Of a stretch of 64,000 bases of DNA, positions 1 through 64,000 are shown one piece after another. The notes below the pieces were generated by a model that made no database searches, had not been told where the DNA came from, and saw only the letters and a list, made by a program, of their open reading frames with translations. Both the position numbers and the translations under genes were made by a program. How positions within the stretch are numbered: position 1 is the first letter of the stretch; each line of letters opens with the position of its first letter. This stretch comes from an uncultured Chloroflexia bacterium (lineage in GTDB: Bacteria > Chloroflexota > Limnocylindria > Limnocylindrales > CSP1-4). Location: assembly GCA_963752475.1 (NCBI GenBank), contig CAVVYR010000006.1, positions 32,001 through 96,000 on the forward strand. Direction: 5' to 3'.

Positions 1-1152
1 CGCGGCGAGGCGCGCGCGTTGGCGTCGATAGCGGGCACGGCTGAGCCGCAGATGTCGGTCGAAGCCACCACTGCGCAGCAGCTCGGAGAAGGTCGCCTGG
101 CTCAGCACCTGCGTGCCCAGGTCGAAGGCGGCCTTGAGCTCCACCGCCGAGTCGATGAGCGCCCGTGGCAGCACCATCCAGCCAAGGCGCAGTCCGGGCG
201 CGAGCGTCTTGGAGATCGACGAGCCGCTGATCACGCGCTCGGGATCGAACGGCTGGATGGAGCCGATGGGGTTGCTGTCGTAGCGGAACTCGGCGTCGTA
301 GTCGTCCTCGATGACGTAGCGACCGTCGGCGGCTCGGACCCATTCGAGGAGCTCGCGACGCCGCTCGGGTGCCAGCACCACGCCGGTGGGGTAGTGATGC
401 GCCGGGGTCACCAGCACGGCCATCGCACCCGAACGCTCCAGGTCTTCGACGACCAGCCCATGACGGTCGACGCGCACCGGCGGCGTCTCGACGCCCCAGG
501 TTCGCAGCTGCTCTCGCGCTCCGGTGGAGCCGGGCTCCTCGACCGCGATGGCCGCTACGCCATGGGCCGGCAGGATCCGCGCCAGCACCGCGAAGCCCTG
601 GGCCAGCCCGTTGACGATGAGGATGTCGCCCGCGCCGGCACGCAGGCCTCGCACGCGGCCGAGATACGAGGCCAGCTCGCGGCGGAGCGGCTCGTAGCCC
701 TGCGGGTGGCCGTAGCGCAGGTCGGCGTCCGGGAGGGTCTCGAGCATGCGTCGGTGTGCGCGTAGCCACTCCCGTCGTGGGAAGAGGCCGGTGTCGGGCA
801 GACCGGGGTTGTGGTGGATGGGGGAGGGGCGGACGGCAGTGGCCGTCGCACTGACGGTCGGCCTGATGTCGGCCACGCTCGTACCCGAGCCGCGTCGGCT
901 CTCGAGGTATCCCTCCGCCGTTAGCTGCTCGTAGACGCCGACGGCGATCCCCCGCGAGACGCCCAGGTCGTGTGCCAGCGAGCGCGTGGACGGCAGGCGT
1001 ACGCCGGGTGCGAGGGCTCCGCCTCGTATCGCGTCACGGAGCTGCTCAGCGAGGGTCATGGACCACTGCCCGCGGGGCGCCCCTTCGACGGACACGAGCA
1101 GGTCGCGGCCGAAAGTGGTCCAGTCACAACCTTGTGGAGTGGTTCTACTCAC
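1..1152 (-). CDS. MocR/GabR-family (GntR HTH + PLP aminotransferase-like) transcriptional regulator; 3' end runs off the window
   Basis: Manual translation: LRDAIRGGAL-PGVRLPSTRSLAHDLGVSRG...YEQLTAEGYL (GntR HTH), LVTPAHHYPTG, YVIEDDYDAEFRYD, SISKTLAPGLRLGW. Start is approximate. Confidence 0.9.
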   Translation of the reverse strand, partial: MSRTTPQGCDWTTFGRDLLVSVEGAPRGQWSMTLAEQLRDAIRGGALAPGVRLPSTRSLAHDLGVSRGIAVGVYEQLTAEGYLESRRGSGTSVADIRPTVSATATAVRPSPIHHNPGLPDTGLFPRREWLRAHRRMLETLPDADLRYGHPQGYEPLRRELASYLGRVRGLRAGAGDILIVNGLAQGFAVLARILPAHGVAAIAVEEPGSTGAREQLRTWGVETPPVRVDRHGLVVEDLERSGAMAVLVTPAHHYPTGVVLAPERRRELLEWVRAADGRYVIEDDYDAEFRYDSNPIGSIQPFDPERVISGSSISKTLAPGLRLGWMVLPRALIDSAVELKAAFDLGTQVLSQATFSELLRSGGFDRHLRLSRARYRRQRARLAA

Positions 1153-1161
1153 AGGACCACT
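1114..1161. promoter_or_regulatory. Putative MocR operator between divergent regulator and transporter
   Basis: AGTGGTCC (1114), AGTGGTTC (1138) and inverted GGACCACT (1154): direct plus inverted repeat layout typical of MocR sites. Confidence 0.45.
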
Positions 1162-1181
1162 CTGCCACTACCGTGCAAGCC

Positions 1182-2093
1182 ATGCAGTCACGTTCGTTCG
1201 GCGTCTTCGGTGCCATCGTGGCCATGCTCGCGGTGGGCACCGGGATCACCGTCTCTGCCGAGCTCGTCGACTACCCGGTGTTCGGTGCCCAGGCGCTCCG
1301 CTACCTGGTGGCCACGGCCATCCTCGCGGGTGCCGTGTCGTTGTTCCGCCGGCCGTTGCCCCGACCACGCGGAACGGACTGGCTCTGGCTCATCGGTGTC
1401 GCTGCCACCGGCCTCGTGCTCTTCAACATCGCCGTCATCCGCTCGGTCGAACATGCCGAGCCGGCCGCGGTGGCCATCCTCATCAGTGCCGTCCCGCTCA
1501 TCCTGCTCGTGGGGGAGTCGGTCCGCGTCCGCCGGCGCCCGTCACCGCAGCTGGTGGCCGGTGTCGTGCTCGTGGTCATCGGTGCCGCGCTCGTCCAGGG
1601 TGGCGGACGCGCCACGATCGAAGGCCTCGCCTGGGCCTTCGTGGCGCTCGTGTGCGAAGCCGCCTTCACGCTGCTCGCGGTGCCGGTGCTCGGACGGTTG
1701 GGTGCGGTCGGCGTGTCCATCCACACGTGTTGGATGGGCGCCCTCATGTTCGGCGTGCTGGCGCTCGGCATCGATGGCGCCGACGCGGTCACGACGATGC
1801 ATACCGGCGCGCTGCTGGCGCTGGCCTACCTGGCCGTGGTCCAGACGGCCATCGCCTTCTCGCTCTGGTACAGCGCGGTGAACATCCTGGGAGCTGCGGT
1901 CGCGGGCCTCTTCGTCGGCCTCATGCCCATCGGTGCCGCGGTCAGCGGCCTGGTCCCGGGGCTGACGACCGTGACCCCGGCGGTCATCGGCGGCGCGGTC
2001 CTCGTGGGGGTCGGCATCGCCGTGGGGCTGAGCGCCCGATTGGCAGCGGGGTCGCCCGAGCCCACGCCGCACACGGTTACGATGGAGGCATGA
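1182..2093 (+). CDS. EamA/DMT family transporter
   Basis: About 10 hydrophobic helices in two EamA repeats; divergent from MocR; ATG at 1182 within ORF 972..2093. Confidence 0.88.
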   Translation: MQSRSFGVFGAIVAMLAVGTGITVSAELVDYPVFGAQALRYLVATAILAGAVSLFRRPLPRPRGTDWLWLIGVAATGLVLFNIAVIRSVEHAEPAAVAILISAVPLILLVGESVRVRRRPSPQLVAGVVLVVIGAALVQGGGRATIEGLAWAFVALVCEAAFTLLAVPVLGRLGAVGVSIHTCWMGALMFGVLALGIDGADAVTTMHTGALLALAYLAVVQTAIAFSLWYSAVNILGAAVAGLFVGLMPIGAAVSGLVPGLTTVTPAVIGGAVLVGVGIAVGLSARLAAGSPEPTPHTVTMEA

Positions 2094-2902
2094 GCACCGG
2101 ACCTGCCGATCGCTACACCCATGGACACCACGATTCGGTGCTGGCGTCCCATCGCACGCGTACGGTGGCCAACTCGGCGGCCTATCTGCTGCCACGCCTG
2201 GGCCCTGGCCAGCGGCTGCTCGATGTCGGCTGCGGTCCAGGCACCATCACCGTCGATCTCGCTGCGCGCGTGGCTCCAGGCGAGGTCGTGGCCCTCGATC
2301 GTGAAGCCGACATGCTGGCCGAGGTCGCGCGGCTGGCCGCCGACAACGGCGCCTTCAACGTGACTCCGACCGTCGGCGACGTCTATGACCTTGGATACCC
2401 TGAGGGCGTCTTCGACGTCGTCCATGCCCACCAGGTCCTGCAACACCTATCCGATCCAGTGGCGGCGCTGCGCGAGATGCGCCGCATCACGCGCCCGGGC
2501 GGGCTCGTGGCAGCACGCGATGCCGACTACGCGGCCATGATCTGGTACCCGCTCGACCCACGCCTCGACCGATGGCTGGAGATCTACCACGCGGTCGCGC
2601 GCGCCAACCGGGCCGAGCCCGATGCCGGTCGCCGGCTCCTCGCCTGGGCACACGCGGCCGGGTTCTCCGACGTCGCCCCCAGTGCCTCGACGTGGGTCTT
2701 CGCCGACGAGGCCAGTCGTCGATGGTGGGGCGAGACCTGGGCCGAACGCACGCTGAGCTCGGACCTCGCCGGGCAGGCACTGGACAGGCGCATCGCCACT
2801 CGTGCGGAGCTCGAGGACGTGGCTGCCGGCTGGCGGTCCTGGCTGGCACACCCGGACGCCTGGTTCAGCGTCCTCCACGGGGAGATCCTGGCGACGCCCT
2901 AG
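2090..2902 (+). CDS. Class I SAM-dependent methyltransferase
   Basis: LLDVGCGPG motif I, FDVVHAHQVLQH, LREMRRITRPGG; ATGA overlap with upstream gene. Confidence 0.9.
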   Translation: MSTGPADRYTHGHHDSVLASHRTRTVANSAAYLLPRLGPGQRLLDVGCGPGTITVDLAARVAPGEVVALDREADMLAEVARLAADNGAFNVTPTVGDVYDLGYPEGVFDVVHAHQVLQHLSDPVAALREMRRITRPGGLVAARDADYAAMIWYPLDPRLDRWLEIYHAVARANRAEPDAGRRLLAWAHAAGFSDVAPSASTWVFADEASRRWWGETWAERTLSSDLAGQALDRRIATRAELEDVAAGWRSWLAHPDAWFSVLHGEILATP

Positions 2903-3720
2903 TTGCTGATCGAGCGGTACTTGCGCACTCCCAGCGGGGCGAACACCGCCAACATCACCACCATCCAGCCCATGGTCACCAGGACCGGGTACTCACCCGG
3001 GATGCCCTGGGCCGGGAACGGGTTGGGGTTGCCCCACAACTCTCGCAGCGACGCGGTCAGCGTGCTCACCGGGTTCCAGGCGGCGACCGGCTGGAGCCAG
3101 TCCGGCAGCGTGCCGATGGGCACGAAGACGTTGGACACGAAGGTCAGCGGCAGGATGACGATGAACGAGACCTGCTGGGCGACCTCGACCGACGGCAGCC
3201 GCAGGCCCAGCCAGACCCCCACCCACGACATGACGAAGGCATAGGCCAGGGCGCCACCGATGCCGAGCAGGAGCCCGATGAGGCCGGTGTTCACGGTCCA
3301 GCCCACGACGAAGCCCGAGATCATCAGCACCATGAGGATGCCGCCGTTGTAGATGACGTCCGAGACGGAGCGCCCGAAGAGCACGGCCGAGCGCGCCATG
3401 GGCAGGGAGCGGAAGCGGTCGATGATGCCCTTGTGCAGGTCCTCGGTCATGCCGATGGCGGTGGTGGCCGAGGCGAACGTCAGCGTCTGCACGAAGATGC
3501 CCGGCATCAGGTACTCGGTGTAGCTGGCGCCGCCGGGCAGGGGGATGGCGCCGCCGAACACGACCGAGAACAGCAGCACGAACATGATCGACTGGAGGAT
3601 GGCGAAGATGGCCAGCTCGGGGATGCGCGGGATGCGCTTGAGGTAGCGCCACGTCAGCATCAGCCCGTCGTCGACCGCACCTCGCAGCCCTCGGTCCGCG
3701 GCTGGTGCGGGGGCGCTCAC
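2899..3720 (-). CDS. ABC-2 type (DrrB-like) exporter permease
   Basis: YLMPGIFVQ, GIIDRFRSLPMARSAVLFGR, LPDWLQPVAAWNPVS; GTG start at 3720 formed at the IS110 junction. Confidence 0.9.
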   Translation of the reverse strand: MSAPAPAADRGLRGAVDDGLMLTWRYLKRIPRIPELAIFAILQSIMFVLLFSVVFGGAIPLPGGASYTEYLMPGIFVQTLTFASATTAIGMTEDLHKGIIDRFRSLPMARSAVLFGRSVSDVIYNGGILMVLMISGFVVGWTVNTGLIGLLLGIGGALAYAFVMSWVGVWLGLRLPSVEVAQQVSFIVILPLTFVSNVFVPIGTLPDWLQPVAAWNPVSTLTASLRELWGNPNPFPAQGIPGEYPVLVTMGWMVVMLAVFAPLGVRKYRSISN

Positions 3721-3738
3721 TGGTGCACCCTCTTCCTG

Positions 3739-3940
3739 TCGGTAGTCGCAGATCGACTGCCGATGCACCCGAGGTGCCGTCGGGTCACTGCCCCGCTCGC
3801 TCGAACCTTCGAGGTCCAGCATGAGTTCCGCAGGACCCGGCGGTCATCCGGGACGCCGTGACCGTCGACAGGGCTGTGCGCCATGGCCATCACCGGCCGG
3901 GAGCGCCGATCAGTGAGCTGACAGGCAGATGCGTCCCGGC
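3739..3940 (+). ncRNA. Putative IS110 bridge RNA
   Basis: 5' hairpin 3739-3763; target arm 3777-3843 containing GCATGAG; donor arm 3848-3939 containing ACAGGGCT and CAGTGAG, matching the element's junction sequences. Confidence 0.75.
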
Positions 3941-3989
3941 ACCGAGATGCGGGTGCCTCCCCACTGGGATCAGCAGCGAGGAGGCTGAC

Positions 3990-5258
3990 ATGCAGTCTGC
4001 CAGTATCACCCCGAGTCGGGGCTCGTCCGACCAGCCCGTCAGCGTCGCCGTCACCGGTGGCGTGGACTGGGCCAGCGCCGATCATGCCGTGGCCGTCGTC
4101 GACGACGATGGCCGCCAGCTCGCCCGCGAGCGCGTCGAGCACACCGCCGCGGGCCTGCGGGCGATGGTGCGGTTCCTGGCCGATCATGGCGTGGCCGAGG
4201 TCGCCATCGAGCGTGGCGACGGCCCGGTGGTCGAGGCCCTGCTCGACGCCGGGCTGACCGTCGTCGTCATCAGCCCCAACCAGCTCAAGGGCCTCCGTTC
4301 GCGCTACGGCTCGGCCGGCAACAAGGACGACCGCTTCGACGCCTTCGTGCTCGCCGACACCCTGCGCACCGACCGGGCCCGGCTTCGCCCGCTGACCCAG
4401 GACACCGAGGCCACGCGGACCCTGCGCGCCACCGTGCGGGCCCGTCGCGACCTGGTCAGGCACCGCGTCGCGGTGTGCAACCAGCTTCGCGCCCACCTGC
4501 AGGCCACCTTCCCCGGCGTGGTCGGCCTGTTCGCAGAGCTGGACTCGCCGATCAGCCTGGCCTTCCTGGCCCGCTTCGACTCCCAGGCACGTGCCGACTG
4601 GCTCTCCCCCGGGCGGCTGGCGGCCTGGCTGGCCAGCGTCGGCTACAGCGGCCGCAAGGACCCCGCCGACCTCCATGCCCGACTGCAGGCCGCACCCCGG
4701 GGCCCGGTCGGACCCGACGGTGCCGCCCGGGCCCATGTCACCCGCGCCCTGCTCAGCGTGCTCGACGGCCTGGTCGAGCAGATCGGGACCCTCGAGGCGC
4801 AGATCACCGAGCAGCTCGCCCTTCACGCCGACGCCCACATCTTCCGGTCCCTGCCCCGCAGCGGCACCGTCCGCGCCGCCCGGCTGCTCGCCGAGATCGG
4901 CGACGTCCGCGCCCGCTTCCCCGACGCCGCCTCCCTGGCCTGCCTGGCCGGCGTCGCGCCCTCGACCAGACAGTCCGGCAAGCACCGAGCCGTCACGTTC
5001 CGCTGGGCGGTCGACAAGGAGCTCCGCGACGCGGTCTGCGACTTCGCCGGCGACTCCCGACGCGCCAACCCCTGGGCCGCGAAGATCTACGACGACGCCA
5101 TCGCCCGGGGCAAGGACCACCCCCACGCGACCCGCATCCTGGCCCGTGCCTGGCTCGGCGTGATCTGGCGCTGCTGGCAGGATGACGCCGCCTACGAACC
5201 CGCCCGACACCACGCCCTCCAGGCCATGCAGGACACCGCCATGGCGGCCCAGGGTTGA
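3990..5258 (+). CDS. IS110 family transposase/recombinase (DEDD RuvC-like + Tnp20)
   Basis: GGVDWAS, VAIE, NKDDRFDA (DEDD) and GVAPSTRQSG (catalytic Ser); GAGGAGG RBS before ATG 3990. Confidence 0.95.
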   Translation: MQSASITPSRGSSDQPVSVAVTGGVDWASADHAVAVVDDDGRQLARERVEHTAAGLRAMVRFLADHGVAEVAIERGDGPVVEALLDAGLTVVVISPNQLKGLRSRYGSAGNKDDRFDAFVLADTLRTDRARLRPLTQDTEATRTLRATVRARRDLVRHRVAVCNQLRAHLQATFPGVVGLFAELDSPISLAFLARFDSQARADWLSPGRLAAWLASVGYSGRKDPADLHARLQAAPRGPVGPDGAARAHVTRALLSVLDGLVEQIGTLEAQITEQLALHADAHIFRSLPRSGTVRAARLLAEIGDVRARFPDAASLACLAGVAPSTRQSGKHRAVTFRWAVDKELRDAVCDFAGDSRRANPWAAKIYDDAIARGKDHPHATRILARAWLGVIWRCWQDDAAYEPARHHALQAMQDTAMAAQG

Positions 5259-5269
5259 CACAGGGCTAC

Positions 5270-6265
<996 letters not shown>

Positions 6266-6446
6266 GTGGTCGATGTACCCTCTCGTTCACGGCTGGGCCC
6301 CCCGTGAAGGTTGCAGCATAGCGGCCCCACGCGATCGGCTCGTGACAGTGCCCCTTGGCGCCGACGGTGATCTCTCCGCGGATGCTGTCAGCCGGGCACC
6401 ACGGTAGTGCGGGTGGCGCAGTGGGTGTGTCCACCCGCCAGGCTTC

Positions 6447-6791
6447 ATGGGCATCCGTCGCCTCCACCGACGTGGCGGATCCACGCCGGGCGACTTCGAG
6501 CCCGATGTCGACCGAGGCGACGTAGATGGCCGATCCGGGCGACTCCTGTAGTCACCTGTCGACGAGGCCGACGCAAGTCCAACAGAGTTCAGGTCGTTGT
6601 TGGACCAGCGTCGATGGGAGCGACGTGTGTCCACCATCAACGGCCCTTCGGACGCGGTCGGACGCTCGCCCAGAACGGAGGGGCTCCGCCGCGTGACTAC
6701 AAGGGTCGATAGCGTCGATGGGAGCGACGGATGTCCATCGCCAGGGTCCGCCGTCGCGCGGGCCGATCTCATGGGTGGCACGTCGGTCCAC
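6447..6791. repeat. REP-like repeat cluster A (GTCG-N7-CGAC hairpins)
   Basis: Forward copies at 6447, 6497, 6548; reverse copies starting at 6634, 6738 and (degenerate) 6791; AGCGTCGATGGGAGCGACG occurs twice (6607, 6711). Confidence 0.7.
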
Positions 6792-6851
6792 TCATCCAGA
6801 ACGACGCATGGCCAAGAAGGCGCGAAGGAACCGGCCTGACGCGATAAGGTC

Positions 6852-9179
6852 TTGTCCGTGGTACTTCCCATCGCGGTGGCGTCGGGCTTCGTCCTGGCGC
6901 TGCTGGTCCCGCTCGTTCGCCGCTCCCTTGGCCGATGGGCCTACCTCGTGTTTGCGGCCGTGCCCGCGTTGCTGGCCCTCCTCTTCGTCAGCCTCGCGCC
7001 AGGCGTGCTCGACGGCGAACCCGTGCGCTCGACGAGCGAGTGGGTGCCGCAGCTGAACTTGTCCCTGTCGTTCTCGCTCGATGGGCTCGCGCTGCTCTTC
7101 AGCCTGCTCATCACCGGCATCGGCGTGGCCGTCATCCTCTACGCCGAGCACTACCTTCACGGCCACGCCGAGATCGACCGTTTCCACGCCCTGGCGTTGG
7201 CCTTCATGGCCTCGATGCTCGGGCTCGTCCTGGCTGATGACCTCCTCCTCGTCCTCGTCTTCTGGGGCCTGACGGGCGTCACCTCTTACCTGCTCATCGG
7301 CTTCGAGCACTCGATGGGCACCTCCCGGCTCTCGGCCCAGCAGGCACTGCTCGTGACCGTCACCGGCGAGCTGGCGATGATCGCCGGTCTCGTGCTGCTG
7401 GGCTACGCCGGCGACAGCTTCATCATCTCGGAGGTGCTGGCAGCCGGGGAGACCGTCCAGGCGGACGCGCGCTACGGCCTGCTGACGCTCCTCATCCTGC
7501 TCGGGGCGCTGGCCAAGTCGGCCCAGTTCCCCTTCCACTTCTGGCTGCCCAACGCCATGGCTGCGCCGACCCCGGTCAGCGCCTACCTCCACTCGGCCAC
7601 CATGGTCACGGCCGGTGTCTACCTCGTCTCGCGCCTGACACCGGTCCTCGGGGGCACCGAGCTGTGGACGGTCGTGCTCACCGTCAGCGGCGGCCTGACG
7701 ATGCTGATCGGCAACATCCTGGCACTGCGCCAGCACGATCTGAAGCTCGTGCTGGCCTACTCCACGGTGGGCGCGCTGGGCACGATGGTGCTGCTGGTGG
7801 GCCTCGGCTCGGACACCGCCTTCACCGCGGCCATGGCGCTGCTGCTGGCCCACGCCCTGTACAAGGCGGGGCTCTTCCTCGTCACCGGCATCATCGACCA
7901 CGAGATGGGCACCCGCGAGCTGGACCGCTTCAGCGGGCTCGCTCGGATCATGCCCCTGACCGCGGCCGCTGCCGCGTTGGGTGCGGTCTCGATGGCCGGC
8001 ATCCCGCCCGTGATCGGCTTCGCGGCCAAGGAGCTGGGCCTCAAGTCGGCCTTGGTGGTCGAGGGGTCGGCGATCCTCGTCACCGCTGCTCTGGTGGTCG
8101 CAGGGGCGGCCACCGTGGGTGTCGCGGCCATCGCCAGCCTCGGTCCGTTCACCGGTCCGCTGCGCACGGCCCGTGACGGCGGGCACGATCCATCGTGGGC
8201 GATGTGGCTGGGCCCCATCGCCATCGGCGTGGTAGGCGTGCTCGCAGGCCTCGTCCCGGCACTCGGGTCGGGCCAGCTCGTGGCTGCGGCCGCCGATGCC
8301 ATCGGCACGGGACAGTCGAAGTACGCCGTCGAGCCCTGGTATGGCGTCGATCTGGCCCTCGGCCTGAGCGTCCTGAGCATCGTGGTCGGCGCCGTCCTCT
8401 TCTGGCGACGGCTGGCCATGCGCGAGCTGGTGGCGCGCGTCGACTGGGGCCACCGCATCGGCCCCGAGAAGGCCTACGTGCTCATGGAACTCAAGATGCT
8501 CAGCTTCACCAAGCGCTTCACGGCCATCACCCAGCACGGCAAGCTGCGCCTCTATCTGCTCATCGTGGTGGCCACGATGGCCGCGCTGGTGTGGCTCGTG
8601 CTGCTGTACGCCGGCGGCCTGCCGACCATCGAGCTGGAGTGGGACCTGTACCCGTGGGAGGCCATCATCGCGGCGCTCATCGCCGGTGGCGCTGGTGTGG
8701 CCGTGACCGCACGCTCGCGCCTGGGCGCGGTGACGGCTCTGGGCGTGGTCGGCTACGGCATCGCGCTGGTCTATGTGCTCTTCAGCGCGCCCGACCTGGC
8801 CATCGCCCAGATCCTCGTCGAGTCGCTGACGGTGCTGCTCTTCGTGCTGGCCTTCTATCACATGCCCAAGTTCGGGGTCGAGGCAGGGCGGGGTTCGCGG
8901 CTGCGTGACGCGGCCGTGGCCACCGCGGCCGGCGTGCTCGTGACGCTCTTCGTGCTCGCGGCCTCGGGCACCATGACCGAGCCGGTGTCGACCTGGTTCA
9001 ACGAGAACAGCTACCCGCTGGCCAAGGGCCAGAACGTGGTCAACACCATCATCGTGGACTTCCGCTCGCTCGACACATTGGCCGAGGTGGCGGTGTTGGC
9101 GATCGCCGGCTTCGGCGTCTACGCGTTGCTCAAGCTACGCACCAGGACGCGTGACGCTGAAGGGGAGGGCGAGGCATGA
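6852..9179 (+). CDS. mrpA: Mrp Na+/H+ antiporter subunit A
   Basis: [52 protein letters not shown]. Confidence 0.95.
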
Positions 9180-9595
9180 GAGGCCTCATCCTGCCCACCG
9201 CCACCACCTACCTCATGCCCGTGCTGGTGCTGCTCTCGCTGTTCCTGCTGCTACGCGGACACAACGAACCCGGCGGTGGCTTCGCCGGTGGCCTGGTGGC
9301 GGCCGCGGCTTTCGTCCTGCTCTCGGTCGCGAGCGGGGTGAACGCCGCCAAGCGTGCCTTGCCGCTGGACTCGCGCACCTTGATCGGCCTGGGCCTGCTG
9401 CTGATGCTCGGCGCCGGTGCCATCGCGCCACTGCTCTACGGCGAGCCCTACCTCACGTCGCACTGGTGGACCTTTCCGGTCGGTGACTACGACGTCGCGG
9501 TGGGTACGCCGTTGCTCTTCGATATCGGTGTCTACCTCGCGGTCGCGGGCACGGTCCTGCTCATCGCCTTCTCGCTGGAGGAGGAGGACGAATGA
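9176..9595 (+). CDS. mrpB: Mrp antiporter subunit B
   Basis: [24 protein letters not shown]. Confidence 0.95.
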
Positions 9596-9942
9596 CCCTG
9601 CTGTTGGCGATCGTGGCCGGCGTGCTCTTCGCGGCCGCCATCTATCTCATGCTGCGCCGGTCGGTGCTGAAGCTGGCGCTGGGCCTGTCGTTGCTGGCCA
9701 ACGCGGCCAACCTGGTCATCTTCGTGGCTGCCGGGCTGACCCGCGGCGAACCACCGCTCATCGCCGAGGGTGCCACCGCGGCGCCGCCGGGCGCGGCCGA
9801 TCCGTTGCCGCAGGCGATGGTCCTGACGGCCATCGTCATCGGCTTCAGCGTGCTCGCCTTCACGCTCACGCTCATGCACCGCGTCTACCAGGAGGGCGGC
9901 TCGGACGACGTGGATGACCTGTCCGAGGCGGACGTCCAGTGA
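9592..9942 (+). CDS. mrpC: Mrp antiporter subunit C
   Basis: [17 protein letters not shown]. Confidence 0.95.
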
Positions 9943-11468
9943 GCGCGCTCGTGCTTCTCCCGGTGCTGGTCCCCCTGACGGCCGCGGCACTGGGCCTGCT
10001 GGCCTGGCGCTCGGCTTCGGCCCAGCGCTTCATCGCGCTGGCGGGGTCGGCGGTCCTGCTCGCGGTCGGCATCGTGCTGCTCGTGGTCGTGGAGCGCGAG
10101 GGCTACCTGGTGCTCCAGATCGGCGACTGGCAAGCGCCCTACGGCATCACCATGGTGGCCGACATCTTCAGCGCCATCCTCATCCTGCTCACCGGCGTGC
10201 TGGCCGTGGCCATCGTGCTCTACTCCACCGCCACCATCGACAGCGGCCGTGCGCGCTATGCCTACTACCCGCTGACGATGGTGATGCTGGCGGGCGTGGC
10301 CGGCACGTTCCTGACCGGCGACCTCTTCAACCTCTACGTCTGGTTCGAGGTCCTGCTCATCGCCTCCTTCGTGCTCCTGGCGCTGGGTGGCGGACGTGCG
10401 CAGCTGGAGGGCGCGCTCAAGTACGTGGCCCTGAACCTCGTGGCCTCGGCCGTGCTGCTGGTGACCATCGGTGTCATCTACGGGCTCACCGGAACGGTCA
10501 ACCTGGCCGATCTCTCTGGCCGCATGGCCGAGGTGGACCCGGGGCTCTCGGCCGGCATCGCAGCCATGCTGCTCATCGCCTTCGGCATCAAGGCGGCGCT
10601 GGTGCCGCTCTTCTTCTGGCTGCCAGCCTCGTATCACACGCCACCGGTGGCGGTCTCGGCGCTCTTCAGCGGCCTGCTCACCAAGGTCGGCATCTACGCC
10701 CTGGTGCGAGTGTTCACGCTGCTCTTCGCCGACCAGGCCGCCGACTTCCAGCCGCTGCTGCTGACGGTGGCTGGGCTGACCATGGTCGTCGGCGTCTTCG
10801 GGGCGGTGGCGCAGCATGAGATGCGGCGGCTACTCTCGTTCCACATCATCAGCCAGATCGGCTACCTCGTGATGGGCCTGGCGCTGTTCACGGTCAACGC
10901 CATGGCGGGCCTCATCTACTTCCTCGTGCACGTGGCCCTGGCCAAGTCGACGCTGTTCCTGGTGGCCGGCACGGTCAAGCAGCTGACGGGCTCGTTCGAG
11001 CTGGCCAAGACCGGCGGGCTGTGGGTGCTCAAGCCGGGCCTGGCGGTACTCTTCGGCATCGCCGCCATGTCGCTTGCGGGCATCCCGCCGTTCAGCGGCT
11101 TCCTGGCCAAGCTCGCGCTGATCGAGGCCGGCCTCGAGGTCGACCACCTGCTTATCGTGCTGGTGGCGCTCGCGGTCAGCCTGCTCACGCTCTACTCGAT
11201 GCTCAAGATCTGGAACGCGACCTTCTGGAAGCCGCTGCCGACCGATCTGGGGACCTTCGGTGATGGTGCCGCCGCGGTCACGCCCGAGCGCGTTGCGAGC
11301 ACTCGCCTGGCGCTGGCGATGGTGGTGCCGATCGTCTTGCTGGTGGGCTGCTCGGTGGCGCTGACGGTGGCCGCCGGCCCCGCCTTCGAGCTGGTCGAGA
11401 TGGCTGCGGTGCAGCTGATGGAGCCGGCCGGGTATATCGAGGCCGTGCTCGGCGGAGGCGGCCGATGA
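9939..11468 (+). CDS. mrpD: Mrp antiporter subunit D
   Basis: [39 protein letters not shown]. Confidence 0.95.
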
Positions 11469-11980
11469 CCGCGCCCAAGTCCACCGCTTCAGGGGGTCTG
11501 TCGGCCTCGGCCATGTTCGCGGGCAACCTGCTGCTGGCGTTGTTCTGGGTCGCCATGAGCGGTCACTTCGACGTGCTCAACCTGCTGGTCGGCTTCGCCT
11601 TCGGCTACCTCATCCTCTATCTGCTGCAGCGCGTGATCGGCCGCTCCTCGTACTTCTCGCGTTCGGTCGTGCTGGTGCGCTTCGCCGGCTTCTACGCGGT
11701 CGAGGTCGTGCGTGCCAACCTGCGAGTGGCCCACGACGTGGTGACCCCGACCATCCACGCCAAGCCCGGCGTGGTGGCGGTGCCGCTCGATGCCGAGACC
11801 GATGCCGAGATCACGTTGCTCTCCAACCTCATCACCATGACACCCGGCTCGCTGGCGGTGGACGTGGCCGACGACCGCAGCGTCATCTACGTCCATTCGA
11901 TGTTCCTCGACGACCCTGACGAGCTGCGCCGCGAGATCAAGGACGACCTGGAACGGCGCGTGCTGGAGCTGCTCCGATGA
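11465..11980 (+). CDS. mrpE: Mrp antiporter subunit E
   Basis: EVVRANLRVA, LLSNLITMTPG; operon position. Confidence 0.93.
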   Translation: MTAPKSTASGGLSASAMFAGNLLLALFWVAMSGHFDVLNLLVGFAFGYLILYLLQRVIGRSSYFSRSVVLVRFAGFYAVEVVRANLRVAHDVVTPTIHAKPGVVAVPLDAETDAEITLLSNLITMTPGSLAVDVADDRSVIYVHSMFLDDPDELRREIKDDLERRVLELLR

Positions 11981-12264
11981 TGGGCCAGATCGAGGGCGTG
12001 CCCGACACCTTCATCGAGCTCGCGCTGGTGGCCTTGGCCGTGGCCATCGTGCTGGCCTTCGTGCGTCTGGTGCGCGGCCCCAGTCTGATGGATCGGGTGA
12101 CCGCGCTCGAGCTCATCGCCAGTCTCGTCGCGGGCATCGTCGCCGTCTATGCCATCGGTACGGACGACCCCGCCCTCATCGACGTGGCCATCGCGCTCGC
12201 GTTGGTGGCGTTCATCGGTGCCGTCGCCTTCGCGCGCTACGCCGAACTGCGAGAGCGACCATGA
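11977..12264 (+). CDS. mrpF: Mrp antiporter subunit F
   Basis: RLVRGPSLMDRVTALE, FIGAVAFARY. Confidence 0.93.
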   Translation: MMGQIEGVPDTFIELALVALAVAIVLAFVRLVRGPSLMDRVTALELIASLVAGIVAVYAIGTDDPALIDVAIALALVAFIGAVAFARYAELRERP

Positions 12265-12668
12265 CCGACTGGCCAGCCACGATCGCGGTGGGCCTGGGTG
12301 TCGCCTTCTGCGTGCTCAGCGCCGTCGGCGTCCTGCGCATGCCGGACGTCTACATCCGCCTGCAGGTGGCCTCGAAGGCTTCCTCGCTGGGTATCGCGCT
12401 GCTGATGCTGGGGGTGGCCCTGCACTTCGGCGAGCTGAGCGTGACCATCCGGGCATTGCTCGTCGTGGTCTTCCTCTTCCTGACCGCGCCCGTGACCGCC
12501 CACGTCCTCGGCCGTGCTGCGTACATCACGGGTACGCCGCTGGCGCCCGGCTCGCGCCCTGACGAGCTGGCCGGGGCCTATGACGCGGAGACGGGTCGAC
12601 TGGCTGGCCTGGAGGGCCGACCGGACGGGGCCGATGCGCCCACCGGAGAGGACGCCGGTCACTCGTAA
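12261..12668 (+). CDS. mrpG: Mrp antiporter subunit G
   Basis: GVLRMPDVYIRL, FLTAPVTAH. Confidence 0.93.
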   Translation: MTDWPATIAVGLGVAFCVLSAVGVLRMPDVYIRLQVASKASSLGIALLMLGVALHFGELSVTIRALLVVVFLFLTAPVTAHVLGRAAYITGTPLAPGSRPDELAGAYDAETGRLAGLEGRPDGADAPTGEDAGHS

Positions 12669-12708
12669 CCGAGGCGCTTCGGCACCTGTGGGCGGACGGC
12701 CGCGGTTC

Positions 12709-12724
12709 GACAATGATCACTACC
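12709..12724. promoter_or_regulatory. Possible Fur-like box upstream of flavodoxin
   Basis: GACAATGATCACTACC matches the palindrome GATAATGATCATTATC at 13/16 positions; AT-rich in a GC-rich background. Confidence 0.35.
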
Positions 12725-12762
12725 GGTCTGACCTTTGCCTCAAGCACGGAGTGCTATCCCCC

Positions 12763-13269
12763 ATGTCCAACATCGGTCTCTTCTTCAGCAGTTCCACGGG
12801 TAACACCGAGGAGGCTGCGGACGCCATCAAGGCCGCCTTCGGCGGTGGCGTCGACATCTACTCGGTGGCTGACACGGCCGTCGACAAGATGCTCGAGTAC
12901 GACAACCTCATCATCGGCATCCCCACCTGGGAGATCGGCGAGCTCGAAGCCGACTGGGACGCGGTCGTCGACGACTACGCCGGGCTCGACCTCTCGGGCA
13001 AGAAGATCGCGATCTTCGGCCTGGGCGACCAGGTCAACTACCCCGACACCTACCAGGACGGCGTAGGCATCCTGGCCAAGAAGGGCCGGGACGCCGGAGC
13101 CACGATCGTGGGCTATACCAGCACCGATGGCCACGAGTTCGATGACTCTTTCGGCCTCGAGGATGGCAAGTTCATGGGCCTCTGCCTGGACAACGACAAC
13201 CAGGCTGACATGACCGACGATCGCATCGCCGCCTGGGTCGAGCAGCTCAAGGGCGAGTTCGGCCTCTAG
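12763..13269 (+). CDS. fldA: Long-chain flavodoxin
   Basis: SSTGNTE FMN loop, IGIPTW, FGLGDQVNYPDTY, GLCLDNDNQ. Confidence 0.92.
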   Translation: MSNIGLFFSSSTGNTEEAADAIKAAFGGGVDIYSVADTAVDKMLEYDNLIIGIPTWEIGELEADWDAVVDDYAGLDLSGKKIAIFGLGDQVNYPDTYQDGVGILAKKGRDAGATIVGYTSTDGHEFDDSFGLEDGKFMGLCLDNDNQADMTDDRIAAWVEQLKGEFGL

Positions 13270-13341
13270 GCCTTCTTCTCTCGATCGCAGCTCCAGGGCT
13301 CCGGAGTCGACTCCGGAGCCCCTTCCTATGCCCGGCGCCGG

Positions 13342-13522
13342 CGCGGCCCTGCGGTAGCCACCCGTCGCTCCCACCGACGCTGTGGCCGGGATCGCGGCCC
13401 TGCGGTAGCCACCCGTCGCTCCCACCGACGCTGTGGCCGGGATCGCGGCCCTGCGGTAGCCACCCGTCGCTCCCACCGACGCTGTGGCCGGGATCGCGGC
13501 CCTGCCGTAGCCACCCGTCGCT
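13342..13522 (+). repeat. 51-bp tandem repeat, about 3.5 copies, REP-like
   Basis: Unit CGCGGCCCTGCGGTAGCCACCCGTCGCTCCCACCGACGCTGTGGCCGGGAT at 13342, 13393, 13444, partial at 13495. Confidence 0.95.
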
Positions 13523-13686
13523 GGGGTCGACGGTCGTCCAACAGCACATGCGTGCACGTAGGACTACGGTCGGTGAGGGCGACGCGTGACTACGACGAGG
13601 TCGTCGGAGCGGAGTTGGCGGACCGATCCGGGTCCGCGCCGTGACTACAGGTCCCGGTTGCGTCGACCCCAGCGACGATCGTCCAC
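13507..13686. repeat. REP-like cluster B, right part
   Basis: Forward GTAGCCACCCGTCG-CTGGGGT-CGACG at 13507; reverse copies starting at 13593 and 13686; reverse GTAGTCAC at 13648. Confidence 0.7.
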
Positions 13687-13815
13687 ATTCCACGGCCGCC
13701 ACTCGCCAACCGGGCTGATGCGCACAGCGATGCCCACCGCGAACGCCGGACATCACGACGCCCGGAGGACTCTCCCTTGACCTCCGGGCGTCGTCGGGAA
13801 TCGTTCGACTAGGGG

Positions 13816-15480
13816 TTACGCGTCGGCAGCCCGGCCTCCATTGGAGTCGCGGCCGTCGCGGTCATGCGCCAGGTGCATGAAGTGGTCGACGGCGCCCACG
13901 TCCTTGGTGACAAGGCTGACGATGATGCCCGCCAGGAACGCCGCCGGCACGCCGTAGAGCGCCGGGTTGACCAGCACGGGCAGGCCCACGAGCGTCTCGA
14001 CGCCCATGTACTTGGCGGCTGTGTAGGCCAGTGACACGATTAGGCCCACGACGAAGGTGGCCACCACGCCCTGCCGGGTATAGCGGGTCCACCACACCGT
14101 CATCAGCAGGACCGGCGCGAAGGTGCTCGCAGCGATGCCGAAGGTCAGGCCCACGAGCTGGGCCACATTCTCTTCCTTCAGGACGATCGAGAGCAACACC
14201 GCGATGACCGTGAGCACGATGCCGGCACCGCGGGCCACCAGCACGCGCTGCGCCTCCGAGGATTCCGGCCGCAGCAGGACGGTGTAGCCGTCGTGCGCCA
14301 CGGTCGTGGTCATCTGGATGAGCAGTCCGACCGCCGAGCTAAGGATGGCGGCCATGGCGCCCGCGAGCACGATGCCTAGGAGCACCTGCCCGCCGAGCAG
14401 GTCGCCCAGCTCGGCGACCGCGGTATTGGTCGCCTTGCCCACGTCACCGCTGCTGATGAGCTCGGTGAGCAGCGGATACAGCAGCACCATGGCCGCGAAG
14501 CCCACGAACAGCGTGAGCGTGTAGAAGATGGCCAGGCTGATGATCGTCAGCTCGGTCGACTTCCTGGCGGCCACGGCGTCCTTCACGGTATACAGGCGGA
14601 TGAGCACGTGCGGCAGGCCGACCACGCCCAGGAACAGGCCCAGCACCAGGCTCAGCTGGTTGGGCAGGTCCTTGACGTTCACGCCCGGCGTCAGCGCGCT
14701 GGTCTCCTCTGGCAGGATCTCGCCCGAGTACAGCGCCGCCTCCATGGCCTCGTCGCCGCTGCTCTCGACGGGATAGTCGGACAGGATCTGGTCCGCCGCG
14801 CCGTTGTCCACGACCTGTGTCGGGGTGACCACGTTGTCGGCCTCGGTGAGCATGTTCAGCGGGTTCCAGTTGAAGTACATGAACGTCGCCAACACGAACA
14901 GCAGGATCATGGCGCCGAAGATGATGATGCCCTGGAACGCCTGGTTGTAGGACGTGCCGCGCATGCCGCCCATGACCACGATGACCGCGGTCATGCCGCC
15001 GGCGACGGCGACCCAGAAGATGTAGTCCAAACCTGGCACGAGCAGGTTGAAGAGGTGGCCCGCACCGACCAGCTGGGGCACCAGGTAGAGCACGCCGATG
15101 GTGAGGCCGGCGACGATGGTGAGGAATCGGATCTCGGATCCGGAGAACCGCTCGCGGAGGGCGTCGGCAACCGTGTACTTGCCCGATCGCCGCAGCGGGC
15201 TGGCAAGGATGAGCACGACCACGACCCAAGCGGCGAAGAAGCCCAGAGCCAGCCACCAGTTGTCGATGCCGAAGATGGCGATGGCGCCGGCTACACCCAG
15301 GAAGCTTGCCCCACTGGCGTAGTTGCTGAACATGGCCACACCGTTGAGCTTCCAGGGGATCTGACCGCCGGCCACGTAGAACTCTGCTGTGGACTTGGTC
15401 CAGCGCCGGCTGTAGATGCCGATGAGGAAGAAGGTGGCCATCCCAACGATGAGGATGGCGAGGGCGACGATGTTGTCCAT
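13816..15480 (-). CDS. Sodium:solute symporter (ActP-like)
   Basis: FYVAGGQI, YASGASFLG, YLVPQLVGAG, GLPHVLIRLYTV; preceded by a DUF485-type small gene. Confidence 0.9.
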   Translation of the reverse strand: MDNIVALAILIVGMATFFLIGIYSRRWTKSTAEFYVAGGQIPWKLNGVAMFSNYASGASFLGVAGAIAIFGIDNWWLALGFFAAWVVVVLILASPLRRSGKYTVADALRERFSGSEIRFLTIVAGLTIGVLYLVPQLVGAGHLFNLLVPGLDYIFWVAVAGGMTAVIVVMGGMRGTSYNQAFQGIIIFGAMILLFVLATFMYFNWNPLNMLTEADNVVTPTQVVDNGAADQILSDYPVESSGDEAMEAALYSGEILPEETSALTPGVNVKDLPNQLSLVLGLFLGVVGLPHVLIRLYTVKDAVAARKSTELTIISLAIFYTLTLFVGFAAMVLLYPLLTELISSGDVGKATNTAVAELGDLLGGQVLLGIVLAGAMAAILSSAVGLLIQMTTTVAHDGYTVLLRPESSEAQRVLVARGAGIVLTVIAVLLSIVLKEENVAQLVGLTFGIAASTFAPVLLMTVWWTRYTRQGVVATFVVGLIVSLAYTAAKYMGVETLVGLPVLVNPALYGVPAAFLAGIIVSLVTKDVGAVDHFMHLAHDRDGRDSNGGRAADA

Positions 15481-15483
15481 GGA

Positions 15484-15780
15484 CTAGTTCTCGATCCTCG
15501 CGAGGTAGACGCGCGTGATGATGAGGCCGGCGACGATGAGGCCCAGGCCGAGCCAGATGCCCAGCGGCAGGCCCAGGACCATCTGCGCCGCGAACTCCGC
15601 GAACTCGGCCGAGGTGAGCACGGCGACGACGAAGTAGATCGCCGAGAACAGAGCCATCAGCCCCCAGGCCCAGCGGGCTCGTGAGGTACTGAACGGGCTC
15701 CAGTTCTCGCTCGGGGTCGTCTCCGGCTCAGGCGTCCCTGGCGACCCCTGGCCCTCGGCCTGGTCGGTTGTCGGATCCAA
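15484..15780 (-). CDS. DUF485-like small membrane partner of the symporter
   Basis: Two TM helices ending ITRVYLARIEN; directly upstream of the symporter; GAGGGAG RBS before TTG. Confidence 0.7.
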   Translation of the reverse strand: MDPTTDQAEGQGSPGTPEPETTPSENWSPFSTSRARWAWGLMALFSAIYFVVAVLTSAEFAEFAAQMVLGLPLGIWLGLGLIVAGLIITRVYLARIEN

Positions 15781-15813
15781 TGCGCATCTCCCTCTACTGC
15801 AGGACCGTTCCCA

Positions 15814-15843
15814 TATGCACCTATCGGCTATGCACCTATCGGC
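15814..15843. repeat. 15-bp perfect tandem duplication in a divergent promoter region
   Basis: TATGCACCTATCGGC x2. Confidence 0.8.
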
Positions 15844-15945
15844 CCAATCTCGCGTGCGCGTACGTGGCATGCATGGGCCGTCGGACACGGCAGTGCGGGC
15901 CGGAACGCCTGTCTACGACCCAACCGGATTCGGCATCATGCGGAC

Positions 15946-17376
15946 ATGAGCACCGCACCCTCCGCCCGCACCACTCGACGGACCAAGTTGGTGGCCACCA
16001 TCGGCCCCGCCAGTATCGGTATGGTCGATCGCCTCATCGAGGCCGGCCTTGACATCGCTCGCATCAACTTCTCGCACGGCACACCCGAGGATCACCTCCA
16101 CACCGCCGAGGTCGTTCGCGCCGCAGCCGACGCCGCCGGCCGGACCATCGGCATCCTGGCCGATCTGCCTGGCCCCAAGCTGCGCCTGGCCACGCTGCAC
16201 GAGGACCCCGTCGTGCTCGAGTCAGGTGCCACGGTGGCGCTGTCGGGTCCCGCTACGCCGGCTACCGAGCACGACCTCCCGCTCAGCGACCCCGAGCTGG
16301 CAGGACGGCTGGAACCGGGCGATCGCGTGCTCTTGGCCGATGGCGCGGCCGAGCTGCGCGTCGGCGCTATCCAGGACGGAGCGGCCATCTGCGAGGTCGT
16401 GCGTGGTGGGCCCGTGCGCAGCCGTCAGGGCGTGAGTGTGCCGGCCGAGCGCATGTCACCCGATGCCCTCGATACTGCTGATGCCGCGGCCATCCCGCAC
16501 CTGCTCGAGGTCATGCCCGACTTCGCCGGCCAGTCGTTCGTACGCTCGGCGGCCGATGTCAACCTGCTCCGCTCGCGTATCCCGGAGTCGATCCGCATCG
16601 TGGCCAAGATCGAGACCCAGCCGGCGCTCGAGGACATCGAGGCCATCCTCGAGGCCGCCGACGGCATCATGGTCGCGCGGGGCGACCTTGGCGTGGAGCT
16701 GCCGTTCGAGCGGGTGCCGCTGGCGCAGAAGGACCTCGTGCGGGCCGCGCTGATGGCCGGCAAGCCGAGCATCGTGGCCACGCAGATGCTCGAGTCGATG
16801 GTGACCGCACCCCGGCCCACGCGCGCGGAAGCCAGCGACGTGGCCAACGCCATCATCGACGGCGCCGATGCGGTGATGCTGTCGGGTGAGACGGCCGTGG
16901 GAGCCTGGCCCCTGGAGGCGGTCCGGGCCATGGCCGACATCGCACAGCAGACCGACACGTACAAGGCACCGACGCGGCCACCGGCGGGAACCCCGTCCTT
17001 CGGCCCTGACGTGGACGCACGAGCCCTGGCGCTGGCCGCGGTCTCGATGGCCGACTCCGACCCCGACGTCGTGGCCATGGCCTGCTACACGCACTCGGGC
17101 CGCACCCCCCGCCGGCTGGCCTCGCTGCGGCCAGGCCGTCCCATCGCCGCCTTCACGCCGACCGAGGAGATCGCTCGCTCGCTCACGCTCGTGCGTGGCG
17201 TACTCCCATTCGTCATGCAGGTGGAGCCGGAGGAGCCGACGTCCATCACCGAGGCCGTCATCTCGGCACTTCGCGCCGGCAAGATCGAGATCGGTCTGGG
17301 TGAAGACGACGCGATCGTGTTGGTCCAGACCAGCGTGCGCGGCGGCCCCAACGCGCTCGAGCTCCTGCGCACCTGA
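15946..17376 (+). CDS. pyk: Pyruvate kinase
   Basis: RRTKLVATIGPAS, ARINFSHG, DGIMVARGDLGVE, ATQMLESM, PTRAEASDVANA. Confidence 0.96.
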   Translation: MSTAPSARTTRRTKLVATIGPASIGMVDRLIEAGLDIARINFSHGTPEDHLHTAEVVRAAADAAGRTIGILADLPGPKLRLATLHEDPVVLESGATVALSGPATPATEHDLPLSDPELAGRLEPGDRVLLADGAAELRVGAIQDGAAICEVVRGGPVRSRQGVSVPAERMSPDALDTADAAAIPHLLEVMPDFAGQSFVRSAADVNLLRSRIPESIRIVAKIETQPALEDIEAILEAADGIMVARGDLGVELPFERVPLAQKDLVRAALMAGKPSIVATQMLESMVTAPRPTRAEASDVANAIIDGADAVMLSGETAVGAWPLEAVRAMADIAQQTDTYKAPTRPPAGTPSFGPDVDARALALAAVSMADSDPDVVAMACYTHSGRTPRRLASLRPGRPIAAFTPTEEIARSLTLVRGVLPFVMQVEPEEPTSITEAVISALRAGKIEIGLGEDDAIVLVQTSVRGGPNALELLRT

Positions 17377-17423
17377 ACGAACACTAGACAAACACTAAAC
17401 GACCAGGCTACAATGGTCGCATC

Positions 17424-17822
17424 ATGCAGTACATCGACACCAACGACTCGAGCTACCAGCCGGGCGTCTGTAACATCGGCCCCGCCGAGATCCGCCGCCG
17501 TCGCCAGATCGGTTTCATCGGCCTTATCGGCGCCGTCGCCCTTGCCGGCCTGCTGCTGGCCATCGACGCGCCCGCCTGGACGCGCCTGGCGCTGGCGCTC
17601 CCGATGGTCATGGCGCTCGAAGGCTTCATCCAGGCGCGCGAGCGCTTCTGCGCTGGGTTCGCCATGGCCGGCCTCCAGAACATGGGCGATCTCGGCTCGG
17701 AGACCGCGATCGAGGATGACGAAGCCTTGGCAGCTGACCGACGCAAGGCCCTGCGCATCCACGCCACAGCCATTGCCGGTGCTCTCGCGGCCGGCGTCGC
17801 CTTTGCGCTCCTGCCCCTCTAG
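17424..17822 (+). CDS. Hypothetical membrane protein
   Basis: YQPGVCNIGPAEIRRRR N-terminus, three hydrophobic segments, gene-like codon usage. Confidence 0.75.
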   Translation: MQYIDTNDSSYQPGVCNIGPAEIRRRRQIGFIGLIGAVALAGLLLAIDAPAWTRLALALPMVMALEGFIQARERFCAGFAMAGLQNMGDLGSETAIEDDEALAADRRKALRIHATAIAGALAAGVAFALLPL

Positions 17823-17875
17823 ATACCCACCTCGCTCCATCGCGGAGCAAGACCGTTGCCCCTCCCACCCGTCCA

Positions 17876-17912
17876 CGACGCCCCGCTCGACCCGAGCGGG
17901 GCGTCGTTGATT
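17876..17912. terminator. Hairpin, copy 1 of an identical 37-bp repeat
   Basis: CGACGCCCCGCTCG-ACC-CGAGCGGGGCGTCG-TTGATT. Confidence 0.6.
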
Positions 17913-17922
17913 TCGGAGAGAG

Positions 17923-18089
17923 GTCGGCTACGCCCTGGCAGGCCGGCAGAACCTGGGCGAGCTGGGAGAAGAGCAGCTCATCGAAGAAGAGGCCGCAAGA
18001 CGGGCCGACCGCCGGCGTACCCTCGCGATGCAGAGGCGACGACCGGTGGCCTGATCGCCGGGCTCCTCTTCTGGCGCGCGAAGGCGTAG
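17923..18089 (+). pseudogene. 5'-truncated, frameshifted paralog of the 17424..17822 gene
   Basis: VGYALAGRQNLGELGEEQLIEEEAARRADRRRTLAMQ / ATTGGLIAGLLF aligns with AGFAMAGLQNMGDLGSETAIEDDEALAADRRKALRIH..AIAGALAAGVAF. Confidence 0.75.
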
Positions 18090-18239
18090 ACGAGGACACA
18101 TCCCTCTCCCGCTCCTGGGCCGTGGCTTTCCTTGCTGCGGGTGAGAGAATCGATCGGTCAGCCCCCCGGCAGTCGCCGAGTCGTAGCACCGTGAACTGGT
18201 TCTTCCCGTTGCCCGGTCGGCGAGCGCGGAGGAGAAACG

Positions 18240-18971
18240 GTGCAGATCGCAGCATCCATCCTCGGGCAACCAGGTGTCGCGGCGGCGTCGCTCAGGGCCT
18301 TGGTCCTGGCGCTGGCGTTCATCTTCCTCGTGCAAGGGCCGGCTGAGGCTGCCTCGGCCAAGGTCGTGCGCCACGGACCGCGCTCCAGCAACGGCGTCGC
18401 GCTCACCTTCGATGACGGCTGGGGTGTCGACTCATGCGAGCAGATCTCCAAGACGCTGACGCGGATGGGTGCGACGGCCACGTTCTTCATCAATGGCAAC
18501 CATCTCCGCGCGGACCCGGCACGCTGGCGCCGCATCCTCAAGGACTTCCCCGTGGGCAACCACACGCGCTCGCACTTGTGGCTCACGCGGGTCTCGAAGC
18601 ACAAGATCCGCGGTCAGCTCCGCAACAACCAATGGATCCACCACTGGGTCCTCGGCCGCAGGATGACAAGGGTCTTCCGGCCGCCCTACGGCGCCTACAA
18701 CCACCTGGTGCGGAGGGTGGCAGGTCGGTGGGGCTACAACCATCTGGTGCTCTGGAGCCACTCTTCAGGGGACACCTCGCCGGCGGCGACCGTCTCGTCG
18801 ATCATCCGACACACGACAGGTGCGCCGCGTGGCTCCATCATCCTGATGCACTGTGGGCCCAGCGTGACGGCGCGGGCGCTGCCGGCAGTCATCCGCTACT
18901 ACCAGCGGCGAGGGATCAGGCTGATCGGCCTCGACGAGATGCTCCGTCTGGGCGAATACGCGACCCGTTGA
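18240..18971 (+). CDS. Secreted polysaccharide deacetylase (CE4/NodB)
   Basis: ALTFDDG, GNHTRSH, FRPPYG, IILMH; signal peptide. Confidence 0.9.
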   Translation: MQIAASILGQPGVAAASLRALVLALAFIFLVQGPAEAASAKVVRHGPRSSNGVALTFDDGWGVDSCEQISKTLTRMGATATFFINGNHLRADPARWRRILKDFPVGNHTRSHLWLTRVSKHKIRGQLRNNQWIHHWVLGRRMTRVFRPPYGAYNHLVRRVAGRWGYNHLVLWSHSSGDTSPAATVSSIIRHTTGAPRGSIILMHCGPSVTARALPAVIRYYQRRGIRLIGLDEMLRLGEYATR

Positions 18972-18992
18972 GTCGAGCACCGATGAGATAGC

Positions 18993-19029
18993 CGACGCCC
19001 CGCTCGACCCGAGCGGGGCGTCGTTGATT
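18993..19029. terminator. Hairpin, copy 2, between convergent deacetylase and xylA
   Basis: Identical to 17876-17912. Confidence 0.65.
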
Positions 19030-19047
19030 CGTCGATCAGGCCCGAGA

Positions 19048-20205
19048 CTAGCGAGCGCCGAGCATGTGCTCGATGGCCAGCTGGTCGATCCGCCCGAAGC
19101 TCATCGAGCGCTTGCCGACCGCGACCGCGTCGATCTCCTCGGCGCGAAGTGCCTCGATGGTCTCGCCATCGGACATGGTGGGCACGCCGAGCTGATCCAC
19201 GCGGGCAGCCTTGAGCGCTTCCTGCACCTCGGGGTCGCGACGGAAGGCGGCCGCTCGCTCCTTGAGGATGAGGTAGGTGCGCATGTTGGACTCGGCCGTG
19301 ACCCAGACGTCGTCGCCGATGTCCGTGCGCAGCGGCTTGTAGTCGAAGTGGCGGGGGCCTTCGTAGTCCGAGTTCTCGAGCAGGTCGACCAGGTAGAACG
19401 CGCTCTGCAGGTCACCGTGACCGAAGACGAGATCCTGGTCGTACTTGATGCCGTGCTGGCCGTTGAGGTCGATGTGGAAGAGCTTGCCCTGCCACAGGGC
19501 CTGGGCCACTCCGTGCACCATGTTCAGCCCGGCCATCTGCTCATGGCCGACCTCCGGGTTCAAGCCCACCATCTCGGAGTGCTCGAGCGTCTCGATGAAG
19601 GCCATGGCGTGGCCGATCGTGGGCAGGAACATGTCACCGCGCGGCTCGTTGGGCTTGGGCTCCAGCGCGAAGCGGATCTTGTAGCCCTGGTCGATGGCGT
19701 AGCGGCAGAGGATGTCGAATGCTTCCTTGAAGCGGTCGAGCGCCGCCGTCATGTCCTTCGTGCCGTCGACCTCCGCTCCTTCGCGGCCACCCCAGAAGAC
19801 GTACGTCTCGGCTCCGAGCTCGGCCGCAAGGTCCAGGTTCTTCATGACCTTCTGCAGCGCGAAGCGTCGGACCTCACGGTCGTTGGCGGTGAACGCACCG
19901 TCCTTGAAGATGGGGTGGAAGAAGAGGTTCGTGGTCAGCATCGGGGCCTTCAGCCCCGTCTTCTCGAGCGCGTCCTTGAAGCGTCGGACGTGTTCGTCAC
20001 GCGCGGCCTCGTCCGAGCCGAAGGGGACCAGGTCGTCGTCATGGAAAGTGACGCCGTAGGCACCCAGGTCGGCCAGTCGGTACACGGCCTCGACCGGGTC
20101 GAGCGCGGCACGCGTGGGAGCGCCGAAGGGGTCGCCCGCGCGATAGCCCACGGTCCACAGACCGAAGGTGAACTTGTCAGCAGGGGTGGGCTTGAACTCG
20201 GTCAT
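19048..20205 (-). CDS. xylA: Xylose isomerase (class I)
   Basis: [49 protein letters not shown]; GAGGAGG RBS. Confidence 0.96.
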
Positions 20206-20338
20206 CGTTCCTCCTCGAGCCGCCGAGCGCTCGGCGGCGATCCTCACAGATGTAGTGCCCTCATCCTACGACGGGCTGCGAGCGCCTCAGGGGGCCGTCG
20301 GTCAGGCTCTGGTATGACGTTCTGCTCGGCTGCTGCCG

Positions 20339-21121
20339 TCAGTCGCGCAGGCGGGCGACCCAGATCTCCTCGGGCGGCCACTTGCGGCCCCACTCGGCGG
20401 TGATGTCGCCGTAGTACTCGTGCGTCTCGGCAGCCTCGGGGACTTGCAGCTCGATCAGATCCTCGACTTCGAAGCCGTGGCGCCGCAGGAGCCGGATCCG
20501 CTCGCCGTGGGGGAGGTGGTACTCGGTCCCGGGGTCGCCGGGCCAGCGCAGGGCATGCAGGCCGTGGAGCGGGCGCTGCAGCGTCTCGGTGACGGGACCC
20601 ACATCCGGGAAGCACAGCTGCACCAGGATCGACGAGGTCAGGAACACGAGTCGGCCGTCGGGTCGGAGCACACGTGCAGCCTCGGGGATCCAGGCGTACG
20701 GATCGGCCCACAGCGACGCTCCGTACTCGGAGAGCACCATGTCGAAGGACCCTGCAGGGAAGGGGAGCGCTTCGCCGACGCCCTCGACGAGGGGGAACTC
20801 GATCCCGGTCTCGGCCTGCGTGCGTCGAGCCGTCTCCAGCTGTGCCGGCGTGGGGTCCAGCCCGACCGGCCGGGCGCCTCGGCGCGCGAGCCAGGCACTG
20901 AAGTAGCCCGTCCCGCAGCCGGCATCGAGGATGTCGAGTCCGGATACGTCGCCCAGCGGTGAACCGATGTCCGCCTCACGTACCCCGAACTGGCCCCAGC
21001 TGATCTCCTCGGCCAGCCATGTGCGTGCGGCGGTGGCATCGCCGTATTCCTCGTTGACCTTGGTCCATTGCTCGATGTTGCCGGCCACGGAGGCGCGCGT
21101 GCCAGCGGGGAGGTCGCTCAT
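20339..21121 (-). CDS. Class I SAM-dependent methyltransferase
   Basis: ILDAGCGTGY, FDMVLSEYGASLW, EAARVLRPDG. Confidence 0.88.
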   Translation of the reverse strand: MSDLPAGTRASVAGNIEQWTKVNEEYGDATAARTWLAEEISWGQFGVREADIGSPLGDVSGLDILDAGCGTGYFSAWLARRGARPVGLDPTPAQLETARRTQAETGIEFPLVEGVGEALPFPAGSFDMVLSEYGASLWADPYAWIPEAARVLRPDGRLVFLTSSILVQLCFPDVGPVTETLQRPLHGLHALRWPGDPGTEYHLPHGERIRLLRRHGFEVEDLIELQVPEAAETHEYYGDITAEWGRKWPPEEIWVARLRD

Positions 21122-21480
21122 GTGGGCTCCTGGTCGTCAGGTGGTGTCAGGGCAGTCTGGGCCTGCCGGACGGCGAGCGCCAGCAGGCCGCCGGTGATGA
21201 GACCCGCGACGATGAGGATGATCAGCCAGTCCTCGAGCTTCTCCGGCGGCGCGGCGATGAGGGCGACGCCCAGCAACAGCGGCGGCCCGGCGGCGGCGAT
21301 GAGTGCGGCACCAGCGGCTCGGTGCCCGATGCGCCAGCTCTCGTCGTCCTCTCGCACCGCGGCGGTGCGCAACCCGATCCAGCGGTTGCGTGGCAGTCGC
21401 TCCAGGACGCCGGCCAGGCCGACCACGGCGAGCCCCAGCGCCAGCGCCAGCAGCGCGATCGCGACGAGCGTCGTCTCCAC
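21118..21480 (-). CDS. SdpI-family membrane protein
   Basis: LPRNRWIGLRT....DDESWRIGHRAAG motif flanked by TM helices. Confidence 0.75.
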   Translation of the reverse strand: METTLVAIALLALALGLAVVGLAGVLERLPRNRWIGLRTAAVREDDESWRIGHRAAGAALIAAAGPPLLLGVALIAAPPEKLEDWLIILIVAGLITGGLLALAVRQAQTALTPPDDQEPT

Positions 21481-21484
21481 CGGC

Positions 21485-21751
21485 CTACCAGACCGCGATG
21501 GTGCGACCAGCCGGGTGATCGAGCAGGCGCTGGTCCTTGGTCACCAGCTGCTGGATCCGGCCGAGCCAGGCCCGGACAGGCTCCTTCGGGTGCACGCGGC
21601 CACCCCGCACCAGCAAGGCCATCTCGAACCAGGTGATGGCGGCGACCGCGATGTGAGCCCGACGGAGGAGCCTGCGGGCCTCCTTGCTGAGTGAGCCGGG
21701 TTCGATGTCGAGCCAGATCAGGGCATTGGTGTCCACCAGGACCGTGCTCAC
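21485..21751 (-). pseudogene. vapC: VapC PIN toxin with internal in-frame deletion
   Basis: LVDTNALIW, ITWFEMA and LVTKD present; only 88 aa, lacking the usual DPxDR segment. Confidence 0.65.
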
Positions 21752-21999
21752 AGGTCGTCGAACTTCCTGAGCCACGCCTCCCGGTCCCACTCGACTCCGT
21801 AGATGAGCTCCTCATCGGTCGCGTCGATCGTGACCACGCCCTCGTGCAGTCCCCAAAGGGCCATGCCACCGGTTGCGGGCTCGAGTCGAGCGACCCGACG
21901 ACCGTGGCGTGTGATCACGACCTCCTCGCCATTCTCGACATCGTCCAGCAGGGCCAGGAGCTTGGCCTTGGCCTCGGTTGCGGTGACTTCTCGGACCAT
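21748..21999 (-). CDS. Phd/YefM family antitoxin
   Basis: VTATEAKAKLLALLDDVENGEEVVITRHGRRVARL; GTGA overlap with the toxin; repeated TGGTCAT/GACCATATGGTC operator-like sequence at 21994-22020. Confidence 0.9.
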   Translation of the reverse strand: MVREVTATEAKAKLLALLDDVENGEEVVITRHGRRVARLEPATGGMALWGLHEGVVTIDATDEELIYGVEWDREAWLRKFDDL

Positions 22000-22131
22000 A
22001 TGGTCATCGTAATGGTCATGTGGCCCGAAATGAAGAGGCGGATCCATGTGGCAAGCGTGGCGAGCGACATCCGCCGAGGTCTTCGCCACCGTTTGCCGGC
22101 AGGTTCGCTCGGCTGTGGATAGGCTGGGCCG

Positions 22132-22884
22132 ATGTCCGCTACTGCCGACCGTCCGCATGTCGTCATCATCGGGGGCTTCCTGACCGAGTCACTGCAGTAC
22201 CGTCCCATGCGTCAGCGCCTGCTCGAAGCCGGAGCCAGGCGCGTGACCATCGCGCCGATCCACCTGCCCGACTGGGCGGTCATGGGGCTCGTCGGGCTCG
22301 GGCCGCTGCTGCTCCGCGGCGCTCGCGCGATCCGCGAAGCGCGGCGTGCGTCATCCGAGCCGGTGATCGTCATCGGCCACTCGATGGGCGGGCTCATCGC
22401 CCGGCTGGCCACGTGCGAGGTACCCCTCGATGGCCGCGTGGCTCACGTCGCGGATGACGTGGGCTGTCTGGTAACGCTGGGCACCCCGCATGCGTTCGAG
22501 CCACGGATGGGCTGGAGTCATGCCGGCGTCCGCGCCGCCGAGCATCTGGCACGCCATTGCCCGGGCGCCTTCCAGTCGCCACGGAGCGGCTATCTCACGG
22601 TCGGCTCGGATTTCGTCAAGCCCGGCCATCGCGCGTCGCGTCGCGCCCCGCTGCACTGGTTCAACGCCCTGCTGCGCGACCTCGTGGGCGAGACCCCCGG
22701 TATCGGCAGTGACGGCCTCGTCGATGCCCAGCGCTGCCGGCTCGCTGGTGCCCGCCACGTCGAGCTCGACGACATCCTGCACGGGACGGTCTACGGACCG
22801 TGGTACGGCGACACCATCGCCATCGACCGCTGGTGGCCGGCCGCGGTGGAGGAGTGGGAGCGCGCGCTCGCTACTCGGGGATGA
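22132..22884 (+). CDS. Alpha/beta hydrolase (lipase/esterase-like)
   Basis: IGHSMGG nucleophile elbow, LVTLGTPH, SDGLV. Confidence 0.85.
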   Translation: MSATADRPHVVIIGGFLTESLQYRPMRQRLLEAGARRVTIAPIHLPDWAVMGLVGLGPLLLRGARAIREARRASSEPVIVIGHSMGGLIARLATCEVPLDGRVAHVADDVGCLVTLGTPHAFEPRMGWSHAGVRAAEHLARHCPGAFQSPRSGYLTVGSDFVKPGHRASRRAPLHWFNALLRDLVGETPGIGSDGLVDAQRCRLAGARHVELDDILHGTVYGPWYGDTIAIDRWWPAAVEEWERALATRG

Positions 22885-23407
22885 TGGTGGCCAGCTGGCG
22901 CTCGAGGCCCTCCTCGGTGAACGGCCCCAACGAGAATGCCTGCACGATGCCGTCGGCATCGACGAAGAACGAGGTCGGCTTGCCCAGGCCCAGATAGGCC
23001 TCCCAAGCCTCGTCGTCGGCGTCGTAGAGCATCGGCCATTCGGCGCCCATGTCCTCGGCGAACGCCGCCCCACCCTCGACCGTGTCGTCGTGGAGGATGC
23101 CCAGGATCTCGAGCCCGTCCTCGGCCCGCGCCTCGTATGTCTCGACCATCAGCGGGAACTCATCGCGGCACGGCCCACACCACGTGGCCCAGAAGTTGAT
23201 GAGCACCGGCCGGCCGCGGAGTGAGGAGAGCGTCATGCGCTGGCCATCGAACGTCTCGAGGTCGATCTCGGGGGCCGGCTCACCAGAGAGCGGGTGTCCG
23301 CCGACAGCGATGGGCGAGCCTTCGGCATCGTCGGCCTCCGGTGCGCAGGCCGCGACAGCCAGGGCCAGGACGCAGATCGCCGCGATCGGGCTGAGGGCCG
23401 TACGCAT
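22871..23407 (-). CDS. TlpA/ResA-like thiol-disulfide oxidoreductase lipoprotein
   Basis: INFWATWCGPCRDE; lipobox VAAC. Confidence 0.9.
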   Translation of the reverse strand: MRTALSPIAAICVLALAVAACAPEADDAEGSPIAVGGHPLSGEPAPEIDLETFDGQRMTLSSLRGRPVLINFWATWCGPCRDEFPLMVETYEARAEDGLEILGILHDDTVEGGAAFAEDMGAEWPMLYDADDEAWEAYLGLGKPTSFFVDADGIVQAFSLGPFTEEGLERQLATIIPE

Positions 23408-23424
23408 CGGTAGCCGGGTGATCG

Positions 23425-24219
23425 CTAGGAGTTGCTGCCGGGAAGCAACGAGAGGAGCCACGGCAGCAGCGTCAGGCCGATGGCGAAGGCGCCGACGATG
23501 AAGTAGACCGGGATGAGGCGGACGGGCCAGGCCTTCTCTGGGTCGCGGTCGGCCTGCGTGGGGTGTCCGTGCTCCTCGACATCGTCGAGTTCCCGTCCTG
23601 CATCGAGCAGCCAGCCGATGATGGCGATGGTGGCCATGAGCGCGCCGCCGATGAACATGGCCGCCCCGAAGACAAGGCCCGAAGCCAGGAACAGCAGCCC
23701 CACCGGGGCCAGCAGCGGCCAGGCCGAAGGGCCGGGAAGATGGATGCCGTCAGGCGGTGTCAGCGACCAACCCGGGATGTCGGCGGTCTCGTCGGGGGTG
23801 CCGTGTCCGCCGGCCTCGACGGCCACGTACTCCTTGCCCGCATCGAGGTACCAGCCCACGATGCCGACGACCGCGACGGTCACGCCGAAGAGCAGGACGA
23901 TCATGTTGAGGGCCGACTCGAGCGGCCCGAGGGCGACGGCGAAGAGGATGAAGAGCAGGCCCACGGGACCCACGAGGGGCCAGAACGAGGGGCCGGGCAG
24001 GTGCATGTCCTCCGGCTTGCGGCCTGGCGGGATGGGCTTGGGCACGCGCGAGGCGTTGCCCTCGGCGTTGACGCGCCACATCCAGATGACCGCACCGACG
24101 ACGCCCAGGATGGCGAACACGACCAGCAGCGGCAAATACTGGATGAGGTCATTCCAGACCGGGATGATGATCGCCGCGGTCGTCTCGAGGATCCAGGTCC
24201 AGAGCTCGTTGAGGTTCAC
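23425..24219 (-). CDS. Cytochrome c oxidase subunit IV (CtaF) C-terminal-like protein with tandem duplicated module
   Basis: Two repeats, HLPGPSFWPL...GWYLDAGKE and HLPGPSAWPL...GWLLDAGRE; within the cox operon. Confidence 0.65.
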   Translation of the reverse strand: MNLNELWTWILETTAAIIIPVWNDLIQYLPLLVVFAILGVVGAVIWMWRVNAEGNASRVPKPIPPGRKPEDMHLPGPSFWPLVGPVGLLFILFAVALGPLESALNMIVLLFGVTVAVVGIVGWYLDAGKEYVAVEAGGHGTPDETADIPGWSLTPPDGIHLPGPSAWPLLAPVGLLFLASGLVFGAAMFIGGALMATIAIIGWLLDAGRELDDVEEHGHPTQADRDPEKAWPVRLIPVYFIVGAFAIGLTLLPWLLSLLPGSNS

Positions 24220-24264
24220 ACGCTTCCCTGTGGCTTGATCGTCAGGCCGATGCTACCGCGAGCC

Positions 24265-24462
24265 CTAGAGGTCGCGTGCGCCGCGCAGGATGACCAGGAA
24301 GCCGAAGCCCATCGAGACGCCAAGGCAGATGAGCAACAATGCTCCGCCCGGATCGATGATGGTTCCGTCACCGCTCATCTCCTGCAGCACGAAGTAGAGG
24401 ATGCCGATGACGACGGGGATGATGCCCATGAGCAGGGCCGCCAGCGTCTGGGTCCGGGTCAT
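24265..24462 (-). CDS. Small 2-TM protein, CtaF N-terminal-like
   Basis: ILYF...DPGGALLLICLG; follows ctaE; GGAAGG RBS. Confidence 0.6.
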   Translation of the reverse strand: MTRTQTLAALLMGIIPVVIGILYFVLQEMSGDGTIIDPGGALLLICLGVSMGFGFLVILRGARDL

Positions 24463-24473
24463 GTCCTTCCCCC

Positions 24474-25109
24474 CTACTTGATGATGTAGATGGTCACGAA
24501 CAGCAGGATCCAGACCACGTCCACGAAGTGCCAGTAGTAGTGGACGGCCTCGACCGCCACGTGGTGCTTCTTCGTGAACTGACCCGCGATGCCTCGGCTG
24601 AGGATGACCACGAGGCCGATGACGCCACCCAGCACGTGCGCGCCGTGGAAGCCGGTCATGGTGTAGAAGAGCGTGCCGTAGACACCGCTGTCGATACCGA
24701 AGTCATCGTGCGTGATGAGCACGTAGTAGTCGTATGCCTGGATGGCCAGGAAGACGAGGCCGAGGATGAGCGTGATGCCCACCGCGCGGTTGAGGCCGGT
24801 GCGGTCGCCCTGGCGGATCCGGCTCGTGCCCCACTGCATGGTGAACGAGCTGATGACCAGGATGATCGTGCCGATCAGCGGCAGGCCCCAGGGATCGATG
24901 AACTCGGTGCCCTCGGGCGGGAAGACCGGCAGCGTGGCCTTGGCGTTGAAGTAGGCCGCGAACAGCGCCGCGAAGAACATCACCTCGGAGGCGATGAACA
25001 GCATCATGCCCAGCAGCGCTGGGTCCATGCCGCCGCGCTTGGCGTCGTGCCCGGAGACGAGCTCCTCCTCGGACATCTGTGGTTCGAGTGCTTCGGTGTT
25101 CGCCGTCAC
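24474..25109 (-). CDS. ctaE: Cytochrome c oxidase subunit III
   Basis: LFIASEVMFFAALF, TGFHGAHV, YWHFVDVVW. Confidence 0.95.
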   Translation of the reverse strand: MTANTEALEPQMSEEELVSGHDAKRGGMDPALLGMMLFIASEVMFFAALFAAYFNAKATLPVFPPEGTEFIDPWGLPLIGTIILVISSFTMQWGTSRIRQGDRTGLNRAVGITLILGLVFLAIQAYDYYVLITHDDFGIDSGVYGTLFYTMTGFHGAHVLGGVIGLVVILSRGIAGQFTKKHHVAVEAVHYYWHFVDVVWILLFVTIYIIK

Positions 25110-26773
25110 GATGCGGCCCCCTCGGTCTCCGGCTCCGGTTCAGGTGTCGCCCCGTGTCCCACGCCGGGGTACTTCTGATCGAACACCGGGCGCTCCGAGT
25201 GGATCTCCGGCAGCTTGTCGAAGTTCCACGGCGGCGGCGGGCTGGTCGTGGCCCACTCGAGGGTGCTGGCATCCCAGGGGTCGGACTCGCTGTCAGCCGG
25301 CTTGCGCAGGGTGACGAAGACGTTCCACAGGAAGATGGGCACGCTCGCGGCGATCATGAAGGCGCCGACCGTGGACAGGAAGTTGAGCTCCGTCCAGCCG
25401 GCGTTGCCCGAGTAGTCGGAGATGCGCCGGATCATGCCGTCGAGCCCGAGCATGTGCTGCGGGAAGAAGGCCAGGTTGGTGCCGATGAAGAGGACCCAGA
25501 ACTGGACCTTGCCCATGCGCTCGTCCAGCTTGCGCCCCGACATCTTGGGGAACCAGTAGAAGAGCGAGGCGAAGATGGCGAAGACCGCGCCGGCCACCAG
25601 GACGTAGTGGATGTGCGAGACGACCCAGTACGTGGAGTGGACCATGAAGTCGAAGGGCACGACCGCCAGGAAGGCGCCGTCGAGGCCACCGATGAGGAAG
25701 AGCGCGATGAAGCCGACCGCGTAGAGCATGGGCGTGTCGAAGCGCAGGTGGCCGCCCCACATCGTGGCCAGCCAGTTGAAGAACTTCACGCCGGTGGGAA
25801 CGGCGATGAGGAAGGTGAAGAAGCTGAAGAAGGGGAGGTAGACCGCACCGGTCGCGAACATGTGGTGGGCCCAGACGGTGAAGCCGAGGGCGCCGATGGC
25901 CGCGGTCGCGATGACGAAGGCCTTGTAGCCGAAGAGCGGCTTGCGGCTGAAGACCGGGATGATCTCGCTGATGATGCCGAAGGCCGGCAGGATCAGGATG
26001 TACACCTCCGGATGGCCGAAGAACCAGAAGATGTGCTGCCACAGCACGGGGCTGCCGCCCACCGCGGGATCGAAGAAGCCTCCGCCGTAGTTGCGGTCGA
26101 TGAAGATCATGATCAGGCCCGCGGCGATGACCGGCAGGCTGAAGAGCAGCAGGACCGAGGTCACCAGCGACGTCCAGCAGAACATCGGCATACGCAGCAG
26201 GCCCATGCCCGGCGCGCGCATCTTGAAGATGGTGACGATGAAGTTGATGGCGCCGAAGATCGAGCCGAAGCCCAGGACCACAAGGCCCAGCAACAGCAGG
26301 TCGACGCCCGTCTCAGGCGTGAAGTCGGTGTTGCCCGCCAGCGGCACGTAGAGCGTCCAGCCGGTGGGTGCGCCGCCGAAGGCGAAGGCGCTGACGATGA
26401 GGATGGCGCCCACGACGAGCATCCAGAACGAGAGGGCGTTGATGCGCGGGAAGGCCATGTCCGCGGCGCCCAGCTGCAGCGGCACGATGTAGTTGGCGAG
26501 GCCCGTGGTCATGGGCATCACGAACAGGAAGATCATCATGATCGCGTGCATGCCGAAGAGCTGGTTGTAGAGGCTCTGGTCGATGAACTGCAGGCCCGGG
26601 ACCGCCAGCTCGGAGCGGATGCCGAGGGCGAGGACGCCGCCCAGCATGAAGAACAGGAACGACGTGATGATGTACATCACGCCGATCTTCTTGTGATCGG
26701 TCGTGGTCAGCCACTCGAGGACGGTGGAGCGGCGGCTGACGTGAGTGCCCGCGTGCGCGGTCGCGGTGCCCAT
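25106..26773 (-). CDS. ctaD: Cytochrome c oxidase subunit I, A1 type
   Basis: DHKKIG, DMAFPRIN, WFFGHPEVY, WAHH, PTGVK, HIHY. Confidence 0.97.
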   Translation of the reverse strand: MGTATAHAGTHVSRRSTVLEWLTTTDHKKIGVMYIITSFLFFMLGGVLALGIRSELAVPGLQFIDQSLYNQLFGMHAIMMIFLFVMPMTTGLANYIVPLQLGAADMAFPRINALSFWMLVVGAILIVSAFAFGGAPTGWTLYVPLAGNTDFTPETGVDLLLLGLVVLGFGSIFGAINFIVTIFKMRAPGMGLLRMPMFCWTSLVTSVLLLFSLPVIAAGLIMIFIDRNYGGGFFDPAVGGSPVLWQHIFWFFGHPEVYILILPAFGIISEIIPVFSRKPLFGYKAFVIATAAIGALGFTVWAHHMFATGAVYLPFFSFFTFLIAVPTGVKFFNWLATMWGGHLRFDTPMLYAVGFIALFLIGGLDGAFLAVVPFDFMVHSTYWVVSHIHYVLVAGAVFAIFASLFYWFPKMSGRKLDERMGKVQFWVLFIGTNLAFFPQHMLGLDGMIRRISDYSGNAGWTELNFLSTVGAFMIAASVPIFLWNVFVTLRKPADSESDPWDASTLEWATTSPPPPWNFDKLPEIHSERPVFDQKYPGVGHGATPEPEPETEGAAS

Positions 26774-27768
26774 CAGGCGGCCTCCCCCTCGGTCTCGTCA
26801 GTGGTCTCTTCGTCGTTGCCGTCCGCTTCGGGCTCGGTCTCAGCCGCGGGTCCCTCAGCGTCAGCGGACTCGGCGTCCGTAGCCTCGGCCGCAGCCTCGG
26901 CCGCAGCGGGCGTGCCGCCGGTCATCTCAGCGACCCATGCATCGTACTCATCCGCGGGGATGGCGTTGACGCTGAAGAACATGTCGCCGTGGGCCAGGCC
27001 GCAGAACTCGGCGCACTGACCGCCGTAGACGCCCGGCTCCTCGATGGTGATCTGGAACTCGTTGACGCGACCGGGGATGGCATCGCGCTTGAAGAAGAAC
27101 GAGGGGACGTACCAGGAGTGGATGACGTCCGCGGCGGTGAGGCGGATGAGCACCGGCTCGCCCACGGGTAGGGTCATCTCCGGGGCGCCTTCACGGCCGC
27201 CACCGCTGATGGTGATGCCGTTGGGCTCGTAGGTGCCCGCCTCCTCGTCCAGCGTCTCGGGGTCCATGTAGTCGAAGATCCAGCCGAAGCGGAAGGCGTT
27301 GACATCGACGACGGCGCCGTGGTCTTCCGACTTGGCTTCGACGTCGTTCATGAGCACGTTGGTGCTGACAACGAAGAGCACGAAGACCGTGACCATGGGG
27401 ATGGCGGTCCAGATGATCTCGAGCAGGTTGTTGCCGTGCGTCTGCTCAGGCAGGTCGTCGCCCTTGCTGCGCTTGCGGTAGCGCAGGATGAGGTAGAGCA
27501 GCAGGCCTTCGACGATGACGAAGATGATCACTGCGATCAGGAAGATCGGCAGGTACAAGCCAGCCGAGGCGATACCCTCGGTGGTGACGACCTCGTGTGG
27601 GAACCCGAAGCCGTTGCTGGTCTCGCCGAAGAGGTTGGGCGCGGCGTCGTCGCCGGTCGGGTTGCTGTTGGACTGCTCGGTGCAGGCTGCGATGATGGCG
27701 CCCACCAGCGGGATCGTGGCGAGCTTGGCAAGGCGACCTCGCCAGGCGCCGGATGCCGGGTAACGCAA
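26773..27768 (-). CDS. ctaC: Cytochrome c oxidase subunit II (CuA lipoprotein)
   Basis: LEIIWT, DVIHSW, CAEFCGLAHGDM CuA ligands; lipobox IAAC; no fused CxxCH heme domain. Confidence 0.95.
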   Translation of the reverse strand: MRYPASGAWRGRLAKLATIPLVGAIIAACTEQSNSNPTGDDAAPNLFGETSNGFGFPHEVVTTEGIASAGLYLPIFLIAVIIFVIVEGLLLYLILRYRKRSKGDDLPEQTHGNNLLEIIWTAIPMVTVFVLFVVSTNVLMNDVEAKSEDHGAVVDVNAFRFGWIFDYMDPETLDEEAGTYEPNGITISGGGREGAPEMTLPVGEPVLIRLTAADVIHSWYVPSFFFKRDAIPGRVNEFQITIEEPGVYGGQCAEFCGLAHGDMFFSVNAIPADEYDAWVAEMTGGTPAAAEAAAEATDAESADAEGPAAETEPEADGNDEETTDETEGEAA

Positions 27769-27824
27769 GAACTTTCCCCCGTCTCTGTGTTCCTTCTTCA
27801 GGACCGGGATACTATAGCGTGAAG

Positions 27825-28859
27825 ATGCACATTAGCGTGCGCCGTTTCACCGCCCCGCCATACGGACGGCAGGCGCACCGAGAGACCCCCCGTCTCGGAT
27901 ACCGACTCTTCGCGCCGCTCATCGTCGCTGCGGCGGCTGCCTTCCTGACCCCGGCCGTGGCGTACGCGCATGGCCGGGCGCCCATCGAGCCGACACCGGC
28001 GATCCTCGTCGAAGGCTGGTCGTTCATGGTCGATGTGTGGCTGCCGGTCATCCTCGCGGCGCTCATCTTCTGGGCCATGTACTCGCAGGTGAACCGACTG
28101 CACCCCACCAACCCGGTGCCACGGATGCGGCTGTGGTTCTGGCTCGGCGGTCTGGCCGCGATCATCCTCGCGCTGGCCTCACCCATCGAGTTCTACGACA
28201 CCACCCTCTTCTCGGTGCACATGGTCCAGCACCTGCTGCTCTCGTTCGTGGCGGCTCCCTTGTTGGTGCTGGCTGCGCCCATCACGTTGTTGCTGCGCTG
28301 GGCCTCGCCGACGGCGCGGCGGAAGTGGATCCTGCCCGTGCTGGAGTCGCGCGTGGTGAAGGTCATCTCACATCCGCTGGTAGCTTGGTGCCTCTTCGCG
28401 GGTGTGATGTGGTTCTCGCACTTCTCACCGCTGTTCGACGCGGCTCTGGATGACTTCACGCTGCACCGGCTGGAGCATGCGCTGTTCCTGGGCTCGGCGC
28501 TGCTGTTCTGGTGGCCGGTGGTGGGTGCCGATCCGAGCCCACACCGCATGACGTACCCAGGGCGGATCCTGTACCTGGCACTGGGCATGCCGCTGTCATC
28601 ACTGCTGGGGTTGGTCATCTTCTCCGCGCGGCAGCCGCTATACCCGCACTACGAGGACCTCGTGCGTGACTGGGGTCCGACGGTGATGGAGGACCAGGCC
28701 CTTGCCGGCGGCATCATGTGGGCCGGCGGCGATGCCGCGTTCGTGTTGGCGCTGGTGCTGGCGGTTGCCGCGTGGCTGCGGCACGAGGAACGCGAGAACA
28801 AGCGGGAGGACGCCCGGTTGGCCCGTCGGCGGGCACAGGAGGCGGCACGAGCGGAGTAG
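27825..28859 (+). CDS. ctaG: Caa3-type CtaG cytochrome oxidase assembly protein
   Basis: LFSVHMVQHLLL, EHALFL, DQALAGGIMW; start uncertain. Confidence 0.88.
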   Translation: MHISVRRFTAPPYGRQAHRETPRLGYRLFAPLIVAAAAAFLTPAVAYAHGRAPIEPTPAILVEGWSFMVDVWLPVILAALIFWAMYSQVNRLHPTNPVPRMRLWFWLGGLAAIILALASPIEFYDTTLFSVHMVQHLLLSFVAAPLLVLAAPITLLLRWASPTARRKWILPVLESRVVKVISHPLVAWCLFAGVMWFSHFSPLFDAALDDFTLHRLEHALFLGSALLFWWPVVGADPSPHRMTYPGRILYLALGMPLSSLLGLVIFSARQPLYPHYEDLVRDWGPTVMEDQALAGGIMWAGGDAAFVLALVLAVAAWLRHEERENKREDARLARRRAQEAARAE

Positions 28860-29004
28860 GCGCCGCGGAGTCGAGCAGAACCCCCTCTGTGGGACAGGCC
28901 TCCGTTCGCTCGCCAGTGTCAAGCCCTGCTCTGAGTCTTCAGGATCGGCGCTGGACAGTCGATCGAACCCTCGTCGTCCGCTCGGGCAGACGCGCTGACA
29001 CGGG

Positions 29005-30006
29005 CTATGGCGTGAAGTAGAACTCGACGTCGATGAATCGGTCGTCGCCGGGTCCCGGAGCGGACGTCTCGAGGATCTCCTTGGTCGGCTGGCTCGGGGA
29101 GCCTGCGAGAAGCTCCAGGGAATCCTGGACCCCGGTCCCGACCTTGTCCTCGAAGTCGCTCTCGACCGTGATCCATTCCGAGTACTCGTCGTATTGGTCG
29201 GGATCCGGGCTATCGGACCACCACCAGTGAGTGCCGCCGATGGTGGTCGTGACCCGTACCTCGGTCAGGTCCGCCTGCCCGATGTCGGCGATCTCGTGGC
29301 TCTTGACGCCCCAATCCGCAAAGTCGGCCGGTCCGGGGTTCGTGCTGGTGGGATAGCGCCCCATCAGGATGCTGTCGCCCTTGCTGGGGACGCCATCTTC
29401 GACCGTATCGACGATCTTGCTGATCATCACGTCGCCGGCATCGAAACCGTGGTTGCCGTTGAGGTCCGAGTACGCGATGACGAGCGTCGGCGGCTCGGGT
29501 GGTGGTGGCGCTGCGGGTGGTGGTGGCGCCGGCAGCTCACAGCGCACGACGGGCCCGGTGCCCAGGTTCTGGAAGCAGCGGTCGGTACCACGGCCACCGT
29601 CGAGGACGTCTCGGCCGGGTCCGCCACTCAACAGATCACTGCCCACGCCCGCGAAGAGGCGGTCGGGTCCGGGGCCACCGAAGAGGCGGTCGGGTCCGCT
29701 GTTGCCGAGGAGCTTGTCGATGCCCGGGCCACCGACGATGCGGTCGGCGCCGCCACCACCACAGATGAGGTCGTTGCCACCACGGCCGAAGATGCGGTCG
29801 GCCCCACCCTTGGCCACGATGATGTCGCGCTTGTTGGTACCCACGATGCGCTCGCCCTTGTTGGTGCCCACGATCGTGGCGGGCTTGCCGAAGCACTTGG
29901 GCTTGGCCGCGCTCGCGGGTGTGGCGACGCTGGCCACCGATAGCGAAGCCAGCACTGCGGCTGACGTGACGACCGCGATCGTGCGGCGGAGCCGGTCGGT
30001 GTGCAT
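29005..30006 (-). CDS. Secreted protein with RTX/hemolysin-type Ca-binding repeats
   Basis: Signal peptide, CFGKPATIVGT, several GGxGxD nonapeptides, Pro-rich linker, acidic C-terminal domain. Confidence 0.8.
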   Translation of the reverse strand: MHTDRLRRTIAVVTSAAVLASLSVASVATPASAAKPKCFGKPATIVGTNKGERIVGTNKRDIIVAKGGADRIFGRGGNDLICGGGGADRIVGGPGIDKLLGNSGPDRLFGGPGPDRLFAGVGSDLLSGGPGRDVLDGGRGTDRCFQNLGTGPVVRCELPAPPPPAAPPPPEPPTLVIAYSDLNGNHGFDAGDVMISKIVDTVEDGVPSKGDSILMGRYPTSTNPGPADFADWGVKSHEIADIGQADLTEVRVTTTIGGTHWWWSDSPDPDQYDEYSEWITVESDFEDKVGTGVQDSLELLAGSPSQPTKEILETSAPGPGDDRFIDVEFYFTP

Positions 30007-30118
30007 GGTGCAGAGGTCCCTCCCGTGGCAGGTCAGCGCGACCAGGAGGCGGGCGCCCGACCCGTGCGTGGGAAGGTACAGCGACTCGATGCGAATCGCC
30101 AGCCCGATACGAGCCGAG

Positions 30119-30436
30119 CTAGTGGGCCTCGTCGTCGAGCTGGGTCACGACGAGGCGGTCCCCATCGGTCTTGTAGGTGACCTCGATGACGTCACCGATG
30201 ACCTTGTGCTCGGTCAGGTGTGACGCCGGGAACTCGGAGCGGAACTCCAGCTCGGTGGTGTCGAACGTGAGCCGCTCGCCGTCACCCGAGACGAGCACGA
30301 AGCTGTCCACGCGCCCGAGGGCAGGGGAGTCGACGTCGATGACCACGCCTCTCTCCTGCTGGAGCGTGGGCTCGCAGGCGACGACGGCCAGGGCACCCGC
30401 GAGCGCGACCAGCGCCAACCGCATCGGCCGGATCAT
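30119..30436 (-). CDS. Small lipoprotein, beta-rich
   Basis: Lipobox VVAC; directly downstream of ctaAB. Confidence 0.7.
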   Translation of the reverse strand: MIRPMRLALVALAGALAVVACEPTLQQERGVVIDVDSPALGRVDSFVLVSGDGERLTFDTTELEFRSEFPASHLTEHKVIGDVIEVTYKTDGDRLVVTQLDDEAH

Positions 30437-30440
30437 GGCC

Positions 30441-32393
30441 CTAGGCCAGCGGGATGAAGACGGCGACGTCGAGGATGATCAGCGCGAACAGCGCCGTCAG
30501 GTAGGTGATCGAGAACTTGTACATCTTGACCGCACGCGCGTCCGTGCCCTCGCGGGCCATGGCGAAGGCCTGGAACAGGAAGAGCCCGCCCAGCACCAGC
30601 GCGCCACCCAGGAACAGCAGCCCCATCTCGGCGATGGCGAAGAAGATCAGGGTGAGCGCGACCATCAGCACCGAGTAGAGCGCGATCTCCTGCGTCGTCC
30701 GCTTCACGCCGTGTGTCACCGGCAGCATGGGCACGTTGGCGGCCTTGTAGTCGTCCTTGATGCGCAGTGCCAGCGCCCAGAAGTGTGGCGGCGTCCAGTA
30801 GAAGACGATGAGGAAGAGGAACACCGCCGGCAGCGCGATGTTGCCCGTGACCGCGGCCCAGCCGATCATCGGGGGCAACGCCCCGGCCGCTCCGCCGATG
30901 ACGATGTTCTGCGGCGTCGAGCGCTTGAGCAGCAGCGTGTAGACGATGACGTAGAAGGCGATGGCCAGGAGCGCGAGGAAGGCCGCCACGAGGTTGGTCG
31001 TGAAGGCCAGCCAGGTGAACGAAACGACCGTGAGGACGAGTCCGAAGAGGAGTGCGTCCTGCGGCTCGATCGAGTGCGCCGGCAGTGGCCGACGCTGCGT
31101 CCGCACCATGAGCATGTCGATGTCGCGGTCGATGTAGTTGTTGATGGCGTTGGCGGCGCCCGCGGCCACCGAGCCACCGATGAGCGTGGCGATGACGAGC
31201 CACGTGAACTCCGCCGGCGAGATGCCCTCGGTGAAGCGCCAGGCGAGGACCATCGCGGGCACGGTCGTGACCAGCAGCAGCTCGATGATGCGCGGCTTGG
31301 TCAGCGCGATGTAGGCACGCGCCTTGGCGCGGAAGGGTACGGCGTTGGAGACAGGCTCGGCCGGGCTGTCAGATGGCCCGGCAGCGGCCTCGACCTCGTC
31401 CAGGAGCTCGCCGTTCGCTGGAGCGACCTCGCCCACGCGAGCGTCGTACCAGGCGTAGAGCGTGCCTGCAGCCATCAGGCCCCAGATGGCACCACCGAGC
31501 GCGAGGTGTGCGGAGACGGCCCAAGCCGCCAGCGTGGTCCAGATCTGGAAGGCGCCGACCACGACCTGCACGACGTATAGCGCGGCTGCGGTGCCGACGA
31601 GGCTGAAGAGCCGGTTGGCCGACGCCGACCGGGCTTCACCCTCTGACGCGGCGTCTCGGGCCGCACGCCAGGTCACGATCGTGGCCCAGAGCATGATCAG
31701 GCCCACGATGGCAGCCACGATGCGATGCGCGAAGTGGTGCATCTGGAGTAGCGCCGCGTCAGGGTTCTCGTTCCAGGTGGGGATGAGCTGGCCGTCGAAC
31801 AGCGGCCAGTCGGGGAAGACGAGCGAGGCGGCATTCACGGTCACGTTGGAGCCGAACAGCATCAGCACGTAGATCGAGGCCGCGGCGAACGCGACGATGA
31901 GCGTCATGCGCTGGGAGCCGCCACCCATGGGCAGCTCGACCGGGTAGCGCGAGCGGACGAAGACGAAGATGGCCGCGCCCAGCAGGATCATCGAGGTCGC
32001 GAGGTGCGCGGTCACCGACTCGTTGGAGTTCATCGACTCCACGGTCCACCTGCCCAGCAGGGCCTGGAAGCCGGTGAGCAGGATCAGCACGACCGAAGCC
32101 ACGACGATCGAGCGGGTCTGCCGATGGTGCCGCCATGCCTGGACCCCCAGCCAGAGCACGAGGAATCCGATGATGACGCCCCACCAGCGGTGGATCGACT
32201 CGATCCAGTCCGCACGGTCCCAGGCGTTCGGCCCGTCGAGGGCTGGGATGATGGCGCCGCGACAAAGCGGCCAGTCGCCACAACCGAGCCCCGATCCGGT
32301 GCTACGCACGATGACGCCGATGACGACCATCACGTAGACCGCGACGATGGTGGTGAGTGCCAGCTTCTGGAAGCTGGTCAACCTTGGGTTCAT
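30441..32393 (-). CDS. ctaB: Fused heme A synthase (CtaA) and heme O synthase (CtaB)
   Basis: N-terminal GSGLGCGDWPLC, ESIHR, HFAHR; C-terminal LTKPRIIELLL, NNYIDRDID..M.RT..RPL, WTPPHFWAL. Confidence 0.92.
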   Translation of the reverse strand: MNPRLTSFQKLALTTIVAVYVMVVIGVIVRSTGSGLGCGDWPLCRGAIIPALDGPNAWDRADWIESIHRWWGVIIGFLVLWLGVQAWRHHRQTRSIVVASVVLILLTGFQALLGRWTVESMNSNESVTAHLATSMILLGAAIFVFVRSRYPVELPMGGGSQRMTLIVAFAAASIYVLMLFGSNVTVNAASLVFPDWPLFDGQLIPTWNENPDAALLQMHHFAHRIVAAIVGLIMLWATIVTWRAARDAASEGEARSASANRLFSLVGTAAALYVVQVVVGAFQIWTTLAAWAVSAHLALGGAIWGLMAAGTLYAWYDARVGEVAPANGELLDEVEAAAGPSDSPAEPVSNAVPFRAKARAYIALTKPRIIELLLVTTVPAMVLAWRFTEGISPAEFTWLVIATLIGGSVAAGAANAINNYIDRDIDMLMVRTQRRPLPAHSIEPQDALLFGLVLTVVSFTWLAFTTNLVAAFLALLAIAFYVIVYTLLLKRSTPQNIVIGGAAGALPPMIGWAAVTGNIALPAVFLFLIVFYWTPPHFWALALRIKDDYKAANVPMLPVTHGVKRTTQEIALYSVLMVALTLIFFAIAEMGLLFLGGALVLGGLFLFQAFAMAREGTDARAVKMYKFSITYLTALFALIILDVAVFIPLA

Positions 32394-32477
32394 GAACGTC
32401 GCGATCGTACCAGCGCTCAGGATCGATCGTGAGTCCGTGCCCTGCGAAGCTCGCGCGTCGGCGCTATTTTGGCCCTG

Positions 32478-33494
32478 ATGCACCTCGATCCTCAGCGCTC
32501 CGCGACCGCCCTGCTCACCGGTGTCCTGATGGTCGGTGCCTGCACCGCGACCGAGGAGGCCACGCCCACGCCCCAGCCCGAAGCCGCCACGGGCCAGACC
32601 GTCGCGGCGGCCGAGATGCCGGCCTGCTCGACGTCCGAAGGCGCAGCCGGCGACATCCCCGACTGGCCCTTGATGAGCTCAACCGAGCCGGACTTCCTGC
32701 CGGTGGTGATGTCGTCGCTGGTGACGGGCGGCTACAACCGCTTCCTCTACAACGTCTACGACGCCTCCTACCGCCAGCTGGCGGCACCGGGGGTCGCCAG
32801 CCGTGTCGATTTCTACGCCCTCGAGCGCGACCCCCAGGAGCCCGTTGCTCGCACCGGCGCCACCTACCTCAGCTCCGGCCTGAGTCGCGGGCTGTATCGC
32901 ACGGAGGTCGAGTTCGACTGCCTCGGCGAGTGGGGTGCGGAGGTCTTCGTCGAGGGCGACGACGGTGAGTGGTTGAGCGAGCGACTGCGTTTCGCGGTCC
33001 ACCCGCTCGGCAGCACACCGGCCATCGGGGCAGCCCCGCCGCTATCGGACAGCCTCACCGCCACGACCGCGGACGAGGTCGCGCGGATCTCGACCGATCT
33101 GAACCCGTACCTGCCCGCCTACGACAAGACCGTGGCGGAGACGGTGACTTCGGGGGCGCCGTCGCTGGTCTTCTTCGCCACGCCCGCGTTCTGCCAGACC
33201 GGCTTCTGCGGACCCACCGTCGAGCTGGTCAAGTCCGTGGCCAAGGAGCATCCCGAAGCGCTCGAGTTCGTCAACGTCGAGCCCTACCACCTGCAGATGA
33301 CCGAGAACGGTCTGCAGCCGCTGCTCAGCGACGACGGTCAGCTACAGCCGGTCGACGCCGCCCTGGAGTGGGGCATCCCCGTCGAGCCGTACCTCTTCCT
33401 GCTCGATGCCGAGGGCAAGGTCTTCGCCAAGTTCGAGGGCATCGTGGGCGGCGACGAGCTCCGGGCCGCCGTGGCGGACGTCCTCGCCGCCTAG
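32478..33494 (+). CDS. Lipoprotein with C-terminal thioredoxin-like fold
   Basis: Lipobox VGAC; FATPAFCQTGFCGP; WGIPVEPYLFLLD...KFEG. Confidence 0.7.
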   Translation: MHLDPQRSATALLTGVLMVGACTATEEATPTPQPEAATGQTVAAAEMPACSTSEGAAGDIPDWPLMSSTEPDFLPVVMSSLVTGGYNRFLYNVYDASYRQLAAPGVASRVDFYALERDPQEPVARTGATYLSSGLSRGLYRTEVEFDCLGEWGAEVFVEGDDGEWLSERLRFAVHPLGSTPAIGAAPPLSDSLTATTADEVARISTDLNPYLPAYDKTVAETVTSGAPSLVFFATPAFCQTGFCGPTVELVKSVAKEHPEALEFVNVEPYHLQMTENGLQPLLSDDGQLQPVDAALEWGIPVEPYLFLLDAEGKVFAKFEGIVGGDELRAAVADVLAA

Positions 33495-34447
33495 CGCCAG
33501 CGACGGCTGCCGCGGTCCTTGCGGCTGGGGAGCGCGCGACCCACGAGGTCCCGGACATCTGCCACCTCCTGCGCGTCACCCCACGCTCCCAGCTCCTGGC
33601 CCAGACGGCCGGGGAGTGACGGATCGGCCAGCACGGCCGTGGCCATGCCGACCGCACTGGCACCGGCAGCGAGGTAGTCGAGCACGTCGTCGAGCGAGGC
33701 GGCGCCACCGGCACCGATGATCGGCACCTTGACCACCTGTGCGACCTCGTAGACGAGGCGCAGCCCGAGCGTCTTGGTGGCCGGGCCCGAGAGCCAGCCG
33801 TACGTGGACCCCAGGATCGGCCCGGAACGGTCTTCGCTGAGCACCAGTGCCCGAGTGCTGCCGCTGAGGCTGATGACATCGGCACCCGCCGCGACCACGG
33901 CCCGAGCCACCGTCCGGATATCGGTCGCAGCCCCGCTGAGCTTGACGATGAGCGGCAGGTCGGTGGCGGCCCGGGCGGCCACGGTCGCGATCTCGCTGGC
34001 CTCGACATCGAGGCCGATGGGCTCGCCGCGTCGGCTCCGGTCGGGGCATTCGAGGCTCAGCTCCATGCCAGCCACGTCCGGCTGCATCTCCAGCGTTCGG
34101 GCCAGCGCCGCGATGTCCTCGGCATCCTCGGCGCAAACGCTCACGATGACGGGCACATCGCTCGCGGCCCAAGCCGGGCCCTGCCGCCGCAGGACCGCCT
34201 CGAGCCCCGGGTTGGGCAGGCCGATGGCGTGGAGCAAGCCGTCGGGGAGCGGCGCCATCCGCGGTGCGGGGGCACCCCGACGCGCCTCGCGGGTGACGCT
34301 GCGGGTGACCAACGCTCCCGGCTGCAGCTCCCCGACGGAGCCAAGCAGCTCGATCCCGTAGCCTGCGCCACCAGCCGCGACGATGAGCGGGTGGCGCAGG
34401 CGAAGCCCGCCATGGCGACCAGGTGCGAGGTCCTGCCGCAGCCTCAC
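33491..34447 (-). CDS. Dihydroorotate dehydrogenase family 1B catalytic-subunit homolog, divergent
   Basis: AIGLPNPG, ECPD, LIVKLS, LSGPA.K, PIIGAGG; several substrate-binding Asn replaced. Confidence 0.8.
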   Translation of the reverse strand: MRLRQDLAPGRHGGLRLRHPLIVAAGGAGYGIELLGSVGELQPGALVTRSVTREARRGAPAPRMAPLPDGLLHAIGLPNPGLEAVLRRQGPAWAASDVPVIVSVCAEDAEDIAALARTLEMQPDVAGMELSLECPDRSRRGEPIGLDVEASEIATVAARAATDLPLIVKLSGAATDIRTVARAVVAAGADVISLSGSTRALVLSEDRSGPILGSTYGWLSGPATKTLGLRLVYEVAQVVKVPIIGAGGAASLDDVLDYLAAGASAVGMATAVLADPSLPGRLGQELGAWGDAQEVADVRDLVGRALPSRKDRGSRRWR

Positions 34448-35313
34448 GAGCGTGGCTCCCAGCGAAGCTCGGAGGCCGCGAAGGCCGGCCCTTCGCGGCA
34501 GATGCGAAGCGGCCCGTCGGCGCCGCCGATGGTGCAGCCGGCACAGACACCCAGCGCGCAGCCGGCTTCGTGCCGCAGCGCGACCTGCAGCCAGGCCTTG
34601 CGGCGGGCGTCAGCGCCACTGTTCTCGGACCGGCGTCCGCGTCGTCGTCCCAGCCGGGCCACGCCCATGCGTCCGTCGCGGCCCTTGGCCAGCTCAGCGA
34701 GCCGGGCCACGAGCGCGTCCGACCCGGCACCGAAACACTGGTCGGCCCAGGCCTCGTACTCGATCACCAGCTCGGCCACCTCGCCACGGTGCCCGAGCGA
34801 GCCGTCGGCGGTGGCCACCACGTACTCGGCCTCATCGGGCAGGAGCGAGGAGGGATAGACCTCCGCGACCGATCGGGCACCCAGCAGGACCGTGACCTGT
34901 CTCCCGCCCGCGACGGCCTCATCGACCACCGCGCGTACGCGCCCGAAGCCATCGACGTCTGCGACCACCAGCAGGTAGCGGCTCCGCGGGTCGATGGCGA
35001 ACCCTCGTCCGAGCGGCCCCTCGAATCGCGCCACATCACCGGTGCGCGCACGCGTCAGCGGCTCGGCCGAGCCCATCAGCGTCGTCACCGAGCCCGCCAC
35101 ACGGTCGTACCCGCTGACCGGCACGACCGGCAGCAGCAGACCCGGCCGCCGCGGTGCCAGCAGGTGCAGGAACTGTCCCGGTCGCACGCTGCGCGCGATC
35201 GCGGGCGCGTCCCAGGTCAGCAGGTGCCGGCCGGGCGTGACCTCACGCGTCTCGAGGAGGCGGACCTCCCCGCCGGGGTCAGTCGTCGGTCGCGGCGCCG
35301 TCGTCCCCGCCAT
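34444..35313 (-). CDS. PyrK-like electron transfer subunit (FAD, 2Fe-2S)
   Basis: RPGQF, GPLGRGF, TADGSLG, CALGVCAGC...C.EGP. Confidence 0.85.
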   Translation of the reverse strand: MAGTTAPRPTTDPGGEVRLLETREVTPGRHLLTWDAPAIARSVRPGQFLHLLAPRRPGLLLPVVPVSGYDRVAGSVTTLMGSAEPLTRARTGDVARFEGPLGRGFAIDPRSRYLLVVADVDGFGRVRAVVDEAVAGGRQVTVLLGARSVAEVYPSSLLPDEAEYVVATADGSLGHRGEVAELVIEYEAWADQCFGAGSDALVARLAELAKGRDGRMGVARLGRRRGRRSENSGADARRKAWLQVALRHEAGCALGVCAGCTIGGADGPLRICREGPAFAASELRWEPRS

Positions 35314-36166
35314 CCTCGTCGGTCAACTCGGGCGCGACCTCGGGGTACGAGTCGGCGATGGCCTCGGCCAGGTCGCCGAAGAGGTCGGTGGGATCGTAGA
35401 ACTGGACCATATCGTCCGACGTGGCCAGCGGCTGCCAGTCGAGCTCACCTTCAGCCGCGCCTTCGCCGTCGGGCTCGGGCAGGACCTCGCCTTCGATGGC
35501 GCCGGTCGCCCGCAGCCACAGTCGCTCGTCATCGTCATCGACGAACTTGCTGTCACCGAGCATCGCCGCGGCCGGTGCGGCCCGATCGGCGAAGTCATCG
35601 ATGAGGCGGGCCTGCTCGAACTGACTGCCCTCCTGGAAGGTCAGCGCCAGGTCGTACATCAGGCGCGCCGCGTCCTGCTGGTCCGTTGGCGCCAGTGGCG
35701 TGCGATCGAGCCAGGCGTAGACCTCGTCGGGCTCGGGCGCGTCGTCGGGCGACTCCGACGATCCTTCTGCCGCTGTTTCGACCACGTCCTCGTCTTCGGC
35801 CTCCTCGTCGGCTTCGGCCGGGCCCGCGATCTCGGCCTCGGCAGCATCGACGAAGGCGGCGTAGAGATCGGCCGGGTTGTAGATCTCGACGAGCTCGGCG
35901 CCATCCTCGATGTCGTCGGTCTCCGAGCGCCACTCCCCGGTCTCGTCCTGGTAGCGGGTGCGCGAGCGGAACGCGCCCTCGGGCGAGATGTAGAGATAGT
36001 CCGGCTCATCGTCGATGAGCACGAGCCCATCGAGGTCCTTGAGGCGGGACTTGTTGGCCTCGAGGAAGCGGACGAACTGGCGGCCCGCATCGGTCAGGAA
36101 GTCGTCGCGGCGCCGACCGGCATCGGCCGCGAGCTCCTCCAGCACAGAGGCACGCTTGTCGCTCAT
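35279..36166 (-). CDS. Hypothetical highly acidic protein with internal duplication
   Basis: Gene-like codon usage, AGGAG RBS; repeats VEIYNPADLYAAFVDA / VQFYDPTDLFGDLAEA. Confidence 0.75.
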   Translation of the reverse strand: MSDKRASVLEELAADAGRRRDDFLTDAGRQFVRFLEANKSRLKDLDGLVLIDDEPDYLYISPEGAFRSRTRYQDETGEWRSETDDIEDGAELVEIYNPADLYAAFVDAAEAEIAGPAEADEEAEDEDVVETAAEGSSESPDDAPEPDEVYAWLDRTPLAPTDQQDAARLMYDLALTFQEGSQFEQARLIDDFADRAAPAAAMLGDSKFVDDDDERLWLRATGAIEGEVLPEPDGEGAAEGELDWQPLATSDDMVQFYDPTDLFGDLAEAIADSYPEVAPELTDEDGGDDGAATDD

Positions 36167-36193
36167 GGGTTCTCCTTGTCGGTGCTCGATGCG

Positions 36194-36520
36194 CTAGGGG
36201 ATGAACTCGAGGTCTTCGGTCATCCGTTCGCGCAGGATCATCACGTGGTGGCGCTCGAACATCCACTCACCGGCGCGGTGGCCGATGGCGCGGGAGCGGG
36301 GGTCCCCTTCGAGCTTGTCGATGGTCGCGAAGTCAGGCACCTGCAGGAGCATGACGTTGTCGAAGTCCCAGCCGTAGGCCACGTTGTACCAGCCGAGGAA
36401 GCGCATGCCGAACTCCTTCTCGTAGCGTTCGACCTGCAGCGGGAAGAGCTTCTGCATGAAGAACTTGAAGAAAGGGTCACGCCCGCGGCGAACCGAGAAG
36501 AAAGTGGCCAGGACCGGCAC
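36194..36520 (-). CDS. Small hypothetical protein, possibly NIPSNAP/dimeric alpha-beta barrel
   Basis: GGAG RBS plus GTG; YEKEFGMRFLGWYNVAYG; fold is a guess. Confidence 0.65.
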   Translation of the reverse strand: MPVLATFFSVRRGRDPFFKFFMQKLFPLQVERYEKEFGMRFLGWYNVAYGWDFDNVMLLQVPDFATIDKLEGDPRSRAIGHRAGEWMFERHHVMILRERMTEDLEFIP

Positions 36521-36570
36521 GTCGTCTCCATCTATGAGTCGTTGGATTGTCGCACGCAGCGACGGTGGGA

Positions 36571-37056
36571 CTAGCGGTCCAGCCGTGCGAGCAGTGTGTC
36601 CACGAGCGCGACCTGCGCCGGGTTCATGGCCACGCGAGCCTGTTCGGGTGTGAACCAGTCGACCCGGTCGACCTCCGGCACCTCGATGAAGATGCCCGAT
36701 CGTGGCGGCCACTCCATCTGGTAGGTATTGGAGCGAGCCTCATCGGGGTCGAGGTCGCCCTCGAGGGCCCAGGCATGGACGGTCTTGCCGCCGCGCTGCT
36801 TGATGCTGCCGAGCGCGAGGAGCCGGGAGCTCGAGCCCACGACGTGGCCGGTCTCCTCGCTGAACTCCCGCTTGGCCACGTCGACGAGCTGCTCGCCGGC
36901 TTCGACCTGGCCCTTGGGGATGGACCACGCACCGACGTCCTTCTTCTCGAAGTAGGGGCCACCCGGATGGCCCAGCAGGACCTCGACACCCGCGGGGGTG
37001 CGGCGGTAGAGCAGGATGCCCGCGCTCGTGCGCGTGCGGGAGACGGCGTCAGCCAT
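36571..37056 (-). CDS. NUDIX hydrolase
   Basis: SAGILLYR, HPGGP, WSIPKG, AKREFSEETG, PEVDR. Confidence 0.9.
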   Translation of the reverse strand: MADAVSRTRTSAGILLYRRTPAGVEVLLGHPGGPYFEKKDVGAWSIPKGQVEAGEQLVDVAKREFSEETGHVVGSSSRLLALGSIKQRGGKTVHAWALEGDLDPDEARSNTYQMEWPPRSGIFIEVPEVDRVDWFTPEQARVAMNPAQVALVDTLLARLDR

Positions 37057-37642
37057 CGGCCGGCTTCTCCTCGCTGGGCTCGGTCGGGGGATCGGCGCCC
37101 GCCGCTGAGGCCTCGGTGGCGGGCGGGGCCGGTGTCGCGGTCTGCGACGTGGCGCCCGCTGCTGCATCCTCCGGTGCCGCGTCCTCCATCTGGCCCACGG
37201 TCGGCTTGGCGGTCGTGCTCAGGGGCGTCCGGCGCGAGCGTCGGTCGGCCGCCACGAGGCGTAGCAGGAAGATGATCGTCTGGCCGCTGAAGAGCAGCAG
37301 GATGAGCGTGAGGATGAGCAGGATCGCGCTGATGGTGGGGTCCCAGCCCCAGGTCACGGTCAGCGGCGTGAGGACCAGGAAGAACGTCAGCAGCCCGATC
37401 TGGATCCAAAAGCAGCCCAACCCCGGACCGCGCTCGGCATCGAGCGGCTCGCCCTTGTACTCGGGCATCTGGCCCGACGGCGTCGCCGATGTGGCTGCCT
37501 CATCGTCGCCCGGAGTGGGCCCTTCGGCTGCCTCGACCTCGTGCGGGCGGGCAGCGACCGTCGGCACGTCCACGGGGGCCTCGGTTTCGGGCGTGGGCGT
37601 CTCGAGCTCTGACGCCGCAGCGTCGGTGGTTCGTTCGGGCAC
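37049..37642 (-). CDS. Hypothetical membrane protein
   Basis: Two central TM helices with acidic/Pro-rich flanks. Confidence 0.7.
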   Translation of the reverse strand: MPERTTDAAASELETPTPETEAPVDVPTVAARPHEVEAAEGPTPGDDEAATSATPSGQMPEYKGEPLDAERGPGLGCFWIQIGLLTFFLVLTPLTVTWGWDPTISAILLILTLILLLFSGQTIIFLLRLVAADRRSRRTPLSTTAKPTVGQMEDAAPEDAAAGATSQTATPAPPATEASAAGADPPTEPSEEKPADG

Positions 37643-37765
37643 GGGTGAATCCTACGCTGTGGCCATCGAACCGGCGCACGCGACCTGCGGCCGGGGGTCG
37701 GTCGGCCCTTGTCCGTCGTGCTAGGCCGTCCGATGATGGGTCCAGCCGCACCGGGGGAAGTCCAC

Positions 37766-38296
37766 ATGCCATGCGAAGGCCCTGTCCACTACCGCCGAGC
37801 CACGACCGCCGATGCCGAGGGCATCGCCAAGGTCCACATCGAGGGCTGGCAGCGAGCGTATGAGGAGCTCGTCCCGCCCGAGTACCTTGCCCGCAAATCG
37901 TCGCGTGGGCGTGCGGAGTTCTGGCGCGGGGAACTCGAGTTGGAGGCCGCGGACCGCAAGCCCTGGGTGGCTGTCGACGAAGAGCAGGTCATCGGCTTCG
38001 CGGATGGCGGCATCGCGCGCGACGACGATCTGGACTCCGGCACCGGTGAGGTCTACACGCTCTTCGTGACGCCCGAGTGTTGGGAGAAGGGCATCCGCTC
38101 GCGCCTCGTCGATCACGCCTCCCGCGACCTGCGCGAGCACGACTTCCGGCGGGCGGTGTTCTGGGTATTGGAGGCCGACCTCGTCATGCGCGCCTTCGCT
38201 GAGTACACCGGCTGGCGAGCGGATGGTCACCGGCGAGAGGAAGACTGCGGTGGCACCAGCGTGACCGAGCTGCGCTACGCCAAGGACCTCGTCTGA
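37766..38296 (+). CDS. GNAT family acetyltransferase
   Basis: RRATTADAEGIAKVH..W..AY, EVYTLFV.P..W.KGI, WVLE. Confidence 0.85.
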   Translation: MPCEGPVHYRRATTADAEGIAKVHIEGWQRAYEELVPPEYLARKSSRGRAEFWRGELELEAADRKPWVAVDEEQVIGFADGGIARDDDLDSGTGEVYTLFVTPECWEKGIRSRLVDHASRDLREHDFRRAVFWVLEADLVMRAFAEYTGWRADGHRREEDCGGTSVTELRYAKDLV

Positions 38297-38369
38297 CCGC
38301 TCGGCGAAGACCGTGGCGAGCGACTGACCCACCGACGGCGATCCCCGTCACATCTCGGGGTCGTTCGGG

Positions 38370-39290
38370 CTAGCCAGACGGTGGTGGGGCGATCTCCGTG
38401 CCCCGTCGGTCGGTGATGTTCACGCCGACGGCGGCGATGGTGACGAGGGCCACCGAGATCAGCGCCATGGGCGGCAGGGTCTGGCTGAGGATGATGGCGC
38501 CGACGATGACGGCCACCACGGGCTCAAGCGTCACCATCACGCCGTAGGCCCGCGCGGTCATCCGCTTGAGCGCCTCGAACTCCAGCGATAGCGGCAGGGC
38601 GGTGGACAACGTCGCGACCGCCAGCGCGCCGGCGAGGAGCCACGGGTCCAGCCGCTCCAGACCGCCGGCCACCAAGGCGAAGGGCAGGGTGAAGAGGCTG
38701 GCCACGACCATGGCCAGGGCCAACCCTGCGTCACCGACGTCCTGCGCCACACGTGGGCTGACGAGCACGAAGCTGGCCCAACCGAGACCGGCGAGGAGGG
38801 CCAGCACGACGCCGACGGGGTCGAGGCTGCTGCCGACGTCCGGCGTCAGCAGCACCAGCCCGGCGCCGGCGAGGATGATCCACACGAACTCCCGGGGCCG
38901 ACGCGACGTCAGGGCCGCCACGCCGAGCGGCCCGATGAACTCGATGGCCACCGCGATCCCCAGCGGGATGCGGGCGATGGCGCCGTAGAAGGCGAGGTTC
39001 ATCAGGCCGATGACGACACCGAAGAGCAGCAGCAGACCGAGGTGTCCGCCGGCCCGGGCGTCGATCTGGTGTCGCCTGGCGACGATGAGCAGCATCGCGG
39101 CGAAGGCGAGGCGCAGGAACGTCACCGCTGCCGGTCCGAGTGTGTCGAACAGCCCGACCGCGATGGCGGCACCGAACTGGATCGAGACGATCGAGGTCAG
39201 CACCAGCGCCGGCGGCGGCACCGCCGAAGCGGCCCGGGTCAATGAAGCAGCAAGTCCCTCTGGCTCGGACGACTGCGGCGGCAGGGGCAT
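38370..39290 (-). CDS. EamA transporter, RhtA-like
   Basis: SIQFGAAIA, MNLAFY, PLGIAVAIEFIGPL, LEPVVA. Confidence 0.88.
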   Translation of the reverse strand: MPLPPQSSEPEGLAASLTRAASAVPPPALVLTSIVSIQFGAAIAVGLFDTLGPAAVTFLRLAFAAMLLIVARRHQIDARAGGHLGLLLLFGVVIGLMNLAFYGAIARIPLGIAVAIEFIGPLGVAALTSRRPREFVWIILAGAGLVLLTPDVGSSLDPVGVVLALLAGLGWASFVLVSPRVAQDVGDAGLALAMVVASLFTLPFALVAGGLERLDPWLLAGALAVATLSTALPLSLEFEALKRMTARAYGVMVTLEPVVAVIVGAIILSQTLPPMALISVALVTIAAVGVNITDRRGTEIAPPPSG

Positions 39291-39305
39291 GGAGGGCCGG
39301 GGCGC

Positions 39306-39863
39306 CTAGCCCAGCAGCACGACCTCGTCAGCCTCGGCACCGTCCTCGGTCAACCGGATCTCGATGCGTTCCTCGCGGGCGGTGGGTACGTTCTTGCCCA
39401 CGTGATCGGCGCGGATGGGGATCTCGCGGTGGCCGCGATCGACCAGCACCGCCAGGCGCACCGCCGCCGGGCGGCCGTGGTCCATCAGCGCATCCAGCCC
39501 GGCGCGGGCGGTGCGGCCGGTGAAGAGCACGTCGTCGACCAGCACCACCGTCGTCACGGCCGGGTCGAACGGCCGCAGCCCCGGCGCCGGGATGACCGCC
39601 GCGGCATCCGCGTCGAACACGCCGTCGCGATCGTCGCGATAGGGGGTGACGTCGAGCGCCACGACCGGCACGGCCACGCCCTCGCGGGCCTCGATGGCTG
39701 CGGCCAATCGCGCCGCCAGTGCCGGCCCCCGATGCTCGATGCCCACGAAGGCCAGGCCCTCCGCGCCACCATGCTTCTCCACGATCTCGTGGCTGACGCG
39801 CACGAGCGCTCGGCGCACATCGTCGGCTGACATGATCTGGCGGGCGGTCACGGTCGTCTCCAC
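39306..39863 (-). CDS. pyrR: Pyrimidine regulatory protein / uracil phosphoribosyltransferase
   Basis: [38 protein letters not shown]. Confidence 0.92.
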
Positions 39864-39903
39864 CTCGCCAGCCTAGCCCATCCCCCTGGCTCGCTGATGG
39901 GGT

Positions 39904-40962
39904 TCAGCGCGGGAACTGGTCCCACGAACGGCCGGTGCCGGGATCGTCGTGCGGCGCCGCCTCGCCCGAGGCTTCACGGATGGTGGCCAGCAGCTCGTCG
40001 ACCGCACCCTCCGGGCTGATGGGGTTGACCGACAGACCCGTGCCCAGCTCCAGGCCAGCGATCTCGCGCAGCCGCGGGTGGATCTCCCAGTGCCAGTGGA
40101 ACGTCTCGCTCACGGACTCGTGCAAGGGCGCCGTGTGCAGCACGAGGTTGTAGGGCGGGCCGTCGAGCACGTCGAGCAGCCGGATGACCTTCTGCAGCGC
40201 CTCGGCAGCACCGGTCAGCTGATCGTCGGTGGCGCGACCGAAGTCCGACTCGTGGTGGCGGGGCACGACCCATAGCTCGAATGGCGAACGTGAGGCGTAC
40301 GGGGCGAAACAGACCGAGGCCGCGTCCTCGAACACGAGCCGATCGCGATGCTCCACCTCGTCCTGCACGGATCGACACCAAGGACAGCCACCCTCGCGGA
40401 TGAGGTAGCGGGCAGCGCCCCCGAGCTCCTCCCCGATGCGATGCGGCAGATGCGGCAGGTCGTAGACGTCGAAGCAGAGGTGGTTGGTCATGGCCCCTGC
40501 CTGCTTGCCCCAGTTCTGGACGATCTGCACGTACTGGGTGCCGCCGTCCTCGCGGGCGCGGGCCACGCGGTCACGAGCGAGCTGCAGCATCTCGATGGCC
40601 ACGGCCTCGGACTCCTGGCCCAGGGGCGCGTGATGCTCGAACGGCGCCACGATGGTCTCCCATGAGCCGATGTCACCGAGCAGGCCCATGCGGAGCCCCT
40701 CTTCCGTGTTCGACGTGTCCTGAGCGTCGTCCCGGTGGTAGCGGTCGAGCTCGCTGCCGGCGACAGTGAAGGCCTGGGGCTTGAGCACGCGCAGGCGCGT
40801 CTCGTCCTTGTCTCGGTCACAGTTCTGGCAGCGGCCGGAGAAGTCGCGCACGGGGGCCGCCTCGCGGGCGAAGCGGGCCCGGTTGAACTCGCGATCGACG
40901 ACGACCGCCACCCACCAGCCGGTGATGTCGTCGCGTCGCAGCTCGAACAGGCCCCCGGCCAT
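39904..40962 (-). CDS. GalT/HIT-superfamily nucleotidyltransferase-like protein with altered catalytic motif
   Basis: ELRRDDITGWWV, QNWG..AGA..NH, CPWC, PYASRSPFELW, HWHWEIHPRL..IAGLELG. Confidence 0.82.
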   Translation of the reverse strand: MAGGLFELRRDDITGWWVAVVVDREFNRARFAREAAPVRDFSGRCQNCDRDKDETRLRVLKPQAFTVAGSELDRYHRDDAQDTSNTEEGLRMGLLGDIGSWETIVAPFEHHAPLGQESEAVAIEMLQLARDRVARAREDGGTQYVQIVQNWGKQAGAMTNHLCFDVYDLPHLPHRIGEELGGAARYLIREGGCPWCRSVQDEVEHRDRLVFEDAASVCFAPYASRSPFELWVVPRHHESDFGRATDDQLTGAAEALQKVIRLLDVLDGPPYNLVLHTAPLHESVSETFHWHWEIHPRLREIAGLELGTGLSVNPISPEGAVDELLATIREASGEAAPHDDPGTGRSWDQFPR

Positions 40963-40964
40963 GG

Positions 40965-41696
40965 CTAGACGCCCGCCGCCGCTGGGGTTCGGGCTCTCGA
41001 GCGCTGCTCGGCCGACTCCACGACGGCCATGGCCAGGCGGCCGTGGAAGTCCTCGGCGAACCAGGTCGCGGCCTGCTCCACGCTGGCCGTCGAGGGTTCG
41101 GCCCGAGCGCCGCTCCAGCCCAGCTCGCGCGCGACCGAGGTCACGTCGAGACCGGCCATGCCGCAGGGGTCGATGAGCTCGAAGTCCTCCAGCCGGGTGG
41201 TGATGTTGAGGGCGATGCCGTGGTAGCTGATGCCGCGCTCGACGCGCAGGCCCAGGGCCCCGAGCTTCCGCGGCCGCGGCCCGTCCTGGTCGATCCAGAC
41301 GCCGGGGTAGCCGGGTCGAGGCGCGGCCACGATGCCGTAGCGAGCGGCGACGTCGCCCATCGTCAGCTCCAACGCGCGCACGAACGGTCGCAGCAGCACC
41401 GGCAGTTCGCGCAGCCGCACGATGGGATAGGCCACCAGCTGGCCGGGCCCGTGATACGTGACCTCGCCGCCCCGCTCCACGCGGATGACCTCGACACCGC
41501 GCCGCGCCAGTTCGTCCGGCGACGTGATGACGTGCTCGTCCTTGGCGTGGCGGCCCAGCGTGAGCACCGGCTCGTGCTCCACGAGCAGCAGCGTGTCAGC
41601 GATCTCGTCGGCATCACGGGCGGCGTGTCGTGCGCGCTGCACGTCCCACGCCTCGCGGTAATCCATGCGACCGAGCCACTCGACCTGAACGTCCAT
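40965..41696 (-). CDS. lipB: Octanoyltransferase
   Basis: LLVEHEPV.TLGR, RGGEVTYHGPGQLVAYP, RKLGALG, HGIALN, PCG. Confidence 0.95.
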   Translation of the reverse strand: MDVQVEWLGRMDYREAWDVQRARHAARDADEIADTLLLVEHEPVLTLGRHAKDEHVITSPDELARRGVEVIRVERGGEVTYHGPGQLVAYPIVRLRELPVLLRPFVRALELTMGDVAARYGIVAAPRPGYPGVWIDQDGPRPRKLGALGLRVERGISYHGIALNITTRLEDFELIDPCGMAGLDVTSVARELGWSGARAEPSTASVEQAATWFAEDFHGRLAMAVVESAEQRSRARTPAAAGV

Positions 41697-41731
41697 GTTC
41701 GGAAGGTATCACGCAGCGCATCGCTGGTGGT

Positions 41732-42667
41732 TCAGGGCAGCAGCTGCCGCAGCGCGAAGATGACGTTGGCCGGACGCTCGGCGAGCCGACGCATGTACCA
41801 GCGATACCAGGCGTCGCCGTAGGCCACCAGGCTATAGGCGGGGTGGCCCGCGTCGCGCAGACGGCGCAGCTCCTGCTCGCGGATGCCGTAGAGCATGTGC
41901 ACCTCGAGCAGCTCGCGTGGGATGCCCTGCGCCTCCGTGATGGTCTGGATCTGGTCGATGAGTTCGACATCGTGGGTGCCCAGGGCCAGCCGCGCGTTCC
42001 CCGCTGCCGCTGCCTCGGCCACCATCAGCGCCAAGCCCAGGAAGTTGGCGTCGACATCGGCCGCATCCCGGTAGGCGATGCTGCCGGGCTCGTCGTAGGC
42101 GCCCTTGACCAGGCGGATCGCCGGTCGGCTCGGGAGCAGACGCACGATGTCGGCCGCCGAGCGCTTGAGATAGGTCTGGATGGCGATGCCCACGTTCTGG
42201 TGCTCGGCCATCAGCGCCTCGGCCAGGTCGAGCGTGCGCTCGGTGTACTCCGAGCCCTCCATGTCGATCCAGAACCAGGTGCCGGTGGCCGCGCACTCGC
42301 GGGCGATGTCGTGGCAGAGCGCGAGGCAGGCGTCGGTGTCCTGCTCGAGGCCCAGCTGCGTAGGCTTGATCGAGAGCTCGACGGGACCGACCACGTGTTG
42401 CCGTCGGCCGTCGCGGGCGAGCACCTCGCGGTAGTGGTCGGCCACCGCGTGGGCCTCATCGAGCGTGGTGATGTTCTCGCCCAGGCGCGTGAAGAGGACA
42501 CGCACCCGCTCGTCGCGCAGGCGTTCGGCAGCCGCGAAAGCGTCGTCGACGCGCTCGCCGGGCATGAACCGCCGGACCGCGCGCTTGGCGAAGCGCATGT
42601 TCGGGATCGTCTCCGCCAGTCGCTCGTTGCGAGCCATCCAGAGGAGCGCGGAACGCATCGGTCGCAT
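41732..42667 (-). CDS. Monofunctional proline dehydrogenase
   Basis: LGE, SIKPTQLG, IDME, RLVKGAY, THD, YMRRLAERPAN. Confidence 0.93.
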   Translation of the reverse strand: MRPMRSALLWMARNERLAETIPNMRFAKRAVRRFMPGERVDDAFAAAERLRDERVRVLFTRLGENITTLDEAHAVADHYREVLARDGRRQHVVGPVELSIKPTQLGLEQDTDACLALCHDIARECAATGTWFWIDMEGSEYTERTLDLAEALMAEHQNVGIAIQTYLKRSAADIVRLLPSRPAIRLVKGAYDEPGSIAYRDAADVDANFLGLALMVAEAAAAGNARLALGTHDVELIDQIQTITEAQGIPRELLEVHMLYGIREQELRRLRDAGHPAYSLVAYGDAWYRWYMRRLAERPANVIFALRQLLP

Positions 42668-42748
42668 GTCTCGATGGTAGCCCCGTCACGGCCTCGCCAT
42701 CCCCGCCCTGCTCCGTCGTGCCATGTCGTCGTGGAGGAGTGTCCGCGG

Positions 42749-43012
42749 CCCCGGCCCTGTCGTCCCCATCGACATCGACTGCCACATGATGGCCAGATGT
42801 CGCCGGGGTCGACGCTGTCGGTCGATCAGGCCCATCCATGTAGACGCCTGTCGGCGGAGTCGACGGTAGTCGTACGAGCCGGCCTGCAAGATCGGCGATG
42901 CGGTAATCGAGAGGGATCGGCTATGCCCGGTCACGCTCAGCGTCGGTCGGAGCTCCACGTAGCGACACGGATCCGGTGACTACGAGCAGCCCTACGGTCG
43001 ACCGGGGCGACG
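42749..43012. repeat. REP-like cluster C
   Basis: Forward copies at 42749, 42789 and 42840 (GTAGACGCCTGTCG-GCGGAGT-CGACG); reverse GTAGTCAC at 42983. Confidence 0.6.
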
Positions 43013-43098
43013 TTCGTCCATCACGCGGTGCTCACCAGGTGGCCTCGCCTGACTCGGCGCGGCCGGCGACTGCCACCTGCCTTGGCGTGGCAGTCGGG

Positions 43099-43902
43099 TC
43101 AGGCGGGTTTGGTGGCGCGGATGATGGCGCTGTGCATCCCGTCCGCTACCGCGTGCGTGGGCTCGACCACGACATCGGCAAGGCCCACGGCCTGGAGGCC
43201 CTCGCGGAACTCGCTGATCGAGAGGGCGCCGGCGATGCAGCCGACGTAGTCGCCCCGCTCGGCCCGCTGCTCGGGCGTGAGGTGGTCCTCAGCCACGATG
43301 TCGGTGATACCGATGCGGCCGCCCGGACGCAGGACGCGTGCGACCTCACCGAAGACGGCGCTCTTGTCCGCGGCCAGGTTGACTACGCAGTTGCTGATGA
43401 CGACATCGACCGAGGCGTCCGGCAGGGGGATCGACTCGATCGTGCCCTTCATGAACTCGACGTTGGTGGCACCGGCCTCGGACGCGTTCTTGCGAGCGAG
43501 CTTGAGCATCTCGTCGGTCATGTCCAGGCCGTAGGCGTAGCCGTCGTCGCCGACACGCTTGGCCGAAAGGAGCACGTCGATGCCACCACCGGAACCCAGG
43601 TCGAGCACGGTCTCACCCTCGTGCAGCTCGGCCACCGCGACGGGGTTGCCGCAGCCGAGCGAGGCCAGCGTGGCGGCGGAGGGGAGACCCTCGAGCTCGA
43701 TGGTCTCGTAGAGCTTGGTGCCGAAGCCCTCCTCGGTCTCCACGGGGGAGGGCTCACAGCAGGCGTCAGCCGACGCCGCGGGACCACAGCATCCGACCTC
43801 GACATCACGGTCTTGCTCGAGCACCTGCAGCGCCGCGTCGGCATACCGCTCGCGCACGACCTCGTGGATGCGCTCGCCCTGGTCGTCCGTGGTCGTGGTC
43901 AT
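43099..43902 (-). CDS. arsM: Arsenite S-adenosylmethyltransferase
   Basis: VRERY, CC pairs, SLGCGNP, LDLGSGGGID, ISNCVVNL, GCIAGA. Confidence 0.93.
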   Translation of the reverse strand: MTTTTDDQGERIHEVVRERYADAALQVLEQDRDVEVGCCGPAASADACCEPSPVETEEGFGTKLYETIELEGLPSAATLASLGCGNPVAVAELHEGETVLDLGSGGGIDVLLSAKRVGDDGYAYGLDMTDEMLKLARKNASEAGATNVEFMKGTIESIPLPDASVDVVISNCVVNLAADKSAVFGEVARVLRPGGRIGITDIVAEDHLTPEQRAERGDYVGCIAGALSISEFREGLQAVGLADVVVEPTHAVADGMHSAIIRATKPA

Positions 43903-43921
43903 GTCGTCACCCGTGTTGCTG

Positions 43922-43971
43922 TATCGATTGATATCAATATAACGAGTGACAATATCGATGTCAATCGATAT
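43922..43971. promoter_or_regulatory. ArsR operator pair in the divergent arsM/arsR promoter
   Basis: AT-rich inverted copies TATCGATTGATATCAATAT and ATATCGATGTCAATCGATA, each near-palindromic. Confidence 0.7.
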
Positions 43972-43980
43972 AGTAGCCAC

Positions 43981-44400
43981 ATGAAGCGAACCGAAGACCC
44001 GGACCTGGAGCTGCTGGAGGCAGCAGCAGACCCCGTCCGCCTGTCGATCCTGCGCCAGCTGTCGTCCGCTGGCCCCACCTGCGCGTGTGACTTCACCGAA
44101 TGCTGCGACATCAGCCAGTCGACGGTCTCCCATCACCTCAAGGTGCTGCGCGAGGCCGGCTGGATCGAAGGGGAGCGGCGCGGAACCTGGATCTGGTACT
44201 CCATCCGATCGGAAGCGGTCGAGCGCTTCTCTGCCCTCGCCCGTGCCATCCGCCCAGGGGGTGCTCGTCCGGCTGCCGATCTGGGACCCACGACAGCCGA
44301 CGCGGACGTCCGCCCGCTGGGCCCGGAGATCGCGCCTGTACCTGCCGTCGACGATCGGCGCTCCGTGCCTGTGCTCGAGAGCGATTGGCGCCAGTGGTAG
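43981..44400 (+). CDS. arsR: ArsR/SmtB family repressor
   Basis: ADPVRL.IL, TCACDF, SQSTVSHHLKVLREAG, ERRGTWIWY. Confidence 0.92.
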   Translation: MKRTEDPDLELLEAAADPVRLSILRQLSSAGPTCACDFTECCDISQSTVSHHLKVLREAGWIEGERRGTWIWYSIRSEAVERFSALARAIRPGGARPAADLGPTTADADVRPLGPEIAPVPAVDDRRSVPVLESDWRQW

Positions 44401-44431
44401 ACGTCTGCCTCGTACATGGTGAACTGTGACC

Positions 44432-44686
44432 ATGGGGATGAACATCAAGAACCCTGAGACGCACCAGCTGGCACGAGAAGTCGCGGCACTGACCGGTGAG
44501 AGCGTGACGGCAGCCGTGACCGAGTCACTGCGAGAGCGCCTCGAGCGGCTGCGCGCAGAACAACGGGACGGACTGGCGGCCGCGCTGATGGCCATCGGCC
44601 GGGACACCGCCAGGCGGCTCTCGCCAGAGCTCAAGGCGGCCGATGTCGACGAGTTGCTGTACGGCGAAGACGGACTGCCGCATTGA
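44432..44686 (+). CDS. vapB: VapB antitoxin
   Basis: MNIKNPETHQLAREVAALTGES.T.AV, LLYGEDGLP; palindrome GGTAGACGTCTGCC upstream at 44396. Confidence 0.88.
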   Translation: MGMNIKNPETHQLAREVAALTGESVTAAVTESLRERLERLRAEQRDGLAAALMAIGRDTARRLSPELKAADVDELLYGEDGLPH

Positions 44687-45072
44687 TCCTCGATAGCTCG
44701 GCGGTCATCGCGATCCTGCGCGATGAGCCGGACGCCAAGCGCCTGGCGATGGCCATCCAGGCAGCTCGTTCGGTGCGTGTGTCTGCAGCGACGTATGTCG
44801 AGATCGGTGCGGTCATGGACCGAGCAGGTGATCCCATCGTCTCGCGGCGTGCGGATCAGCTGCTCGACGCTGCCGGCGCCGTCATCGAGCCGGTAACGAA
44901 GGAGCAAGCGTGGATCGCACGAGCCGCGTATCGAGACTTCGGCAAGGGCTCTGGTCATCCAGCAGGCTTGGACTTCGGCGACTGTTTCGCCTATGCCCTG
45001 GCCAAGGACCTGGGCGAGCCGCTGCTCTTCAAGGGTGACGACTTCGGTCACACGGACGTTGAGCTCGCCTGA
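44683..45072 (+). CDS. vapC: VapC PIN toxin
   Basis: ILDSSA, YVE, HPAGLDFGDCFAYALA, LLFKGDDF. Confidence 0.92.
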   Translation: MILDSSAVIAILRDEPDAKRLAMAIQAARSVRVSAATYVEIGAVMDRAGDPIVSRRADQLLDAAGAVIEPVTKEQAWIARAAYRDFGKGSGHPAGLDFGDCFAYALAKDLGEPLLFKGDDFGHTDVELA

Positions 45073-45162
45073 GCCTGACGTCCCGTCGGGGTCTGGTCCC
45101 TCGGGTGTCTCGACAGGACATCGTCGACGCGGCAGGATGCACTCGACCCCATCCGTCTGGAG

Positions 45163-46200
45163 GTGCCTGCCGTGCACGTCGTCAAGCGCGTTCCCTTCGT
45201 CGCCGGCCTCGTGGCCGCGTCCCTCATCGTCGCCTCGCTCGGCGCCCTCGCACAGGAGTCACAGGAGTACCTGGGGCCTGATGCCGATGCGCCGCTGAGC
45301 GGCTACACGCGCACGGACGGCACGGTCGTCCTCACCGATGCGTCCTTCTGTCGCTACCTCCTGGGCACGGTCATCGGTGACGAGCGGCTGACCTACGTCG
45401 ACCTCCTCGACAAGACCAAGAAGCAGAAGAGGGCCAAGAGGGCGGCCTTCAGCGCCACCGACGAAGGTGCCGTCGCGCGCTGCGTCGAGGTGCTCACCGC
45501 CAGTCGCACCGACGTACCTGAGGACGACACGCTCGCAGCCTGGGCACGCGCCGCTGCCGTCGTGCCCGAGTCGATGGCCGGCCTCCTGCCCGAGGACTTC
45601 ACCGCGGAGCCATTGGCCCAGCCCGACGAGATCGGTGCCGCGGCGCGCACCAGTGGCTTCGGTGACCTGGTCTCCGCACCGTTCACGGTCACGCCTGGGC
45701 CGTGGCTGGCGCAGCTCGACGCCACTGCCTGCGCCGCCTGGGACGGCACCCTGCGGAACGCACGCGAACCGGACGACGCCATCACGTTGGAGGACAGCCG
45801 CGAGTACCTCTACGACCTCGAGGGCGGTCACTACTACTGGGACGTCTCCGCCTCCGATTGCGACTGGAGCGTGGACCTGGTGCCGGTCGTGTTCGAGCCG
45901 GATCCCACGCCGCAGCCGACGCCCCAGGCCATCGTGCCGGCGCTCTTCGCCGGCGACTGGAATCCGCGTCCGCACGCACCGAACTCCAAGCACCTGACCG
46001 CGGTGCAGGCGCGTGAGGCCGTGCTGGCGGCAGGCCTGATCACGGGCACCTGCCATCAGGATGGCTCGAGCGACCGCCAGAACCGCGTGTGGAAGCAGGA
46101 GCCCATCGCGGGGATGCTCGTCGAACCCGGCTCGGCCGTCGAGGTCTGGGTCGCGACCGACTGTGACGTCTACGAGGGCAAGCGTGTCATCCTCGACTGA
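45163..46200 (+). CDS. Secreted hypothetical protein with C-terminal PASTA-like domain
   Basis: Signal peptide ..ALAQE; C-terminal VP..AREAVLAAGL...VWKQEP.AG..V.PGS.V.V. Confidence 0.65.
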   Translation: MPAVHVVKRVPFVAGLVAASLIVASLGALAQESQEYLGPDADAPLSGYTRTDGTVVLTDASFCRYLLGTVIGDERLTYVDLLDKTKKQKRAKRAAFSATDEGAVARCVEVLTASRTDVPEDDTLAAWARAAAVVPESMAGLLPEDFTAEPLAQPDEIGAAARTSGFGDLVSAPFTVTPGPWLAQLDATACAAWDGTLRNAREPDDAITLEDSREYLYDLEGGHYYWDVSASDCDWSVDLVPVVFEPDPTPQPTPQAIVPALFAGDWNPRPHAPNSKHLTAVQAREAVLAAGLITGTCHQDGSSDRQNRVWKQEPIAGMLVEPGSAVEVWVATDCDVYEGKRVILD

Positions 46201-46207
46201 AGCCGGT

Positions 46208-47008
46208 TCAGTCTTCGTCTGAGTCGACCGACTCATCCGTCGCGGGTGCGACCGTGCCCTCGCGCCACTCGGTCACCGCCTGCCAGGCGATGCGTTGCAG
46301 GAACGCCGCGACCTCCGGGTCGGTCACGCCGAAGGTGTACGGATGGCCTTCGGGGCTGCGGTCGAAGAGCGTGGCGTAGATCGTCGCCGCCGCGAGATAG
46401 GCCCCCTCCCAGGTGGCATGCACCCGATCGGGATCCATCAATGCGACCTCCGGGCGTTCCGCCTCGGCCAGCTCGAACGCCAGGGCCGCCGGGGCCACGG
46501 TCGCTCCCAGTTCGGCCTCGACGGTGCGGTGAGCCTCGGCCACGTCGTCGTAGTCGGACCAGTCGTTGAAGCCGCGTGGCCAGGTCATGAAGAAGACGGT
46601 CTCGGCGCCGGCCTTGGTCACGACCTCATCGAAGAGCCGGGCGTGCTCCAGGAACGACTCGGCGTTGCGGGTGCGGGCGCCGGGCAGGTAGCCCTGCAAT
46701 ACGACCGTGTCGAACTCGCCCTGGCGGATGGCCTGCTTGGCGCCGTTGTCCCAGTGGTACTCGAGCGTGACGCCACCCTCGGTCAGGATCCGGCCGTCGA
46801 AGGCCCAGGGCGGGTCTTCCATGGAGGCGAACCCTTCGAGCTTCGCATCGAGCCCCCCGTGGCGCTCGGTGTGGCTGTTGCCGATGAAGAGCACGCGCTG
46901 GGGAAGCTGCTCGTCGGCCTCGGCCGCTTCCTGGGCAGCTGCGACCGAGGTCGTGGCGAGGAGGCTGATGGTGATGGCCGCAGCGAGGCAGGCACGTCCG
47001 GTTCTCAC
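46208..47008 (-). CDS. Secreted SGNH/GDSL hydrolase-like protein
   Basis: RVLFIGNSHT, FDTVVLQ, D.VHA; signal peptide. Confidence 0.8.
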   Translation of the reverse strand: MRTGRACLAAAITISLLATTSVAAAQEAAEADEQLPQRVLFIGNSHTERHGGLDAKLEGFASMEDPPWAFDGRILTEGGVTLEYHWDNGAKQAIRQGEFDTVVLQGYLPGARTRNAESFLEHARLFDEVVTKAGAETVFFMTWPRGFNDWSDYDDVAEAHRTVEAELGATVAPAALAFELAEAERPEVALMDPDRVHATWEGAYLAAATIYATLFDRSPEGHPYTFGVTDPEVAAFLQRIAWQAVTEWREGTVAPATDESVDSDED

Positions 47009-47078
47009 GGCGGCAATGCTGCCATGTCTTGGCCGTACCATCCCAGCAGTACGAACGACGTATCCGGAGACCGACGAT

Positions 47079-48665
47079 ATGCGAGTCGACCGCATCGAGA
47101 TCGAGGCCTTTCGCGGCATCGATCGGCTGGTGCTGGACCTCGAGGAGTTGACGACGGTCATCGGCGAGCACGATTGCGGGAAGTCCTCGCTGTTGCGGGC
47201 GCTCGCACGCGTCTTGGGACCGAGCGAGCCGGACGTGCTCCCGGTCTTCGAGGTCGCCGACTTCCATCGACCGACCGATGTCGAGGCTGACCGCGCGACG
47301 ACGCTGGCGATCACGCTGGGGCTGCGCACCGGTGAGGACGACGACCTGGCCGATGGCTTGCCCGGCACCGATGACGGCGGTGTGAGCCTGCGCGTGCTCG
47401 CGAGCCGTCGCGCCCAAGGCGAGCCGACCACGACCGTGGACCTGCTCGATCGTGCCGGCGTGCCCCTCGAAGGCGCCGATGCAGCGGCGCTGCTCGAGCG
47501 CTTGCGACGACGCCACCCGGCGGTCATCGTCGCTGGCCCGCGTGCGGCCGTGGCGCGCGGCATCCGAGAGCGGCCCGAGGTGTCGAGCCGGCTGCGGTCA
47601 CTGTTGAGCGCGCGTCGCCGCGCTTCCGAGCCACTCACGTGGGACCAGATCGGCGAGGTGCGCGAGGACATCGTGCAGGCTGGCGGCCGGCTGGCCGATC
47701 AGATCGGACCGACCGTGGAGCGGCGACGCTCGGTGCTGGCCATGACCGATACGCCGCGGGCCCTGGTCACCGACCTCGCTGCGGCGCTCGACCCGGACGC
47801 CGAGGAGCAGCGCCGGGTGGCGGCGGTGTGGCTCCTGGCGGCGATCCTCGATGCGGTGCCCGAAGGTGGCCTCGGGGTCGAGGCCGAGCCGATCCTGCTC
47901 TTCGACGATATCGAGGCCAACCTCCACCCGACCTGGCTGGCGGCGTACGCGGCCGTGGCCTTCAACCTGCCCTTCCAGCAGATCGTCACGACGCACTCGC
48001 CGGAGGTGCTCGCATGGGTGCCCCTCAGCTCGCTGCGGCGCCTCGTGCGCCGAAGCGAGGGCATCGAAGCGCGGGCGGTGCGTACATCGCAGTACTCGGT
48101 GGGCGAGATGCGGCGGCTGACCTTCCACGTGCGCCTGAACCGAGGGTCCTCGTTCTTCGCTCGCGGCTGGATCCTCGTGGAGGGGGAGACCGAGGCCTGG
48201 CTGGTGCCAGAGTTCGCGCGCCTCGCCGGCGTCGAGCTGCCGGTGGAGGGCATCCGCGTCATCGAGTTCGCGCAGTGTGGCGTGGGCCCGCTGATGAAGC
48301 TGGCCGATGACCTTGGGATCGGCTGGGTCGTGCTGGCCGATGGCGACCAAGCGGGCAAGAGCTACGCCCGGCGTGTCGACGCGCATCTGGCGCAAGGCGG
48401 GGCAGGGGAGGTCGTGGTGCTGCCGGCACGGGATATCGAGCACTACCTCTTCAGGCAGGGCTATGCCGACGTCATCAAGGGTGCGGCCCGCGTCGGTGGC
48501 ACTCGCTCGGCAGGGAAGATCATCAAGGCTGCCACCGAGAAGGTGACCAAGCCCGGGCTGGCGCTGATCATCCTCGAGGCGGCCGACGAACGTGGGCCGG
48601 AAGGGGTGCCCGTGGTCCTGCGTGAGCTGGCCGAGTTGGCCCAACGCACGGCTCGAGGCGGCTAG
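47079..48665 (+). CDS. OLD-family ATP-dependent endonuclease (YbjD/DUF2813-like)
   Basis: FRGI..L, GEHDCGKSS Walker A, DDIEANLHP, TTHSPE, TOPRIM LVEGETE and LADGD. Confidence 0.9.
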   Translation: MRVDRIEIEAFRGIDRLVLDLEELTTVIGEHDCGKSSLLRALARVLGPSEPDVLPVFEVADFHRPTDVEADRATTLAITLGLRTGEDDDLADGLPGTDDGGVSLRVLASRRAQGEPTTTVDLLDRAGVPLEGADAAALLERLRRRHPAVIVAGPRAAVARGIRERPEVSSRLRSLLSARRRASEPLTWDQIGEVREDIVQAGGRLADQIGPTVERRRSVLAMTDTPRALVTDLAAALDPDAEEQRRVAAVWLLAAILDAVPEGGLGVEAEPILLFDDIEANLHPTWLAAYAAVAFNLPFQQIVTTHSPEVLAWVPLSSLRRLVRRSEGIEARAVRTSQYSVGEMRRLTFHVRLNRGSSFFARGWILVEGETEAWLVPEFARLAGVELPVEGIRVIEFAQCGVGPLMKLADDLGIGWVVLADGDQAGKSYARRVDAHLAQGGAGEVVVLPARDIEHYLFRQGYADVIKGAARVGGTRSAGKIIKAATEKVTKPGLALIILEAADERGPEGVPVVLRELAELAQRTARGG

Positions 48666-49192
48666 CGCGAGTACTCGCGGCGCATCTCCGCGAGAGCGGA
48701 ACCGATGTCCGCCATCGACACCGTGTCGATCGGACGATCGCCATATGTCGCCGCGGGCTCGGACGTCCGGGCCGGTCCCTCCTCGCGACCGAGTCCCATC
48801 GCGGTTGCCGCACGGTCGAGCGTGGCGTCGAGCGTGAGCAGCCGGCAGTCGGTGGCTTCTGCCGCGGCCAGATACGTCGCGTCGTACATCGACAGGCCGT
48901 GGGCACGTGCCAGCGTCAGCGCGCGCAGCCGGAGCGGCCGGCCCTGCGGTACCTCTTCGATCTGGAGCACCTCTGTCTGCAGCATGGCATCGAGCGCGAA
49001 CTCATCTCCGATGCTGGCCGTACGCGAAAGGCGGTTCCCGATCTCGAGCCAGATGAGGGATGGGGCAAGGAGCTGGATCCGTCCAGCGGGCACGTCGTCG
49101 ATGCAAGCATCTACCCAACCCGGCCGATCTTCGTCGAGCAGCCAGGAGATCACAGTCGACGCATCGATGACACGCTGCTCAGGTCCGTTCAA
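48662..49192 (-). CDS. vapC: VapC PIN toxin with C-terminal extension
   Basis: VIDAS, APSLIWLEIGN, LSMYDATYLA, LLTLD. Confidence 0.88.
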   Translation of the reverse strand: MNGPEQRVIDASTVISWLLDEDRPGWVDACIDDVPAGRIQLLAPSLIWLEIGNRLSRTASIGDEFALDAMLQTEVLQIEEVPQGRPLRLRALTLARAHGLSMYDATYLAAAEATDCRLLTLDATLDRAATAMGLGREEGPARTSEPAATYGDRPIDTVSMADIGSALAEMRREYSR

Positions 49193-49479
49193 TGGCTATC
49201 TCGGTCGGCGCGGATCCACTCGGCGGCGTTCGGCTCGTCGTGGTCGGGTGGCAGCGATGCCCGATAGCGTCGTCGCCATTCCTCGAGGCCTTCGAAGGCA
49301 GCGCGTCGCTGCTCGAGCAGCTTCTCGCGGTCCTGCTCGAGGCGCTCGGCCTCCTCCGGCGAGATGAGCACAGCCAACGGCTTGTGGTCACGTGTCACCA
49401 GGAACCTCTCGCCCGCGGAAGCTTCGTCCAGGATGCGCCCGAGCGAGCGGCGCATGTCCATGGGCGTGATGGTCTTCAT
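49189..49479 (-). CDS. Phd/YefM family antitoxin
   Basis: RRSLGRILDEASAGERFLVTRDHKPLAVL, WIRADRD; palindromes CATAGCGAACTATG and TCGACTATGATAGTCGA upstream. Confidence 0.88.
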   Translation of the reverse strand: MKTITPMDMRRSLGRILDEASAGERFLVTRDHKPLAVLISPEEAERLEQDREKLLEQRRAAFEGLEEWRRRYRASLPPDHDEPNAAEWIRADRDSH

Positions 49480-49526
49480 GTCACCATCATAGCGAACTAT
49501 GTCAATCGACTATGATAGTCGACGCG

Positions 49527-50072
49527 CTAGCGGACTCGAAAGCTCGGGCCGTGGCCGGGGATGATGATGGAGGCCGTCTCGAGGATGCGGGCGCGGTGCT
49601 CCTCGACGGCCGCTGGATCGACGTCGAGGCCACTCCCCGGCGAGTCCTGCCAGACCCAGAGGTGCGTGAGCGCGGCCACGCCGTCGTCGGTCTCCACGAG
49701 CGTGGTGATGTCCTGCGGTGTGTGGCCGGGGGTCTCGAGCAGCTTGATGCCAGTCGAGAGTCGGACACCCTCTGCGGGGCGCGACGTCCATCGGTCGCGA
49801 ACGTACGTGGCCCAGTGGTCGTGGACCGTGACGTCCTCACCGAAGAGGGCGATGTTCATCGTGTGGTCGGGGTGGTGGTGGCTGAGGATGATGTCGGTGA
49901 CCTGCTCACGGTCGACGCCGAGTGCGGCCAGCGGGTCCAGGATCGAGGCCCGGGAAGGGACCATGCCGGGGTCCACGATGGCCGTTACGTCGCCATCGCG
50001 TAGCAGGGTCACCGTGCCGGCCACGCCATCGTCGTTGCCGTAGCCGTCGAACAGGACATCCAGTCGCGCCAT
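49527..50072 (-). CDS. Metallo-beta-lactamase fold hydrolase
   Basis: IVDPG, LSHHHPDH, TPGHT, IIPGHG. Confidence 0.88.
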   Translation of the reverse strand: MARLDVLFDGYGNDDGVAGTVTLLRDGDVTAIVDPGMVPSRASILDPLAALGVDREQVTDIILSHHHPDHTMNIALFGEDVTVHDHWATYVRDRWTSRPAEGVRLSTGIKLLETPGHTPQDITTLVETDDGVAALTHLWVWQDSPGSGLDVDPAAVEEHRARILETASIIIPGHGPSFRVR

Positions 50073-50207
50073 CGTCTCTCCTCGTCTCGGGGTCGCGGCT
50101 GACGGTACAGGTGGGGAGTCGATGTCACACGGTCGACATGTTCCGGTCCGACCCTGCACGTCTGGTCCGGACTCTCCCTTCCGGCCCACATCCATGAGGA
50201 GGACGAG

Positions 50208-50531
50208 ATGGCGAAGTTCGTGGTGATCTACTCGGGCGGCATGGGCATGGCAGCCGAGCCCGACGAGCGGCAGCGGATCATGGATGAGTGGGGCGCCTGG
50301 TACGGCAAGATGGGCGCGGCCATCAAGGACGGTGGCAGTCCCTTCGCGGCCTCGAAGAACTTCTCCGGCGCGGGTGCCGCGTCGGCCGATGGCCCCGGCG
50401 CGGTCCCGGCCACCGGCTACACCATCATCGAAGCCGATTCGCTCGACGCGGCGGCGGCTGCCTGCGCGGATCACCCACACCTCGGGCACGGCGGACAGGT
50501 CTCGGTCTTCGAGGCCGTCGACATGGGCTGA
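50208..50531 (+). CDS. YciI-like protein
   Basis: W.AWY, DGGSPF, GYTIIEADSLDAA, CADHPH; GAGGAGG RBS. Confidence 0.8.
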   Translation: MAKFVVIYSGGMGMAAEPDERQRIMDEWGAWYGKMGAAIKDGGSPFAASKNFSGAGAASADGPGAVPATGYTIIEADSLDAAAAACADHPHLGHGGQVSVFEAVDMG

Positions 50532-50764
50532 GGCCTCGCTCGAGGCACTTTCTATCTGGTCGTCCGCTTGGGGCCCGTCAGACGACACGCCGCTGCGTCT
50601 CGACCAGGATCCAGTCAGCTCTGGGCATGATCCGCGCGCCACCCAGCCAAGAACGAACGGCGCCGGCAAGATTCTCGTCTAGCGGACCCACAGCGGACAC
50701 CTGAGTAGAACCTCGGGCACAGGCCTTGGGGAGGGGCGCTGTGCTACTTTCTACGCACTCCCGG

Positions 50765-50840
50765 GCGGGAGTAACTCAGTTGGTAGAGTGTCTGCTTCCC
50801 AAGCAGAATGTCGCGGGTTCGAGTCCCGTCTCCCGCTCCA
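50765..50840 (+). tRNA. tRNA-Gly (CCC)
   Basis: Acceptor GCGGGAG/CTCCCGC, anticodon arm TCTGC-TTCCCAA-GCAGA, T-loop GTTCGAG, encoded CCA. Confidence 0.96.
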
Positions 50841-50959
50841 CTTCCCCTTCCGAACTCGGGACGACACTCTGCTTGGTCGCCGAAACCCCGTCTCACATCG
50901 CCGCGTTCGATTCGCCGTGGACCTCGGGCAGACGGACCTCGAAGATGAGAAGAAGTGCA

Positions 50960-51170
50960 GCGGGTGGGCTCGCGCGAGGCGCTGCGGATGGTCCTGGAGC
51001 GCTTCGGGATCGTCCGCTTCCACGGCATCATCGGCGTACTTCTCGCCTGCATCCTAGCGAGGTCCATGCTGGAGACGCGTGGCCTCGCGGGGGCGTGGTT
51101 CATCCACTTGGTGCAGGACGAGCTGGTGTTCGGGTTCATGGCGATCGGCGCGATCACACCGGGGGAGGCT
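50960..51170 (+). pseudogene. C-terminal remnant of a CPBP/CAAX-protease-like membrane protein
   Basis: FHG..GVLLA..LARSMLETRG..AWFIHLVQD; no plausible N-terminus. Confidence 0.45.
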
Positions 51171-51221
51171 GAGCGGCAAGGCTCGCCTCGCCGCTGACGT
51201 GCGCTCGGGCGGCCGCCCGAG

Positions 51222-52073
51222 CTACTGCGGGCGGAGCGTGCCGGACCAGACCTGCCAGGCCAGGAGCGACTTCGCGACCAGGCTCAGCACCATGTACGTC
51301 TTCTCGCCGACCAGGTAATCCTTCCAGCGGCCGACCTTCCGGTACTGCAGGACCATGGTGATGGCGAAGATGTTGAAGGCGACGAACAGGCTGGCGATGA
51401 TCACGTACACGAAGCCCGGGATCTGGGCCTCTGGCGGCAGGCCTTCCTGGGCCGAGTAGGCCCACACGATCGAGAAGATCGCGATCCAAGGGACGATGCC
51501 GGCGATGCAGCCGAAGATGTAGTGCTTCCAGTCGACACGCTCGCCCTTCGTCAGCCGTCCCTCGTTGCCCGCCTCCATGCTCCATCCGAAGAGGTTCATC
51601 GCGACGTTGCAGCCGGCGATCGCGACGAGCGCCGGGAACTCGGTGATGAAGCTGAGGTACGCGATGGCGACGATCATGACCGTCGACGAGAACGCGTACT
51701 CCACCCACCGAAGCGGGTTCATGCCCCGGGCGAGCCAGGCCTCGTAGCGGCTGCGCAGGAAGAAGCCGGCGGATGCGTGGGCGATGGCGCTCATCAGGAA
51801 GAAGCTGGCGATCAGGTAGACCAGCGGGAACGAGACGAGCATCACGCTCGACGGCTCGATCCCGGTGAACTCGCCGTTCTCGATGATGGGGCGGGCCGTC
51901 GGCACGACGACCTCGAAGAGCACGGCAGTTCCGGAGATCAGGAGCATGAGGACGAACTGGCCCCCATGGGCAAAGACCAGGAAGCGGTTCCAGCGGTTCA
52001 GCGAGCGGGCTCGCTCAGGCGCGATGGCCGGAGGGGCCGTCGCGCTGATCGCAGTCGCAGCAGGGTTGGTCAT
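51222..52073 (-). CDS. Heliorhodopsin
   Basis: HGGQ in TM1, SAIAH, NPLRWVEYAFSS, MNLFGW, PW, LQY, E..Y..LSLVAKSLLAW with retinal-binding Lys. Confidence 0.93.
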   Translation of the reverse strand: MTNPAATAISATAPPAIAPERARSLNRWNRFLVFAHGGQFVLMLLISGTAVLFEVVVPTARPIIENGEFTGIEPSSVMLVSFPLVYLIASFFLMSAIAHASAGFFLRSRYEAWLARGMNPLRWVEYAFSSTVMIVAIAYLSFITEFPALVAIAGCNVAMNLFGWSMEAGNEGRLTKGERVDWKHYIFGCIAGIVPWIAIFSIVWAYSAQEGLPPEAQIPGFVYVIIASLFVAFNIFAITMVLQYRKVGRWKDYLVGEKTYMVLSLVAKSLLAWQVWSGTLRPQ

Positions 52074-52190
52074 GAACGTGCCCTCCGAGATACGCGGTTC
52101 CATCCTGGTGTTCCTGCTCGGGAACGGTCGGCCGCGGGCCTTCGTCGCAGCGAGAAACGCCGGGACGCCAAAGACGGACTGAGGGGGAGT

Positions 52191-52475
52191 TCACGAACGG
52201 GTCAGCGCCTTGAGTTGGAGTGTAGCATCGGGTCCCTGGGCCTCCGCGAGCCGTGCCGGCGTTTCGTTGAGCGAGACTGCCCGCCACGGGTCCCCGATGG
52301 GCCGCGTGTACGCGGCAGCGAGGACAGGGATCTGGCGCCCTCCGTCGCCCTTGAGCGTCAGCGACTCGCCGTCGACGGTGTCCCGAGAGAGCCTGGTCAG
52401 GCAGGACTCATCCACGGCGCGCCGATCGCATCGTTGGCAGCCGGGGTGGTGCTCGTGCTGGGTCGCCTCGGACAC
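52191..52475 (-). CDS. Small hypothetical protein with CxxC
   Basis: ORF with HHPGCQRC, upstream of heliorhodopsin on the same strand. Confidence 0.45.
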   Translation of the reverse strand: MSEATQHEHHPGCQRCDRRAVDESCLTRLSRDTVDGESLTLKGDGGRQIPVLAAAYTRPIGDPWRAVSLNETPARLAEAQGPDATLQLKALTRS

Positions 52476-52516
52476 GCCGTCAGCCTTGGCCGTCCGCGGA
52501 CTACGATGGTCGTGCG

Positions 52517-52594
52517 ATGAGGACCACCTTGATCACCGGGGACGGGCGCGGCTTGGGCCGGGCCACCGCGGACAAGCTCGCCGCCGCCGGCTAC
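52517..52594 (+). pseudogene. N-terminal remnant of a short-chain dehydrogenase
   Basis: MRTTLITGDGRGLGRATADKLAAAGY (TGxxxGxG); similarity then stops. Confidence 0.65.
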
Positions 52595-52632
52595 TCAGGG
52601 CCGGCCCATCGCACTGCCCCACCCCGGAGCCC

Positions 52633-53169
52633 ATGCCTGACGTGTGCCAGACCGGTAGCCGCATCGTGACCGGCCAGACCGGCGGGTCTTCTGCCCGGTT
52701 CCCGACCGTCAGCGCCCGGACACTCCTGGGCGTGGAGCTGGCGCTGCCGCACGGATTTCCCGCCGAACGGACGCTGGCCGTCGTGGCGTTCCGGCAATGG
52801 CACCAGGCCCGGGTCGACCGCTGGATCGCCCGCGCCGTGGCGGATGGTGTGCCGCCGACACCGCGGGGTCTCACCGGCGTGCTGCCCGCAGCCGTCGTGG
52901 AACTTCCCGTCCTCGCTACCAGGTGGCGACCCGTCCGGCGCTTCATCGATGGTGGCATGACAGCCGGCATCGGTGACCCGGACGTCCTCGCCCGCACCAT
53001 CACGATCTACACGGACGTGGGCGGCTTCCAGCGGTCCCTTGCGATCCAGGGTGGCGAGGAGGTCCACGCGCTGGTCGTGACCCGCGACGGCGCCATCCTC
53101 GCCCGCGGCGCCGGCGATCCGCAGGACCGCGAATGGGACGACATCCTGGCCGCGCTGCGGGGGGCGTGA
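52633..53169 (+). CDS. Thioredoxin-fold protein, ATP10-like
   Basis: FP.V..RTL.G....LP, VAFRQWHQ..VDRW, ELPVL, FIDGGM.AGI, TITIYTD. Confidence 0.7.
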   Translation: MPDVCQTGSRIVTGQTGGSSARFPTVSARTLLGVELALPHGFPAERTLAVVAFRQWHQARVDRWIARAVADGVPPTPRGLTGVLPAAVVELPVLATRWRPVRRFIDGGMTAGIGDPDVLARTITIYTDVGGFQRSLAIQGGEEVHALVVTRDGAILARGAGDPQDREWDDILAALRGA

Positions 53170-53365
53170 GCCGCCGGGCCACGCGAGGCGGCCGCCCAGG
53201 GCACGGGAGCGATGCTGCTGCCACTGTCGCTGCTCTCAAGGGGAGCCGCGACGACGTCTGGGCGCTGGGCGTTTCGATGCAGGAAGCGAGCTGGCGCGAC
53301 TCTCTACCTGAGCCGCTTTCGCTCGCCCATCCACGCTCGTGCCACTACGCTCACGAGCGCGACAA

Positions 53366-53410
53366 TTCCCAAGCAGAATGCCGCGGGTTCGAGTCCCGTC
53401 TCCCGCTCCA
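53366..53410 (+). repeat. att-like duplication of the tRNA-Gly 3' half
   Basis: Matches 50796-50840 at 44/45 nt, starting in the anticodon loop. Confidence 0.92.
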
Positions 53411-53543
53411 CGTCCCCAGTCTGAGCTGTTGCTCAAGGTTGGCGAGTCACGAGACGCACACCCGCGACCCTCGAGTGGACGATCACCCACGCTTGCTCCT
53501 CGATCAGTTCGGGCCCGACGCTCGAGTGGCATATGCTCATCCG

Positions 53544-54062
53544 ATGCGCGACGTGATCGACGCCTTGGAGCGCCTCGCCATGGCCTGGTATCTCACCGGA
53601 TCGGAGGCGCTTGCGGCATATGGCTCGCCACGTCAGACCCTCGACACCGATGTCCTCGTCGACACCACGGAGTCCGGGTTGCGCAAGCTCGCCGCGGCGC
53701 TGGGCCGCGATTACTACTTCGCTGAGCCATTGCGGGTCGGGCCGCGGTTGATGGCCTCGGTGGTCGAGCGCTCGGGTGCCGGCAAGGTCGACTTCATCGT
53801 CCGCGACTCGGACTCGTGGGGTCGCGAAGCCATGGCTCGTCGTCGACGATGGGACCATCCCGTCTGGGGTGCAGGCTGGGTATCAAGCCTCGAGGATCTC
53901 GTGCTTGCCAAGCTCGAGTGGTCGGAGGGCACGTCAGAACTGCAGTTGCGCGACTGCGGCATGCTGCTGCGCATGAACTCGGATGCGGTTGACCGTGAGT
54001 ATCTAGCCCGCTGGGCCCGTGTCCTGGGCGTTCACGACCTCCTCCGTGAGGACCTGCCGTGA
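53544..54062 (+). CDS. Pol-beta-like nucleotidyltransferase, putative TA component
   Basis: YLTGS.A..YGSPRQTLDTD, KVDF, EDLVLAKLEW, QLRD. Confidence 0.8.
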   Translation: MRDVIDALERLAMAWYLTGSEALAAYGSPRQTLDTDVLVDTTESGLRKLAAALGRDYYFAEPLRVGPRLMASVVERSGAGKVDFIVRDSDSWGREAMARRRRWDHPVWGAGWVSSLEDLVLAKLEWSEGTSELQLRDCGMLLRMNSDAVDREYLARWARVLGVHDLLREDLP

Positions 54063-54352
54063 GCCCCATGATGCGGCCTGCCCCGGGAGCGGACGTGCTC
54101 GAAGACATCCTGCGGGAGGTCGGACCTGATGAGCGCGCGCGCACCGGCGCCGACCTGCGTCGGCGTGGATTCCTGCTCGTCTGGGACCAGGTCGATCGTG
54201 CGCCCGCGATGACTCCCGTGGAAGAGGCGATGTTCGTGCTCGGTCGGCTCTATCCGGAGATGCCAGACGTGCATCGAGAATCAATCCGTCGCCAGCTGCA
54301 AGCCGACTATGACGGCGGGACGTGGCGAGGCTTCGAACGACCGGAAGGCTGA
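54059..54352 (+). CDS. Small partner protein of the nucleotidyltransferase
   Basis: GTGA overlap; 97 aa; RLYPE motif. Confidence 0.55.
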   Translation: MSPMMRPAPGADVLEDILREVGPDERARTGADLRRRGFLLVWDQVDRAPAMTPVEEAMFVLGRLYPEMPDVHRESIRRQLQADYDGGTWRGFERPEG

Positions 54353-54468
54353 CGTAGGATCACGGCCCGACAGGCGCCTGTGGGGCGATAGGTCGACCCC
54401 GCGCCAGCCACGACCGGCCCCTGCGAGGACCGCGGCACGGACCCCGCGCGGACCGCGCCAGCCGCAGA

Positions 54469-55644
54469 CTACGGCGGTGTGATCCACGTGAAGTGGGACC
54501 AGAGCGCCAGGCACTGGAGCGCCGCGAACGCGAGCAGCACTACCGCCCGACCGATCCGTGATCGCCGGTTGGCGAGGACCCAGGCGAAGGGCCAGGCCAC
54601 GGCCAGGTACCGTGGTGCCGACGTCAGCGTCGCGGCGAGCACCAGGCTCACGACGGCCAGGATGGCCACGAGCCAGTAGGCCGGACGGATCCGGTCTGGT
54701 CGGAAGTAGACGAATAGGAACAGGTGGAAGGCCACGAGGCCGACCCAGATCGGGCCCAGCGTGGACCCCGCCGAGGCCCGGGCCGGTTCGGCCAGCCATT
54801 CGGTCACGGCTTCTGACTGCGCATCGACCGCAGTCGCCAGGTACTCCGGCGTGTCCCAATACCCCTGCGCCGTGAACGGCGCCAACGGATCGCCCGTGAG
54901 CCACCACAGGTATGCAAAGAACCCACCAAGTGCCAGCGGTGCGAGCGCCAGGGGCATCCATGCCCTCGTAGGTCGGAGTCCCTCGCGCTGGACATACAGC
55001 ACCACCAGCGGCAGCACCAGCAGGATGCCCGGAGCACGCGTCAGTGCCGCCAGGGCCACGGCGATGCCCGCCATCCACGGATGCCGTGTCTCGGCGGCCA
55101 GGAACGCTCCGACCGCGAAGAGCAGGAACAGCGACTCCGAGTACGACATCGAGAAGGCGGCGGCGCCCGGCGCCAAGGCCAGGAACCACAGGCTCAGCAG
55201 TGCCCGCTCCGGCGTCAGGAACCTGACCGACAGGGCATACAGCGCGACCAGCGCCAGTGCGAAGGCGACGTTGGCCACGAGGAGCCCGGCGATCGGAACA
55301 TCCCCAGCCAGGGCCAGCGAAGTGACCTTGGTGACCGCCGGGTATAGCGGGTAGAAGGCGTAGTCGACGTACAGCCGGCCGTGGATCGAGGTCGAAGGTT
55401 CGGCGTGATACCCGTCCTCGGCGATGCCGAGGTGCCAGCTCCCGTCCCACGTGGTCAGGCTGGTGATGATCGGGCGTTCATCGAAGGCGACGCCTTCGGG
55501 CGGATCGGGCTGGGTGAGCTCCACCGAGACGGCGACGGCCAGTACCAGCAGCCGCGTGACGATGAAGAGGACCGCGATCCGCGGGAGCGCCCAGCGCCAA
55601 TCGATGCCCGATGGGCGCGGTGGTTCGACGACAGAGGAGCTCAC
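54469..55644 (-). CDS. GT-C mannosyltransferase, PIG-V-like
   Basis: WDGSWH.GIA..GY, AFYPLYP, YSESLF, multi-TM. Confidence 0.85.
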   Translation of the reverse strand: MSSSVVEPPRPSGIDWRWALPRIAVLFIVTRLLVLAVAVSVELTQPDPPEGVAFDERPIITSLTTWDGSWHLGIAEDGYHAEPSTSIHGRLYVDYAFYPLYPAVTKVTSLALAGDVPIAGLLVANVAFALALVALYALSVRFLTPERALLSLWFLALAPGAAAFSMSYSESLFLLFAVGAFLAAETRHPWMAGIAVALAALTRAPGILLVLPLVVLYVQREGLRPTRAWMPLALAPLALGGFFAYLWWLTGDPLAPFTAQGYWDTPEYLATAVDAQSEAVTEWLAEPARASAGSTLGPIWVGLVAFHLFLFVYFRPDRIRPAYWLVAILAVVSLVLAATLTSAPRYLAVAWPFAWVLANRRSRIGRAVVLLAFAALQCLALWSHFTWITPP

Positions 55645-55876
55645 GTGCGCCGAGTGTAGGCGGCGTGGCATCCGTCGCCAATGACCGAAGGTCAGGCCCG
55701 AGCCTCCGATTCCGGCCTAGGCGGGGCAAGCGTCGCCCCCGGTGTCTACGCGCCCATCGGATCCGGCAGGCCGCGCTCTGCCAGTAGGGGTGCCGCGGAG
55801 GCGCTCGACCGCGCCGACCTGACTCCCGACGATGTTCGGCCGTGGCTGGCGACCCGGAGGTCACGGTAGCCGGCGG

Positions 55877-56080
55877 TCAGCCCTTCCGGTCGCCCCGCGC
55901 CTGCTGCTCGAGGCCTGCGCCGACGGCCGCGCCGATGGCGACACCGATCCCGACTCCGAGCGCGATGTTGTCAAGGGCCACGCCGAGCGCCGCGCCGATG
56001 CCCGCACCGAGCGCGATGCCCACACCGATGCGGGTGCCCTCTGGCATGGCGTCCTTGCCTCGCTTCTCCCCGTCAGGCAT
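55877..56080 (-). CDS. Small glycine-zipper membrane protein
   Basis: GVGIALGAGIGAALG..DNIALGVGIGVAIG; GGAG RBS. Confidence 0.7.
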   Translation of the reverse strand: MPDGEKRGKDAMPEGTRIGVGIALGAGIGAALGVALDNIALGVGIGVAIGAAVGAGLEQQARGDRKG

Positions 56081-56083
56081 CGG

Positions 56084-56893
56084 CTACTCCTCCGGAAGGA
56101 AGTCCCCACAGAAGCCGTTGCTGAACCGTTCGGCTGCCAAGAAGGCCTGCAGGCCCAGCCACTCCACGCCGGTCGCGACGAAGACGGCGATGCCGACCGT
56201 CGTACCCAGACTGACCGAGCTGCCGCGGCAGACGGCCTCGCGGTTCTCTGCTGCCCACTCCTGCGCCGCCACCACGGTGGCCTGGGCGTCGGTGACGGCT
56301 CCTTCGAGCCTCATGACCGCCTCGTCGACGGCCTCCTCGAGATCGGCCTCCTCGATGGCGGCCTGTGCTTCGGCCAACGCCTCGTCCACGGCGGCCCCGA
56401 AGTCGACCTCCTCGACGGCCGTGAGCGCCTCGGCAGCAGCCTCCTCGATGGCACCCTGGATGTCGACGTCACTCGGCAGCTCGAACTCATCGATCGCGGT
56501 CTGCGCGTCGGCGATGGCCTGGTCGACAGCCTCCTGGGCGTCGGCCAAGGCGGCATCGACGTCGAATTCCTGCGCGCTCGCGAGGGCGTCATCGAACGCC
56601 TCCTGCAGGTCCACCTCGCGGAGGTCTTCGAGCGTGTCGTCGACGGCGGAGGCGAGCTGGTCGAGCAGCGTCTGCTCTTCCTCGGGCTGGTCTGTGGTCA
56701 TGTCGACGAGCGCGGACTCGACCGACGAGATGCAGGTCTCGAGCTCCGTCGGATCGTCCGAGGTGGCAGCACAGAGGTCGCTGACGAGCCCGAGGCCGAT
56801 GGCTTCTGGAAGCGGCGACTCGGCCTGGGCAGCCACGGAAGCCGGCGTGACCGCGATGAGGAGACCGAGCAGGAGGGAGAGTCGTGTCTTCAT
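56084..56893 (-). CDS. Secreted acidic Ala/Glu/Asp-rich helical protein
   Basis: Signal peptide; repeated D..A...A...A..A.EE segments; two Cys pairs. Confidence 0.7.
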   Translation of the reverse strand: MKTRLSLLLGLLIAVTPASVAAQAESPLPEAIGLGLVSDLCAATSDDPTELETCISSVESALVDMTTDQPEEEQTLLDQLASAVDDTLEDLREVDLQEAFDDALASAQEFDVDAALADAQEAVDQAIADAQTAIDEFELPSDVDIQGAIEEAAAEALTAVEEVDFGAAVDEALAEAQAAIEEADLEEAVDEAVMRLEGAVTDAQATVVAAQEWAAENREAVCRGSSVSLGTTVGIAVFVATGVEWLGLQAFLAAERFSNGFCGDFLPEE

Positions 56894-57083
56894 GGTGCGG
56901 TCAAGGTACGCCCTTCGGCCAAAGTCGGCTACAGCGCGTCCGATGCAGTGCCGCGCATGTGCGACCTGGGCGCTGCCCTCGGGGGCTCGGGGATACTAGC
57001 CCCAGCGGTCCGGCGTGGCTTCGAGCCGTCTTCGGGGATCCGATGTCGCGCTGCCGCCCCCAGGCGCTCGCTGCCGTCCCCAA

Positions 57084-57376
57084 GGGGTCCGATGTCGCCG
57101 GACTCGACGCTAGTCCGACAGTGGCCCTGACGCTCTTGGACAGTCGTCGTCGTGGCCGACGCTAGCTCAGGATCCGCCCGAACACGGTAGCCAGGTGTCG
57201 CCTGAGTCGACGCAGTCACCGCTCCAGGCGGGCTCCATCGGCATGGAGCCCGTCCAGCGTCGGCCCGACCGACAGATGTCCACATGGCGGTCTCGAAGAC
57301 GCCGCTCATCGGGTGCTTGGAGCCGTAGCGATGACTACGACTAGGACTACCGTCGATATGGGCGACGTATGGCCAT
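57084..57376. repeat. REP-like cluster D
   Basis: Forward copies at 57084, 57136, 57187; reverse copies starting at 57283 and 57376. Confidence 0.7.
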
Positions 57377-57891
57377 GAGCTGCAGCCGCCAGCACCCACG
57401 TCGGCGGCACGCATGACTCCACCGGCCGTGAGCATCAGATCCGCCGCCACCGCCGCACCGCCCCGTCGCCCGCCCCGACGCACCGCCATGCCGCTGGCCT
57501 CGTCGGAGTGGTGCGCGTGAGCACCGGTCGTGACCTCCGGCCCCCGATTGTGGGTGCCATCCGGCACCACCGAGAGCGCTCCCACCAACCAGAGACTGGT
57601 CTCACTTCGCTGCCGAGGCGGAGCACCTGCTGATTGTGCCTGCGCAGGTCAACGCGAATACGCCTGACCTTGGGAGGGGAACCTTGGCACACATGCATCT
57701 GTCGTTCAGCCGCCAGCGCGTGCCGATGTTGGACGCATCGACACTCGAAGACCGCACGCGTCCGGCACTCGGCAGCACGGCCGGTGCCCGACTCCGCCTC
57801 TTTTCGTGGCCGCACTGGCGCTTCGAGGATGAGCCGACCCCGTCCCACCAGAGGATGCTCACCGCGGCCAAGCTCGGCCGCCGCTAGTCAC

Positions 57892-57948
57892 CCAGGAGCT
57901 CACGTCCCTCCGGTTCGCCAGGAGCTCACGTCGCCAGGAGCTCACGTC
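57892..57948. repeat. 15-bp direct repeat x3
   Basis: CCAGGAGCTCACGTC at 57892, 57918, 57934. Confidence 0.85.
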
Positions 57949-57979
57949 GCCAGGGTCAGCTCAGGCGCTCTCCGGGTCG

Positions 57980-59527
57980 CTAGGAACCCACGCTCGCCAG
58001 ATCGGGCACCTTCCGATCGAGGGTCAGTCGCAGCGCCCGCTGGACCGACTGGTATTTCCTCTTGCCAGCCTTGTTCTCGAGCATGCAGGGGTCGCCCGGC
58101 TTCTTGCGCCGCCAGGCGTGGCACTCTCCGCCGCTGAGGTCGTAGAGCTCGGTCTCGCCCGTCTCGTAGCGCGTGTACATCCAGCGACAGGCATCCTTCT
58201 TCTTGCCCTTGCAGACCTTCGAGGCCAACGGTGATGCCCCCGTCGTGGTGAGGCTCCAGTACCGCGGCACCCGGCGCTCCTCATCGAGGTAGCTGCCCAG
58301 CACGGTCTTGCGCCAGAGCGTCTGGCGCTCTCCGGTGATCAACTTCAGCAGCGACACGCCGTCGGCCTTGGGCTGGCCGGTGGGGTAGGGGCCCAGCCGA
58401 CAGCCGGCGATCTCGCACAGCGTCGGCGCGAGGTCGATGTTCTGCACTCGCTCACCGACGGACTTGGGCACCGTGCCCAGGACCCGCGGCCAACGGATCA
58501 TCAAGGGGATCTCCGTGCCGTAAGGGGCCTTCTTGTCGTGCAGGAAGCGCTGTGACCCAAAGGCCATGCCGTTGTCCGAGGTGAGCACGAACATCGTGTT
58601 CGCCAACCGCCCCTTCTTCCGTAGCTTCTTGGCGATGTCGCCGACCATCTCGTCGACCGAGAGCATGCCCCGGCAGACCCTGGAGAGGTCGTAGCCCTTC
58701 CGCTCCACGATGCGCCGCGCGCCCACGTACTTCGGCTTGTCGCGCACGTCGCGCTCCATGTAGCCCGGCGGGCGCCAGCGCGCGATGCCGTTGCACTTCT
58801 TCGAACGCTGGTGCCGGGGTGCCACGGTCCAGGGCTTGTGCGCGGTGTAGGGCGCGAGCCACATGAACATCGGCTGCGCCTTGGGGGCCCGGTCGAGCTG
58901 TCGCTTGGCGATGCGAGCGATGACGTCGGTCGAGTAGTGCCGCCTACCCTGCCCATGCCAGCGGGCCACGCCGTTGCTCCACATGTCGTAGTCGTAGTAG
59001 GCCCCGCGGAACCCGTGCATCTCGTCCCAGCCCGGGGGCGTCTTGTCCTCGAGCCGGTCGAAGAGGTTCATGTACTTGCCCACCAGGACCGTGTGGTACC
59101 CGCTGTCCTGGAGCTCGGTGGCCACGGTCATCCCGGGCTTGAAGTCCGACGTGGCGTCGGTCGTGATGGCGCCGTGGTGATGGGCGTGCAGCCCGGTCAG
59201 CAGGCTGGCCCGACCGGGCGTGCAAGCGGGCATCTCCGAGTGAGCGTCGGTGAAGCGCAGACCCTGACGCACGAACAGCTTCTGGATGTTGGGCAGCTTC
59301 TTCCACATCCGGCCGTCGAGCGGCGGGACGTCGTCGAGCACGAGCACCACGATGTCTGGGCGAGGGGAGCGCGGATCGGCCGATGGCGGCGCCGGCGGAT
59401 CGCCCTGCAAGACGGGATACGACTGGCCAGCAGCCACGCCCGCGAAGGTCACCGCACCCAGCGCGGCCACTGCCGTGGCCTTGAGCACGATCGACCGCAA
59501 CTTGCCCGGGACGCGCGACGACCTCAC
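57980..59527 (-). CDS. Secreted formylglycine-type sulfatase
   Basis: PDIVVLVLDD, CTPGRASLLTG (CxPxR), GKYMN, TSDNG, NIDLAPT, ELYDL. Confidence 0.92.
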   Translation of the reverse strand: MRSSRVPGKLRSIVLKATAVAALGAVTFAGVAAGQSYPVLQGDPPAPPSADPRSPRPDIVVLVLDDVPPLDGRMWKKLPNIQKLFVRQGLRFTDAHSEMPACTPGRASLLTGLHAHHHGAITTDATSDFKPGMTVATELQDSGYHTVLVGKYMNLFDRLEDKTPPGWDEMHGFRGAYYDYDMWSNGVARWHGQGRRHYSTDVIARIAKRQLDRAPKAQPMFMWLAPYTAHKPWTVAPRHQRSKKCNGIARWRPPGYMERDVRDKPKYVGARRIVERKGYDLSRVCRGMLSVDEMVGDIAKKLRKKGRLANTMFVLTSDNGMAFGSQRFLHDKKAPYGTEIPLMIRWPRVLGTVPKSVGERVQNIDLAPTLCEIAGCRLGPYPTGQPKADGVSLLKLITGERQTLWRKTVLGSYLDEERRVPRYWSLTTTGASPLASKVCKGKKKDACRWMYTRYETGETELYDLSGGECHAWRRKKPGDPCMLENKAGKRKYQSVQRALRLTLDRKVPDLASVGS

Positions 59528-59560
59528 GCTCCGAATGTAGCGGAGCGTCGAATGCTTGGC

Positions 59561-59637
59561 GCGGCCACCGCGCGGCTAGGGCGGCCACCGCGCGGCTGGG
59601 CGGCCACCGCGCGGCTAGGGCGGCCACCGCGCGGCTA
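59561..59637. repeat. 20-bp tandem repeat x4
   Basis: GCGGCCACCGCGCGGCT(A)GG units between divergent sulfatase and methyltransferase. Confidence 0.9.
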
Positions 59638-59686
59638 TGCTTGGCCCCGAAGCGACCGAACCCAGAACCACGCCCGGAGCCCGCCC

Positions 59687-61132
59687 ATGCGACCGACCAT
59701 CCGCATCCTTGACGACGCGCAGCTGGAGCTCGTGCTCCACGAGTCGCTGCGCATCCTCGAGGAGGTCGGCGTCAAGGTCGTCGGTGAGGAGATGAATGCT
59801 CGGCTCGGCGACGCCGGCTTCAAGACCAACGACAAGGGCCGCTGGGTGTTCTCGGCCGACCGCGTGCGGGCCGCCATCGAGACGGTCCCCGCCAGCTTCA
59901 TGCTCTACGACCGCAACGGTGATGAGTACGCCGAGTACGGCGTGGGCATCAGCCACTTCGCGCCAGGCTCGAGCGGACTCAACATCATCGACCACCGCAC
60001 CGGCGAGCATCGAGGGGCCGCGACAGGCGACTTCATCGAGTACATCAAGGTCGGCCACCAGCTGAAGCACGTGCGCACGCTGGCCACGGCCTTCTCGAGC
60101 AAGGAGATCGAGCCTGTCATCTCCGACGCCTGGCGGCTCTACCTGCTCCTGCGCTACACCACCAAGGCCTTCATCAGCGGCGCATTCACCGAGCACTCGG
60201 TCCCGCGGCTGGTGCAGTTGATGGGGCTGTACCGACGGGACGCGGCGGATCTTGCCGCGCGCCCGATGGCCATCTGCACCGTCACCGCGGCCGGGCAGTT
60301 CACGTACAACGAGGACTCCACGCAGAACCTCATCGATTTCGTCGAGGCCGGCATCCCGGTCGAGATCGTGCCCATCACGCTGATGGCGCTCAACGCGCCG
60401 GTGACGCTGCCGGGCGCGCTCGCCTTCCACACCGCGGAGGTACTGGCCGGCGTGCTCATGGCGCAGACGATCAAGCCGGGTGCACCGACGCTGTTCGGTG
60501 GCTCCGCAGCCGCCTTCCACATGCAGAACACGACCTCGCCGATGACCGCCATCGAGGCCCTGCGGCTGACCAACGCGAGCTCGCTCATGGGCAAGCACCT
60601 GGGCCTGCCGACGCAGGCCTACACCGGCTTCAGCGAGGCCAAGGTGCTCGATGCGCAGGCGGGTTCGGAGACGGCCATGGGTGCGCTGTTGGCGGTGCAG
60701 TCGGGGCTCGACTCGGTCTCGGGCGTGGGCATGCTCGACTACCTGCTCACGTTCAGCATCCCCAAGCTCGTCATCGACGATGAGATCGTGGGCCAGGCGC
60801 TGCACTTCCAGGGCGACATCGTCGATACCGGCGACATCCCCGCGACGGCCATCATCGAGGAGATGTTCGAGGAGGGCCACGCGCTCGTCTCCGAGCACAC
60901 GATGACCAACTGGCCGAGCGCGATGTACCTGCCGGGGGAGGTCTGGGACCGCGACGCCTACGATGCCTGGGCGGCCAAGGGCGAGCTCGACGTGGTGGCG
61001 CGGGCGACCGCCGAGGTCGAGCGGCTGCTGGGCACGTACGAGATGCCCGAAGCCGACCCCGCTCTCGATGCCGAAGCGCGAGCCATCATCAAGTCGGGCC
61101 AGACCCGCGACGAGGAACTACCGGAGGCATAG
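59687..61132 (+). CDS. MttB-superfamily (trimethylamine methyltransferase-like) non-pyrrolysine methyltransferase
   Basis: LHESLRILEEVGV, APVTLPGAL...AEVLAG, PGAP..FG, SEAKVLDAQAGSE, KLVIDDEI; no internal TAG. Confidence 0.88.
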   Translation: MRPTIRILDDAQLELVLHESLRILEEVGVKVVGEEMNARLGDAGFKTNDKGRWVFSADRVRAAIETVPASFMLYDRNGDEYAEYGVGISHFAPGSSGLNIIDHRTGEHRGAATGDFIEYIKVGHQLKHVRTLATAFSSKEIEPVISDAWRLYLLLRYTTKAFISGAFTEHSVPRLVQLMGLYRRDAADLAARPMAICTVTAAGQFTYNEDSTQNLIDFVEAGIPVEIVPITLMALNAPVTLPGALAFHTAEVLAGVLMAQTIKPGAPTLFGGSAAAFHMQNTTSPMTAIEALRLTNASSLMGKHLGLPTQAYTGFSEAKVLDAQAGSETAMGALLAVQSGLDSVSGVGMLDYLLTFSIPKLVIDDEIVGQALHFQGDIVDTGDIPATAIIEEMFEEGHALVSEHTMTNWPSAMYLPGEVWDRDAYDAWAAKGELDVVARATAEVERLLGTYEMPEADPALDAEARAIIKSGQTRDEELPEA

Positions 61133-61138
61133 GTTCGG

Positions 61139-61528
61139 ATGTTGGATTTCCTGGTGGCGCTGTTCGCGGGCGTGATGGGTGCGGCCATGGCCGGCATCTG
61201 GGTCCGCGACATCATGAGCGGCCACGGCTTCGACGCGCCGCATGGGTTGCTTCGGGCGCGCGAGGCTGACTCGGACGACCTCATGGTCTGGCACTGGGCG
61301 GCCGAGTTCGGGACTGCGATCGCGCTGATGGTGGGCGCGTTCCTCATCCTCATCAACGCCGCGCTCGCGGAGCCGATCATGCTGATCGCACTCGGTGGGC
61401 TGATGTACACCGCCACCAACAGCCTGGGCTGGTCACTTGCGGCGCCCGAGCGCTCGCCCTACGTCTGGCCCATGGCCGGCGGCCTCATCGGCGGCATCAT
61501 CAGCGCGGCGGTGCTCATCCTGTTCTAG
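61139..61528 (+). CDS. Hypothetical 4-TM membrane protein
   Basis: Hydrophobic; HWAAEF.TA and Y.ATNSLGW motifs. Confidence 0.7.
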   Translation: MLDFLVALFAGVMGAAMAGIWVRDIMSGHGFDAPHGLLRAREADSDDLMVWHWAAEFGTAIALMVGAFLILINAALAEPIMLIALGGLMYTATNSLGWSLAAPERSPYVWPMAGGLIGGIISAAVLILF

Positions 61529-61708
61529 GGGCGCGTGGGACCAGCCACGGAGACAGCTGCAGCAGCCGCGCCCGCGTGCTCATGCGGTGAGCGATCTCGA
61601 CCAGCCGGCACGCGGATTCGCAGGTTCCGCTCACCGGACGAGCGAAACCGTCAGTCCTGCTCAGCCCATGAGCAAGGACCTTGAGTACCCCTATACCCTT
61701 TCTACCAA

Positions 61709-62713
61709 GGCCGGTCGAGCGAGGACGCGGCTGGCGAGGTCGGGCTGTCACCAGCGGTGGGAGCGCGCTGGTTCCGCCAGGCTGGCGGGATGCCGCCCAT
61801 CGACCTGGCTCCGGTGTCGGAGCGCTACCTGTCGTTCACCGAGCGGGAGGAGTTGGCGATCCTGCACGCACAGCGATGCGGCGTGCGCGAGATCGCTCGC
61901 CGCCTCGGCCGCTCACCCTCGACGATCTCCCGGGAGCTGCGTCGCAACGCGTCGACCCGCAGCCACACGGTGACGTATCGAGCGTCGACCGCGCAGTGGC
62001 ACGCCGAACGTCGCGCCTGCCGCCCCAAGGTCTCGAAGCTCGCCGCGAACGACCGGCTGCGAGCGTATGTGCAGGACCGCCTCGCGGGCGAGATCGCCAG
62101 GCCCGACGGGGAAGCCGTGCCGGGTCCGCGGGTGCCGTGGGTCGGTCGCCGTCACGGGCGCCGAGCCGATCGACGGTGGGCCACTTCGTGGAGCCCCGAG
62201 CAGATCTCCAACCGGCTCCGGCTCGACTTCCCCGATGATGCCTCCATGCGCATCTCCCACGAGGCCATCTACGGGACCCTCTACGTGCAGGGGCGCGGCG
62301 CCCTCCGCCGCGAGCTCGTGGCCTGCCTGCGGACCGGACGCACGCTGCGGGTACCCCGGGCCCGCACACAGGGGCGCGGCAAGACCTTCGTGACACCCGA
62401 GATCATGATCAGCGAGCGGCCCGCCGAAGCCGACGACCGCGCCGTGCCCGGACACTGGGAGGGCGACCTCATCATCGGACTCGGGAGCTCCGCCATCGGC
62501 ACCCTCGTGGAACGCACCTCGCGCTTCACGCTGCTGCTGCACCTGCCGCGCATGCCAGGCCACGGTGAGGGACGGCCACCCAAGAACGGACCGGCGCTCG
62601 CCGGCCACGGTGCGGAGGCCGTGCGTGACGCCATCGCCGCCTCGATCAGCACCCTGCCCGCGCAGCTCCGTCGCTCGTTGACCTGGGACCAGGGCGCCGA
62701 GTTGGCCCAGCAT
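61709..62713 (+). pseudogene. IS30-family transposase, truncated at both ends
   Basis: RYLS..ERE.., RSPSTISRELRRN, WSPEQI, ISHEAIY, PGHWEGDLI, LTWDQG; final catalytic E region and N-terminus are missing. Confidence 0.88.
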
Positions 62714-62744
62714 GGACAGGGATCGACGCAGACACGTCGAGATC

Positions 62745-62822
62745 GCTCACCAGGTGAGCAGCACCGACCTGCTCACTAGGTGAGCAGCACCGGCCCGCTC
62801 GCCGCGCGAGCAGCACCGACCC
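62745..62822. repeat. 26-bp hairpin repeat x3
   Basis: GCTCAC-CAG-GTGAGC, GCTCAC-TAG-GTGAGC, GCTCGC-CGC-GCGAGC, each followed by AGCACCG. Confidence 0.8.
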
Positions 62823-64000
62823 TACGAGGCGGCCGCCGTCGAGGACGAGGATGTCTCGTGGTGTTCCTCCGAGCCCCGGACCCAGCCCGTGACCGGCAGG
62901 CGCACGGCCACGGCCGAGGCACCGATGGTCAGCGTGATGGTCGCGAGCAGACCGGCGTAGAGCTCGGGCGAGACGTCCCCGGCCACGAACACGAGCGACA
63001 CCAGCACGAACGAGAACTCACCCAGCTGCGCCAGACCGGTCGCGATCTGCGAGGGCCGCTCCATCCCACCGAGTTTGCTGTAGATGTAGATGATGCCGGT
63101 CTTGAAGGCGAGCATCAGGCCCACGAAGATGAAGACCCACTGGAAGCCGTTGAAGAGCGCCTCGGGGTTGAGCAGCGAGCCGACCGACACGAAGAACAGC
63201 ACCGCGAAGACGTCACGGAAGGGGAGCAGTCGGCGCCGCGCCTCGCCGGCCATGGGGCTATCGGCGATGACGAGGCCGGCCACGAAGGCCGCCAGCGCCA
63301 GCGGGATGCCGAACACGACAGCTCCCACCCCCGCGCCGATCAAGCCCGCCGCGATCGAGACCAGCAGGAAGAGGTCGTGGTAGTTGCGCAGTCGGCCGAG
63401 CACGGCGGGGAAGAGGCGCGCGGCCAGGATGGCCATGAGGAAGAAGAGCCCGAGGCCGATCATGGCCTCGATCGGGTCCCGCTCCTCGGCGTTCCAGAGC
63501 GCCAGCACGATGGCGCCGACGATGACGCCGGTGAGGTCCTGCAACAGGCTCCAGCCAAGCAGCGACATCTCGGTGACCTTGTTCGTACGGCGTGTGACCG
63601 AGCGCGTGATGTTCACGACCACGACCGACGAGGACATGGCCACGCACAGGCCCAGCACCAGCGCCACCTCGAGCGGTTGGCCCAGCAGCGTCAGGGCCAG
63701 GCCGGCCAGCACCGTCGAGGTCACGATCTGCAGGGGGGAGGCCAGCAACAGCGACCGGTGCTCACGGCGGAGCCGCCCCACGTCGAGCTCGATGCCGACC
63801 TCGAAGAGCAGCAGCACCACGCCCACGTCAGCCAGCAGGCGTACGAACTCCTCGTCGGGTCGGGAGCCTTCGGGCAGCAGCTGGAAGCCGACCAGGCCGA
63901 CCATGAGGTACCCGATGACCGCGGGCAGCCCGGCGCGACGGGCGACGAACCCAGCCACGGCAGCGGCAAGGAAGACGATGCCGAGCTCGAGGATCGGGAT
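62822..64000 (-). CDS. Cation:proton antiporter (CPA2); 5' end outside the window
   Basis: P.VIGYL, GVVLLLFEVGIE, LLQD, PFRDVFAVLFFVSVG, LAQLGEFSF. Confidence 0.9.
   Translation of the reverse strand: MPILELGIVFLAAAVAGFVARRAGLPAVIGYLMVGLVGFQLLPEGSRPDEEFVRLLADVGVVLLLFEVGIELDVGRLRREHRSLLLASPLQIVTSTVLAGLALTLLGQPLEVALVLGLCVAMSSSVVVVNITRSVTRRTNKVTEMSLLGWSLLQDLTGVIVGAIVLALWNAEERDPIEAMIGLGLFFLMAILAARLFPAVLGRLRNYHDLFLLVSIAAGLIGAGVGAVVFGIPLALAAFVAGLVIADSPMAGEARRRLLPFRDVFAVLFFVSVGSLLNPEALFNGFQWVFIFVGLMLAFKTGIIYIYSKLGGMERPSQIATGLAQLGEFSFVLVSLVFVAGDVSPELYAGLLATITLTIGASAVAVRLPVTGWVRGSEEHHETSSSSTAAAS

Follow-up and report, generated by a model that had tools for sequence, protein, structure and literature searches.

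An IS110-family element in the window, the whole stretch of 64,000 nucleotides analysed here, is inserted into the four-nucleotide stop/start overlap (ATGA) between the genes for an ABC transporter ATPase and an ABC-2 permease. On the strand opposite its transposase it carries an open reading frame of element length, extending from the captured host ATG to a TGA that overlaps a GTG start codon rebuilt for the permease (Table 1). This antisense ORF, which has neither a ribosome-binding site nor a start codon of its own, recurs in related elements located at start codons and is missing from those located at other triplets. The balance tips slightly towards an insert that is translatable and non-polar and would relay ribosomes from the host start to the displaced gene. 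The antisense ORF was overlooked in the first-pass annotation of this DNA, as was its precedent, the 'hed' ORF of IS900.

Table 1. Features of the insertion, its predicted bridge RNA and the flanking host genes (window positions)
Feature	Position	Strand	Remarks
ABC-2 permease	2899..3720	-	start now GTG 3720..3718; earlier ATG 5273..5271
Left core CTCA	3716..3719		TGAG on minus strand; gives antisense-ORF stop TGA (3719..3717) and TG of rebuilt GTG
Antisense ORF	3717..5273	-	518 codons, from host ATG (5273..5271) to TGA (3719..3717) overlapping GTG; spans whole element
IS110-family element	3720..5272	+	1553 bp including one core copy; ends set without inverted repeats
IS left end, host-gene strand	3720..3737	-	AGGAAGAGGG (3737..3728), spacer TGCACCA (3727..3721), G (3720) completing GTG
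Bridge RNA	3765..3956	+	outer stem 3765-3770/3951-3956; target-binding arm 3777-3843; donor-binding arm 3848-3939
Left target guide	3793..3801	+	CCGCTCGCT; almost constant in start-type relatives
Right target guide	3819..3825	+	GCATGAG; complement of CTCATGC, target top strand
Left donor guide	3868..3876	+	ACAGGGCTG; same sense as right-end sequence ACAGGGCT (at 3868-3875)
Right donor guide	3911..3917	+	CAGTGAG; complement of core plus left end (CTCACTG)
Hairpin	3957..3983	+	CCTCC with transposase SD GGAGG; 8/8 pairs identical in 25/25 sequences
Transposase/recombinase	3990..5258	+	422 aa; PF01548 and PF02371; TGA stop within conserved TTGACA (5255-5260)
Right core CTCA	5269..5272		minus strand holds ATPase TGA stop and TG of captured ATG
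ABC transporter ATPase	5270..6265	-	PF00005, DrrA C-terminal domain; own stop (TGA 5272..5270) kept

On its sequence the element is a member of the IS110 group of the IS110 family, the bridge-RNA recombinase elements, and the two domains of its transposase are matched in Pfam with E values of 2e-36 (PF01548) and 1.2e-18 (PF02371). Read on the minus strand, the junctions are GAGGAGGTGCAGGC-ATGAG-TAGCCC on the right and AGGAAGAGGG-TGCACCA-GTGAGCGCCCCC on the left, with the core CTCA present at both and single in the empty site. These junctions bear out the first-pass annotation in its placement of the insertion within the ATGA overlap, in the retention of the ATPase stop, in a putative permease restart at a GTG whose first G is the first base of the IS, and in the IS-supplied purine run, which stops 7 nt upstream of this GTG. 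The resemblance that it had noted between the IS end and the displaced sequence extends to a generic Shine-Dalgarno (SD) sequence, a spacer and NTGAG; the flanks of the other two copies in the genome share nothing further. The in-frame ATG at 3822..3820, which lies inside the IS in the permease frame, is not preceded by an SD.

Insertion into a formerly uninterrupted ATGA junction is corroborated by related genomes, where 10 of the 11 orthologous loci have SD-N-ATGA at this position and the remaining one has GTGA. A contig from a public DNA run (X1) joins position 3715 to 5269, skipping 1553 bases, with four ambiguous letters, and supports the empty site weakly because its short side spans only 26 letters. 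An empty-site allele may thus be present in the same sample alongside the IS copy, in which case this copy may be recent and untried by selection. Two intact copies and one remnant of the element are found in the same genome, and all three lie on an ATGA overlap preceded by an SD. Among the public-run contigs examined no circle junction, joining the right end to the left end, was found. Contigs resembling parts of the IS also occur in two RNA-library runs (X3 and X17), without strand or level information, and may be derived from DNA; X3 contains a diverged relative. A search of plasmid records returned two matches, one of which is unannotated. In the other, a Rhodococcus plasmid copy with its left half interrupted by an IS3 element, the annotated upstream gene stops exactly at the right-end core.

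The left end of the element encodes a predicted bridge RNA with a two-armed fold, in which 20 of the 59 predicted pairs show compensatory changes among 25 sequences; an Rfam search over positions 3300-5700 with E values up to 1 matched no family. The motif GCATGAG, which had been proposed to specify the ATGA junction, does act as the right target guide, in that it covaries with the right flank: 44 of the 50 distinct guide/flank pairs are perfectly complementary, against a mean of 5.4 and a maximum of 12 in shuffles. The left target guide matches its flank at 3.63 of seven positions versus 2.99 in shuffles, none of 1000 shuffles reaching as high a value, and the natural left targets of start-type elements match it at positions -1 and -2 only. 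The donor guides match the element's own ends and are almost without variation. The abstract of a 'half-match' preprint deals with donor-only recognition.

The target specified by the guides approximates NNN-(A/G)TGAG-C(G), i.e. a start codon followed by AGC. Within the genome that carries the element, just 11-26% of such motif sites are start-like, and selection acting after insertion must therefore have a share in the observed distribution. Flanks of 250 nt or more were available for 36 loci of start-type relatives. At 25 of these, an ORF of at least 60 codons follows in frame; 22 of these 25 ORFs have a Pfam match, the domain starting at the junction in 21, and a Pfam-supported four-nucleotide stop/start overlap is found at 14 of the 36 loci. 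At the remaining 11 loci no ORF of this length follows in frame, and one locus (L044) is intragenic. The element is always oriented antisense to the host gene. Judged by these flanks, the targets of the element are real gene starts. The earlier proposal that it may target translationally coupled junctions stands as regards landing on start codons, the fixed orientation and host ORFs left intact; the coupling itself is not supported, since the guides read a start codon plus AGC. A permease start at the GTG and a sparing of the host would be consistent with this arrangement.

Of 456 relatives reported, 80 were examined, and the carriers include named isolates of Planobispora, Kribbella, Jiangella and Nocardioides. 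Merging of copies more than about 95% identical gave 43 start-type and seven non-start clusters. An antisense ORF that is uninterrupted, keeps its frame and terminates at the core TGA is found in 48 of the 52 copies at ATG or GTG, versus none of the 12 copies at other triplets. TTA, CTA and TCA codons are absent from the transposase gene in all 43 start-type clusters, versus three to five of them in each of the seven non-start clusters, the latter representing at least four separate origins in a quick tree. L082, with 45 codons ending in A, lacks all three of these, against four in each of its clade-mates L064 and L104, and L034 has none against three in its sister L042; these contrasts indicate that GC3 is not the cause of the codon pattern. 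In the left end, frame 0 of the antisense strand is stop-free in 40 of the 43 start-type clusters, whereas frames 1 and 2 mostly contain one to four stops. The left ends measure 237 to 300 nt, with lengths differing always by multiples of three, in-frame indels and tandem duplications being frequent, and the length of the whole element is in frame in 40/43 start-type versus 3/7 non-start clusters. The same design occurs in four of five copies of a deeper subfamily (46-49% identity, core GTCA), with GGAGGG placed 8 nt ahead of the GTG. Of the 38 distinct start-type left ends, 29 contain an SD-like run 7-13 nt upstream of the rebuilt GTG and nine lack it; none of the seven left ends of elements retargeted elsewhere has one.

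From this layout a mechanism may be proposed. The target guides find a start codon followed by AGC, and recombination at the core always sets the element antisense to the gene, placing the host SD and ATG ahead of an ORF that runs the full antisense length to the TGA of the left core, which in turn overlaps a GTG built of the first IS base and the core. Ribosomes arriving from the upstream gene, or loading at the SD, would translate across the insert, terminate at the TGA and restart on the displaced gene. As the operon transcript would stay covered by ribosomes, polarity would be avoided, and the element would represent a natural non-polar cassette with the ORF product as a by-product. Reading across the insert probably keeps both host genes working; the anatomy, the guides, the empty site and the comparative pattern in this scheme are observed, while ORF translation, a restart at the GTG and a gain for the host are inferred.

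The antisense ORF could instead encode a functional protein serving the element, as has been supposed for IS900 'hed', with start codons targeted for its expression from host signals and the rebuilding of the host start incidental. The ORF is kept down to 46% transposase identity, 41 antisense products align with that of the window at 48-90% identity, and IS900 provides a precedent, as described in PMC8141618. Transposase dS is also lower in start-type pairs (0.36-0.55) than in non-start pairs (0.69-0.89), which might reflect selection on the amino acids of the antisense frame; since start-type and non-start pairs are also unlike in GC3 (0.889 versus 0.783), the lower dS supports no conclusion on such constraint. 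Against a protein of this kind, the left-end dN/dS in the ORF frame (0.96 over 53 pairs) falls among the values for the other five frames (0.79-1.02) and gives no sign of amino-acid-level selection in the left end, where in-frame indels and tandem duplications are frequent. A Pfam search of the ORF returned no match, and the AF2 prediction of its product from 41 sequences has a pLDDT of 38.6, a pTM of 0.14 and no secondary structure, although a pLDDT this low would be compatible with a disordered functional protein. Nor would a role for the product predict that non-start lineages lose the SD-like run, and a protein serving the element is considered unlikely.

Translation or read-through might also act mainly for the element, ribosome-sustained host transcription yielding antisense RNA and interference that silence the transposase and bridge RNA during integration. 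The invariable orientation antisense to the host gene, the conservation of TTGACA in the right end, the invariant hairpin covering the transposase SD and the rebuilding of the bridge RNA/recombinase promoter solely in the circular form, as described for the family (Durrant 2024, PMC11208160), agree with this. Silencing accounts no better than the relay for the stop/start overlap and the SD-like run, however, and is compatible with the relay rather than its exclusive alternative; as the main role it is distinctly improbable. The arrangement would, finally, involve no adaptation at all if the open frame were a by-product of high GC content and the start bias a result of purged harmful insertions, the present copy being polar and silencing the permease. 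The low share of start-like sites among motifs and the empty-site allele perhaps present in the sample fit such an account, as does the chance occurrence of an open complement frame in 106 of 543 similar-length genes (19.5%) of the element's own genome. In view of this last frequency the window by itself is weak proof, and the case rests on relatives that are non-independent. The absence of TTA, CTA and TCA codons in 43/43 versus 0/7 clusters, with its sister-lineage and GC3 controls, the restriction of left-end indels to multiples of three, the stop-free state of left-end frame 0 and not of frames 1 and 2, and the covariation of the SD-like run with guide type all run counter to it, and this account appears very unlikely. 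The relay remains the preferred reading of the insert. More broadly, and with a little less than even confidence, a widespread actinobacterial IS110 clade may have evolved translational transparency, in which a stop-free antisense frame with an unselected product carries ribosomes from a captured to a rebuilt start without polarity; this would explain IS900 'hed' too, and the near-constant left guide, largely unmatched by natural targets, would mark a generalist seeker of (A/G)TGAGC.

Among known systems, the element is of the kind of IS110 elements with an antisense ORF at translation initiation signals, the closest precedent being IS900 'hed' (1997). IS900 and IS901 of Mycobacterium avium, also of the IS110 family, are described (Doran et al. 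1997 and Inglis et al. 2003, as cited in PMC8141618 and PMC2942039) as inserting in one orientation between the Shine-Dalgarno sequence and the start codon, with a complementary-strand ORF, 'hed', extending across the entire element without its own ribosome-binding site or start. Their targeting is there read as serving 'to express hed', the function of which was given as unknown in 2021 (PMC8141618). The likeness, judged by published description, lies in the family, the one-orientation insertion at initiation signals and the element-long antisense ORF. In the present elements, however, the crossover falls in the TGAG overlapping the start codon and not in the gap between SD and start codon, the ATG stays upstream, and the evidence favours translation as such. 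The capture of the host ATG, the core-supplied ORF stop and the GTG rebuilt for the host gene further distinguish the present elements from IS900 as these sources describe it. Literature searches for the arrangement returned mentions of IS900 hed only, and the matched passages of two 2024 papers on RNA guides mention neither start-codon targets nor hed.

With IS621-type elements, as described by Durrant et al. (2024, PMC11208160), the element shares both recombinase domains, an RNA encoded in its left end with target- and donor-binding loops, 5' guides in top-strand sense and complementary 3' guides with pairing that includes the core, and a right-end box resembling a -35 element. It differs from them in its 4-bp core CTCA (a CT dinucleotide in IS621), an almost invariant left target guide that matches natural targets poorly, targets at gene starts rather than repeats such as REP elements, and an element length held in frame.

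The guide pattern described here documents naturally occurring bridge RNAs that recognise start codons through a strict 7-nt right guide, the left guide being mostly unmatched, and is relevant to the specificity rules governing bridge recombinases in genome engineering. In genome annotation, gene callers will assign a wrong start to the displaced gene or predict a 'hypothetical protein' of 500 codons over such elements. Engineered non-polar cassettes place an open frame ahead of a stop adjoining an SD and start codon, and the downstream gene of the operon is still translated. The layout of the element is the same, although the cassettes are man-made and the element is a natural mobile one whose arrangement arises through site-specific recombination at a start codon. 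For the IS110 family, translation across the insert would give element-long antisense ORFs, IS900 'hed' among them, a function open to testing, and would provide a low-cost route by which a mobile element may live inside operons.

Re-reading of both junctions found every sequence statement of the first-pass annotation to be correct, and the insertion of an IS110-family element at the ATGA overlap of an ABC ATPase gene and an ABC-2 permease gene is confirmed. Both junctions were read on the minus strand: the right one is SD-N7-ATGAG, in which TGA is the ATPase stop and ATG the old permease start, and the left one is AGGAAGAGGG-TGCACCA-GTGAGCGCCCCC, the first base of the element serving as the G of the rebuilt GTG. 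Another minus-strand ATG (3820-3822) lies within the element, in frame with the permease and 34 codons upstream; this ATG lacks an SD and is complementary to a stretch of the right target guide, and gene callers may start the permease there (ORF 2899..3822). A TTGACA conserved in the right end (5255-5260) contains the transposase stop TGA and may serve as the -35 box of a promoter that only circularization would complete. A hairpin just 5' of the transposase ATG at 3990 (3957-3983, plus strand) pairs CCTCC with the gene's own SD, GGAGG; its eight pairs are all invariant in 25 of 25 relatives, and it resembles an attenuator of transposase translation.

Features of the IS110-family element, its third copy and the flanking host genes
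Feature	Position	Strand	Remarks
IS110-family transposase gene	3990-5258	+	422 aa; PF01548 (E 2e-36), PF02371 (E 1.2e-18)
IS left end		+	270 nt, non-coding, 5' of transposase gene
IS right end		+	14 nt, 3' of transposase gene
ABC ATPase gene	6265..5270	minus	
ABC-2 permease gene	3720 down to 2899	minus	
CTCA core, both junctions	3716-3719 and 5269-5272		
L011, third copy (remnant)	G000:C6:337847-341902		Outside the window

The genome carries three copies, two of them intact and the third a 5'-truncated remnant, and alignment of their flanks agrees with the ends originally placed. The second copy occupies an ATGA overlap, here joining a gene for a 2-oxoacid dehydrogenase E1 to a lipoyl-domain gene. 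The remnant, located in the overlap of two oligopeptide-type ABC ATPase genes, lacks its left part up to the equivalent of window position 4215 and carries a 2-nt deletion in its right end. The predicted empty site was recovered in related genomes, where the orthologous ATPase/permease junction is SD-N-ATGA in ten of eleven cases and GTGA in one; the closest of these (permease 96% identity) has M-T-A-P at the junction versus the M-S-A-P expected here. Weak support for the empty site also comes from a public DNA run that is probably from the source sample (X1), in which one contig with a short side of only 26 letters joins 3715 to 5269, skipping 1553 bases, with four letters assignable to either side. 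A loose end behind window position 5276 in this run is a further right-end junction with a flank which on the other strand has an SD-like run and then ATG, and suggests that an insertion exists at a further site in the population that was sampled.

Relatives were gathered for comparison, comprising 80 with transposase identities of 67-93%, many from Actinomycetota, and others of the same genus. Both ends are strongly conserved among them (right, ...TTGACACAGGGCT(A/T)-CTCA; left, CTCA-CTGGTGCACC...). The consensus fold of 25 left ends comprises two arms with internal loops (59 pairs, 20 with compensatory changes), the same architecture as that of the IS621 RNA in the accessible text of PMC11208160. 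The element is a bridge-RNA element, and GCATGAG is one of its guides. This heptamer (3819-3825) forms the 3' side of the first loop and is the reverse complement of the target CTCATGC. Its proposed role as a guide is upheld by covariation: of 50 distinct element/site pairs, 44 show full complementarity between the three variable letters and the right flank and the other six match at two of the three, while shuffled pairings averaged 5.4 perfect matches and never exceeded 12. In the donor loop, CAGTGAG (3911-3917) is complementary to the core and left end, and ACAGGGCTG (3868-3876) has the same sense as the right end. On the opposite, 5' side of the target loop, the main group carries an almost unchanging sequence, CCGCTCGCT (3793-3801), with which natural left targets agree at just two positions, -1 (98%) and -2 (60%); in repeat-targeting lineages, 5.2 of seven positions match. 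Because the right guide covaries and the left is matched only at -1 and -2, effective recognition approximates NNN-(A/G)TGAG-C(G). In an RNA-library run (X3), a diverged relative carries an A>C change inside the right target guide (window 3821), which would retarget it away from ATG.

For 36 start-type loci (copies at ATG or GTG), each side has 250 nt or more of flanking sequence. By a GC3 frame test, the reading frame of a downstream gene coincides with that of the junction codon in 22 of these, against a chance expectation of one in six; the corresponding count at non-start loci was 0/12. An in-frame downstream ORF of at least 60 codons occurs in 25 of the 36, with a Pfam match in 22 of these. 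In 21 start-type loci, only a few residues separate the junction from the start of the domain, as for CbiC (8-195 on profile 2-195) and a response-regulator receiver (5-119 on 1-111). One start-type copy (L044) sits at an internal in-frame ATGAGC within an LD-carboxypeptidase gene, the domain picking up again at profile position 58. The suggestion that translationally coupled junctions are targeted holds in part: a Pfam-supported upstream gene ends at the junction TGA in 14 loci (including ABC ATPase/permease, histidine kinase/response regulator, OtsA/OtsB, Hen1/Pnkp-like, MNT/HepT and CrcB/CrcB), but what the guides read is (A/G)TGAGC. Only 68 of the 622 occurrences of GCATGAG in the element's own genome are start-like, as are 38 of 147 for GCATGAGCG. 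Since guide specificity alone is insufficient, purging of harmful insertions must contribute to the start-site bias.

A feature not noticed in the first-pass annotation is that the minus strand of the element forms a single ORF of 518 codons (5273..3717), which starts at the captured host ATG and stops at the TGA of the left core, overlapping the rebuilt GTG (GTGA). The ORF is in exact complementary register with the transposase codons, and is therefore open only if the transposase lacks TTA, CTA and TCA and the non-coding ends are stop-free and in frame. At 68% GC, this genome has 543 genes of 380-560 codons, and in 106 of them the complement frame is open by chance; significance accordingly comes from the relatives and not from the window taken by itself. 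Of the copies at ATG or GTG, 48/52 are open and in frame from end to end of the element (507-544 codons), the only stop being the core TGA, while none of the 12 at other triplets is open, each having 3-6 internal stops and seven being out of frame. With near-identical copies merged, the transposase has no TTA, CTA or TCA in 43/43 start-type clusters versus 3-5 in 7/7 non-start clusters. The left end is stop-free in the ORF frame in 40/43 start-type clusters, and the other two antisense frames mostly contain 1-4 stops. Left-end lengths range from 237 to 300 nt, every one a multiple of three; the indels map to loops of the bridge RNA and to a tandemly duplicated stretch of the end. In L037, L039, L045, L047 and L057, this duplication is of ~45 nt at the extreme left end (CTGGTGCACC... 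twice), which leaves a length divisible by three. GC3 as the cause of the missing triplets is contradicted by L082, in which 45 codons end in A yet TTA, CTA and TCA are all absent (four each in clade-mates L064 and L104), and by L034, also with none (three in its sister L042). The non-start lineages have at least four separate origins in a quick tree. A subfamily at 46-49% identity from the same genus (core GTCA, 1472 bp) has the same design in four of five copies, GGAGGG preceding the rebuilt GTG by 8 nt.

Retargeted lineages (L086, L087, L091, L092, L095, L105, L064 and L067) lie in a short repeat, GAGG(C/T)GGGCA, which has several copies per genome and is well matched by both of their target guides; the open antisense frame and SD-like run are both lost. 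L047 and L083 are on contigs binned as Pseudomonadota metagenome-assembled genomes (Ramlibacter, an alphaproteobacterium), which is mis-binning or recent transfer; the L047 transposase is identical to that of L045 (Mycobacterium bin).

The AlphaFold2 model of the antisense ORF product, from a 41-sequence alignment, has no secondary structure (mean pLDDT 38.6, pTM 0.14), and a Pfam search with the product returned no match. In the left end, where no transposase coding confounds the test, dN/dS is 0.96 in the ORF frame and 0.79-1.02 in the five other frames (53 same-length pairs). Transposase dS is lower in start-type pairs, the two groups differing in GC3. An SD-like run is located 7-13 nt before the rebuilt GTG in 29/38 distinct start-type left ends versus 0/7 non-start ends. 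The sequence and model results fit a frame that would be kept open for translation rather than as a selected protein, a disordered functional product being a less favoured alternative.

In the mechanism proposed here, the bridge RNA picks out (A/G)TGAGC and recombination at the core leaves the element in antisense orientation to the gene; sequence and covariation show both of these steps. The host SD and ATG may then drive translation across the element, which would stop at the TGA beside the IS-borne SD-like run and restart at GTG. The original interpretation of a host-sparing insertion is partly supported and extended, with the guide and start-codon targets standing and translation and restart being predicted.

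A literature search of openly accessible main texts found no earlier description of this arrangement. In the accessible text of PMC8141618, IS900 'hed' is a complementary-strand ORF over the whole element, without RBS or start codon and of unknown function, and that of PMC2942039 cites the interval from SD to start codon as the place where IS900 and IS901 insert. Here, by contrast, the crossover is inside the start codon, and the core gives both the stop and the new start. A second difference from IS900 'hed' is the comparative evidence across relatives set out here.

Follow-up and report, generated by a model that had tools for sequence, protein, structure and literature searches.

Evidence for a bridge RNA in an IS110-group insertion sequence situated at a host start codon

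An IS110-group insertion sequence and its recombinase

The window analyzed here (64,000 nt of DNA from an uncultured Chloroflexia bacterium) contains an IS110-group insertion sequence of 1553 bp at positions 3716–5270; features lie on the plus strand unless stated otherwise. Its edges are exact to the base and were fixed by two empty orthologous sites and by a DNA run in which an empty allele was present. In genomes of the same genus, the uninterrupted orthologous sites read G-(C/T)T-CATG (L007, L008, L009, L011 and L012), and the uninterrupted site of a second copy (L108) reads likewise. The empty allele was recovered in a contig of DNA run X1, in which 3715 is joined to 5269 with exactly 1553 bases skipped; the depth of this contig is 6.3, compared with approximately 16 in the flanks. 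The element is thus polymorphic as an insertion. In addition, the genome holds a second full-length copy with 100% identity and a third that is 5'-truncated.

These empty sites and the empty allele also define the parts of the junctions. Each junction contains two CT dinucleotides, and three of the four core placements were ruled out by the empty sites; the core is CT 3716–3717 (left copy) with CT 5269–5270 (right copy) because no other register fits. To the left lies the left target (LT), GGGGGCG at 3709–3715, host DNA that forms codons 2–4 of a minus-strand ABC-2 permease gene. To the right lies the right target (RT), CATGC at 5271–5275, likewise host DNA; it contains the permease start codon ATG on the complementary strand and overlaps the stop codon of an ABC ATPase gene. 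The element itself has a long, non-coding left end of 272 nt (3718–3989) and a right end that extends 10 nt past the stop codon of its recombinase gene.

That gene (3990–5258) encodes an IS110-family recombinase of 422 aa and is preceded by the Shine-Dalgarno sequence GAGGAGG (3978–3984) ahead of the ATG at 3990. The assignment is based on Pfam matches to PF01548 (RuvC-like DEDD; E 2.1e-36) and PF02371 (Tnp; E 1.2e-18), on the model NF033542, "IS110 family RNA-guided transposase", which scores 180 bits (cut-off 140), and on alignment to IS621. The latter is the sole relative in the PDB, and a very distant one (E 1.9e-8). Both proteins combine a DEDD RuvC-like domain with a Tnp domain bearing a catalytic Ser, as described for IS621 (PMC11208158), and in the alignment to 8wt6_A the motifs GVD, AIE, NKDDRFD and QSG stand opposite the IS621 motifs. 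The counterparts of IS621 D11, E60, D102, D105 and S241, whose catalytic roles are set out in the same account (PMC11208158), are D26, E74, D114, D117 and S329, numbered from the ATG at 3990.

Terminal inverted repeats are absent and a CT core is present at both junctions, as expected of the IS110 group. The combination of a CT core with long left and short right ends is described for IS621 as well (PMC11208160). The IS1111-group seekRNA elements, as described, belong to the same recombinase family and share RNA-guided target choice (PMC11187229), but in that group the guide RNA is reported to lie in a long right end, together with long subterminal inverted repeats (PMC11208160). Here it is the left end that carries the RNA, and the right end spans only 10 nt past the stop codon, so that the IS1111-group layout was not found. 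A tblastn search against plasmids for a named relative returned only generic "IS110 family transposase" labels, the best identity being 77%. Among the relatives, L028 and L029 derive from Nocardioides isolates, and their transposases show 82% and 78% identity.

Fold and probable transcription of the left end

In the bridge-RNA mechanism, described in 2024, a guide RNA tells a recombinase which DNA to cut and join. In an RNAalifold consensus, the left end of the present element forms two arms composed of stems and internal loops, preceded by a 5' stem-loop and enclosed by a closing helix. A first-pass annotation of this DNA had suggested that homologous left ends be used to check such a fold; over 65 distinct ends, the 51 pairs of the consensus are paired in 98.6% of cells, and 33 of them show compensatory changes on both sides. 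None of 500 shuffles was as good, and slid controls paired in 35–43% of cells. A search of 3300–5700 against Rfam up to E = 10 gave no relevant family, only four chance matches far under their gathering scores.

The 5' stem-loop (3738–3764) is formed by 3738–3747/3755–3764 (10 pairs, eight changed on both sides), one base longer at either end than the hairpin of the first-pass annotation (3739–3763). It is followed by the closing helix, in which GCACCC (3765–3770) pairs with GGGTGC (3951–3956; six pairs, two changed on both sides). The target-binding arm (3776–3844) consists of the stems 3776–3786/3834–3844 and 3788–3791/3830–3833 (15 pairs, 10 changed on both sides) and an inner hairpin, 3803–3806/3813–3816 (four pairs, three with changes); its outer stem had previously been placed at 3777–3786/3834–3843. 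In the donor-binding arm (3848–3939), the outer stem 3848–3856/3931–3939 (nine pairs, seven changed on both sides) is exactly as first annotated, and it encloses a short stem (3862–3864/3923–3925) and an inner hairpin stem (3878–3881/3903–3906; four pairs, one with changes). The same order, with the 5' stem-loop first, then the target loop and finally the donor loop, is described for the IS621 RNA (PMC11208160). Unlike IS621, as it is described, the present RNA has an extra closing helix around both arms.

The right end carries TTGACA (5255–5260), a perfect −35 hexamer that holds the recombinase stop codon, points outward across the junction and stands at the start of all 76 recovered right ends. 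A −35 hexamer in the right end is described for IS621 as well, and by this analogy (PMC11208158) the motif probably acts as a promoter element. Its putative partner is CACCCT (3726–3731), a candidate −10 hexamer that agrees with the consensus at positions 2 and 6 only; this A2 and T6 are at least 90% conserved. A promoter and terminator scan of linear 3600–4050 found none, the candidate −10 being too weak for the scan criteria. Once the ends join in a circle, the junction would set TTGACA 18 nt upstream of this weak −10, and the left end is most likely transcribed from such a rebuilt promoter to give a bridge RNA of ~220 nt. Contigs from RNA libraries cover 3714–4029 (X5), 3745–3929 (X17) and 3774–4013 (X16), although such libraries can hold DNA and the contigs show no ends. 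No circle junction was seen in the contigs of four runs, and contigs drop rare forms.

Donor guides, target guides and handshake bases

In each loop of the IS621 RNA, as described, a 5' guide in the same sense as the DNA is combined with a 3' guide that is the reverse complement of the DNA, and both include the core; the present RNA has the same layout. In the donor loop, the right donor guide (RDG), CAGUGAG at 3911–3917, is the reverse complement at 7/7 positions of the core CT plus the right donor (RD), CACTG at 3718–3722. The RD comprises the element's first bases, and its pairing with the RDG is reflected in one compensated change (L054). The match between CAGTGAG and CTCACTG (3716–3722) had been noted in the first-pass annotation and holds at these positions. 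CTCACTG is not flank but consists of the core CT followed by the first five bases of the element, which agrees with the donor role given earlier to this loop. The left donor guide (LDG), ACAGGGCU at 3868–3875, is the same as 5260–5267 at 8/8 positions. These bases belong to the left donor (LD), ACAGGGCTA at 5260–5268, the element's last bases, of which 5260–5267 pair with the LDG and 5268 is read by a handshake base. In 65 of 74 loci the LDG is Watson-Crick at 8/8 positions, and compensated changes occur in five. A longer match had been proposed, 3868–3877 with 5260–5269, including two wobbles. Its first eight bases stand (ACAGGGCT at 3868–3875 is identical to 5260–5267), but the wobbles (3876–3877/5268–5269) are not supported, as homologs keep a G after GGGCU in the RNA, whereas their donor position 7 varies (A in 43, T in 23 and C in 2 of the 74 loci).

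As the donor guides are nearly invariant, their covariation comes from just six loci. Considered by themselves, they could equally be repeats at the DNA level, that is, subterminal transposase sites accompanied by an incidental fold: CAGTGAG repeats the left tip in inverted and ACAGGGCT the right tip in direct orientation, both lie within the element and hardly vary, and protein-binding repeats would give the same donor-side picture. We regard this explanation as very unlikely. The stems stay paired through compensatory changes, for which constraint at the RNA level is the only explanation, and the protein belongs to a family shown to be RNA-guided. Moreover, the right target guide corresponds to DNA beyond the element's edges and varies together with it across ~20 different target pentamers.

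This right target guide (RTG), GCAUGAG at 3819–3825, is the reverse complement at 7/7 positions of the core CT plus RT CATGC; the correspondence of GCATGAG with CTCATGC (5269–5275) had been recognized before and is found at the same coordinates. The first-pass annotation had proposed examining whether loops and insertion sites covary among homologous IS110 ends, and the RTG does follow its target. Over 66 unique locus/flank pairs, RTG and flanking target agree by Watson-Crick pairing at 4.92 of 6 positions on average. The observed sum is 325, whereas the permutations average 200 (sd 7.7) and 0 of 10000 reached the observed value; this permutation test and the following one on guides ignore relatedness among loci. 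In 200000 mononucleotide shuffles of 3723–3989, the RTG, RDG and LDG matches arose singly 2887, 2815 and 1025 times, respectively, and jointly in none.

Two further bases of the RNA covary with the DNA. The target-loop handshake base U3826 has its complement in A5268, donor position 7, and this complementarity is kept in 71 of 74 loci (U:A in 47, A:T in 23, G:C in 1). The donor-loop handshake base C3918 is complementary to target position 7 (G3715), and in 67 of 69 loci the C stands opposite a G of the target. IS621 is described as having handshake bases in the same places, after the RTG and the RDG. For a second handshake base, no pattern was seen among the loci compared.

These results bear on a further explanation, in which the left end is a mere 5' leader controlling translation of the recombinase and its target complementarity is a by-product of similarity between target and element ends. 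The RNA probably does extend into the recombinase mRNA, because no terminator lies between 3956 and 3990, and the target CT-CATGC and the donor CT-CACTG have their first four bases in common. However, in relatives with quite dissimilar targets, right targets starting CTTAG, CTACC, CGTTC and GGGAG are matched by RTGs ending CUAAGAG, GGUAGAG, GAACGAG and CUCCCAG, and the covariation of handshake bases has no role in a leader. A leader of this kind therefore seems highly improbable.

The left target guide (LTG) behaves differently. Its segment, CCGCTCGCT at 3793–3801, is 9 nt long, with seven guide bases plus the core CU; IS621 is likewise described as having a 9-nt LTG segment, a 1-nt linker and a hairpin. 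The register was taken from relatives with divergent LTGs. A register with the core at 3796–3797 was rejected, since CT 3800–3801 is the conserved one and the divergent relatives match their flanks only there. In 18 loci with divergent LTGs, the guide follows the left target (4.78 of 7 positions; 0 of 10000 permutations). The consensus LTG is kept in 43 of 61 loci despite non-matching flanks. In these 43 loci the mean match to LT is 3.23 of 7, and only position 7 (1.00) and position 6 (0.58) lie above background. As stated in the first-pass annotation, the left guide of copy 1 matches only CG plus the core (2/7); that of copy 2 matches only G plus the core (1/7). No match further upstream in the left flank was enriched at offsets 1–29. 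The LTG is thus short in match, not in length. The earlier description of a short left and a long right guide accordingly applies to the effective pairing in copy 1 but not to the guide itself, which is present over its full 9 nt and tracks LT in divergent relatives. The specified target amounts to ~8–9 bp, (C)G-CT-CATGC, which reads GC-ATG-AG-C on the opposite strand and includes a start codon; GCTCATGC sites number 339.

Conservation of an unmatched guide raises the question of whether the LTG is fully used at a rare preferred site, with a left target ending GCTCG, while the insertions seen are right-half "half-match" events that survived at gene starts of an otherwise true bridge-RNA element. 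The retention of the consensus in 43 of 61 loci is in keeping with such a scheme. In the correct register, moreover, 10 of 45 flanks match at least four of five bases, compared with 0–6 at 29 other offsets, and half-match insertion is reported for IS621 (10.64898/2026.08.31.748434). On the other hand, a full match occurs in none of the 43 loci with the consensus LTG, and the four sites in the genome with five LTG bases, the core and RT are all empty. On balance, we consider a rare preferred site rather unlikely.

Overall, the element is very probably a recently mobile IS110-group insertion sequence with a bridge RNA guiding its recombinase. The bispecific RNA proposed in the first-pass annotation is borne out by the recombinase family, the covarying fold, and the covariation of RTG with target and of handshake base with donor. 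By homology with IS621, the RNA may be expected to assemble with the protein and to direct similar strand-exchange chemistry. Its donor loop would bind the joined element ends and its target loop the insertion site, with the LTG contributing only its last 1–2 bases and the core. The DEDD/Ser recombinase would exchange strands after the CT core, and the handshake bases U3826 (donor A) and C3918 (target G) would then pair with the incoming strands.

Relation to known elements and the antisense frame

Compared with IS621 as it is described, the guides differ in several respects. RTG pairing past the core spans five to six bases here and two in IS621; the RDG forms a contiguous 7 bp, whereas its pairing in IS621 is discontiguous; and the LDG ends one base short of the core, whose first base is covered in IS621. 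LTG pairing past the core is held to one or two bases, unlike in IS621. These differences do not constitute a new class, because longer RTGs and 7-bp RTG-RT pairing are already described (PMC11208160). According to that account, RTGs exceeding the IS621 guide in length occur naturally in some IS110 orthologues; 7-bp RTG-RT pairing, which is found for IS621 itself as well, raises specificity (PMC11208160). The targets of these orthologues, as described there, mostly lie within 0–2 mismatches of LTG and RTG (PMC11208160), unlike the present element, in which LT mismatches the LTG at five to six of seven positions. The clade may already be listed in the supplementary tables of that study (PMC11208160). 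A preprint describes CazIS110-1 as integrating mainly by top-strand insertion (bioRxiv 10.1101/2025.10.25.684509). Such a route would be consistent with a target that is recognized nearly in full by the top-strand guide, meaning the RTG together with the handshake base.

The bridge-RNA systems thereby gain a well-documented, high-GC actinobacterial clade. It comprises ~80 loci, has ~20 natural RTG settings, shows clear covariation of its handshake bases and specifies its target almost entirely by the top-strand guide. This is relevant to current questions about half-match insertion and insertion by the top strand only, as well as to the rules for designing the guides of bridge editors.

An antisense open reading frame of 518 codons (3717–5273, minus strand) spans the element. 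It runs from the host ATG (5273–5271) through the whole element, including the DNA of the bridge RNA, to a TGA (3719–3717) that overlaps a regenerated GTG (3722–3720) of the permease gene. The frame is open in 38 of 45 relatives sited at a host ATG or GTG, and its translation has no Pfam match at E up to 0.1. The arrangement is that of the IS900 hed frame, which as described (PMC8141618) likewise spans the element antisense without a ribosome-binding site or start codon of its own; in this arrangement a host start codon feeds the frame. IS900 is also described as inserting beside host translation-initiation signals (PMC8141618), a likeness of arrangement. Antisense frames of the hed type have been known since 1997 (Doran et al., 1997, cited in PMC8141618); in the literature searched, no paper was found that mentions IS900 together with bridge RNA.

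Tentatively, a large actinobacterial IS110 clade may have evolved insertions that the host translates straight through, by means of start-codon targeting, an open antisense frame and a GTG restart. The right guide would read xxx-RUG-AG, the left guide adding little or nothing, and the element would therefore land just after the host start codon. With the antisense frame kept open along the entire element, bridge-RNA DNA included, ribosomes from the host ATG could cross the element and stop at the TGA overlapping the element-borne GTG, thereby restoring the interrupted gene. If real, RNA-guided start-codon targeting would be tied to an antisense hed-type frame in a rare case of DNA under double constraint, from a structured guide RNA and from an antisense reading frame. 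One DNA would then supply a guide RNA on one strand and a coding or coupling frame on the other, and the long-unexplained hed frame of IS900-type elements would be accounted for.

Recombinase, insertion site and mobility

On the plus strand, the recombinase gene of the element (3990-5258) encodes 422 aa and is preceded by GAGGAGG (3978-3984). Its product carries the domains PF01548 and PF02371 and scores 180 bits against NCBIfam NF033542, "IS110 family RNA-guided transposase" (cut-off 140). Among solved structures, the IS621 recombinase is its sole relative (E 1.9e-8), and the IS621 motifs that contain D11, E60, D102, D105 and S241 align to D26, E74, D114, D117 and S329. The element is flanked by two minus-strand genes, one encoding an ABC ATPase (5270-6265) and the other an ABC-2 permease (2899 to ~3722).

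As two CT dinucleotides occur at each junction, four core readings are possible from sequence alone; the register was settled because three independent results agree. First, the element is absent from all 16 anchored orthologous operons (17 same-genus loci, with no hit in L021), and the closest same-genus loci (L007, L008, L009, L011, and L012) read G-(C/T)T-CATG uninterrupted across the site. Second, a further copy in the same genome is 100% identical, and its empty orthologous site (L108) reads left flank-CT-right flank over more than 30 bases. Third, a contig from DNA run X1 joins 3715 to 5269, skipping 1553 bases, at a depth of 6.3 against ~16 in the flanks. Based on the empty sites, the target is GGGGGCG-CT-CATGCC, with core copies (CT) at 3716-3717 and 5269-5270; the element starts with CACTGG at 3718 and ends with ACAGGGCTA at 5268. 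The coexistence of empty and filled alleles and the presence of two identical copies argue for recent mobility. In the population sampled by X1, the insertion is polymorphic, the empty-site contig occurring alongside filled junctions, and loose ends at 5275-5276 reveal at least one further right flank beside the element that is absent from the assembly. A third copy (L003, G000:C6:339362-340430) has nothing left of the window-equivalent of 4215 and a one-base deletion in its right-end left donor (LD); here too, the insertion site is a start codon preceded by a Shine-Dalgarno sequence.

RNA fold, donor guides and expression

A tblastn-confirmed scan with one genome per species yielded 80 loci, mostly from Actinomycetota, with recombinases 67-93% identical, and the left ends of these loci are alignable along their entire length. 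For the 65 distinct left ends, the RNAalifold consensus was curated to 51 pairs in seven helices, all on the plus strand: a 5' stem-loop (3738-3747/3755-3764), a closing helix (3765-3770/3951-3956), a target arm with outer stems (3776-3786/3834-3844 and 3788-3791/3830-3833) and a hairpin (3803-3806/3813-3816), and a donor arm with outer stems (3848-3856/3931-3939 and 3862-3864/3923-3925) and a hairpin stem (3878-3881/3903-3906). Standard pairs fill 98.6% of the 3295 cells, and 33 of the 51 pairs show changes on both sides (287 cells), bearing out the two-armed fold proposed in the first-pass annotation, whose strings and stems are present in the window where it had placed them. None of 500 column shuffles reached any of five fold measures, and pairing falls to 35-43% when partners are slid by 1-3 columns. 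The evidence rests mainly on covariation, not on single-sequence folding, which is only mildly better than for shuffles (z = -3.0). Six left ends (L065, L070, L083, L090, L093, and L099) carry an extra 39-43 nt directly after the left tip (columns 8-50 of the left-end alignment), which seems to duplicate the tip and 5' stem-loop region.

In the donor arm, the left donor guide (LDG) ACAGGGCU (3868-3875) equals right-end bases 5260-5267, and the right donor guide (RDG) CAGUGAG (3911-3917) is the reverse complement of CT+CACTG. Both are nearly invariant across the family, and the LDG is Watson-Crick paired at 8/8 positions in 65 of 74 loci. LDG or LD has changed in 14 loci, of which five are compensated (L048, L072, L085, L103, and L083), four wobble, four are broken and one (L065) is misaligned; between the RDG and its DNA partner there is one compensated change, in L054. 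The base after the RDG (C) lies opposite target position 7 (G) in 67/69 loci. Two wobble pairs initially proposed between the left donor loop and the right end did not hold, as the base after GGGCU does not track donor position 7. At the right end of L064, the motif TTGACACAGGGC is duplicated in tandem ahead of the junction.

TTGACA starts all 76 recovered right ends and in the window (5255-5260, plus strand) contains the recombinase stop codon. Joining of the ends would place it 18 nt upstream of CACCCT (3726-3731), a hexamer with at least 90% conservation at A2 and T6. With CACCCT as a weak candidate -10, these elements would form a junction promoter with an RNA start near the 5' stem-loop, mirroring that described at the joined ends of IS621 (PMC11208158). 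No promoter or terminator was found when 3600-4050 was scanned as a linear stretch. Parts of the left end are represented in RNA-library contigs (three libraries from two studies), one of them identical across 3774-4013; they are no proof of transcription.

Target guides

On its 3' side, the target loop reads CA-GCAUGAG-U, in which GCAUGAG, the right target guide (RTG), is the reverse complement of CT+CATGC. Among homologs, ~20 settings of the five bases preceding GAG occur, and the flanking DNA tracks each. Across 66 unique locus/flank pairs (from 68 loci with an RTG and at least six flank bases), a mean of 4.92/6 positions are Watson-Crick, the sixth pairing only where the RNA base is G. The scores sum to 325, against an average of 200 (sd 7.7) after permutation, and 0 of 10000 permutations reached the observed sum, a figure in which the relatedness of the loci overstates independence; the RTG follows the flanking target. 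In 71/74 loci, the base following the RTG complements the element's final base (U:A 47, A:T 23, G:C 1; three mismatches), corresponding to the handshake pairing with non-cognate DNA described for IS621 (PMC11208158). In a related element from RNA-library run X5, an A-to-C change at 3821 falls inside the RTG, and the left flank, the one side recovered, is its own; this is a natural variant whose right guide differs from that of the window.

On its 5' side, the loop contains a 9-nt segment ending in CU, one linker base and a hairpin, as does IS621. The register of this left target guide (LTG) is fixed by 18 loci off consensus, which match their left flanks at 4.78/7 positions (0/10000 permutations, independence again being overstated among related loci). 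Where the segment has the consensus ending GCUCGCU (43 loci), the mean match is 3.23/7, with only positions 7 (1.00) and 6 (0.58) prominent; the full copies in the window genome match at 2/7 and 1/7. In the correct register, at least four of five bases are matched by 10/45 flanks, against 0-6 at other offsets, suggesting at most a faint preference for matching left flanks. The window genome holds 339 GCTCATGC sites; four of these additionally match five LTG bases, and all four are unoccupied.

Eight loci form a sub-clade (L068, L070, L083, L087, L089, L090, L094, and L099) whose LTGs end in UUGUCG-CU or UAGUCG-CU and agree with the left flanks. On the right, the flanks resemble one another (CAGAGG or CGGAGG, then a G-rich run), suggesting that these elements target a repeated host sequence, not start codons; their antisense ORF is interrupted. 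Separately, the conserved LTG core GCUCGCU (3795-3801) equals the filled left junction G-CT-CACT (3715-3721) except at one G/A position. It is thus complementary to AGUGAGC (3912-3918) within the RDG plus handshake base, if one G-U pair is counted. This may be a chance match, or it may reflect contact between the two loops or a function in excision.

Start codons, antisense frame and relation to IS621

In most relatives, the right target begins with CAT or CAC, i.e., ATG or GTG on the opposite strand, and in the window genome each of the three copies lies at a start codon with a Shine-Dalgarno sequence ahead of it. The complement of a Shine-Dalgarno sequence is present after the site in 23/50 start-like flanks, 0/15 other flanks and 39/136 control sites, and the host frame is open for at least 100 codons in 27/54 loci vs. 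20/54 for another frame. Across the relatives, these counts make for an only moderate link to real gene starts; many short contigs lacked flanks.

A minus-strand ORF (5273-3717) runs from the host ATG through the whole element to a TGA overlapping an element-borne GTG (3722-3720, minus strand), which restores the permease reading frame. Among 55 distinct elements with both junctions (27/82 elements having been dropped beforehand; loci L026-L105), this ORF is open to the TGA in 38/45 at a host ATG or GTG and in 1/10 classed at other triplets, namely L064, whose junction was mis-picked and in fact lies at ATG. Elements with an open ORF come in 17 different lengths, each 2 modulo 3, and at least five stops occur in their other two antisense frames. 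In the left end alone, 54/65 distinct sequences fall into one length class modulo 3 over 16 lengths, the antisense frame has a single stop, at the final codon, in 52/65, and stops interrupt the recombinase-phased sense frame in 62/65. GC-rich third positions lead one to expect an antisense frame that stays open across the recombinase gene, but not the left-end pattern. Compared with the gene-start counts, these frame data are the stronger evidence. The product has no Pfam match, and the ORF resembles the hed ORF described for IS900 (PMC8141618); a literature search returned no paper joining IS900 with bridge RNA, and the IS110 and bridge RNA literature searched contained no mention of translational coupling. 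On the minus strand of 3717-3745, a purine-rich GGAAGAGGG lies ~9 nt upstream of the regenerated GTG and could serve the interrupted permease gene as a ribosome-binding site facing outward.

Bridge RNAs have been predicted for 85.7% of IS110-group elements, and that of IS621 is described as having two loops, a nine-base LTG and a four-base RTG (PMC11208160); the same source describes orthologues with longer RTGs and 7-bp RTG pairing. The window element shows all the defining features tested save full LTG pairing, its junction promoter being a candidate. Compared with IS621, it is distinguished by an RTG of 7-8 nt, RDG pairing that is contiguous, an LDG ending one base before the core, a closing helix surrounding both arms, and the near absence of left-target pairing. 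This last trait would fit top-strand-led or half-match insertion, as reported in two preprints (10.1101/2025.10.25.684509; 10.64898/2026.08.31.748434).
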